A DNA stretch of 64,000 nucleotides from Bugula neritina. Taxonomy: Eukaryota; Animalia; Bryozoa. The position numbers and the translations under genes were made by a program. Location: positions 10,096,722-10,160,721 of the forward strand of contig OZ037766.1 of NCBI GenBank assembly GCA_964035545.1. Direction: 5' to 3'. Every line of letters begins with the position of its first letter. Position 1 is the first letter of the stretch. Positions 1 through 64,000 of the stretch are shown here, in pieces. Below the pieces are notes generated by a model. The model did no database searches. It saw nothing but the letters and a program-made list of their open reading frames with translations, and had not been told where the DNA came from.

Positions 1-745
1 CTCATCTTGTATAAACTCATCCTGTAGAAAAAAAGTTTTATAAAAAGATTTAGATGAAAATTGTGAAAAAAAAACATACTAAAGCATTAAACATTTGATA
101 ATACCACCATTGTTTTACATGCCAGGCAAAGTCGCCACAGATAAACCTAGCGACTATACTGAAGAGTTATAGCGATGACAAAACTATATTTAATATTGCC
201 AACTTATAGAGGTAGCCAAGTGCACTTGTTTAAATATCAAGTCAAGAACAATACTTATTTTCTTTGAGCCAGTGCATAAAAAGCAATTGAAAAGATTACA
301 TAAAATAAAACTTAGCTACCATAAAATTAAATACCTCTGTCTCAGTAGATGGTGCCTTGGGTTTTGCAGCAGTAGCTTTCCTATGTTTTATAACTGGTGC
401 TTTTGATGCCTTTCCAGTTTTGTGTGTTTTTTGCATTGTCCTCACTGGAATTGTATATACGACAACATATCTATGACTGTAGTAATGCAACGAAGAGCGT
501 ATTGTAATTTTGAAATTTAAAAGATGAAACACTTTATCCAAATGCATTCAAGTACTTACATCTATTTTTTGTTTCTAGTTGTCTCGCTCTGGCCTATAAA
601 TAAAAAATACCATGATTAGTTTTTAATCAGAAATCAAATTAAACATTTTTTACAAATCTAATGAAGTTGTGTTACTTACAGACTTTGTTGACTGCATATA
701 GCGAGGCAGAGACTTGGCCTGCTCCCACACTTCTTCTAGTGGCAT
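1..745 (-). CDS. Uncharacterised protein, 5' portion only (continues beyond the left edge)
   Basis: Four exons with GT-AG sites splice in phase: 745-680, 593-560, 444-335, 21-<1. They give MPLEEVWEQAKSLPRYMQSTKSARARQLETKNRLRTMQKTHKTGKASKAPVIKHRKATAAKPKAPSTETEDEFIQDE... No recognisable domain in the visible part. Confidence 0.7.
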
Positions 746-910
746 ACTTGATCTTGCAACCACAAAGAAATTAAATAAATATATAAATATTAAAATCAAA
801 TATTTAATTTTAAAATTGTAATATTATAATAATAAATGAACATTTATATTAAATTAATATTATAATTACATTTTATCAATAATTTCAATTTGCTTTAAAA
901 TCACTAAAAA

Positions 911-1435
911 GCTAAAAGTATCAGTATAACTATAAGTCTAAGTATAACTATAATTATAAGTAGTTTACTTTTACTCTTAGTACTATATAATAATAATATA
1001 AGTTATAACTATATTTATATTATTATTCATTAAATATCAAAATTACTAATACAGTAATGAGTAAATAATTAATAGTAAATCACTAAATGTAATACTAATA
1101 GTATTACTATTACTATTAGTATAGTAGTAATTGCATAGTAAGTAAGTAGTAGCAAAGTACTTAGTAGTATAGCAGTATTACTAGTAGTAGTACGTACTAG
1201 TAGTATAGTTATAGTAATACTATTAGTATTAGTATTAGTATTACTATTAGTATTACTAGTAAATATTAGTATTACTATTACATTTAGTTTTACTATTACA
1301 TTTACTATTAATTTATACTATTAGTATTACTATTAGCATTACTATTAGTATTAGTATTACTATTAGTATTAGTATAACTATAAGTATAAGATTAAGTATT
1401 AGTATAAGTATTAGTATCACTATCAGTATGAGTAT
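911..1435. repeat. 6-bp periodic low-complexity tract (AGTATT/ACTATT/AGTATA units)
   Basis: Runs such as agtatt agtatt agtatt actatt agtatt and agtata actata agtata, located between the putative promoter (~1650) and the first coding exon (745). Confidence 0.85.
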
Positions 1436-1650
1436 ATTTTCATTTTCAATTTTTAGATAAAATCATAACATATTCATATAATAATATAAGATATAAGTAC
1501 TGTATATGTATAGATTAGGGCTGATACTAATAATAGATAAAGCACTTTGCAGACCTTGAATAATCAATAGTATCACAATGATTGATGAATATTCTGCACT
1601 TCCAGTGGTAAAAGTATTTGTTATTGAATTTATAAAAGCGAATATTTGAC

Positions 1651-1819
1651 TTTCGCGCTTTTGCCCGCAGTGTTAGTGTTACGATCATAAATTTTACTTT
1701 GTACAAATTAACTTTGTAAATATTAGTAATTAAATAAATTTTTTATGTATTATTTATTATTTAATAAAAAATTATTTAATAAATATTATTTTCACTATTA
1801 GAATGGCGAATGGTTTGAA
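1651..1819. promoter_or_regulatory. Putative promoter of the left-edge gene with E2F sites and a CDE/CHR-like element
   Basis: TTTCGCGC at 1651-1658 (canonical E2F), TTTGCCCGC at 1660-1668, GGCGA-ATGG-TTTGAA at 1805-1819. Local CpG cluster in CpG-poor DNA. Confidence 0.45.
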
Positions 1820-3034
1820 GTCACTGTAACATTGCAAAGGGCAGATAACTATGACCCTACTTTATGCTTTATAGTTTGATTAATGAAGCATAAATACGTT
1901 TTAGTATGTACAAAATAATAATAGATAAATATATATTAATAATAGAGTAATTTTTGCACATCTTGGTACTACTTGTAGGCATTGATTTCGTAATTTCGAA
2001 ATCTAACTCATAATAATTGTCCAAATCAAGGCCAGACAGATGATTATCTCTTGTGTAGATGCATAATGCCTTGTTTTGCTTTACTTTATACATTGGATTT
2101 ATGTCTCATTGTTTGAACTTTGAAGTGCATGTTGAACATGTCAATTTTTGAGAATCACAAGCTAGTGTTGGATATTATGAACCTTTTTAATTAGCCAAAA
2201 TCGTTCATACTGTACCTTCAAAGTTCTGAGGGAGATAGTGTATGTAAAAAATTTTGAAAAGAATTTGCATGTTCTGAATGAGAAGCCTCACAAAGAAGAT
2301 ATGTTTTTATGAGATGTTCAACTAGAACCTCAAGTCAAAAGGTATATAGAAATTGAATGATTTCAGGCTATTAAAGTTTCTCCATTACTCATCTAAATGA
2401 AAGAAGTGATTTGATTCTTCTCAGTAAACTGCAGACCAAAATTAGAGCAGAAATATTATATTACAACTCAAGTCTAACTTTTAGATGGACATACTGGTGG
2501 ATAAATACAAGTTAGCAGCTTGCATATGGAGTATCTGAGAGTTATTCTATGTCATTAAGACCATCACAAGAATTTTAAGCCATCCAACCTAGAGATCACG
2601 TCCTACTTTCAAGAACTACACTAACAGCTATCTTATGTATAATACTAACTTACTGTGCACTGATAGAGCCCATTTCATATTGTGTTGTAATTGATTCAAC
2701 TGAAAATTTGGTAAGCAGTTTTACTTTAAAAAATTTAAGGGCTCTTAGCGCATTTAATCTGGTGATTTGTCTATTTTTTTAGAAATTGATTATACATTTC
2801 TATCTTATATGTATACAATGACAAAGTCACCGATATTTTATTGTATATTTGAATTATTTCAATGTTTTCAAATACTATAATTCCAAGTGAGAATGTAACA
2901 CGGATTCTAATAAATAATTATGGTAATAGTTAGGCAAATATAATAAAGTAAAGCGTCAAAACATGACAGAATAAAGCAATTTCTAATAGGATGCCTGGCA
3001 AACGCAATATTGAAATTTAGTAGTTGCCAAATTG

Positions 3035-4883
<1,849 letters not shown>

Positions 4884-5819
4884 AATTCAAGATTGAACAC
4901 TGTAATGCTATTATAACAGATACTGCAGTGCATTTGCTATACAATTATCATAATAATATTGACTGGATGCCCCATTGATTTAATTCACTGATATTATATG
5001 ACATACAATGAGTACTGCATACCCTTAATTTAAAATCTTTTCTTATATTTGATTTCAGAATATCTGAGCCTGTGCAATATATTCATTTTGTACAGCATAA
5101 TGAAGGAATTACCAACTCTGAATAATGGGATCATTGAAATGAATATTGTATAAAATAATAGCCTTACATTTGTGTACAGTAGAAGCAATCTTGGTATAAT
5201 TCTAGTATAATAGCACTCAATTTAGACCGCAATGTGTTTAGAAATATTATAACACTAATGTAATACCATTTGCGTCAGAGCTCCACTGATACCAGGAATT
5301 TTATTGTACATTTCTTTCCCATATTTACTTTGAGCAAAAACCAATCTAATGAGAATGTCTTATTTGTAAAATTTTTAAAACAACCATTTCATTAAAGTAC
5401 ACTCTTTTATTATTTAACAGTTTGAGTAAGCCTGAGAACTTAAAATATGCGACTTCCACAGCCCTGGGTTCCAATGCATCATTAAGTAAAATTGTAACTC
5501 ATTTTTATCCGCACTTGCATAGTATGGATGTTGAAGTACAGATTGTAGCTGTATGAGACTATACCTTTGCATTTTCTTTATATGATCACTGCAGCACGGA
5601 ATGTATGCCTAAACAGCTAAAATTTATTGAACTATTTAAGGCTCTATAGACAGCAGGTATATGATAGAATATAGATAATATACCATGCAGTACAATGCTG
5701 ATATCACTGTTATCTATATATAGGGGAGATGATAATAAAAAACTGTTGCCTTCAAGTATAAATAAAGAAGTAGGTGTCTTCAAAGGTCTCAGTTATTAAA
5801 TATGCTGGAAAAATAATAT

Positions 5820-5864
5820 ACACGCGCGCACACACACGCACACGCACACACACACACACGCACA
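5820..5864. repeat. Imperfect (CA)n/(CG) microsatellite
   Basis: acacgcgcgcacacacacgcacacgcacacacacacacgcaca. Confidence 0.85.
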
Positions 5865-7306
5865 TATATTAAAGCTTTTTAGAGATGTGTACTGTTGTTT
5901 TTTATATATTATTTAAAAACATATAAAACGAAATTATGCAAAAATTTAACAGTTTGCAACTGTTTCAATGTTGCTCTTAATAAATAGGTTTAAGGGTACC
6001 TCTGTGTGAAAAAAATTGCTTTAATTCAAAAACATGGTTTATTCAAGCATATATTTTAAAGAGGTATAGCAATAAAAATGAAAATTACTAATATTTTTGT
6101 AATGTGCTACCAAATAAAATGGAATGTGATAATAGTACTAGTAATCATGTATAGATGCAAAAAGCACCAAATCTGCGATAGATGTGACTGACTTATAAAG
6201 TGCACAACCACTACTCAAAGCAACAGCAAGAAACTATTTGAAGAAGTAAAACCTAGAGTTCTTTAAGCAGGATGAAACAAGCCCAACTGGTGACAAAAAT
6301 AACACAAAAGTAGTGTCTTCGTTGTATGACTAAATCGCCGAATGCAAACAGAAAAATTTTAGTAGCCCAAGTTCTTTAATCACTCTTATGCATATTAATG
6401 GTTTGGAGCATGGGATGAAATTCTTGTGAGAACATAACTTTTTTGCTCCTGTTTTCATATAGAACACAGCCTTTATACATTACCACAGTACTTACCTAGA
6501 CTTACAAAAAGAAGAATTTTATCCAAGCATTTTAGCACCAATATCTTGTTGCCTTTTTCCCCAGGCTACAACTTGTAACTTTATAGAAACCGAGCAGAAT
6601 TGGATGTCAAACGCACCATTCGCCTTAATCCTTTCGTGGATCATTTAATGCACTATTAGAGTCACCTTTTCTGGTAGGACAACAGAGTTTTGACTACATC
6701 AGCGCACGAAAGCTGCTTGATGTTTCTTGAACTAAATATAGAAAGGAATTAATGGAGGAGGGGAAATTGGGTTAGATACTAGCTAGTAGACTTAGAAAGA
6801 GCAATGATTGTTGTAATGCACTATTGTTGCTTCCAAATATCTTCAGCTGTTTTGGAATATTGCATTGCTGTTTCTAGTTTTTGTTTCAGCATAATAATGT
6901 TGCCCCTACAAATTAACTTTTCTTGGACGGTGAGAGAGTAGCAAGTAACTTTACTGTAGTACAATGTAGCCTAACTTTCAGTTCAAAAGCCGCTAGCCGT
7001 AAACGATACGTGTCCAAGTCATGCTCTATTGATAAAAGGGAATTCGGAAACTTGAATAATCTATTATCGCAAAGGCTGGGTTTTACAAGGATACAAAATT
7101 TCCATTTGCGTTGAGATAATACGCAATAAGTTGGCTGCTGTTCATTTGCCCTAGTTACTAAATCATGAGCACTGTTGCCAGTGAATAATGATGCTTGCTG
7201 AATTATAATTATTTACATCCACTGGTATGTACTGTGCTACTTGTAATATTACTGGATGTAAAGACTATATAGCTCTTAGTTTGAGCCAGAGTTGATAGAA
7301 CATAAA

Positions 7307-7343
7307 CTCTTTGGTGAGAAATTGAGGGCCCTGAAAAGGGCCC
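7307..7343 (-). promoter_or_regulatory. Histone-type 3' stem-loop plus histone downstream element (HDE) in the presumed PNRC 3'UTR
   Basis: The minus strand reads G GGCCCT TTTC AGGGCC CTCAATTTCTCACC AAAGAG TTT. The 16-mer at 7342-7327 is the canonical histone stem-loop, and AAAGAG (7312-7307) begins after a 14-nt spacer. The flanks (TTTG / CTCAA) differ from the usual CCAAA / ACCCA. Confidence 0.55.
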
Positions 7344-8012
7344 AAAAAAATTAAAAAAGTCCTAGTACAAATTAGGTCATACAAGGGCTATTAAAATGGT
7401 TTACAGTCAGAGTAACATAACTATGAACTAAATATTGTAATATTGAGCTAGGTTCTGTAAGTGTACATCAGTCAAACATAATATGTACACTGCCTATGTA
7501 CAAGTTGTAAATTATACAGTTAAACATAATTCTAGCCATAACAGGGCAGGCAATACACAAAAGCTAATTGAATATCGAAAGTTCTTACAAGCAACCGAGA
7601 AAATAAGTTTTAAATACGCTACCTTGGCTAGGTAAGTCTTGAAATAGAAAAAACTAAAGATTATAATTATGCTATTAGTGCATTCCGAAATTGCACAAAA
7701 TAGGTCTTGAACAAAATTACAGTCATTTACTTACACTACATTAGCATTAGAAACCACTAGTCTACATCAAGTGCATACCATGGAAAAATTAAAAGTAATA
7801 CTGTATAGGCATATCTTTGTTCAAAAAATTTACAAGTATCTAATAGATATGCATTATAAATATAGAAGCATGATAAACAGCAATTATAATACTAAATTAA
7901 TTAGCTATGCTGCTCCAATTGCAAAAATGATGAGAAATGGACTTGTCAGTAAGGCTATAAAAATATATCTGGGAATGAACATGTATAGCCAGCAAAGTAA
8001 CTGTCACCATAA

Positions 8013-8566
8013 CTAATTCTGCACTTTTAGGAGAGTCTTGAGCTGCATAGCTATTTGGTCATGAAGAACTGGCACACTGGAAGAAACCTGATGATTATCC
8101 AACTTGGGTGGAGTGCTGAGTATCCAGTGGTTTGGTGGTTTTGGCAAAGATTTTGGGGATGGTGGGTCATTAAACTTCGCACCAGCAAATAGGGTTTCTC
8201 CATCATCTGAGTATGGACTTAGTTGTCGTGATCTTGCTCCAGGAATTACTATTGGAGAACTGCTTTTGCCATTTAGCACTGCACATAAACTAGCCGACAT
8301 GTCTTCTTCCACTTTGACTTTGCTCTTTGGCTTTAGCAAGCCATGCTGCTTGTCTAAGCTACTCGACAGATTTTTAATAAGTTCGTCCCCAGATGGTGAC
8401 TTTCGCTTCAACAACAAAACACAATTTTCAACACTCAAGATAATTTAAAATTCAAATAATTACTACTTGAGGCCATCAAATAGAAAATTTGAGTCAGATT
8501 TTATAAGTGACAGATAGAAACCTTAGACTCTTTGCTAGAAGGATAAATTTTCTTTTCTTTCTTCAT
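8013..8566 (-). CDS. PNRC2: Proline-rich nuclear receptor coactivator (PNRC1/PNRC2-like; DCP1-binding decapping adaptor)
   Basis: Signature [22 protein letters not shown] and C-terminal LKTLLKVQ. The start is uncertain. Best model: exon 8566-8522 ([15 protein letters not shown], or from ATG 8602) spliced in phase 0 to 8405-8013, giving ~145 aa. Alternative: ATG 8300 (95 aa). Confidence 0.88.
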
Positions 8567-9384
8567 ACTGCCTTTTCCCACAAGCACTGTGATCTGACAC
8601 ATCAAATTGATTGCGACTTCTTATATAGTAAGCCTCTAGCAGATCTTAAATCTAAGGGCAACTGTAAAAGTAGTGAAAAAACATGGTTGACATAACACAA
8701 TAGAGCAACTCAACATATGTCTTCGTAACATGTACCAAGCAGTCATTTATTGTTGTCCACAAATCTACTGCTGTAGATTTATAAGTACATCAGCGAACTA
8801 TTTTAGTTGTAACAAAATATTTTATTCATTTTATTCTTTGAGTTATTTTACATAACTACATGCAGTCCATCTAAACTATTATCATTGTAATCTGAGTAAA
8901 ATTAAAAAGACAAAATACTTTCTCTAACTAATATCATGGTAATATAGCATTACAATTCAATACATTTTAAATTGAAACTTGCATCAAATTTCAGCGCTAG
9001 AAATGGCCATAAAAGCGCTAGGCAGGCTTATAGCAACTTACAAATCACTGAAGATGAGCAGACAATACTTATACGTGTGGCTAATGCTTTGGAGAGCTGT
9101 CACTTTAAAGCTGTGTGTTTCTGATGGTCCTTAGATGCAAGGATGGATCCTGACAAAGGCTTGTACTACTAGCAGAGGATGGTGCAGCCAAACTCAGTAT
9201 AAGTTAGATGAAGAGCTAAAGCAAACAGTACTGTAAATGTATATCCATAATCGTAGGGTATACACCATGCAACATCAAAATGAATATACATTACAATATA
9301 AGAAAGTTAACATGGTGATCTAATAACATCGCAATCAAACTGCCAAACTAACCAAAACTTAGCCTTAAGCGGGGAATTTATTAG

Positions 9385-9700
9385 CATGTTAGTATTGCTA
9401 TCAACACCATTACCATTACTGATTACCGACAGAATATTTTAAAATTCATGATTATATTAATTAACAATACCAGAATTTAATAACTAATTCAATATTATGA
9501 TAAATGATAATCATAGGACACAATTTGAATTTCATAATCATAATTATGAGTTTGAACTTGAAAATTGAAGTTCCAAAGTTTATCTTAGTCCGGAAACTAA
9601 AAGTCTATAACATTAACTATAAGTATATGTATAATACGTCTAAGTTAGAGACCATTAGTTTTTGTTACACTTACCAGTTATACTTAGTAATGGTATAATA
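9385..9700. repeat. 6-bp periodic low-complexity tract (degenerate; continues beyond the hAT insertion)
   Basis: agtatt gctatc aacacc attacc attact; agtttg aacttg; actata agtata. Confidence 0.55.
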
Positions 9701-9802
9701 TTAATTCAAATTACAGATAAATGATATTGATTTAATTTTATTTAATTCTTTTAACTTATAATATTAATAAATCGAATCAAAATTTATAATTTCTACCATT
9801 AC

Positions 9803-10963
9803 CAGGGTTGGGGTCAATTACATGTAAATGTAATTAATTACAATTACAATTACATGAAGATTTGTCAATTACAATTACAATTATAATTACAGTTAAAAAT
9901 AAATGTAATTAATTACAATTACAATTACATGGCAATGTAATTAATTACAATTACAATTACTTTTGTTCTCACAAGGAATAAATAGAAGTCACTTCTCGGG
10001 TCCAACTACCAGAGGCAATGTTGACAGTGGTGAACCTCTTTTGTTTTCTACAGTGATACTATTATGTCATTCCATACCAAATCAACCAACTTTTAAGGGG
10101 TCCCACGTCTTTGTGTCTCAGATTTTGCTCATATTTACACTAAATGGACCTACACATGTTCAGATTACCACTCGTGAATATTTCTGGTCTGACACAAAAA
10201 AATTTGAGAAATTACTACTTTGGTGAACAAAGGTTGGAAAATATTTTGAGGAAAATTTGTGATTTATACTTTTAGACCAATTTATAAGTAATTTAAAATT
10301 TGATTAGGCGAGTATTTGAAATTTTTCAAAATTTACAAAGATTTGTTCATATTCAATGACTTTGCATATATGCACACAAAGTATTCTGTAGTATGTGTTG
10401 CTACTAGTGCAAATTGATAGGTATTATCAAATCACACAGCAAATTTTAAGGCTAAGTCTAGAAAATTGATTGAGATATAGACGTTTATAAATTAGTCTAA
10501 AAGTAGAAATCACAAATTTTTCTCAAAATCTTTCTCAACCTTTGTCCACAAAAGTAGTCAGTTCTCAAAAAAAATTTGTGTCAGGTCAGAAATACTGAAG
10601 AAGAGTACATGAGGCACAGGTAGGTCTGTTTGGTGTAAACATGAACAAAATCTGAGACGCAAATAGACGCGGGCAATTCGGTGAGCTGGCATGGAATGAC
10701 CCTACTATATTGACCTAACTATCTGAACTTGTTATTTAACAGTAGGCATTGTAGAAAAAGAAGGAGTTTTTTAAGATTTAAAAGTTTGAAGTAATTGACA
10801 TGTAATTATAAAGTAATTGCAAAAATCAATTACATTAGATATGTAATTAATTACAATTACAATTACATTTTTAAACCTCAATTACAAATTACACTCAATT
10901 ACTTGAAAAAATGTAATTAATTACAGCCAATTACAATTACAAATTACAATTACCCCAACCCTG
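9803..10963. mobile_element. Non-autonomous hAT-type DNA transposon (MITE)
   Basis: Perfect 12-bp TIR CAGGGTTGGGGT...ACCCCAACCCTG, perfect 8-bp TSD ACCATTAC (9795-9802 and 10964-10971), subterminal AATTAC arrays at both ends, no transposase ORF. Confidence 0.92.
10064..10702. mobile_element. Long-TIR (foldback/Mutator-like) non-autonomous element nested in the hAT MITE
   Basis: About 220-bp imperfect inverted repeats (10064-~10288 vs ~10484-10702), e.g. gtcattccat...tgtctcagattttgctcatatttacac vs gtgtaaacatgaacaaaatctgagacg...atggaatgaccc. The flanks share TACTAT (imperfect TSD). Confidence 0.8.
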
Positions 10964-10971
10964 ACCATTAC

Positions 10972-11460
10972 CAATATAAATTCAAGATTCATTACATATT
11001 ATGATTATCATTATGACTACAGCTAATGTTATAACTCAATAAGTATAACTGTTATTGTTAATAATCTAAACACTAACAGTAAAACTAAATCAGTAAATGT
11101 ATGATAATCATAATAATAATGTAAATGATATTCATAACTAATACAACAATCTTAATCGTATTTTCATAATCACCGAGTCTGATGGTGATAGGCAGTAAGA
11201 GTGATACTGATAGACGATAGTGATACTGATAATCATAATGATAATGAATATCAATATATCATAAAATGATAAATGAATTTAAATGATGATTGTCAATTTT
11301 GAGTTTTACTACAGTACTGACAAAACGTGCAAACAAATCAACATGATGTTTATATAAACTATTGGTATTACAATGACATGATAGCAACCATTGTATTCAT
11401 TAGAATTAAATAAGACTATAATAATAACTAAATGTAATACAATAATAATATTAAATATTA
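10972..11460. repeat. 6-bp periodic low-complexity tract
   Basis: agtgat actgat aatcat aatgat; actaac agtaaa actaaa; actatt ggtatt. Confidence 0.7.
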
Positions 11461-11464
11461 ATAG

Positions 11465-11680
11465 CAAAATGTCCGCCCTCCTTGTTAGCAAAGTGGTGTA
11501 GGAATTCCTCTGTTCGCTAAACCCGTGAGCTGTTATTGATTTCTCTAGAAGATAGCCAATCAATGCGCTGCCTCTGAAATTGTGATCCTATAAAACTGCT
11601 CATATTAGTCACGTGTTCTATACATCTATTTTTATCCTGTAGGAAGTGATATCATTTGGGCGGAGTTATATAAAAAGAGT
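11465..11680. promoter_or_regulatory. Candidate (bidirectional) promoter between PNRC and RNF38/44
   Basis: GC boxes CCGCCC 11473-11478 and GGGCGG 11658-11663, CCAAT 11556-11560, E-box GTCACGTG 11608-11615, ETS AGGAAGTG 11641-11648, TATATAAA 11667-11674. A CpG-containing region extends to a donor GTAAGT at 12254 (probable non-coding exon 1 of the RNF gene). Confidence 0.65.
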
Positions 11681-12231
11681 GTTTTCAACCGTTTTCCACC
11701 CTATTTAAAAAATATAAGCCGTATAAAAATTATCGCTGAACTTTTTTTATTAAGTTAGAATAAAGTCCGCTAGAGTCATATTACTCGTAGTTTTATTGTA
11801 AGAACGGCAAATAATGTTGTATTTTTAGCTTCTCCAATAATAAGCTAAAACTAAAGCCATCCAGGCTGATGCAGAGGATCAGCAAAACCCTTAGTTATTC
11901 ACTCAAGCGAAAATTGATATCCCTAGCCTTGGGTTTTTCGTATTTCACCGGCCGACAGAGATACGCCAAGCTCCGTAAACAATTTTAGAAGTCTATGGAT
12001 ACGAATTCACTGGGCGTGTTCTATCATAAATGCAAATCAGAAAACCACTGTTAGTATAACTATAATAGACTATATAGCTGTTACTCGCGCATAGGTTGTC
12101 TTATGGCTGCGATATTTTAGTGACTGTGGGATTGAAAGCTTGGAGCGTGAAAGTTGCCATTGACTGAAAGTGAAACCGAAAGTCTTCACGAGAAGAAGAA
12201 ACCTGCCGAGTGAATGTTTTGGATTAGATTG

Positions 12232-13372
12232 AGCTGTAACACTAACTTCCACTGTAAGTTACACTCACACTGTCACTGTGTAAGCAGCACTACTCTAGGC
12301 CTAGCTCTAGCTCAAGCTGGTCAACATACTCAATGAGTCAACCTCATACATTAGTAATAGTAAATGTAATACTTATAGTTATATTTATAGTTATGCTATG
12401 ACTATCACTATCAGTATCGCTATGACTATGAGTATGACTATGACTATGAGTATCGCCATTAAATCATAAATGATTAATATGACTATGTAATGGTAAGTAA
12501 TACTAATAGTAATAGTAATAGTATCACTTTAAGTTTAAGTTTAACAATAACTCAGTTTAACTTTCAGTATCAGTATGACTATGAGTATCAAGTAATAGTA
12601 TTACTAATACTATACTAATACTATTAGTATTAAACATCAGTTGATTATGATAGTGATACCCAGTCCCACACTGACTGTCACACTGATACTGAGACATGAT
12701 ACACCCGTACTGCTGATAGTAATACTGATACTCATTCATAGTCACTTAGTGACTGATTCAGACTTACTCTTACTAGTCTTACAGTAAAACTCTTCTCTTA
12801 CTCTTAGTAAAAATAAAAATTAGTAATACTTAGTAGTTGAACTTTAATAATTATTATATTTAATTTTATAATATTAATTATGATTATCATATTCATTATA
12901 TTATTATTTGTAGATTAAGACTTAGATATAGTGATACTGATACTGGTAGTATTACTATTACTATTAGTTATAGTGAAGTTATACTAGAGTATTGGTTATA
13001 CTCATAGTGATGGTCATACTCATACTGAGTCTGATGGTTTCAAGTTAAAGTTTCATCTTAATTTTAAATAATTTGTATTCATTGTAATTGAATCAATAAA
13101 TATGAAAAATAATTGATACTTACTACTCAGAGTCAATGTGAGTGTTATAGTTATACTCATAGTCAGCATAAGTATGAGTGTCACCATCATGATATTAATT
13201 ATAGTCATAATGGTAATATTATTACTAATAATAATAATAAATACCTGTCGAATTTTTCTTCACACTAAACCTTTACTTTGCAATCACTGGGTTGAGTTAA
13301 ACTTAAAGTATAAGTTAAACTACTTGCTATGTTTAGTTTGAATTGCATATGCTAGTAGTGGTAATACTAATA
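12232..13372. repeat. 6-bp periodic low-complexity tract in probable intron 1 of RNF38/44
   Basis: actatc actatc agtatc gctatg actatg agtatg; agtaat actaat agtaat; acttta agttta agttta; actctt agt. Confidence 0.88.
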
Positions 13373-14675
13373 GAATAATTATTAAACTTATTAACATAAT
13401 AAAATTTGCCCATTTCAAGTTAGTTTCAAGTTTTGATAGTACTAGAATCACATGATTTAGCAGAAGCAATATTTGTAGCACTATGACTGGCCGTCATAAT
13501 CATAGACTATAATTATCTTCAAAATTTAATTGAAAACTAATTGAAATTTTAAAATTTTCATGTATTAAAATATCAAACTATTAAACTTAGTTTTTAACGC
13601 TACATCAACTGCTTAGAGTAATTGTTGAATCAAAATGGTTTAGTCATTTACTAGTGTATTGGTGAAAACTCCATTGATTTGACCCGAACTCAAGAAAAAC
13701 TATAAAATTTGAAATAGTGCAAGCAAGAGTTGCCATTGCTTATTTACTATTGTAAATAATTGTCTAAGTTTAGAGTTACTTGGTAACTCTTACTTTTACT
13801 ATAAGTATTGCAAGATTGCATTACATGTTAGTTACTGCGAATAATTTAAATATGCCTATTTTTCAGTAATGCAATTCTGATTATATTAGTTTTAATTCTA
13901 TCACTTATTATTGTGTTGAGTTTGGCAGGTATTAATCACAAAGTCAGTAACTTACTGTTAGCTTTCGGGCAAAGCTTTTACTCTTGGTAGACCTACTTTT
14001 ACTGACTCTAGTAATACTTAAAGGATAGCATTGATGGTTGCTACTCACTAATACCCCTAACACATGATATTCGACATGTCAATTTTGTTTCAAGTCTTTT
14101 GCTTTTGTACTTTTGTTTTTAAAATATAGACATTGAAGTTATCAATATTCTAATATTTAACCTCCAGTTTATTTTGCTAGTATTATTAAATGTATATCAA
14201 AAGGTTTGCTGCTGTGGAACATGCTTTTGTTTTGTCAGAAGACTTAACTAATTGACTTTAACCAATATAAAGATGTGCACTCTGTGAATTTACTACAATA
14301 TAGCAAATTTATAAAATATTTTTCCCTCACACAACATGAGCCTATTTTTATGCTCTCTTAAGTGTAAAAGGACATAAAAATAAAATAAAAGCAACAAACT
14401 GGCAGTGGACCTTTGAACATTTGGTTTATTTACACTGGATTGATTCAAGTCAAGCCAAAGTGGACTTACTTTAGTTTGTATATAATTCAATAAAGTTGTA
14501 AAGACCAAATTGATCTTATGTAACCTCTTTTCAATAAAATACTAATTTTATTATCATACTTTTGCTCCAAGTGCTTCTACATATTTTTGTTTTAACTTGC
14601 TAGATAAGATTCACTCCATATTTATGTTTTCCCCTTCGGTTAGGTTAACATCGCTGAATATAAAATTACTTCAAA

Positions 14676-23994
<9,319 letters not shown>

Positions 23995-24923
23995 TGAGAA
24001 ACAGAACAATTGTGGAAGGTGCAATATAAAGAAATACATTGATAAATATTGTTGACCCCAGTACTAAGGTTTTGAGGTAACAACTTAAATATGCCCTGTT
24101 TACACCATGAATCAAACAGATATTGAAAAAACCGATTGCCTAGTTTTAAATAACATTGAATTGAGTTTAGTATTATTTTATTGTTCTATGGAACATTGAT
24201 ATTTATCACATATTTAACAATTGGTTTTCACAAACTGGCATTCTAAAAGGGCTAAATATTTTTTCCTCTCAGGGGTTGAATTAGGTGTTTAATAACAAAC
24301 TGACCAATGAAACAATTATTGTTTACATGTAGCTTTAAACAGCAATCTTAAATAGTGTTAGCCTTCTGGAAACTTTGGTTAGTAATTGTTAAGTTATTTT
24401 TGTTACTTTTCCTGTTGCTAAAACAATCTGCGAATATTTCTCTTGCTTTTTTTCTATATTAGTATGTTCTTATGTCTGAATATGTTTTCCACTCAAGTAT
24501 ATAACAATTACTATAATGTGTAGCAAATATTTTAAATTGTATTGTCACCAGTTTGTATTATGTTTTATTATGCAAATACAATATTTAGTTTTCTAACACA
24601 GACCTACTATAGTCAAAAGATGTAGCCAAGAGTTCAACTAAAGAGTATAGTAAATACTTTTTTTTATAAATAAATGTTATATCATAATTAAACTTATATA
24701 CAATGTCACATGTGCAGATGTGAGAGTAAAATAATAAGACTGAACTAAAACACTTGCTAGGCTTATTCTCTATCAATGTTGAAATAAAATAACCCTAATG
24801 TGGTTGTAGTTTGGTATCGGGCACATAAAACAAAAATAATAGTACATCAAATTGAATATCTAAGATACCCTATAACTAAGAAACTGTATTATTCAAATAG
24901 TTTAAAGAGTCTAAGTGGTAATT

Positions 24924-27900
24924 CTACCAGTTTTCGTCAGAGTCTGAGGCAAGCACCTGCTTTTCTGACACTCCAAACTGTAGTTGTTTTCGTGATTGCC
25001 TGTCTGTGGAGGTTGAAGGAGAGAATTCATCACAAGTACTAGGTGTGGCACTAGCACTACCCAAACTAGCAGACTTTAATGGTGTGGTCATGTCACTGCA
25101 AAACAAGAAGAATTATAATAATTCTATTCTGGAAATCATTACAAGACTAGTTTCTCCCTAGTTCCTGAAAGACTACATTACATTTAGATCTGCCAGCTTC
25201 ACACAATCTAGATTTGAAATTCCTGATGAAAGCCCTTTTGCCACCTAGAACCTGTTTTTATTATTACGAGGCTTGAGAGTCTGCACATGTGCACCTAGAA
25301 AATAATTTTTACGTTACAGAAAATTGAGCATATAATATGACTTACCTCTCCATAAATCTATATAGCTGAATCCTCCATGCCTTAATTAATCCATCCCAGC
25401 ACCTCCTACTGGTCTTCTTGAACTTGTTAGGAGTTCGTGGGTGAATACCCAGCTTCCTTGAATGTCTAAGGATAATAAAACTGTCATTAATATTGGCTAA
25501 CAAAATTGCCTATCACAACAAAAAACACAACTTCCAATACGTTCACACCAATTATAGAGGAGAGAACTGTGGGAACTCAACAGTCTACCTCATAGATTAT
25601 ATTGAACTGTTAAATTTATTTATTAATTTTTTCAATTATGTAGCAACACATTTTTAGGGAAGTTGGTAATACTCCACAAAGAATGACTAGTGTTGGCTTG
25701 TTGGTGTATCAACTAACTCTGCAAATCAATTCAAACGCTGTGAAGCCAGCAAACTAATATATTGTAAGTCATTATTAGCTTGACATAAACCAGCTATGCC
25801 TTAGAGCTTAGGTGAACATGGCTGACAAGGATATCCTTACCGCGGAACTGCTGCAATATACTTCTCATAGACTTCACAACTTTTGCCATAATCTATCTGT
25901 TTCTGTCTCCTCATCAACACATCCTCATCAGTGACCATCTCCTCACTATCAACACATCAGTTTATCAATAAACACAACCATAATGTAATTGTTAAATCTA
26001 AAGCATGCAGTACTGGCTTCCAACAACAATGTTTGCAATAGTGAGAGGCTAAAACATCAATATGCAGGCCCAAGTCATTTACTTTATATATGTAGAATTT
26101 TTCTAGTCTTACTAAACCCATATGAAGGGTGAATCACAAACAGGCAATCAAGGAGGAAAATTCTATTACAAACCGTGTAGGATGCCTAATTACTCTGGTG
26201 TAGTAACTTCAATTAATCTATGCCTGTGATTAACTAGTAGACAGATTGATCTACTAGTTTGATTTTATTCTCAATTGGCAACAAAAAATTATAAATCTTA
26301 AGTTAGATAAATGTTTTACCACTCTCCAAGTTAACTAGAATTTTTGCTAAAATAACAGCATAATAAATAATGATTTATTTTATTGCATGTTGAAAATTTC
26401 AATACAGCAATATGCATTGACCCTGGCTCTTGATATTTGCAGTAGATATAATATTTGCTTTCTCACTCAGCGATATTTATAGCTTGTGCTTCAAACTTTC
26501 AAATTAGCCTAGTGATTATTAAGTGTACCAATCAAAAATAGTGACTTTCAAACACCGAGTCAAAATTGAGAATCAGCGAAATCCATGTGTGCACAAAATG
26601 TATTATAAAACCAATTTCTTAGGGCATTCAAACTTAGAATTGTAGTTAGATTACATCTAAGCTATTTCTAGATATTTCAAACTGCACCAATGTAACTAGT
26701 TAGCCTTATTAGAGGTATTAGCAGGGGAGAGAACTTTGAAGCAACAAATACACATAATTTTTATAAAATGAAAGTCCAACTCGTATGTTTAAACTAAACT
26801 TGAAACTAATTAGTATGAGCGATGCTAAAAATCTATACTGCTTTCCCTAAGGAATACTTAATATATTGAAAATATGTAAATCTTCAACTTGTGAAACAGT
26901 AAAGTTACTTTTTATGAAGTTGTTTACCTATTAATTCAGGGCAAGCAACTCCAAACTATTTAAAATGATGCTACATTGCCATAAGTTTTGCATTGCCCAG
27001 GTTAGTCAAAGAAAAAAATAACCTCAGGTAGTTATCAAATTGGTAATTCAACTAGATAGTAATGAAAGGTTCTAGGCAGTAACTAGTAATATCTATAAGT
27101 TTAGGTTGTGTTTACATTCTTAGGATTATTCTAATGATTTCTATCATAGCAATAAAATATGCTGATAAATAAATAATAAGTATCAACAACTAATTTTATA
27201 TTACTAACAAAAACATATAATGCAAGTCAAACTAGTATAGTAGTGTTTTGCAGCAAAGTCTTAATGTCTGTCATATTCAGAAATCTTTAAGCATTTAAAA
27301 CTTTCAGTTTGAAATCTGTACTAAGTTGTAAAATACAAGGAAGGTAGACAATGCTAAAGCAAAAAATAACTTGCTATAAAGATATATTCACCTCGGTACT
27401 TCACTTTTTCCCAATGTCTGTAGAACCTCTGCTCGCTTTGCCTTATATGTAGATAGATCTTTTTTTACTATTTCTTGTTGACGATCATATTCATCCACAA
27501 GATCTGCCCAAGAAGGTGAACACTTCTGAGTAGATGCTCTTTAAAAACACAAGGTAACATGTGCAGACATTTAAGGCATTAGCCATAGTTTAAAATTGTG
27601 ATGAAATATATTAAGATATAAATGAACAGCTTCGACAGAACACGACTAATAAAAAACAAACAAATAAAATACTTATGCAAAAAGAATGAACATTATTTAT
27701 TAATGAAAGTTTACTAAAATACTATGATAACTTACCGTTCTGATACAAATTTATTCGGTCGTTTGTCTTTTGATTCATGAGTGCCGTAAGCATTGTAATC
27801 AGACTTTCGACTTAATGGGCTTCTCAGAGGGCTTAATGGACCTTCTCTTTGATATAACTTACTTCTAAAGTTTTAGCACAAAACAATAAATGAAAGCAGC

Positions 27901-28077
27901 CCATCATGTGATCCAAAATCTTTTAAAAAAGTTAATAAAATCCAAAAAGACTGACATTTTAACTAATCTGGAAACCACACTCTATTAATAGGAAGTATGT
28001 AGTTTATAAATGACAAACCTCATAGGACTGCTTCGTTTGTTTCTGTAGGAACTACTGTTAGGAGATTTGGAGTACAT
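24924..28077 (-). CDS. SLBP: Histone RNA hairpin-binding protein (stem-loop binding protein)
   Basis: Exons 28077-28019, 27864-27736, 27538-27392, 25945-25841, 25465-25346, 25095-24924 in phase. RNA-binding domain [65 protein letters not shown], and SWADLVDE resembling the DWASAVEE translation-activation motif. Mostly missed by the ORF track. Confidence 0.93.
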
Positions 28078-28224
28078 TCTGGCAGTAAAAAGATTTTTAG
28101 CACCTGCACATAAAAATGCTAGTAAACTTAGGTTATTGCACACCAAAATTTTTATTTTATTTTTACTTCATTATATTTTTTAATTCTTAAAAAAACATCA
28201 TTATAATATTCTAATTAATTCTGA

Positions 28225-28550
28225 TTATACAAATACTTATACTAATATTAATGTAACACTAATAGTAATTACAACTGTAAGTTATGTTTATGCTATTTTT
28301 ATACTTAGACTCAACTTAAATTTAGTGATATTGATAGTCTTACTTATAGTTAACTCTCAATAACACTGTTACTGTGAGTGTAAGTGTTGCCCATACTGTT
28401 AGTGTTATAGTTATACTAATACTTATTCTTAGTCTTATAGTTATACTTTTAGACAATCACAATGAATATGAGTATGAGATTCAGATTGAGCATGGCTATG
28501 ACAATCGCAATGATACTGATAGTGATACAGATGCTGTGGTAGTTTTGTGA
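28225..28550. repeat. 6-bp periodic low-complexity tract 5' of the first SLBP coding exon
   Basis: actgtt actgtg agtgta agtgtt; agtgtt atagtt atacta; aatatg agtatg; actgat agtgat. Confidence 0.8.
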
Positions 28551-28887
28551 GTAGAATGAAATCAAGTGGGGAGCATAACTCCAATTTAAAAGAAACAAGG
28601 TAGAGTTGTGGTCTTGAGAGAAGAAATCTTTATTATAATATCAAAAGTAGCGTGTGTGGGTAAGTTTGTATCCTGCGTGCTCCAGTGGTACACTGATCTA
28701 CTCTGTGAGCTCGCTTCTTTATATACAGGGACAAAGCCCCTTCTGGAAACTTCTATCAACCAAGTTCGAAAGTCGAACATACCGACAAATTGTCGAGCTT
28801 TCCGACATCAGAATATGTTCCCAACTTTCAGCTGAGATCGATTTACATAAATAAAAACAATTGCCACAAATAACTGTTCACTACTCT

Positions 28888-29040
28888 AGAAGCTTAACAA
28901 TAATTTCAATATTTAAGGCATTAGAAAGCTACCCCAAAAGCTTAGCTATAATTGAAGGCATTCTAAAGTTAGCCAAGAGCTTAGTTATAATTATAGCATT
29001 GAAAAAGATACGCAATAAATAATTATAATACTGAAGCACA
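28888..29040. repeat. Degenerate ~39-bp tandem repeat (3-4 copies)
   Basis: aagcttagctataattgaaggcattctaaagttagccaag / gagcttagttataattatagcattgaaaaagata / aaggcattagaaagctacccc. Confidence 0.55.
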
Positions 29041-29089
29041 TAGTTACTATAACTTTCCAGAACATAGTGGTGAAAACTCTCAAAATCCA

Positions 29090-29720
29090 TCACAATAGTG
29101 CGTGATTGTCACAATGATTGTGAGTTGCGACAATCTGAATCACCATTACTCATTAGTCATTACTCTTTACTGTGATTACAATTTACAGGCATTACTTCAA
29201 GTTCAAAACTCAAGTTTATCAGTCATTGCCAATCAGTATCACTACTATCACTGAAGTGTGAAAGTGAATATCACAAGCTAGAGCACAATATGAACATGAA
29301 TATAACATTCACTCTTAAGTGATTAACTATAAGTATAAGTGACAATATCAAATTCAATATGAATATTATCAATATGAATATGAATATCAATATGATAATG
29401 AGTAGTCAAAGTGAAAGTGAATATCGCAAGTTGAAGAACAATATAAATACGAATATGAATATCAATTATCATTGTCATTGTGATTACCAATATCAATATG
29501 AATATGATTATGAAACTGAGTCTGATAGTCATACTCATACTGATACTCATGGCCATGCTCATAGTGAATATGAATAATTCAGTTGTTATTCACAATCCCA
29601 AAGACAATTATTCACACAATGTGAATGGCAACAGTGAAACTTAAAGTGATACTGATATTCATTAAATTGGATAAATAAATTTTAGCACTGGTAGTGGTGG
29701 AGTAACACTAAGTGTAAGCG
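29090..29720. repeat. 6-bp periodic low-complexity tract
   Basis: aatatg aatatg aatatc aatatg; agtcat actcat actgat actcat; agtgaa agtgaa. Confidence 0.85.
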
Positions 29721-29742
29721 TTGGAAACTTAGATAAGCTTTC

Positions 29743-29830
29743 TTTTCCCGCCTACTATCGAGTGCGATCAATAAAAATAAAATACAAGCCGCTCCTTTGG
29801 ACGGGACTGAAGGCTCTTCAGCGTGATACA
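29743..29830 (-). promoter_or_regulatory. Putative SLBP promoter with E2F site
   Basis: TTTCCCGC at 29744-29751 (GGCGGGAAAA on the minus strand) within a short CpG-containing patch upstream of SLBP. Confidence 0.5.
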
Positions 29831-30940
29831 ATAAATTCTTTACTTTTTAAAAAACTTTGGAGTTATCCTTATCAAAAGTAAAGTAACTCCATATTAATAA
29901 TGTGTTGCTAGTGTGTTATGCTAATCAAATTTGTATTAATGCAATATTTTGAAATAGTTATTCCCTTGTAAAAAGATAACTTTATAAGGCTAGGTTTGGT
30001 ATATACAGCATCATTGTATTTTTGAATAGGCAATAGCAATAGCTCTAACTTAACTTTGTAGTGGAAGAATGTAATTTTATTGCTGTAAAATAAAGCATTC
30101 ACATTTCACATTCAAAGCGAGAACTAAACATTGTTAACACAAGTTTAGCAAAAAGCTACACCTCACCTGTAGGCTGTAGCCAATAGAGTACATATTTGCA
30201 TCTTTTCCTATTCAAGAATTTTAAGCTTTTGCAACATTAAAGGCAGGAGGTAGATTGGTAGAGAGTAAAAAGTTTAGAGAGCTGTAGTTGAAGCAATTTT
30301 TATTTTCTTTCCTAGCTGCAAAATAAACATATACTAAATAATATTCATAATGCATTACAAAGCCTGCACTACCTTGCTGGAAAATTTTGAAATATACTTT
30401 TCATCATTTATTTATAAACATAGTTATACAGGTCAAGTTGTGTTTACTGCAGCATATGAAAATAATATTTTTAAACTTTGTAGTAGCATTTTATAACAGG
30501 ATATTATTTTCCTACTCCTTTTATGCTTTGCTTGCTGAAACATATGAAAAAAAACACAATTTCTTTAAAATTCTTCTAAAATTTGAAAGTAGGTAATAAT
30601 GTTACAATACTACACTACTAGTATTAGAGAGCCTATAAAAATAAGCTAACTCACTAAAAGATATGACAATACAAATTTGTCAACTATAACTGCTGTTATT
30701 ATAGTTTACAAATTGCAAATAGTTACCCTAAAAGTGTATCTAGTATATAAAATATCTTGGCTATGAAAGAATTTTTGTTCTAGAAAACATGTAGAACTTT
30801 CTGTAACTAAGTTGTAAGAGTCCTCCATGTTTCAACTTTCCCTCGATTTACTGTTGAGTATTGAGTAATGGCTGCATTGCATTCATAGAGTTATCTCCCT
30901 TAAGAAGACAACTCTATCTCACTGTACTGCTTCAGATAAA

Positions 30941-31119
30941 ATGCATCTCTGTTAGAACCCCTAATGGGAAAGCTTCTAAGTAAGCTAAAGACTTTTTCAT
31001 TGTTGTATAACAAAGAAACAACTATGACTGGATGCCGTTCCTAACATCCTGATAGCCTTTACTGGAGGTCAAACCATTCACATTGTGTTTTACTAAACCT
31101 ATAGACCATGGCTGCTCCC
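30941..31119 (-). mobile_element. tRNA-derived SINE, degenerate copy (same family as 61122-61322)
   Basis: The minus strand gggagcagccatggtctataggtttag...ggtttgacctccagtaaagg...gatgttaggaacggcatccagtc...ggggttctaacagagatg aligns along its whole length with the 61-kb copy. Confidence 0.75.
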
Positions 31120-32947
31120 TCTATCATCTCATATATAATAGACTACAATATATTATATGTTTTACTTCTTGCCTTTCTAATACACATAATACTGTATCAT
31201 ATATTCATATTAAATACATGCAAAATTGATATATTATTTTTCATGGATCACAATTTGTATCAAAGTATAAGTTATTATATGCTCATACCTTTCTCAATTA
31301 TAAATTAATATGCTGTGAAAATAGCAAACGAATTTGTTAAAATTTTAGTGCAAACCAACTGTTCTGATACATTATATACAGTTATTTTATCATAAATTAC
31401 TTGCTAAACATTTTAAAATAATATCATTTCCTCAGTGTTATAGGAAATGAGATTGTTACATTGATTCTACGACCACTTTTGAAGCTCACATATGAAGTGC
31501 CTAATTGCTTATAGACTATAGTGCTATAATATTTATACTTGTATAATAACACATTTATTAGAGCAGTTATGTGAGTTATGAATTATTGTTATGAATTTTG
31601 TTATCATTTCTGCTTAGCAGCTATCGATAGACTCTTGTTCCAAAAATAATTTGGAGTTGTCATTTTCCTAAAAAAAATACTCGTGTTAATGGGGAAAGTC
31701 TATCTAATGTAGAACTTTTTCTGCAACATCTTTAAAAATGTTGAGCCAAAGTCTTAAAACAAAAGCAATTTAAAAATTAGTACTCTATTTTCTTTTTAAA
31801 GATGTGATAGCCTATATAATGTTTATAATAACATGATAATTAAGTGCAATAAATGGTGTTAGTAAAATGTAAATGTGGTTAGTATATAACAAGTTTAAAT
31901 GCTTATTATTATTCAACTAGCACATATTTTAGATTTCACATATTACGTTAATAATTTCATCATAAAGTTTATATGCAAAGCTATTTAAGAAAGAATATTT
32001 TAATTGGGCATCTATGCTCGAAGAACTGCATACAGAAATAGTTATATCATCAGACTAAACATTCAATTAAAACTATAATGTACAAGCTTCGTTCTGTGTA
32101 GTAAAAAGCACTTTATTTCTCTCACTACTCCATAAGGCCTGGATAACTTGTTTGATCTCTGTTTAACTTTAGAGGCTTTACACAGGCCCTGACTTGAGAC
32201 TAAAAACCTGCAGGAATCATCCCATAACTACAAGACTTATTCTTTCATTAATCAAACACAACAAGCTATTTCTTTCAAACACTGAAAGAAGCATTGTGGT
32301 AATATTGAAATATGATAAATGAAATTGCATATTATATATCTACAAAATAACAATTAATAAACTATAATATGCAATATATGATACTTTATAAACATGTTAT
32401 CTGCATATAATTGAAGCGCGGTATTACAATTTTGCAATTATTTTAAGTTATTGCAGGTTTAGGAATTTTAGAAGAAACACATGTAGCTTTTGAAATCGGC
32501 ATGGCAATCTGACCCAAAACCAGAAGACAGAATTTTTTTCCAATCTAAGAAATCAATCAATGCCAAAATTGAACTCTCTCTCTGTTCGCTGCGTGTTTGT
32601 ATAGTCAATTAAGAACATAAAAAAATAAAATGCAGATATTATTGAGGTACAGCTCAATTTTTGCATTGATTGGTTGCTTATATTGAATGAAATTATATAT
32701 GATATTTGTAATTTCTATAACTCAATTTTTGAATGTATATTATATACATTTTATCTGATGATAGACCTATTTCTGTATGCAGTTCTTCAAGTATAGATAA
32801 CCAATTAAAATACTTTTTCTTAGATAATTTTGTATATAAACTATACAGAATAATAAAAAATATATACTTTTGCTAAAATAATAGATCTCTGTACAATAGT
32901 TTTCGAATAAAATATGCTGACCTATCACACGGTTTCGTTGCGGAAGA

Positions 32948-32962
32948 GGCGGGAGTTTTGAA
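32948..32962 (+). promoter_or_regulatory. CDE/CHR cell-cycle element of the CDC25 promoter
   Basis: GGCGG-GAGT-TTTGAA (CDE, 4-nt spacer, CHR). CCAAT boxes upstream at 32801-32805 and ATTGG at 32669-32673. A probable non-coding exon 1 ends at donor 33078. Confidence 0.75.
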
Positions 32963-33284
32963 CGAGTACATGATTCGTCAGTTTTATAATTAGGCCCTAC
33001 AGTGCTTCAAGGCCGGACGTCACTACATACAGTGCAAGATGAAGCTCAAGACGAAAATGCCCGCTCTCTAATTCTAGGTACTGTCTACGTTAGGCAAGAC
33101 AAGAGACAAATAATTCTTACTTTGGTAATTATAAATAATATAGAAATATTAATAGTACTAATAAATAATATAAAATATTTAGTTTTACTGTTGATGAAGT
33201 TGATTTGAAGCTTCCAAGTCTGCTAAAAATTGCATTTATTTTTAATCGTCAAGTTTAACTTTTAAATGTTCAATGATTTACAAT

Positions 33285-34135
33285 CTGAATCAGTATGACT
33301 ATGAGTATTACTGATCACTAAATCAGTATGAGTATGGCATTGTGGATGACTGTCAGTGTAACTGTATGAGTATCACCATGACTATAGAAATTTAGAATCC
33401 AAAGATCAAGGCTTAAGCTCAACATTATTTGTTAGACTTAGAGTTATACTTATAGTAGCACTAAAAGTGAAACTAAAAGTAACACTAACAGTCCAACACT
33501 AACAGTAACTGTAGGTTCAAGTTACGTTAGCAATACTAATAGTAATAGTAATAGTACTTAGTAGCACTAGTTCAGTAGTTGTAACTATGACTATCAGTAT
33601 CACTATGAGTTTAGGTTAAAAAATTAAACCAACACTAAGAGTAAGTCTAACAGTTTCAATTTGAGTTTCAGTTGTGATTGCAGTGGCTATTACTATAAGT
33701 ATATTTTTAAATAATGATTATATTTATAATAGTAATACTAACTCTAAGGTCTAAGGCTAAGAGTATGACTAAGAGTAAGATTAAGAGGAAAGAGCCAGTT
33801 GCAGTGCTAGGTGCAACCATAATCATTAACATGGGCATTTATGGTTTATTGGTTTAAAAAATTGACTTGGATTGAGAATTTTTGTAAAATTGAGTTTGAA
33901 CTTAAAAGGAAACATGTCAATAAAACTGTAACTTTGAGTTTGCATAATTTTAACTTCGCAAGTCTTATAATTCATAAATATTATGATAATTGGTAGTACT
34001 AACTATAACTATAAGTACATAGAAGTACTAGTTATAATCATAGTAGTACTAATAGTAATAGTTAATGAATAATTTGAATTTTGAATTAATAGTACCACTG
34101 ATTACTAAGACTTAACTTGCTAGAGTAGCATAGGT
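33285..34135. repeat. 6-bp periodic low-complexity tract in probable intron 1 of CDC25
   Basis: agtatg actatg agtatt; actaaa agtgaa actaaa agtaac actaac agt; actaat agtaat agtaat; actaag agtaag. Confidence 0.88.
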
Positions 34136-36106
34136 ATCAGAATATAATTAAAGCTTAGACATACATGTATTTAAACTAAATTAAAATATGTAAGTTTCAC
34201 TTTTAAGCATGCTGCTGCTGGTGCAGTTATAAGTTAATTAGTTGTCATCATTTGCCATAAAGTTAATTTCAAACTGCAAGTCTATTTACTCTGCATGAGG
34301 TTTAATGATTACTCAGTATCTGCAGACTTTAAATCAGTTCATCTAATGGAAAAATAGTACCATCACTGACATGTTCTCATATGTGCAGGGCTACAGTGTT
34401 GATTATAACTAAGTAACAGATTCTTTTAATTCTCTTTAGACTTTACTTATAATGACACTCTAAATGTTAGTAGTGTTTAGCAGTTTTCCAACTTAAATGT
34501 TAGTTAAAACTTTGACAATCGTATTAAATTATTTTAGCTTATGAATTACATGCTGATTATTGTAATGAAAAACTGAGAGCAAGTCCAATCCCGTTTATCA
34601 AAACTCAGGCTCTTGGAATAATTCTTGTTTCATCCATCAATATGAATTTGTAATAAAATGTAATGATAATTAATTTCTTGCATCGTTTGTAATGGATAGT
34701 TCAGAAAATAATGATAATGATGTGCTAACTTTATTACTAAACTAATTTTAATAGTTTTTAAAATCTTAATTGAACTTAACTAACAGACCAAGTAAAACTA
34801 TTCTTGCATACATAATAACAATAGGTTTAAGGATGATAATAATAACATCAGTTAAAATAAATCAGATTTAAAACTGACTGATGATTCAAGTTGACCTTAT
34901 CATCAACAGTTTTGTAATTAAGTGTTCACCTGGTCACTTTAAATAGATCAGAAGAGTTACCCTGGCACTCAAAGTGTGACTGTCATTTCAAAAGCCAGCA
35001 TTACTGTTAATTCTGGTAATTAGACTTGTCAGCTTCATTGTGGTTGCCATAATGTTTAAAATAGTCATACAGCGTAGTTATTTGTAAATACTAAATAATA
35101 AACCAAATGGGGTGTACCAAGTGCTAGTGTTAAAACATGGTTTTGCATAGTGTTTATCTAGTTCAAATTTCAGTGTGTCAAATAACAACCAAGAGTGGGT
35201 TTTAATTTAAAGAGTTAAATTAGTACAAGTAATTTATACACCAATGTAATTCCCGATAACCAGTCTGCAACCCAGTTACTGGTATTTGGTAATAGTTGAG
35301 CATTTTATGCAAGATGTTAGTCAATAAAATGTATTGGTCAGTCCTGCAATAAACATTGTAGAGATATAATTTTTCATAATTATTGTGGCTCAGAAAATTT
35401 TCTTACCAACATTTATTTTTGAAGCATAAATATAGTTAAGTTTCCCCTGATGCTTTTATGCTGCATTATTGTTAAAAAAATTTGTTGTGGCTCTCCTGAA
35501 GGAATTTATTATTGAAATCTCTAACTATGTAATGCTGCATATTTTTAGAAAATACTATGATTAAAAAGCAGTATAAATGTGATGTTAATGCAAGATGAAA
35601 TGGGTATAACTTCTAGAAGATACAGTTTATTGTCAGTGATACAAAGTTTAATGATACATCAGTATGATTTTTATTGCTGCTTAGTTTTTAAATACATGCA
35701 ACTGGTGTAAATCAATAATTTACAGTTAGCCTATATGTGATTTGCCTTGAAGTTTGAACCTTCTCTAAAGGTATTAGAGTTCCATGCTGGGTTAATCTAA
35801 TTTCTTTTTAAGGTTGTGCTTATTCGTTTCTATTCTCTTTATTTTATTTGTTAAAATGATATTTTTTACAAGCCTTATGTCATCATTAGAATAAAACTAT
35901 ACGTTTTGTTTTACAGTATGTCATAGCATTGTGACGAACGAACATTTTAAATAAAACTATGGTAATGGTACATTTAGGGTTAAAGCATATAATCATATAC
36001 ATTCAGAAGAGCCCTACTGTATTTTCACAGGTATTTAAAGTGGCTGGAAAAGCAATCTTCTTTGTCGTTAATATTTTGCCTGTGGATAGTAACAAGAATA
36101 CTGGAC

Positions 36107-39100
36107 ATGCTTGGATTTTACCCCAATAAAGAAAATGAAAGATTAGAGAATCCAGTCATCGAAGATAGTAATGTTGAAAATGTAAAGCAAAATCTACAAG
36201 TAAACATGTCTTCAATACCAAAAAAACAGTTCAACAGTAGCAGTTCAACTTTGAGAACCCCATCTCTTTTAGTAATGGACCGAAGATCTGTAAATTCTCC
36301 CATTACAGAATTATCCAACAACTTCACTGAACTGGCTGCGTGGGTATCATATCACTGTAATGAACCATGTTAATTCACTGTAAATACTACATAATACATG
36401 ACCTTGTAGCGTATATTTAATTTATTCAGTTTAAGGCTACATTTTTTCTTCAGAAATAAAAAAATACTAATTTATCTTGTAGAAAAATTAAATAATATAA
36501 ATATATAGAAAATCGGTTAATATTTGTGGATGAAATAGTGCACTGCAAGAGAACAGCTATTGGTGCCAAGCTATAAAATTACTTGAGTATTATTTCTAGA
36601 CAGATCATTCAGCTATAATGCCTCTTTCAAATTTCCACATTAGAAATTTAGAGTACCTTAAAAAATATGTTTCACTTTCTCAGAAAAAAATTATAGAATA
36701 TTTCAAGGTTTCTAAAATATATGACTTACAGGATTTTATCAAAATTTTGGCTAGTTTTATATTTAGAATGACATCTAATGATTTCAACACTCTTGTTAAG
36801 GGTGTGTAAATTTTTTTCAATTGTGAAAAGTTATAAACCATACTGATATTTATTCTTATGAAGTCAATTATGTCATATGTGAGAATATTTTTGTCAAACT
36901 CATCAAATGGTTTTTAAATTTATCAGGTTAATATCAGTCACCTATGATTTACATCACATTAAATAGCATACTACTAGTATCTGCTATCAACATCTCTATA
37001 CACTCAGTTTGTCTTTGCAGCAATGAGAGTAGTTGTGACAACACGCCTAAGAGAAGGTTATCCCTAACATCCAGCACAGGTAGTCCAACCCCAGATATCA
37101 TCCGGCAGCATTCAGTGCTGACTTCTTCTTGCAAATCTACATCTAGTGATGTTTCTAACAATTCTTTAGAACTGCCAGGTACCAGACCTCTTACATCATT
37201 TTTCAAGCTAGAAAATTTAAACTAAACTTTGTTACTTCCAAAAAATTCACTTTAATAAATTGTTTTTGTATGTTATATATTACATTATATATATTATACT
37301 GCATACATTATATTATATATATATTCTATATATTTAGGTCCTCTTTTCAAAACTGTAAATTCATTAGAGAAGCATGCTGGGAATGGGAGGTAAGTTTTTA
37401 CATTGAATTCCCTGTGGCATCATACAGTTTGAATTTATTGACATTTGGAGCAGCTGTGATGCCACTGCCTAGCAGCACTATGATGCCTGACTACTGATAC
37501 AATGTGCTTTTATTGATATAATATATGTGCATAGTTTTGTATTAACCGCCTATTCATACTATTGGCAGATTTGAACTGCACTCTCCTTATGTTCACTGTA
37601 GGAAGCATAGGCAAAGTAGTGTTTGGCTTGTATACTTGTATCTAGGAAACCCTCTTTATATTAATCTATCACCTACAGAGGTTGATAAACCCTTCAGTTG
37701 CAGTTGTTTATACACGTAATCAATGCTTATGCTACATTGATTTATATCAATGCTTGTCATCTGATATTCTTTCTACTCAATTATACAATAGAAGGATTAA
37801 CATTTAGATCAAAGCGTTTCCTTTTGAATAAATGCGTGCTAATAACTTAATTGTGTATTGATAATGCTTTGAGAAACTGTTTAATTCATGCTACCTCTTA
37901 GTTTAAATTTACAAACATTCAACAGTAATTTTTACCGTAACTCCAAATAGTTTAATTATGTTTACAGAAAGCCGTTTATGTCTGGTTCCTTCAGGAGACA
38001 CCATTCTGCACCTGTAAGTGGCATATATTTCATGTAAGGCAGCATTGACAGCACTTTCTTATCTGTATTTGCTAATGGGGAGTCATGTTTTATACTTGGT
38101 TGGGTTTGTTGCAGTTTGGTGGTGCATCTAATGAAGCTAGCCCTCAACTGCCAATGCCTGTGAACCCAAAGTCAGAGAAGACCCCACCTTCAGCTCATGC
38201 GGTGCGGCAGCAACAGCCCACCTTTTATGTAGAGGGAGATGAGACATCTGCCGATAGTTGTGACAGCGGTATTGAAAGGGTACGCTGCCAATCCCATTTT
38301 TATTTTCACAATTCACTGAATAGCAGCCTTTGTATTTTTCAAACATTGTTTAAAAACGTGCATGTAATAAACCAATAATATGTTTGATTATGTGTTTGTA
38401 TTGTGAGAATGCTGTGCTTGCCTTTCACTACTTTGAATTGCCCGGGCTTTTCCCCCTTAATCTATTGTGTGCGGTTGAGGTCATTTAGTATGCATACTTT
38501 AAACAAGCATTACACAAGCCGAGTTTCTTATCACTCATCAATGCAGTTTCACACACTGTCAAACCTGTCTCAGTCTGGCAACTCAAAAGTTACACATTAC
38601 TTTTGAAAGAGAAGAGTTGAATTGTTCAGTAGAGAAATTAAATTGTCTATTCTGTGTCTTCTAGCCACATCAATGTCATACACTATGCTATTTGAAATGC
38701 TGTCAATTCCATTATGTACCTCTGCTAGAGTGGGAAGCTGACTTTTGGGATGCCACCTGAAAGGATGCAGCAGACCAATGAATTGTCTCCAACACAGAGC
38801 ATGTCAGCGCTGAAAGGGGGTCATGTGACCAACAGCCCAGACCTGCATGATAATGCTGCCCAAGATTCCAGTGATTCTCCTCTGCTAGCCCACCGGCTGT
38901 GTAGCCTCTCGGCTGAGGAAGAGCATGACGATGGCTTTGATGAACTGGAATGTTTGGAGGTAATATAACATTTCACCATCACATGGTTAACTTTAAATTA
39001 GTTCAACAATGGACCCTCATGTATCTCCTATTTAATGCTCAAACAATACCACAATGCCCTCTGAACAACAAAGCAGTTTGTCAGTATAGTGATACTGCAT

Positions 39101-42100
39101 CCTCCACACCCCACATGAAAGTTGCTCTCATTTATATGCTTTAATGTATTTCTCTATTTGAGTTACACAATATTTCTTAAGGCCTTCATCTCCACATTAC
39201 TCTTATTCCAGTTAGCATTTCTGGGATTTTATTTGCTAGTGAATTTAGTTAATTTGAGTTAAAGGTATATGACTGCTTGCAAAGCCATTAACTCAGACTG
39301 TTGTATGACTTTCACCAACTCTCTATTTCCTACTCCTGCATATAGTTTGGTTTGATTCAGCAAATGCAAAGTGATGGTCAGGCTGTGCCAAGTGTTATTG
39401 CCAAGATGCTGACTGGTAAGATGGTGACCAAAGGCTCCCCGCCATCTTCTCTCGCGCCACCAAACAGATATGCTCTCAATAATAGCAGCTTTAAGGGGAC
39501 GTTGTTCAGGTCTCCCAGTATGCCCCAGCAGCTTGGTGCTCAGGGCTATGACATCAGGAGAAGGTGAGATATAGTTCTGTAATTTGTATGGAGTGAAATT
39601 CGTGCAACCTGATATGTGATGTTTGTGTAATAATTTATATTCGGTGACCAAATATATCTTAAGAAGCTGTAAATAGTTGAAAGTTTGTGTGGATGTAGAA
39701 AACTAGGTGTACTTTGGAAGCTCAACCCCTCTCGTTACAATACATCAAAGCCAGATCACTAGCAGGTTCACCGTTTTTTTAGGGCAATTTGTGGCAATAA
39801 GAGGAGTGAACCCCCCAATGACCACACCCCAGTGGCTGTGCTGAAAAGGCGAAAGGGGATGTTATACAGTGGCAATACTTTCCCAGTGCCCTGCAAACTA
39901 CAGGACTCTCTGACATCTGCTACTGGACTCTCTAGATGCAGGTCTATGGTAGAAAGCAGCGTCTCCTTTCAGAGGAGTAAAAGTAAGTGGACAGTTGTGC
40001 CACTGAGCATAATGATTATCAGACATGCCTTGTTCAAGATTAGCTTGGCATCACCTGCTTGTTGTGGCAGCAGACAGCTGGTGCTTGTAAGTTTTCTAGT
40101 ATTGCATTAAATCAATATAATGGATCAGGCTAGATATTTAAATTCTCTGCACTTAATTGATGATTAATTAGTTGGGTGTTCTAATAGAGTGTAGCAAATG
40201 TATTGTATAGCATTATGCTAGCTGGGAGAAACAATGACAACTTTATTTATTGATTAGCATCACTCATGCAGCGGTAAATTTAAACTTATAAGCATATCTA
40301 ACAAGCAGCAGCAGTGACTAGAGATAGCGTCACTAACACTATACCCACTTCTGCATGAATGGCTGTAACAGGTGTTGAATGTCTGATGTAGTTATGGAAC
40401 ATCTTGTCTGACACTGGATAATAAAGAACTGAAAGAGCAGTTATTTCTGATGTAATTATTGGATTAAATGAGCTAGTGAAATTGTTATCTTTATTTTAGT
40501 GGAATGTGACCACCACATTAGATCAAGTGCGATGAAATGTAACAATGTAAAGATGCTGTGTTATTTTGTTGATGGAATTTTCTTATTATAGGTGAAACTG
40601 AAGGTGAAACTGGAGATGGAAGGAAGTGTTGCCTGCCATTAGTTCAAGGGAAACAGACTGATTTGAATAACATATCCCATGACACGGTGAGATATAACTC
40701 CAACCCCACTCTACTTATAGCCCTACCACATTTTTAGTTAGCTGTAATTTTGGCAGTTTTAATAAATCTCTATTTCTAACACCCATTTCCAGGTTTCACA
40801 ATCAGCATTCTAACCTGAACTCTACACTGGGGAGCATTAACTCAATAGAAGCAGTTTTTTTAATTCATTTGCTTTTGATTTTTGGTTAAACTTTAGCCAG
40901 TATAAACAGAGAACTCTGTAGTATAAACTGACCACGAGTTACTAGCTGGTACATCAATGTTTTGAGAGCAAATTCCCTGCTGGGACAGCTTTTCAATTGT
41001 CAGTTTGAAGTATTTTACTAAAATAAGTCTACTTAAATCTCTTTTTGTTGCTACTCAGTTGGTATCTTTGTTATGTTTGATTTGCTGTAGCTGCATTGTC
41101 ATTAAAACCTGAATTTATACTTTTGCATTACTGGCATTGATTTGAAGGTAAAGTATGATTAGTATATGGTTAACCAGTATCTATGTTATTTGCGTCTCCA
41201 GTCTCCACCACCACACCATCTCTGTACTAAGCTGTTACTTGCCATAGACCTTTGTATATTCTACATACAGTATATTGTGATACAGTGTTTACTCTTTCTC
41301 AAACCTGTGTATAATTCTAGTGAATTATTTCAGCTTTGACTCTTGAAACTCTCTAGAAACATGCTAATTCTTCTTTATAAAGTTGTGGGTTGAAATCCCA
41401 CCACCCTTATCATCACCCTCAGTCTAGTAAACTAACAGAATTGTGTTAAACTCATCAAATTTTCATTAAGTAATAATTATATTTTGTAAATTGCAATTGA
41501 ACAGCAGAATATTTTCTACCATTTCTTCAAAAGTTGACGAATCATTTTCACCTAACTCATCAAACCAGTTGGTGTATAAATTTCAAAGCAAGACTGTTCT
41601 AATTTACTTCAATTAATCTTTTTATTTCACTGTTTTTTTCATGTTAGGAAAGATGTTATGGGATTGTGAAGCAAACATTCAACTCCCTTTATGCCCTTCA
41701 TGAACAACTCTGGTTTTCTGTCTCAAGTTGTGACAATTTTTGTGTCTTACTGCACTTTTCTTCTGTCTACTTGATTATTGTGATAACAAAGCATAACCAT
41801 CTCCTCCATTGGTATATTTCAACACACAGTTTGAGAAAAGTTTGCTCTGTTTTTCTATCTCAATGTTATTAAAACTAGACTTAACCACAACCACTGCATG
41901 ATAGCAAGTAGTTCTGCTCTGATCTTAGTACTGTTTAGTAGCCAGCTACATTTAGAGTTAATTAACGGTAACCATTTAATGGCAATTAACTAATAGATGT
42001 ATGAGCAGGTAGACTTTGTTACCATGGTAACCGGTGGAATTGTAGAAATATTTACTAGACATGTAACACAAAGCTCTGCAGGTTCTCCTCTAAGTCTAAT

Positions 42101-45100
42101 TATGCTACAGGTAGAGATAGTAGATATAACTGCTTGTGTTGAATCATTGTAGATGGCCAGGATACTAAACAAAGAGTACGATGACAAACTAGCCAGCTAC
42201 ACCATAATTGACTGCAGATATCCATATGAGTATGCAGGAGGACATATCAAGGTGCGCATTCTTTCTTTCACTCACTGTTTCTGACCTACTTGCCACACAG
42301 TGATGAACGCTTGCCAAAACCTTTTAATGGAGCCGATTTAGGCTTTGGTTATGTTCATAGCATAACTTTGATTGTGCAATGAGTTAGGCAATGTGTTGTG
42401 CAAATGCAGATTATGTGTGATGTTCACGGTGAGAGCAGACAGTGCTGTATAAGGTGTGAGATTGTAATTAAGGTGCACTGTTTGTTTGCAGGGAGCTGAG
42501 AATATATATACAAAAGAAGATTTGTTTCGGAAATATATCACTGGCGTTAACCCTGATGAGCACAACGTGGCAAATGATAAAAGGAATATACTGATATTTC
42601 ATTGTGAATTTAGCAGTGAAAGAGCCCCTCGACTGTAAGTTGATAATAACTGACTTGTTATATGTTACTTCACATCTGTCTCTAGTGTCCATCACACACT
42701 CCTATACAGTCATAACCTTCTCACCAGTGTTTGTACTTACCCTTGACTTAGATGACACATCCTCAGCTACTACTACTCCAACTGTTCAGTGCCTCATTCA
42801 CTCCCTGTCAAGTGCATGTCAAACACTAGCAGATTAAAGGTTTCAACTTTTTCTGAGAGAGTAAGAAAACAATATAGGTTATAGGGTAATATATGTATTC
42901 ACATTCCTACTGGTTATAACCATAGTCTATCTATTTCTACTGATGTAGGCATATAGCATGTTGTTGTTTCTGTCAAAGCTGTCCAATGTCTGCTATTTAG
43001 TGTAGAGAACAAATTTTATTCATCTTGGGTTGGTTTGGATTTAAAAAATTGATTTTTTATTTCATTTGGACAACTTCTTTCGTTACAAAGTTCTGCATGT
43101 ACCATCAAAATCTGCCAAGTGATATTCATATAGCAATTGCCTGCGAATGGCAGGCTGAGCAATGTGGGTAACGTGGAACTCATGAGCACCAGTACAATGA
43201 ATTTATCAGCTTTGTTCTAATTGGCTTAAGGTTTAAGAAAAACAAATCTGGTTGAAACAGTGATTCTTTAGTTATTCAATTATGTGTACTGGATTATCTC
43301 AGTTTTAACCAAAGCTGTTCACCTCATAGGTCATCAGACTGCAGGCTACTGTTACCAAAAAGATAATGATACTAATAACAAATATAATACAACTGATGCC
43401 TAGGAGCCATTTTCCTTAGATATCCAAATTGAATAATCCAGATTATCATTTCCCCCAGAGAAAGATGTCTAAACTTTGAAATATAGCAACATCCATAACT
43501 GTACTGCAAATAGTTTTTACAAAGAACTTGTTTTCATCTAAAAATGTAACCATGACAACTGACTATTGCATAAGAGAAGGTAACTGCATGAATTGAAGTA
43601 ACAAATTAGCTGCTGTCTAAGACAGGTCCACCTAAGCTGGTGATAGTGTTGCTGCTATACTAGACTCTAGAAAATACCCTTATCACATCAAAATTACAAA
43701 GAAACTTCATTATAACAACATTCTCAAATAGTAATCGGATAGAACTTCTGCAGTATATTATGTTGACTGATATTAGTGACAACAAGTCTTGAAAAGTTGA
43801 CACTCATTCTACACCAAATACTCTTATAACATTCCTGTTTATCTACACTGAGTATCTAAGATGTGCATGAAAGGAATATTGTTGTTATGCAATATCTCAT
43901 GCTGGTTATAGGCCACTACCCTTGTTGGTAGAGAGTGTGGGTTGGTATTGGTTGATGGAGGGGTACTCTCATAGCTAGTTCTTTTGTTATGGCTTTCTCA
44001 GCAAACATTGATCCTTAAAAAAACCTCGTAAAGTTTTAGTCTCTTCTGTGATATTGAACAGCTGTTGTTGTCACTGCTGATAGTAGAATCAAGTGTCTGA
44101 GCCAACCAATAATTTTAAAATTCTCTGCCTGATGACTGATGCTAGCTGCAGGAAATGACTGGTTATCATTTGGATATAACTGCTTCCTTTATAACCATCA
44201 CAATAGCATTCGTACTAGCTTTAGGTACAAATTCGAAATGATACAAGGTAACATTAGGCTTTGTTGGTGTTGAATAACAATCACCCCCTGTCTATACTAT
44301 TGCAAAATTTATTCTAAACAACATACAATTATCAAAATTCAATTGAACAGTACAACAAATGGAAAAATTTCAACATGTGTGGAAGAATGTGGTTACACCA
44401 GATTTGATGCTCTTGTGGAATTAATGATGTTGAGAATTCGTGTGAAAACTGGGATTTGGGAATGATGCTACTAATATCTTTATCTCTGCAGCTAGCTGTA
44501 GCTATACTGATTATTATGAGGGGTTTATTATCAATTTACAGTTTGAGATTTAAAAACTCCAGCTGTATCACCTTGATTAGAACTACATTGTGGTGTTCTC
44601 TAATGGTTCTATTGTTTCAGGTCAAGGTTTCTGCGGAATCATGACAGGGAAATCAATTCAGAATATTATCCCAGCTTGTACCACCCTGAACTGTATCTCC
44701 TGGAAGGCGGTTATAAACAGTTCTTTGAACACTGCAAGGTGATTAGCTCTGTTTTATCATTAACATTATATTCGAGTGTTCTTAGGCTCCTAATTTCCTA
44801 CAATGTCTTTTAAGTTTAGGTAAACAAAACTGAATTTTCGCTACTTGGAGATTTTCAAGCTAATGCACAGTGCTAGCAGGCAGTGTAAGATAGCTAAAAG
44901 ATAAACTACTTTTTCAGCAACTACCTTCTAACCAGTACACTGTACAGCTTTCAATTGTAGAGAATCTTCACATCTATATTCACACAGTCATTATTTTCGT
45001 TCTGAGTTTTCTCATGCATGAATGGTGGGACAGTATGGTGGTAATTGCATGTGTTCATAGTTATTAGTGTTTAAACTACATGGCGGTTACCCATCATTTA

Positions 45101-46376
45101 AATATCAACACTATGGCAACTGTGAGGGCATACTTGAGTTGATTCTAGTGTGTAACAGGCCATTCAAAATTATCTTCTTGGACGATTCTATCTAGATGTG
45201 GGCCAGTATTCTATTCGGCTCAGCATATTTCCATTCATCAGATAGGGATCTTTTTTGAGCAAATGCCATCACAAAACGCACCCTTTTGTTATTCTAGTAT
45301 TCTATTACACATCTGTGCTGTAAAACGATGTTGATAGCAACGGTTGAGATGCCTGCTCATTGGTTGATTTGAATATTGTCTGTCCATGTAATTATGATGG
45401 TCGCATCTGCTTGCTGATAAACAGATAAAAGGTAGTTCATCTGACATTAACCAGCTGACTATATAATTAACTGAATGTGTTAATTACAAATTCCTGGTGG
45501 AATAAAACTACAGTTCCACTGGCGACAGTATTTGCCATCATTCAGCCAACCATTCAGCATGTTTAGTGTCCTGTGCCACTGGGCATGCACTAAAATATCA
45601 GTCTATCCACAGTGGTGCTGAGTTGGTAGTTTGGCACCTGTTTTGGTTCCATGGCAGTTAGTATATGTATGGTCTTCCTGCCATTACTTAAATTATGTAG
45701 TTTCAGTATTATTACACTGTATAACGTCAAAGTACAGGAAGGTGCTAGTGTGGGATGAACGCATGTAATGAATACTAAGATACTGGTCAGTTTCATTTAG
45801 GAGCAGTATGGGAGAAATTCAGATAGCCTAAGTTCTCTAATGTCATTATTAAATTTTGGTTTGAAATTTTTTCAAGAACACACTTCTTTTGGTACATTTT
45901 TAATCTAGAACACAGGCTTTTCTCGATTTCTCCATTACTGCACCTACTTCCTCAGTTTAGCAGTCACTTAAATTTGAGCATTTTCATTACTTCCAATGTT
46001 TTCAATAGCAGCTCACCACTTATTTTGTGTTTACTTATCTCCAATAATTTGTGCATACTTGTAATTTGGCTGTACTAGATGTTACAGACAACACAATGCC
46101 TTGTTTGTTTCCCGCCACACTATTTCATTCATAATTTTTTTACCGCGCATTAGGCTTTCTTTGGTGTGTACAAGAGGCATATTGTTGTTTTTAGTATTAA
46201 AGACCAAGTGAAGTTTATATGTGTGTATTGTCATTGTTTAGGAACTGTGTGAGCCAGTGAGTTATAAGCCAATGCACCACCCAGAACATTCAGAAGACCT
46301 GAAAAGATTTAGAGCTGAGTCCAAATCTTGGGTTGGAGGAGAGAAAAGAGGTCTTAGGACAGGTTTGAGGAGATAA
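36107..46376 (+). CDS. CDC25: M-phase inducer phosphatase CDC25
   Basis: Exons 36107-36339, 37021-37178, 37338-37389, 37968-38013, 38115-38279, 38729-38959, 39361-39563, 39783-39982, (possible mini-exon 40500-40538), 40592-40686, 42153-42251, 42492-42634, 44621-44738, 46242-46376. Catalytic [39 protein letters not shown]; LFRSPSMP 14-3-3 site. Confidence 0.96.
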
Positions 46377-47732
46377 ATGTTTCCCTTGGCAATGGGTAGC
46401 GGCTCTGAACTGTTTCATCTGATAGAGCACAGCGTGGGCTATGGCAGGCAGAGACTGCATATAGTATCTGTATCACACATAATCAGCCTAATTAATATAA
46501 ACTTAAGTCTCTTGCCTGAAGCTAAAGTTTCACTAATACTGAGATTTTATTCATACCTGGGAGAATTAATTGGTTCTGTAAATTATTGCAAGGTTTTATA
46601 GTGTACTCGCAATACACCTCTCTCTATGATTTATGATCTAAAGCAGCAAATTTTACATAATTTAAATTTTTACGAATAGCATGTTTATAGAATTATTTTT
46701 CAACACAAAGAATTGTAGAAAAAGTCAAATGGATATAATTCTTGGAGAGAATATTTTTATGTATGTAAGAATGAGCATGTTAAATAGCAACAAAGATTAC
46801 TAATGTTTTGTTACCAGATTATTTTGTCCATCGTAATCTTAATATTTACTTTTAATTTTTATGGCACTGGTACCTTTTGTAATTACAAAATATAATATTA
46901 TGTACATAATAATGTACTGTCCTAACATGTAATCGTGCTGGACAGACGCTACTTTTATTATAGTACTATACTTTTAACATTTAACCATAAGCAATAAAAT
47001 GACAAATAATTAACAAAAATTTCAAAATCACTGATAACCATTGATTTGTTCAACTATAATACAAGCTCCAATGTGAACTTAGTTATACAACATAGTGCTA
47101 AAATACAATAATTAAATAAGAATAATTAGTCACAAAAGTTAAAATACAATAAGAAAATTAAATCTTTTGATAGTGTCTATTGAGCATTGTAGAGGAATAA
47201 CATAATAAATTATATGTAAGAGTAATGTAGCAAGTGGAAACAACAGATATCAACAAGTTTTAGGTTTCTACATGGATTTTTACAGCAATAATCTTAGACT
47301 TCAAAATAAAAAAAATAATTTAAACAGAAAATGTGCATTCATCAAAATTAAATATTAATTCCGCGTCAAAACTAAGTATTGCATATATATCTAGCAAAGA
47401 AACAAATGTTATACAGTTAGAGCCAAAAAATAGTATTCCATGCAACTTTTATCATTTAGATAGAGGCTCTAACTTTTAGCCATATTAGAAATACTAATTT
47501 CGAATTATTGGCTTGAATTTTGCTATCTAACAGTGGTATGCATATATATACATGCTATTACATTTATGGACTCCAATAAATAAAACATTATATAAGATAT
47601 AAATAACTAATGTTTCAAGTGTCGCTATATAGAATATCCCAAGCTAACATGTGCAGCTGACAAGTAAAAGTGGAGTGATGTTAAATAGAACTGAACTTGT
47701 CTAGCATGTAGTTACTGTATTGGATGAAGAAA

Positions 47733-50700
47733 TCATTCAGCTCCGGATCCGGTATTCAAATCATTGGTCACTAGCTTTGAAAGGGCCTCTGAATTATCAC
47801 TCCTTGCTTTTTCATGAGCAGGAATAAGTGCATCCACTAAATTCGGCTGAACTTTAAGCTCTAAAATTATAGAGCACAGTGATGGAATTGTTTATAATGA
47901 TTTTGCCTAAAGGAGCTTTATATAATTATGATTAAAAGTTTTGCAAATGTCAAACTTGTTCTGGCATAGTACAGCAAGCATGAGAAAACTGTCAAGTATT
48001 TAAATACTCTGTACCCTAGACCTAAATAATAGTACATACAAACAGCAATGAAACCAGTTTCAATTCAAACTATCACGATTCACTACTATACCCTCAGAGT
48101 CTAGAAACAACTACCATTATTTACTAACCAAGAGTCTAGCTGTTAAAGTAGGTAATATAGATAACTGCAGCAGTTTTATATAAAAGAGCTATTAAAAAAA
48201 GTCTACATTGAACATTGAAATAATTATACCTTCGGCAGTAAAGTTAAACAGCTGAGGAAGTTTTTTTCCGTTAGGTAGATGACTGTTGCTATCTCTCAGC
48301 TCATCAAAGAAATTGTGAGCACAAGCTTGCAATGGGCTGACTCTTATTTGTGGAGTGTAATCTAACAATCTACTCATCAGCTCAAGTACTTCAGAGGGAG
48401 TTCTCGAGCGAAACACCTATGATTACATGAAATCGCATTAAAATTACTAAAGCAAAAAAAAATTAGATTTGAAACTATCTGTTTTGGCCATGTGATCCAG
48501 CCATCAAATTATCTTAAATGTAGGGTTGACTCCCCATTTGATTATTACACAAAGAAAGACAACTCCAAAACTTGAAATGCTTCAACAGCTAACGCTATTG
48601 ACCAAGTTGTAAGAATGGAAAATTCTACTTCTTGTTTGGGGCTTTATTTAACAAAAACTTACGTTTAAATATATGGCTAATACTGTTTAAGGATAAAGTT
48701 TCACATTGATATTAGCCATTTTTTCAGTAACAGGACCAAAATCGTGTTTGGAGCAACTATTGTTGATTCCTGTCTCTTTTACAAAATAATTGACCAAATG
48801 ACCTGTTCCCATTAGTGGAATGAGTTCACACAGCCAAATCAAGGTTGTGACTTCATTTAAATGAGCAATGTGGCCGCTGAAAATTATTGACAAATATTAC
48901 ATAGCGTTACTCACCTTATTCCATGGGTGAGACTTTATTTGTGGAAATCTAAATTCTGTATAGCTTGGATTCATTTCTCTTATTTGTTCGCGGGTTGGAG
49001 TGCCGAGCACCTTAATAATTTCTACTAACTGATCCACTCCACTATCACCAGGGAATATTGGCTGCCCCAGTAACAGTTCAGCCATAACACAACCTGCTGA
49101 CCAAATATCTAAAAAATGGAAGCACCAGAATAGAGATATCCAATAGCTAACAAACATAGACTACTGGTTTAATAGACAGCTGGCCTGAGTGAGGCTAGCA
49201 AACAAATGTTTAGTTGACAAACTAAATATCAGGGAATACAAAACAACCGACCTATCTGAACTGTGTAGTTTGTAGAGCCGAAGATAAGTTCTGGAGCTCT
49301 GTAGTAGCGTGAGCATATATATGACACATTGGGTTCTCCTTGCACTAGCGCCTTCGCACTGACAAATATGTAATGAGGTGATACAGCATATGTATTACAC
49401 ATTGCTATCTTATTTCTACTCACATGTGACATGAAATTATTTGCTGCAATATTGTTGTAGGTATTTCTTAATAGTGAAAGAAAATTAGACTAAACTCATA
49501 AATTGGTATAAATGTATACCATATTTACTTGAAATTTGAAATAGTTGAATTTTCATTTTATAAGGTAGAATCTGAACATTTATAAGATTTTTGAAACTGT
49601 TAAGCGCATGCTAGCTTTTAAAAACGTTGAAGCAATTCGGTTGTTAAATAAAACTATAAAAAAATCAAGTTCAACGTTAGTTGGTTCAGAAACAAAATTA
49701 GCCCAATTAGCTCTATGAACCTGCTAGTAGCTACTTTCTGATTGTTGTTTATGTTAGTAAAACATTTATCATACGACTATAAAAATTCTAAATCCTCAAA
49801 TTTAAACCTACTATAACAAATGCATTGCAATCTTGTGAAACATAACTGGTTTAAGAATCCTACCTTCCAAAGTCACAGAGCTTGAGGACACCAGTTTCAG
49901 GGTCAACTAGCAGGTTTTGAGGTTTAATATCTCGATGACACACACCTTGTAAGTGTAAATATGCCAGACTTCTAAATAACTGGTACATGTACAACTACAA
50001 GGAGAGATAATCATGAGGTGTACATTACCAATCAGAAGTAATAGTGTAATAAGCATGACAATACGGCAAACGCTGAAGTTTTTTGGAAAATGCAGGCACA
50101 TTCAAAACTGTAATTCAATTTTTCAAGTTTAACAAAAATATAATCTTTTTTTCTAAAAGACTTTCCACTGGAGATTTTTTTCTAACATAGCCAGAGACAA
50201 GGTCAGGGAAATGGTAGCCAACACATAAGAGAGATGTTGGGTTTTCTTTGTAAATGCATGGCCCTTATTTCAATCTGCTTTCAGCAGAGAACAAATAACT
50301 AATGGCAAGAAGAAAGGTTCACATGAATACTTGACTTTACTTAAGTACTATTTAGCTTAGCAGGGCGTCACTGGAAATTTAGAGTGTCAAATTGTGACAA
50401 AATTTCATTTGTTGTTGATGGCCGAAGTAAGTCTACTGCTTTATTTGAGTAGTTGCCCTATTTACATCACAGCTTACACAGAAATTATGTAACCATAATA
50501 ACTATGATACAGAGTAATAATTTTCAGTTTCATATTGAGCAAACAGCAAAAATTGTCTTTTATTCTCTTCAACTACTCATTTACAGTGAGCTTATAGATT
50601 CTCATATGTTGCTCTAATAGTTATTATTTTACCATATATTTATAATGTAAAGACTCAAATGATTTCATATATAATCCTTTCAACATATGATTATCTAGCT

Positions 50701-53657
50701 GATGGGAAAAGTCTTAATAGACCCTTTTCAGAGGTCCCGGAAGATCCCCCCTTACAATTAAGAGTTGTGGTCTCTCCAAATGAAAATTGTTGAAGAAAGT
50801 AAACTTGAATGCATGTTTGTGGATTTGGTTGCTGAGCAATGCTGAAGTGCCACTTCAGCATTGCTCAGTACCCAAAAGCCACAAAAATGCTTTCAAGTTT
50901 ATTTTCTTTAAAACTTTTCATGAAGAGATTTTTAAAATTCTTTACGAACTGCCAATATGTGTGCTCATACCAAAATATCTATCTCCTAAAAGAACAATTC
51001 TATAGCATAATTAGAATTTTAAGTAACAGCCAAACTTTAAATTTTTAATGAGTTTGCTCTTTATACAAAGGTTCAACCTATTCACTTTGGGAGGACACAA
51101 CTCTGAATTGTGAAGGGGATATCGGGGAGGGGGGGGGAACTTTTGAAAAGGGTCTATAGACAACTAATGTGATAATTTGCTTATGTTTTACCTTCACTTA
51201 CTATTCTAAAAAATAAATCTAATTTTATTGAAGAAACGCAAATATATTTTTTAGAAATAATACTATTCAGAATAAGCTATCTATCATTACATTTAATGAA
51301 TGATCTGAAAAGAACGAGAGGCACTTATTTAAAGGGTTGTCTTCCCAAACTGGTTTCTATTTTCAGAAATTGATTCCCTGTACATACCTTAATAAATATA
51401 AGTGGGAGTGTCTGTTTGGCCTTGCTGTAATGTCTTGCTACCTTGTATACAGTCTCTGGTATAAACTCAAGGACTAAATTTAAATACACCTCATCTTTCT
51501 GAAAACAAATTGTACAATCAGTAAAGCATATTATAAACAGAAATTTCAATGGCAAATAATTTATTTCGAACAGCTAGAAGGTATAAAAACTCACCTTTTC
51601 ACCACTAGAATAAAAGAAATACCTCAACTTGACAATGTTAATATGCTCTAACTTTCTCATTATTTGCAGCTCCCTGTTCTGTAACAAAAATGCATTCCAT
51701 AATAAAATTGATACTTCATACTAAATTAATTTGATAAACTAATATATTGCACTATAAGATAAGCTATACATTCTACAGAAGGTTGTGACAGGTAACATCA
51801 AGTTTGTAGGGAAAAGTACTCATAACCATCAAGTAAAACAGGTTTTTAAAAATGACTCTTAAATGTTACAAACAAGTCTTGGCTTGAGATTTTAACATAA
51901 TTAATTTAATCATTTGCACACATCTAATTGTAGAATGCATTAATAATATAATTATTCTACCCATCGTTACTCTTAGCTGCCATATCTCATTGATTTGCTA
52001 CAATGTGCAACTACACTTGCTTGAGTATAATGCAATATCTGCAAATCAAAATCGTTTAAGCCCAAAGGAAATGGATATTAACCAATGCATGCTTGTGACC
52101 TTAAAAATGTGTTAATGTACATCTTTAGTACAGCTGACTAGATGCCAATTATAGACCAGCAAACTATCATATTTCATATGTTGGCAATTATTATCAGTGG
52201 ATGAAAGCAGAGATAGCAAACTATAGGCTATAGCACTTGGGTCTTGTACATGCATTTTTGTACTGTGATTTAATCATACAATATTTTAGACCTGGCAAAT
52301 TTATGCCATTTTATAATCAGCATTGCAAATTTTATTGCCAACTCCTAACAAAATATTTACATTGCAATATTTACTCATGCAAACTGCTAAGGAGTCTCAT
52401 GAGACACGTTCTCACCAGGCATACTATCACCATCTCACCACACATACACAATGTAGCGTTCAGATGTGAGAAGCGGTGCAATTGCATTGACTGAAAAAAC
52501 TGAAGGAAAGTTCTATGGGATAAATATGTATAACGAGTTACTCTATAGTCAATGTAGTAAATGCTATGGAGTACTAGCTTTCACGGCTTTTAGCAAAGCA
52601 ATCAATAAATATAATATATATAACAGAACAATACAGTAAAACAGCATGGAGTTCCCACAAGTTACAACTATACAACTAAGGCCATATAATATCTTGCCAT
52701 TATTTAGATATTTTTATGTCAGTCAGTCATTGTTTGCAACCTTAAAAAACTAAACTGTTAAGAAGACAACTCCAAGCCTGAGTCTGGACTACTATTAAGA
52801 TCAGATCACATCTCGCACAAAGAAGTAACTGCAGTTACCTATTCTACCGGTTTAATTAGGTTTCATCTATTTTTCAAATTATTGTTTAAAAGGAACTAGG
52901 AATAATGTTTTAAGATTTGGTAGAGCAAAACTACACTAAATAAAAACCCTTAGTTTGCAATCTAACATTGTATTTAGCTCTTATCTCCAATAAAGTGATA
53001 GTGAAACCTGAAATTTACTACAATATGATTAAATATTTGTGTTTTGCAATAACTGGTCACTATTAGTTAGTTAAAAGGATTTATTTAAGGATACTAATTT
53101 TAATAAAACTACAATATCAGTAAGTTTATTTACAATAGCTGTAACCTATATTAAACTATATTCAACTAATTTGTAAAATACTATTTTAGCACTCTAATAA
53201 TTAGATTACAAGATATGACAAGAAAATAAATGTTTCTATATTTATTTTCATTCAATCCAGTAGGTACTTTACACAATATATTGTCAATGCCAGATTTTAT
53301 AAATTATAGAATAATTGAGCAAAATATATAAAGAAATTCGTACTTTGAATCTTTTATCCTGCAAGACTTTTTTTATCGCTACAGTCTCCGACGTCTCGCA
53401 CAGCTTAGCCTGGTAAACCACCCCAAAGCTGCCATTACCTATAACTTTAACATCTGTGTAAGAAATGTCTTCAGGCTTGTCAGGTCCCTGTCCAGGTGTA
53501 GCAACAACTGTTGTCACTTTACTTCCATCACGTGCTAAAGCAGAACAAGATTAGCAAGCATGTTTATCATACTCTCATTTAAACTAAAATGATGTGTATG
53601 GCCATGGTGAAAACAGATTATATTTTGTAAAAATAATGCCTTACCAGCGGATGCCAT
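47733..53657 (-). CDS. GSK3B: Glycogen synthase kinase-3 (GSK3/shaggy), ~381 aa
   Basis: Exons 53657-53645, 53534-53344, 51678-51595, 51498-51388, 49994-49864, 49358-49252, 49108-48915, 48416-48230, 47860-47733 (1146 nt). [51 protein letters not shown]. The first coding exon is the least certain. Confidence 0.97.
50717..51157. mobile_element. MITE (~440 bp) in a GSK3 intron
   Basis: Perfect 14-bp termini ATAGACCCTTTTCA / TGAAAAGGGTCTAT, with imperfect inverted homology for ~80 bp (gatccccccttacaattaagagttgtg vs cacaactctgaattgtgaaggggatatc). Superfamily not assignable. Confidence 0.85.
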
Positions 53658-54169
53658 CCCCTTGAGTGTTATGCTACATTGTGATTATTCTTCATATAAA
53701 AGACTTCTAAAATCAAGAAAAAATCGTATATAAAAATACAGAAGATTACTCATATATTGCGTAAACATATGTATAGTATATTGCAAAACAACCTAAGTTT
53801 ATTGACTATGGTTTTTATTTAGCAAATTAAAGCCAACCAACAATATACTGCAGTGAAAACTGTCATAACTCAAACATAGTTGCGTTAATTTACTACGAGC
53901 AGCAGACCTAGTGGTTTATAACATAATTATTTTGGCAGTCTTTTGCAATTTCATAAGTTGCTATTGCAAGTGTTGAGTGTTGTTTTTCTTGCAAGATTTC
54001 CATAATCAGCTGTGCCTTCGTTTGAAAGATTGGAGGCCAAGCTAGGAGCATGCCTCAGACCTAACAGCCCAGTGCATTTTACTTTTAGTGTTTAGTTCTA
54101 CTTGCAGTTACTTTATAAAACTAAAACTGTATAGAACTTCGTTTCCGGTATTTATTAATTTAAAAACAA

Positions 54170-54725
54170 ATTACAACTACAAGTCAGTATTATTAATATT
54201 ATTATGAATCTCTAATTTTATAAAATAATGAATTACTACCAATATTACTTATTACTAAGTCTAGTACTTATACTAAAACTGTAACTCTAGCTCTAGGTAA
54301 CACTAAAACTAAAAGTATTATAAGTAATTAGTAAAGGCATGTACTTGTAGTATTTAAGTAGTACTACTACTAGTACTAAATCAAGTTGAGTAGTTGTACT
54401 AATACTAAATTTAATAGTATACTCATATAGTAATACTAATAGTAATATAGTAAATGACTAAATCATTAAATCAAAAATGTAATACTTATACTTATAGTTA
54501 TACTAATACTAATAGTAATAGTAAAACTAAATGTAATGCTAGTAGTAAAACTAATACTTATAGCTATACTAATACTAATACAATAGTAATACTAATACTA
54601 GTACCAGTAGTAGTAATAGTAATACTAATAGTAATAGTAATACTAATACTAATAGTAATAGCATTACATTTACTACTACTACTACTACTACTACTAGTAC
54701 TACAGTACTAGTACTAGTAATGGTA
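54170..54725. repeat. 6-bp periodic low-complexity tract at the 5' end of GSK3
   Basis: acttat acttat agttat actaat actaat agtaat agtaaa actaaa; agtaat actaat actagt; (act)n. Confidence 0.9.
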
Positions 54726-56048
54726 CAATAAAAAAAGAAAGGGTAAATAAGTAATCAGTTCTAAATACTAAAATAACCAATACCATTTAACTTCAAAACA
54801 CTATTCATTATGATTATTGGCTACGTAGGAGCTTCATTAAAAATGGAAAGATTTGTATAAACTCTAACTTGTCTAATCACAATGATCGCTTCAAGAAAAA
54901 TACTACAGCCTCTGTAAACTATCGGGAGCTGACAGGAAACCAAGTGTTTGGTTTCGAATAGAAGTAAATACCACGGGTGTATAACGACTATACAAGTTAG
55001 TGGTGCGCGTTATATAATATAATATTATAAACTAGAAATATTTTATGACATGTTCTCTTTAAATCAATCATTGAAAATTTGTAAACAGCAAGTGAATTTT
55101 CTTTGTAACTTTTAGCAACCGAATAACGCTAATTGAGGAAAACTATACATAATATCATGCTAATTTTATTACATATGGCACAAGACAAAGCTAACAGCTG
55201 GGAAAATACAAATTTTGGAATGGAACATCACTGCTCATATCCCTGTTTCTTTTCAAATTTATTTGAAAAAATGACTGGCGTTAACGGCATGGCATCTACT
55301 TTATATAATGAATATTACCTTATACTTATAAAATAGACTACCATTTAGTTTAGAATCAACAACTTTCTTTAAGCTAGCAACACAGATTGACCTATAAAGG
55401 TGCACAACAAAGCTTTATGTAATGTCAAAATTCAACAGCACAATGCAGATGTATAACAATTGTATAATAAAATAAACAAATAGCCACAAAATATATGTAC
55501 TCATTACTTATTATCTTGTTTAAAGTCTACTGTGAAAATATAAAGTTGAAAATATAATGCCATAATAATCATTGTCATTTAGCATATGATAACATATTTT
55601 ATTCTCGAGCTTTAAACTTTACATTGTGGTTAGATATTTTACAATCAATAAAGAAAGTAAAAATTTTGCCACCTACAAAACTAGCATATCCTTGCTATAA
55701 TTTAAACAAGGTACCAAATAAAAAATATTATTTTGTTTTCTTTGCATAAAAATATTGTTTTAGATAAATAATATAAATAAAACTAAATAAACAACGTGGA
55801 AGATTGACAAAAGTGATATGTAACTTCAATATTAGATGAATTAAAGTACCAGCATTGATTTAAAAAACAAAAATATCCACCTAAATTGCTATCAACTCTT
55901 ACTGACCAACAAATGTAAAGTAGTGCACATTATATTTTGAAAGCTCGGAGTAAATTTAAATGATTAATGGAAAGACATTGGGGACTCCCACCATAACTTG
56001 GGGCAGTTTAGGAGTATTTAGCCAGATGGTTATAGACACCAAACAGAA

Positions 56049-59000
56049 TCAGCTGTCAACATTTATTCCCAGGATTTGACACAACCTGTCCCTGCATAGA
56101 TCTGTAGCTTGCATGCATTCCTTGCTCACACTGTTGAAATTGAGAAAACCGTGTGGAACTTTATCAACAGCATCAAGATGTACAGAAACTCCAAGAGAGT
56201 GCAACTTCTTAGCAAACATGATAGAGTCATCAAGGCAAGGGTCAAGATGGCATGCCTGTAACATTATATATACATAATATATTATCATAACTAAACAAAC
56301 AGCAAACTGCAGGCTGGCAGAACTGTTTGAAAACCTGTAACTGATCTTAGTGCTTGGTCATTAGTTTCCACCTCTTCATCAAAATCATATTAATAATGCT
56401 GATAAGACCTCAGAAGTTCCAACTTTTCAAACTTAATTTTTTAGTAAACAATTTTGTGTTTGTGTTTGTCCAGCAGCCCAATACTATAAAAAGCAAGAGA
56501 CTGTAAATTCCTAAAGCTAATAGTTCTGTTTTACTTGACACCTTTAGTAGAAGCAGCAGTTCAACACAGGAAGTGCAAGATAGTAACAGTTCTAGACATC
56601 ATCAAGTTCAACTCTATAGAAGTTCAACATGGTTTAAAAGTTGGAAGTTGAAAGTGTTTTAACAACACATAAAACACATATATGCTTCCATAACTATAAA
56701 TACACATACAGTAATTTAAAATGAGCACACTTGCTCTGCCGTACTAAAATGAACATGAGAATACAACTTATAATAAAATGCAGACAGATAAAAGCCCTGA
56801 CTTACCACCAAGCTAGTAGGAGGCATTTGGGATAGCAACTCATCGCTGGCATGCAGAGGTGACAGCAAAGGGTCTTGCTTGATCCTTATTTTAGCGAACT
56901 TATATAGAGGACTTTGAGCAAAATGGCGTGTTGTATCGTGTCTCACAGAATCAAAGGGTGGCACTTTGGGCGCTATTGGCAGGGATTCACTCCTGTTATG
57001 ACTCTTCACCGATCTTCTATGAGAATTCTTTCTAGTTTTGCTTCCATTTGCAGAAGCAACTGCTGTATCAGCAATTTGTAACTTATCTGCTACCATATCA
57101 ACTACCTCATCTGGTGAAGACTTCTCTGATTCATTGCAGAAATATGACTGTATTTCCTCATCGTCATCCTCTTGCAAGATGATAGATGGAGCCACATCTT
57201 TAGTTTCATGGAAAACATGGGTAGCTGAGCTCTCTAACTGCACCCTAAAACATGGGATCTTGTTCTTTATTGATTACAATACAGGCTGCGAGTAAAATAC
57301 TATACTTTGATTTGTGTATCAAGTCTAGAATTTGAATCCAATAGAACTGCTTTACACTCTAGCCTACATGAATTTGACCTATGAACATACAACTGGTAAT
57401 CCGCCACAAGTCAATCCTCATTTTTTTTATTTGATTATATGGATATTGCATAATTTGTATTCAGTGCAATAACTAATGTGAGAACAGCATAGAGAAATAT
57501 ACAAGAACATATTAAAAATAATAAAATAATATGTTGTAATATTATATAAAAAGCTTCAAGTTTGAATTTTTGCCTGCAAGCAGCAATAATAGAATGACAA
57601 TAAGCCAATAACCTTGCGAATTCACTTACTTATTATGAGTATTAGAACTTATATGTCTCTGTGTATTGGCTTCAGCCTCACCCACATCGTCTTTACAACC
57701 TTTCCAAGGCTCAATAAGATCGCCTGCATAAGCTACAAATATGTTCAGATAAAATATATAACTTACTACAACAAAATGTACAAACTAAAAATGTAATTCA
57801 ATTTGATTTACTGGTTTTTAGACCTAGAGCTAAAGTATAAGCATGTTGAGAGATGCAAGTAGATGTGCAGTACTTGGAGTAAAGACCCACCACTACTACT
57901 GGTTACTACTATTGGTCACTGCTACTGGTCACTACTATTGGTCACTACTACTGGTCACTACTACTGGTTACTGCTACTGGTCACTACTACTGATCATTAT
58001 CAAATATTTTCTCTGCCACTTTTTCAATAATGCCGAATTGATATTAATACGAATAAAAAGATAAAAAAGCTGAAACTACTAAAATAACCAAGCCAGTTAG
58101 ATAACAGCCACAGCAACTTTTTGAAGAAATGATTCAGCATGTCGATTGATGAAATTAGAACAAAACAGTCTGCAAAGAAAGTCCCCATGTAGACAGTCAT
58201 TTGTATTTTCAATCAACTTGAAGCTGAAAACAGTGAAATAGTTGAGCTTAATAAATATTGCCAGTAGCAACAATAATATATTATTTTATGATATATTAAA
58301 GATAGGCAAACTACTAATACTATAACTAAAAAAATAATAATACAAGTTTAAACCTAAATGCAAGCACAACCAACCCTGCCTATTATTTTGCTAAGGCTTA
58401 AGGTAGTGTAGTGTAGTGCAGAAAAGGCTCTTGGAAAGTTTCCATTTTGTCTATTTTTGATACTAGTTTGGTAGAGAAGGGTTCACCTTCACACTTATAA
58501 GCAAGGACTCAAACACCCATTAAGGGTATGTTATTTTCTTCCCATATCAAAATTTACTTCAAGCAATATCACTAGATTAATTCATTTAGTTGTAGTTACA
58601 CCAGTATTGTGGCATTAGTATTATTTTTAGTAATATGGATACTGTCCATTAGCTGCATCATCAGGATATATAAAACATACAAAAACATACTGCAAACAAT
58701 TTGGGCAAAGTTATCTACCAACTTTTGAACATTTGTAGCATTTGTAATAGAATACAACAAAATATTAAAGTTCTTTGCCAGTTGACAAGAACCTTTTTGC
58801 CAACAATTCAATAGAGCCAGCCAAAAAATACAAATTACCTTCCAGACAGGTGGTGAGAATGCCTACAGGAAGAAGAGGGTCCATAATGCTGAGAGTTCGA
58901 GACGGGGAGGGTATATACTGAACATAGACTGGGGTGTATATTGCCAGGAGTCCATTTGGTAGCTTAACATCATCCTGAATCGCCTTAAGCATCGTTGAAA

Positions 59001-62000
59001 TCAGCAGGTTACCACCAGCGCTGTCCCCCACAACAGCAATCTTCTTAGCGGTAGTTCCTAAAAATAGACATGAAATTTTAGGAGACGACACAGCATATAA
59101 TGAGAGAAGGGGGTTTGACATCATTGGACGAGCACTAGCTGACCATGGAAGGAATATAATGACTGTAATGTGTATGACAAAATAGGCTTTTATAGAAGAG
59201 GAGTTTCATGAAATAAAAGAACGATAAACGAAAGGAAAATAACATTTGACAAATTTAATGATGTGTTGTGCAAAAACTGTAACAAAACAAACAGGTATGA
59301 ACAGGAAAATGAGAGAAACTGGCAGTGCACCACCACTGCTGCAAAAGAACTCAAGAGAAACTAGATCAAGCCTGAGGAAAAACTGAATAAAAGGTGTGAT
59401 AAGGAATCAACAAAAATAAGGCTAGAAAGAAAGTATAGAATCTAAACCAAAGAACTAAAGTAAAATATGACCTCTGTAAACTAGAAAGCAAAGAAATGAA
59501 CAAAACAAGTAGGTCAGAATAACTAAAACAGAATGTTTATGAACAACCAGATTTGCTTTCATTAACATTTACAAGAAATTGGGAATATGGAACTTAAAGA
59601 GGCACCAGCCAAAATATAATTTAAAAGTTTCTGGCAAGGAATATGGAGTTAAACAACTAGGCACAAGGATTGCGTTAGCTACTCAAGAGCAGGCAATTTC
59701 TACTACATGACAATAATGAAAAAACTAGGCAGCAAAAATTCTGGGATGTAAAAACAAGAGATAAAACTATGGTCCATATATCCGGTAAATAAGAAAAGCT
59801 AGCCCAGGTGGCTCTAACAATTCACTGGGAGTTCGGAGAAGAAAGAAATGGTTTGATAAATGAGTCAAATAAGTAATTGTATGTGACAGCAAAATGTCTC
59901 ATGAGATTTCAACATGAACTGATAGTTTGGTGTGTTAGTTGGTAGTTAATTCAGAAACCATTGCAGCTGCCTCTGGGTAAAAGGGACCGCAGTGGAGAAG
60001 GTAGAAAACACTAGAATGGGCCCATAGCTGGGGAAATCTCAGCAAGTCATACCCACAGTAATTAAATCTGTCAGGATACACACAGGACTGCAGACTGGAA
60101 GAAGCTACTTGGAATATAACTATAAAATCACCCTATCATCTCCCAGACAGCTCCTTCTAGTATCAAATAGCATACTGAGAAAAGCCCAGACCTATGTTAA
60201 TGGCAAGGAGACTACATCAGCTGTGACACTAGTGACATTCCTAATAACAATAATAACACAGTGGTAAAAATAATGGTCAATAACAACAAATATAATTTAG
60301 GTTGTATACTTTTACAATATATACGTATATAATATATATTATGAATTACCAAAATAGTGAAGAAATAGTTTTACAGTCATTGATTTTGCAAAAAATAGAC
60401 TTTGTAACTAGTTATCATTCGAGTTCCTGCTGATATGCATTAGCCAATGGTCAGCTTGTACAAGTAGTTGTAATAAATTGATTTCACTTTTTGTGCCAAA
60501 ACATTTTTGGCACTAAAAGAAATTGATTGGAATATTGCCAAAACTAACATAGTTTTCCAGCCTTGAGCTCTGAGAGTCATAATAACTATAATATTCTTTT
60601 ACGGAGCCAACCACTAGAAAATAAAATCCTTTTAATTCTCCCAAAAGTGCTTAAATCAAATTTGAAGGCCAACGCAATATATACAGCATTGTTACACTAT
60701 ATCAAAAGTTACATTTTATAAAGCTTTCAGATAAATTAGGATTATCACCAATGTTTTTTGACAATATTATTAAAAATTACTAAATTATGAAAATTTGATT
60801 TTTGTTATTGTAAAAAAACTCTCACTTTTAAAAGAATGTTTATGAGAACACTGAAAAAGACAGATTTACTTAAATATGGTTGATGACTCAGGTGTATGTT
60901 CACTTTTCTATGTGTATTTCAAACTTTAAAATAGTGCTTAGTCAATCTGATACAAGGTGAGTTTTATTTTCACTGTTCCGCATTGAAACCATTTAGCACA
61001 AGATTATATTCTATGTAGCGCATGATTATATCCTATGTAGCACAATATTTTATCTGTAATACCATACAGGGAGATGAGCATCGATTGCAGGATGTTAACA
61101 TACTATTGAATATCTAGCATAGGGAGCAGCCAAGGTCCATGGGTTAGAAGTTTTGGCTTACAAACACGAAGTCATGGGTTCAAACCCCAGTAAAGGTCAT
61201 TTGTGATGTTAGGAAGAGCATCCAGTCGTCATTGCTCCAGTGCCATATAGATGAATAAGTTCTTAGTCCGCTTTAAAAAATCCTTTCCATCAAGGGCTTC
61301 TAACAAGGATGGTGACTATAAACTTGCGTGAGTTAATTGTATACCTAGCATGTGACAGTTGGTAAGAGCCCAGCAATATGCATAGTACACTTCTTCCAGT
61401 CCTCTAGGAAAAGGAGCAGCAGGAGCTAGTGAGTAGTCTATGCACAGTATTGGTACATTGATGTATTGGGCCCACAACCTCAGATAAGCCTACAAACAAT
61501 ATTTAAATGTACGTCACTTATCTGCATGATGATGATAATGACCAACCCTGTTGGCTATGACAACATGTTTGACTTCAAATTATAAAATATTGCAATAAAA
61601 ACTACACATTCAGTATGTAAACCTAATCACAAGTAAAAACCCTGTGATTAAATCCAAGCAACCCACCTCATGTGTTTTAGATGTTTGCGAGACAAAACCA
61701 CCGCCATGGCATTGTATTATAAGAAAGTCGGAGGGTGGCTCGGCTATAACAGATGGAGTCGGGAAGTTGGGAAGTTTTTCCTTAACAAAAGCAACATAAT
61801 TCATAATGGTGTTGTTCATTTATGCAGGTAAGTTAAGTACACAAAATAAAAACATCTAATTTCTCTTTTATTTTATTAGCTGTTTCAAACATAAATAGGT
61901 CAACAAAATGCAATACCATCAGCTAAATACTACATATCATGTAGAGTTTTATAGAAAATACACTAATTCATTAACTATATATTGATTGCTATAGTTGGTA

Positions 62001-63989
62001 CATTTACTGTGCACAACAGCTTAATCATTAATAAATTAATTTATAATTGTTTTAGTATTATAATTGTGCATTGTATTATTTTTGTTCAACTTCAACCAGC
62101 TTTTCTATTCTAAAGTCACTCAGTGGTGTAGGCAACCTATAGATTACAAGATTACAGACACAATAATCAATCCTCACACGTTTAATAACCTCTGTATAAT
62201 ATTAGCAACACAATCGTCTCACAAAGACACAGAGTTCATTACCATTTACTGCTGGCTAGAAGAGAAGTTGAACTGCAACTCACTTGGCCTAATCTGTAAC
62301 GATAGGATATGAGACGCAGTTGCAGTGACTGGTGACCAATATGTGCTGTGGGTGGTTTCAGTGTAACCTTACCACCTGCCTTTGTGCTCACAGTTAGATC
62401 TTTCGGATTAATATCAAACACATGGTTGATCACACAGTGCGGAAGTGAGAAGGTCGCAATACTCTACAAAGCAGAATTCTACCAGAAATGTTTCATATCT
62501 TACAACTGTTTTTTGCTGGTCCAAAATAAATGAAAGAAACTGAAGTGCTCTGGTATGGGCAGATTCATTGAGAACCCGGTGCAATATTACGAGTGAGCTC
62601 ATGAATGTAACATTTTATACATTATTTGCTACAGAAAATAAAGATCATTAGTAAGAATAAATCTCTGTTAATGACAAAAAATCCACCAGAGTAACCTGAA
62701 ATCTATCATGCTGAGGTTGCTTATGCAATATTAGTTATACTGACTGAATTCAAGTGTGCGGTCAAATCATCAAGTTAAAGAAAAAGAATATAGCATTTAA
62801 GGAAGACAAAAGTGTACCAAAGCAAAGCAAAAATATGGTGCTCATGAAAACTTACGTGAAATAAATTGGATTCACTTAAATTCCAGAATGCCTTGCAAAA
62901 ATCTATGCTACAATTTAGGGTTACTTCTACTACCTAAAATAAAGCATCAACATCACATTCTTGTTATCACAAAATACAAAATATATAGTTATTTAAATGA
63001 AGTGTAAAACAGAATAAGTTAACCATGCAAACATCAACAAATGAAAACTAATTACATTGCAGAACTCATTAATTTGAACATGTATACCTTTTCAGCTCTG
63101 TGGTCAGGATTCAAAACATATTTTCTACTAGAGAAAATAGATTTGGCCAATTTCATCACAGCTGGAGTTTTATCTTGATAGTTGTGACTGTAGGATGCCA
63201 AACTAATGTGGACAATCTCGAACGCTCGTTTTAGTGATTCACAATACTACAATATGAAAAAAATGTATACAATGTTTTATACAACTAAATCACTCAGCCT
63301 TCAATAATTTTACGTAAACACAGTGTTACAACTTTGAGAGTTACCTGAAAACCAAGTGAATGACCATAAAAGCATTCTTGGTCAATCATGTCCATTTCCA
63401 TTTGAATCTTATCAGCTACAGCCGAATCCAACAAAGTCTCAGATGGCATGAGTTGACCTAAAGGGCTGTAGTCCATTAACTTTCGAGTGTAGCGCAATAC
63501 ATCTCGGAGTTGACCGAGTGTCATTGTATAGCTATCAAGCTGCTTTACGTAATGTGACAGGCGAAAATTATAGGAATTCTTGTTGACAGAGATATATCGC
63601 ACCAATGCCATTAAATGGGTCAAACAACTTTGAACAACTCTAACTAAACTCCGATAGCCATTTGCCTGACAGTCTCTGAAATCATAATGTGGAGCCAAAT
63701 CTAATAATTCAAAGATGGAACCCTCCATATTTTCCAAGTGATCATAAAGATGACAGAATGTTGAGTAAATTTGATATCCGGTAGACGATTGATGCCATTC
63801 ACTGTCCTCATCACACTTTTCTTGAACAACATAACTTTCGACATAGCAAAGTGCTTCTTGGCGTAGTGCTTTAAAAATTTCTGCCAGTGATCTTCGGTAG
63901 TTATTCTCATGAATACCATCTTCACTCGTAAGAGAATGAGTGGTCTGATGATATTCACTGTTAGAATGTGACCTCCTGAATGCCGTCAT
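56049..63989 (-). CDS. LIPE: Hormone-sensitive lipase
   Basis: Exons 63989-63345, 63246-63088, 62933-62856, 62463-62284, 61780-61667, 61489-61345, 59057-58839, 57732-57630, 57244-56806, 56255-56049 in phase. N-terminal HSL motif [27 protein letters not shown], catalytic GDSAGG, LDPCLDD and HGFL. Confidence 0.95.
57891..57994. repeat. 13-bp minisatellite x8 (CACTACTACTGGT)
   Basis: Eight near-identical tandem units in a LIPE intron. Confidence 0.92.
59080..60270 (+). mobile_element. Decayed, internally deleted R4-like (RLE-type) non-LTR retrotransposon fragment
   Basis: Purine-rich strand with relic peptides in family order: RLERKYRI (59419), NRMFMNNQ (59527), FWQGIW (59629), ATQEQAIST (59678), [12 protein letters not shown] (59796). 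Many stops and frameshifts. Assignment rests on remembered motifs, not a database search. Confidence 0.6.
61122..61322 (+). mobile_element. tRNA-derived SINE
   Basis: A-box-like AGGTCCATGGGTTAG, B-box GGTTCAAACC (61177-61186), then body gatgttaggaagagcatccagtcg. Second copy at 30941-31119. Confidence 0.8.
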
Positions 63990-64000
63990 TGTGTAGAAAC

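What the first reader, a model, noticed from the sequence alone, without database searches (positions are those of the whole stretch)
7307..7343. Canonical histone stem-loop plus U7-type downstream element in the 3'UTR of non-histone PNRC, near SLBP
Seen: on the PNRC sense strand, ~670 nt after the stop, GGCCCTTTTCAGGGCC, then a 14-nt spacer, then AAAGAGTT. No histone ORF lies upstream. Established: this 16-mer is the SLBP-bound hairpin of replication-dependent histone mRNAs; an AAAGAG element about 15 nt downstream pairs with U7 snRNA; PNRC2 bridges UPF1 to the DCP1 decapping complex and is implicated in histone mRNA decay. Inference: PNRC mRNA may be alternatively processed into a non-polyadenylated, SLBP-bound, S-phase-regulated form, creating feedback in the histone mRNA decay pathway. 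Caveats: an extra G-C pair extends the stem, and the flanks are TTTG/CTCAA instead of CCAAA/ACCCA, which may weaken SLBP binding and cleavage.
Basis: partly seen in the sequence, partly recalled or inferred. Interest (0 to 1): 0.88.

Follow-up and report, generated by a model that had tools for sequence, protein, structure and literature searches.

The report
Histone-type stem-loop conserved in PNRC 3'UTR
The mRNA tail of a bryozoan PNRC gene, whose human relative helps destroy histone mRNAs, carries a look-alike of the signal that normally ends only histone mRNAs; it has been kept in at least eight distant lineages, so it is functional, but whether it really cuts the mRNA is untested.

Summary
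The exact 16-nt histone stem-loop lies at window 7327-7342 (minus strand), and AAAGAGTT follows 14 nt downstream. It sits 670 nt after the stop codon of a PNRC gene of the Bugula neritina complex and about 18 kb from the genome's only SLBP gene.

It is not chance, a repeat or a histone-gene relic. The region is single copy, and no histone ORF lies in the window.

In seven further PNRC lineages (46-59% protein identity where measured; one more distant) the only alignable island in the 3'UTR is this module. The module consists of:
- a U/C-rich tract;
- a 6-7 bp hairpin of histone type, with compensatory and U.G changes that fit only the sense RNA;
- a CA-containing linker;
- a purine box RRRGAGU, followed by GUUC in most lineages.

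One lineage left out of my covariance model scored E about 1e-9, and its downstream box equals this species' histone downstream-element consensus.

The module is a family of its own. Its flanks are not histone-like, Rfam Histone3 gives 19.6 bits against a cut-off of 34, and a second helix can mask the purine box. Paralogues and a spider PNRC lack it.

RNA contigs read through to a distal AATAAA, but depth falls 3-5 fold around the stem-loop. Cleavage, SLBP binding and U7 pairing remain untested.

Earlier scan notes report other non-histone genes with histone 3' ends in this genome, but not this one.

The parts
8013..8405 (-). Last coding exon of the PNRC gene (stop codon 8015-8013). It carries the PNRC motif ...[14 protein letters not shown].
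   Evidence: ORF; Pfam PF15365, E 3.5e-5. The 90% cluster of its closest relative (98% identical) holds KAF6038331.1 'PNRC1 [Bugula neritina]'. The exon's upstream boundary at 8405 comes from a spliced contig joint.
8406..8521 (-). Intron (GT..AG on the minus strand), removed in RNA contigs.
   Evidence: The joint 8405/8522 skips 116 nt with ends CT..AC on the plus strand, in runs X1 and X2. This shows that those runs hold spliced RNA of this gene.
7344..8012 (-). Proximal 3'UTR between the stop codon and the stem-loop. It holds no AATAAA or ATTAAA.
   Evidence: Hexamer scan. Over seven lineages, 2 such hexamers were seen against about 14 expected from base composition (counts; the expectation is my own estimate).
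7344..7363 (-). Conserved U/C-rich tract directly 5' of the hairpin. Histone genes have an A/C-rich CCCAAC flank here.
   Evidence: The tract is pyrimidine-rich in 7 of 8 lineages.
7326..7343 (-). Hairpin 1: 7-bp stem GGGCCCT/AGGGCCC with loop UUUC. The inner 16 nt (7327-7342) equal this species' histone stem-loop.
   Evidence: Fold energy -15.7 kcal/mol, z -2.7. Three stem pairs show changes on both sides, and the wobble pairs are all 5'U-3'G.
7305..7322 (-). Linker (with the CA dinucleotide where histone cleavage would fall, about 7322-7323) and predicted hairpin 2, in which UUCU pairs with AGAG of the purine box. The helix is weak here (3-4 bp) and 4-9 bp in the relatives that have it.
   Evidence: Folds; pair counts (helix 2 is 80% paired, against 52-59% for the whole structure in slid controls).
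7298..7312 (-). Purine box AAAGAGUU plus GUUC. It resembles this species' histone downstream-element consensus AAAGAGTTGTTC, with a 3-nt insertion.
   Evidence: histone flanks; spacing 13-14 nt in histone genes against 14 nt here; GAGU is invariant; GTTC is kept in 7 of 8 lineages; lineage L092 carries AGAGUUGUUC.
7283..7363 (-). Whole conserved module as matched by covariance model R1.
   Evidence: 82 bits; it is the only hit of R1 in the 216-Mb genome at E <= 10.
6038..6043 (-). First canonical AATAAA after the stop codon (1972 nt downstream); the likely poly(A) signal of the read-through isoform.
   Evidence: RNA contigs of run X2 extend to about 6070.
25354..25932 (-). SLBP RNA-binding-domain exons (25837-25932 and 25354-25470), about 18 kb upstream of PNRC on the same strand.
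   Evidence: PF15247 hits of 46.6 and 36.6 bits, the only ones in the genome. The translation shows [20 protein letters not shown] and SRRCWD.

Best explanation
This is a conserved cis-acting RNA module in the 3'UTR of one PNRC orthologue of bryozoans (Bugula neritina complex and unnamed marine relatives). It is a diverged, gene-specific version of the histone pre-mRNA 3'-end signal.

Proposed mechanism:
- Hairpin 1 is bound by SLBP.
- The purine box plus GUUC, 14-16 nt downstream, pairs with U7 snRNA.
- CPSF73 then cuts at the CA a few nucleotides after the stem, near window 7322. This gives a proximal, non-polyadenylated PNRC mRNA that ends in a stem-loop.
- Transcripts that escape cleavage run on about 1.3 kb to an AATAAA at 6043-6038.
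- The weak flanks and a second helix that masks the purine box would make cleavage inefficient and dependent on SLBP level, coupling PNRC output to the state of the histone mRNA pathway.

Shown here: the module exists, is single copy, is under purifying selection as a sense-strand RNA structure, and resembles histone signals in stem identity, spacing and downstream box.

Inferred: SLBP and U7 engagement, cleavage, and cell-cycle coupling.
For: 1. The 16-mer is exact and is used by all histone classes of this genome. The purine box lies 14 nt after the stem, against 13-14 nt in histone genes.
2. In blastn of the window's 3'UTR against six relatives' 3'UTRs, the best hit is always this island (E from 7e-12 to 0.05), and nothing else reaches E below 0.04.
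3. Model R1 scores 59-85 bits in all PNRC lineages. This includes L092, which was not used to build the model (59.3 bits, E 1.4e-9).
4. Stem covariation follows the path C-G, U.G, U-A. On the eight-lineage alignment, 4 pairs change on both sides against 1.8 +/- 0.9 in shuffles (13 of 500 reach it). Cells paired are 84.7%, against 52-59% in slid controls. All wobble pairs are 5'U-3'G, which would be A-C mismatches on the other strand.
5. Histone-specific identities are kept: G-C at the base in 8 of 8 lineages, a U-A top pair in 6 of 8 and a U-rich loop.
6. GAGU is invariant, and GUUC, which lies outside helix 2, is kept in 7 of 8 lineages. L092 carries AGAGUUGUUC, which equals the B. neritina histone downstream-element consensus.
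7. AATAAA and ATTAAA are depleted between the stop codon and the stem-loop: 2 seen against about 14 expected.
8. Contig depth is 3-5 fold lower distal to the stem-loop region in two RNA runs. In run X2 the summed depth is about 3480 in bin 7378-7504 and about 780 in bin 7251-7377.
9. An intact canonical SLBP is encoded in the genome.
10. Human PNRC2 is recruited to SLBP-bound histone mRNPs (PMC4132728). A masked downstream element that SLBP binding opens is described for human H4-12 pre-mRNA (PMC1635294, abstract).
Against: - Rfam Histone3 scores 19.6 bits against a cut-off of 34.
- The 5' flank is U-rich rather than A/C-rich and the 3' flank is CUCAA rather than ACCAA. From my own knowledge of SLBP and 3'hExo studies, both flanks contribute to binding.
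- Two lineages break the 6-bp stem / 4-nt loop rule: L034 has a 4-bp stem with a UUCG loop, and L052 has 7 bp with a 3-nt loop.
- The conserved spacer pairs with the purine box, which could by itself explain why both are conserved.
- RNA contigs read through the site. No contig listed ends at 7322 (70 further pieces were not shown), and contigs cannot show ends in any case.
- The site lies 670 nt into the 3'UTR of an intron-containing gene, unlike histone genes, where it is 24-30 nt after the stop.
- No convincing U7 gene was found. The best Rfam hit is 25.7 bits, and the duplex test is only 1.3 sd better than shuffles.
Confidence: 0.4

Rival explanations
1. This is a conserved two-hairpin regulatory module of the PNRC 3'UTR that is read by factors unrelated to SLBP and U7, for instance a pyrimidine-tract protein plus a hairpin-binding protein. 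Its likeness to the histone signal would then be convergent, or an ancient derivation no longer in use.
For: - The PNRC-specific flanks, spacer and U/C tract are conserved, whereas histone genes do not conserve them.
- Helix 2 explains the joint conservation of UUCUC and GAGAG.
- L034 and L052 depart from the strict histone hairpin geometry.
- Histone 3' ends score only 14-31 bits with the PNRC model.
- Read-through transcripts are abundant.
Against: - The stem keeps histone-type identities in most lineages, and in B. neritina it equals the histone hairpin in 16 of 16 positions.
- GUUC, which lies outside helix 2, is conserved and matches the histone downstream element, and L092 carries the full histone-type box.
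- The spacing equals that of histone genes.
Confidence: 0.28
2. This is an internal SLBP-binding site in a polyadenylated mRNA. SLBP, and through UPF1 the decay machinery, would bind the hairpin to tune translation or stability of PNRC mRNA, without U7-dependent cleavage.
For: - Contigs read through to a distal AATAAA.
- The hairpin is histone-like but lies far from the stop codon.
- Polyadenylated histone mRNAs that depend on SLBP, or that are made from replication-dependent histone genes, are documented (PMC11997800, PMC5100578; titles and abstracts only).
- The purine box may serve only as the 3' arm of helix 2.
Against: - Conservation of the purine box plus GUUC at histone spacing is not needed for binding alone.
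- Depth falls near the hairpin.
- The U-rich 5' flank should weaken SLBP binding (my own knowledge, not tested here).
Confidence: 0.22
3. This is a chance match, or a neutral relic of a histone-gene 3' end or of a mobile element.
For: From base composition I estimate about 0.06 chance hits of the 16-mer pattern in this genome. Histone 3' ends have been captured by other genes in this genome (loci L001, L004 and L013; scan notes).
Against: - The region is single copy.
- No histone ORF relic is present.
- The module is conserved in eight lineages while the rest of the 3'UTR is not alignable.
- The stem shows covariation.
Confidence: 0.03
4. The functional strand is the plus strand. The reverse complement reads as an anti-downstream-element, a 14-nt spacer and a terminal hairpin, which is the layout of a U7-like small RNA, or it is a DNA-level element.
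For: The mirror layout and spacing resemble U7 (my own reading).
Against: - Rfam U7 gives no hit at E <= 10 on either strand of 7000-7700.
- The spacer is not a conserved Sm site.
- Every wobble pair is U.G on the minus strand, which means an A-C mismatch on the plus strand.
- The element always lies in the sense orientation, 586-1584 nt after a PNRC stop codon.
Confidence: 0.03

Closest known systems
Histone pre-mRNA 3' processing signal (Rfam RF00032 stem-loop plus the histone downstream element bound by U7 snRNP)
   Same: The 16-nt hairpin is the same as in this species' H1, H2A, H2B, H3 and H4 genes. A purine box AAAGAG(UU), followed by GUUC, lies at the same 13-14 nt distance. A CA dinucleotide lies a few nucleotides after the stem.
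   Different: It lies 670 nt after the stop codon of an intron-containing non-histone gene, not 24-30 nt after a histone ORF. Its 5' flank is U/C-rich and its 3' flank is CUCAA. Its spacer is conserved and can pair with the purine box. It scores below the Rfam cut-off. Processing was not shown.
Polyadenylated histone transcripts that depend on, or retain, the stem-loop (PMC5100578, PMC11997800, PMC3661734)
   Same: Transcripts can read past histone-type 3' signals to a downstream poly(A) site. Here contigs run to an AATAAA 1.3 kb further on.
   Different: Those are histone genes. Here the coding region is PNRC, and the module has been kept in that gene across lineages.
Other non-histone genes with histone 3' ends in this same genome (H2B/GON4L chimeras and a DDE transposase with tandem stem-loops; scan notes s1-441585 and s1-456992; loci L001, L004, L013)
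   Same: They are non-histone ORFs followed by the species' stem-loop and downstream element.
   Different: Those sites carry canonical histone flanks (CACAAC before, ACCA or ACTACCA after), and L004 and L013 hold tandem stem-loops. They look like recent captures of whole histone 3' ends. The PNRC module has its own conserved flanks, and relatives with only 46-59% identical PNRC proteins share it.
Human H4-12 pre-mRNA, in which the downstream element is structurally masked until SLBP binds (PMC1635294)
   Same: The downstream box is predicted to be base-paired with upstream sequence (helix 2).
   Different: The structure here is only predicted. No probing or binding data exist for it.

Membership tests
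Histone 3' UTR stem-loop / histone pre-mRNA processing signal | 6-bp stem with a G-C base and a U-A top pair, and a 4-nt UYUN loop (GGCYCTTYTCAGRGCC) | tested here: met
   Exact match at 7327-7342, with none in 100 shuffles. It is identical to the hairpin of this genome's histone genes. Among the relatives, L046, L049, L051 and L092 keep a 6-7 bp stem with a 4-nt loop, L054 has 7 bp with a U-A at the position of the second G-C pair, and L034 and L052 deviate.
Histone 3' UTR stem-loop / histone pre-mRNA processing signal | Score at or above the Rfam RF00032 gathering threshold | tested here: not met
   19.6 bits against 34. There was no hit at gathering level in the window.
Histone 3' UTR stem-loop / histone pre-mRNA processing signal | A/C-rich flanks (CCAAA-like 5' flank, ACCCA-like 3' flank) | tested here: not met
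   The flanks are TTTTTTTG and CTCAA here, against CCCAAC and ACCAA in this genome's histone genes. The U/C-rich 5' flank is conserved among the PNRC elements.
Histone 3' UTR stem-loop / histone pre-mRNA processing signal | Purine-rich downstream element about 10-15 nt after the stem | tested here: met
   AAAGAGTT lies 14 nt after the 16-mer, and histone genes here have AAAGAG or AAGAG at 13-14 nt. GAGU is invariant in 8 lineages.
Histone 3' UTR stem-loop / histone pre-mRNA processing signal | Lies a few tens of nucleotides after the stop codon of an intronless replication-dependent histone gene | tested here: not met
   It lies 670 nt after the PNRC stop codon, and the gene has introns. Histone genes here have it 24-30 nt after the stop, or 42 nt for H1. 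There is no histone ORF in the window.
Histone 3' UTR stem-loop / histone pre-mRNA processing signal | Mature RNA ends 4-5 nt after the stem without a poly(A) tail | tested here: inconclusive
   Only assembled contigs were available. They read through, and depth falls 3-5 fold around the site. Contigs cannot show ends.
Histone 3' UTR stem-loop / histone pre-mRNA processing signal | Complementarity of the downstream element to the 5' end of the species' U7 snRNA | tested here: inconclusive
   No U7 gene reached the Rfam cut-off. The best hit is 25.7 bits at C4:24442919-24442985. With that candidate the PNRC box gives -7.1 kcal/mol, which ranks 7th of 28 sites, but the candidate is only 1.3 sd better than shuffled controls. 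Pattern searches found no better gene.
Histone 3' UTR stem-loop / histone pre-mRNA processing signal | Bound by SLBP | not testable with these tools
   SLBP with an intact RNA-binding domain is encoded at window 25354-25932.
PNRC (proline-rich nuclear receptor coactivator) gene family, for the host gene | C-terminal PNRC motif (Pfam PF15365) | tested here: met
   E 3.5e-5, 24 bits against a cut-off of 21. Its closest relative (98% identical) clusters at 90% identity with GenBank 'PNRC1 [Bugula neritina]'.

The most novel reading that the evidence does not exclude
One PNRC orthologue, whose human relative PNRC2 is a decapping adaptor recruited to SLBP-bound histone mRNPs, is itself a conserved non-histone substrate of the SLBP/U7 histone 3'-end machinery in bryozoans. 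Part of its mRNA would then end in a stem-loop instead of poly(A), which would form a feedback loop inside the histone mRNA life cycle.
Probability: 0.35. Interest if true: 0.9.

Novelty: new variant of a known kind. Interest (0 to 1): 0.74.

Why it matters
[quoted passage not shown] A histone-type signal kept by selection in a non-histone gene would break that rule. This is more striking because vertebrate PNRC2 acts with UPF1 and SLBP in histone mRNA decay (PMC4132728). It would give a natural example of how the SLBP/U7 machinery can be borrowed for alternative 3'-end choice and for feedback.

Even if cleavage does not occur, the module is a previously undescribed, deeply conserved structured 3'UTR element. 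It has a defined covariance model and a clear candidate protein partner, and it can be tested with ordinary RNA-end mapping and binding assays.

Tried and rejected
- **Chance match:** rejected by the genome-wide count against the reversed control and by conservation in relatives.
- **Dispersed repeat:** rejected, because window 7150-7550 is single copy.
- **Histone pseudogene relic:** rejected, because tblastn with this genome's histones finds nothing.
- **Plus-strand U7-like gene:** rejected by the direction of the wobble pairs and by the absence of an Rfam U7 hit.
- **Wider distribution in the genome:** model R1 finds only this locus. The three PNRC paralogues and a spider PNRC locus lack the element.
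- **Metagenome pattern scan:** it re-found only one known lineage, plus three chance hits without a hairpin.
- **U7 hunt:** the Rfam search and two pattern searches gave only weak candidates, none convincing.
- **First regular-expression scan of the relatives:** it missed most copies because I required a GG start and a U.U loop. Local alignment corrected this.
- **Read-level 3' ends:** not obtainable, because all runs offered were contigs.
- **Literature:** three full-text searches found no report of a PNRC stem-loop. Text look-ups in two preprints found no mention of PNRC and no named non-histone gene carrying a stem-loop.
- Only the last-exon ORF was searched, by reference.

Full report
**Observation**

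On the minus strand the window reads a T-run, then G, then GGCCCTTTTCAGGGCC (7342-7327), a 14-nt spacer, and AAAGAGTT (7312-7305). G7343 and C7326 add a seventh base pair.

- The degenerate histone pattern matches once in the window, and in none of 100 shuffles.
- Rfam Histone3 aligns to 7302-7347 at 19.6 bits, below its gathering score of 34. Nothing in the window reaches any Rfam gathering score.
- The ORF 8013-8438 (minus strand) carries the PNRC motif (PF15365, E 3.5e-5).
- Its closest relative, 98% identical, clusters at 90% identity with GenBank 'PNRC1 [Bugula neritina]'. The genome (216 Mb) therefore belongs to the B. neritina complex.
- The hairpin starts 670 nt after the stop codon.
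- SLBP RNA-binding-domain exons lie at window 25354-25470 and 25837-25932 on the same strand. They are the only SLBP locus in the genome, and the translation is canonical ([26 protein letters not shown]).

**Comparison with this species' histone genes**

The pattern occurs 42 times in the genome, against 0 for the reversed control. Among the sites whose flanks I read, nearly all lie in clusters on contigs C5 and C9, 24-30 nt after H2A, H2B, H3 or H4 ORFs, or 42 nt after an H1 ORF.

- Histone sites read CCCAAC, the hairpin, ACCAA, then AAAGAG or AAGAG after 13-14 nt. The downstream consensus is AAAGAGTTGTTC.
- The PNRC site has the same hairpin, the same spacing and AAAGAGTT...GTTC. Its flanks differ (TTTTTTTG before, CTCAA after).
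- From base composition I estimate about 0.06 chance hits of the 16-mer pattern per genome. Chance is unlikely but could not be excluded from this alone.
- Window 7150-7550 is single copy.
- tblastn with this genome's histones finds no ORF or relic in the window.

**Conservation, the key result**

Protein search found PNRC relatives at 41-59% identity, with one more distant partial match. I fetched the contigs that encode them. None of these relatives is named, and their taxa are unknown to me.

- In blastn of the window's 2-kb 3' region against each relative's 3' region, the best hit was always the island at 3'UTR positions about 653-720, which is the hairpin and box.
- The E-values were 7e-12 (L051), 1e-5 (L049), 2e-5 (L052), 8e-4 (L046), 2e-3 (L034) and 5e-2 (L054). 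Nothing else scored below about 0.04.
- The sequences show a shared module: a U/C-rich tract; a 6-7 bp hairpin; a linker containing CA; UUCUC; a purine box with invariant GAGU; and GUUC in most lineages.
- Covariance model R1, built from these, scores 59-85 bits on all of them.
- R1 finds only the PNRC locus in the whole genome.
- R1 gives histone 3' ends only 14-31 bits.
- R1 finds nothing at the three PNRC paralogues of this genome or at a spider PNRC locus.
- L092 was not used for the model. It scored 59.3 bits (E 1.4e-9), has the stem GGGUUCU/AGAACCC, and has a downstream box AGAGUUGUUC that equals the B. neritina histone downstream-element consensus.
- A metagenome pattern scan added only more contigs of one known lineage.

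**Structure and strand**

On the eight-lineage alignment, 84.7% of cells are paired, against 52-59% when the partners are slid. Four pairs change on both sides, against 1.8 +/- 0.9 in shuffles (13 of 500 reach it). The covariation score is reached by 5 of 500 shuffles.

- Stem positions pass through C-G, U.G and U-A.
- All wobble pairs have U in the 5' arm and G in the 3' arm. The structure therefore exists on the PNRC sense strand only, which removes the mirror-image reading of a plus-strand U7-like RNA. That reading also has no Rfam support.
- Single-sequence folds predict hairpin 1 in all seven sequences folded.
- The folds predict a second helix in six of the seven, pairing (A)UUCUC of the spacer with GAGAG(U) of the purine box. 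It is 3-4 bp here and 4-9 bp in the relatives that have it.
- That second helix could explain why the spacer and the box are both conserved. The GUUC lies outside it and matches the histone element, so a U7-type reading is still needed, or at least allowed.

**Transcripts**

Only Logan contigs were on offer.

- Laid on 5600-9400, contigs from runs X1 and X2 show a spliced joint that removes 8406-8521 (GT..AG on the minus strand). This shows the runs hold RNA of this gene.
- The contigs run through the hairpin down to about 6070. The first AATAAA after the stop codon is at 6043-6038.
- There is no AATAAA or ATTAAA between the stop codon and the hairpin here. Over seven lineages only 2 were seen where about 14 are expected from composition. 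The mRNAs must therefore reach the hairpin.
- In X2, contig depth is 3319 on 7513-8258 and 747 on the contig that spans 6070-7481. Summed depth is about 3480 in bin 7378-7504 and about 780 in bin 7251-7377.
- X1 shows a similar 3-5 fold lower depth further downstream.
- This fits a major 3' end at or just before the hairpin. It cannot locate that end, and contigs cannot show ends.
- Three unspliced contigs of a sibling lineage, 93-94% identical, carry the module unchanged.

**U7**

The best Rfam U7 hit in the genome is 25.7 bits, below the cut-off.

- Its 5' end could pair with the PNRC box at -7.1 kcal/mol, which ranks 7th of 28 sites.
- As a whole the candidate pairs with histone sites only 1.3 sd better than shuffled versions do.
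- Pattern searches gave nothing better.
- U7 complementarity is therefore undecided.

**Interpretation**

That this is a functional, sense-strand RNA element specific to one PNRC orthologue is well supported. I put that at about 0.9.

What it does is inferred.
- I rank histone-type alternative 3'-end formation first, at 0.40. The reasons are that the hairpin keeps histone identities, the box and its spacing match histone genes, a CA sits at the expected cut site, upstream poly(A) signals are absent, and depth falls there.
- Against it stand the conserved non-histone flanks, two lineages with off-rule hairpins, the masking helix, the read-through transcripts, and a context far from the stop codon in an intron-containing gene.
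- The main rivals are an unrelated two-hairpin regulatory element (0.28) and SLBP binding without cleavage (0.22).
- A relic or chance match, and a plus-strand element, get about 0.03 each.

**Known context**

- PNRC2 is recruited through phosphorylated UPF1 to SLBP-containing histone mRNPs, and its depletion stabilises histone mRNAs (PMC4132728).
- Histone mRNAs are described as the only known cellular non-polyadenylated mRNAs (PMC4604434).
- A masked downstream element opened by SLBP is described for human H4-12 (PMC1635294).
- Three full-text searches found no report of a stem-loop in a PNRC mRNA. Text look-ups in two preprints found no mention of PNRC and no named non-histone gene carrying a stem-loop.
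- Earlier notes of this scan list other non-histone genes with histone 3' ends in this genome. I saw some of these sites myself (L001, L004, L013).
- Those sites carry canonical histone flanks, and L004 and L013 hold tandem stem-loops. They look like recent captures, unlike the old, gene-specific PNRC module.

- I searched only the last-exon ORF, by reference, and did not join exons.

Noticed in passing
L001 (G000:C2:3225913-3225928, minus strand): A canonical histone stem-loop with histone-type flanks lies 19 nt after a 64-aa non-histone ORF (it ends ...RKRYREDSS). Its downstream box GAGAGTTTATGTT shares a 12-mer (AGAGTTTATGTT) with the PNRC box.
   Followed up: partly
L004 (G000:C3:6173655) and L013/L014 (G000:C5:13140432-13140474): Tandem histone-type hairpins about 27 nt apart, followed by AAAGAGTT, lie downstream of a non-histone ORF (...WNNDGSDTCY.YRVVGSASASSGVSKF...). 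In L004 the first hairpin differs slightly from the canonical one. This probably matches the scan's note of a DDE transposase with histone 3' signals.
   Followed up: partly
L016-L022 (G000:C9:2334190-2426860): A dispersed set of divergent H2B-like ORFs (MPLKVSSKGAKK...), each with the stem-loop and downstream element. Some are truncated or lack the box (L019).
   Followed up: no
window 25354-25932 (minus strand): The only SLBP gene of the genome lies about 18 kb upstream of PNRC on the same strand. I did not test whether this linkage is kept in relatives.
   Followed up: partly
window 21523-22544 and 3850-4170: A perfect (AC)511 microsatellite of 1 kb explains the GC-skew anomaly at 20-24 kb and the long ORFs there on both strands. 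ORFs at 3776-4197 translate as His-Thr or Cys-Val dipeptide runs, which indicates a second AC/GT repeat there.
   Followed up: yes
window 63294-63989 (minus strand): An exon encodes a hormone-sensitive lipase N-terminal domain (PF06350, E 1.4e-33).
   Followed up: no
L031-L033 against window 6686-8832: RNA-seq contigs labelled 'symbiont metagenome', and many 'organism A' runs, hold a copy of this locus that is only 93-94% identical, with indels (for example 12 nt inserted after 7101). This is consistent with deeply divergent haplotypes or cryptic species in the B. neritina complex.
   Followed up: partly
L062 (G000:C4:10100214-10100257, minus strand): A weak U7-like Rfam hit (19.5 bits; ...UUUACAGCUCUUCACUUAUUUGUCUAG...) lies just downstream of a frame that encodes another PNRC-like motif (FAPPNHWII). 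This locus was not among the paralogues found by protein search.
   Followed up: no
L073, L074 (G000:C2:20562482 and 20566392) and L075 (G000:C4:7488920): Three PNRC paralogues, 35-49% identical. Two are in tandem, 4 kb apart. None carries the stem-loop module.
   Followed up: partly
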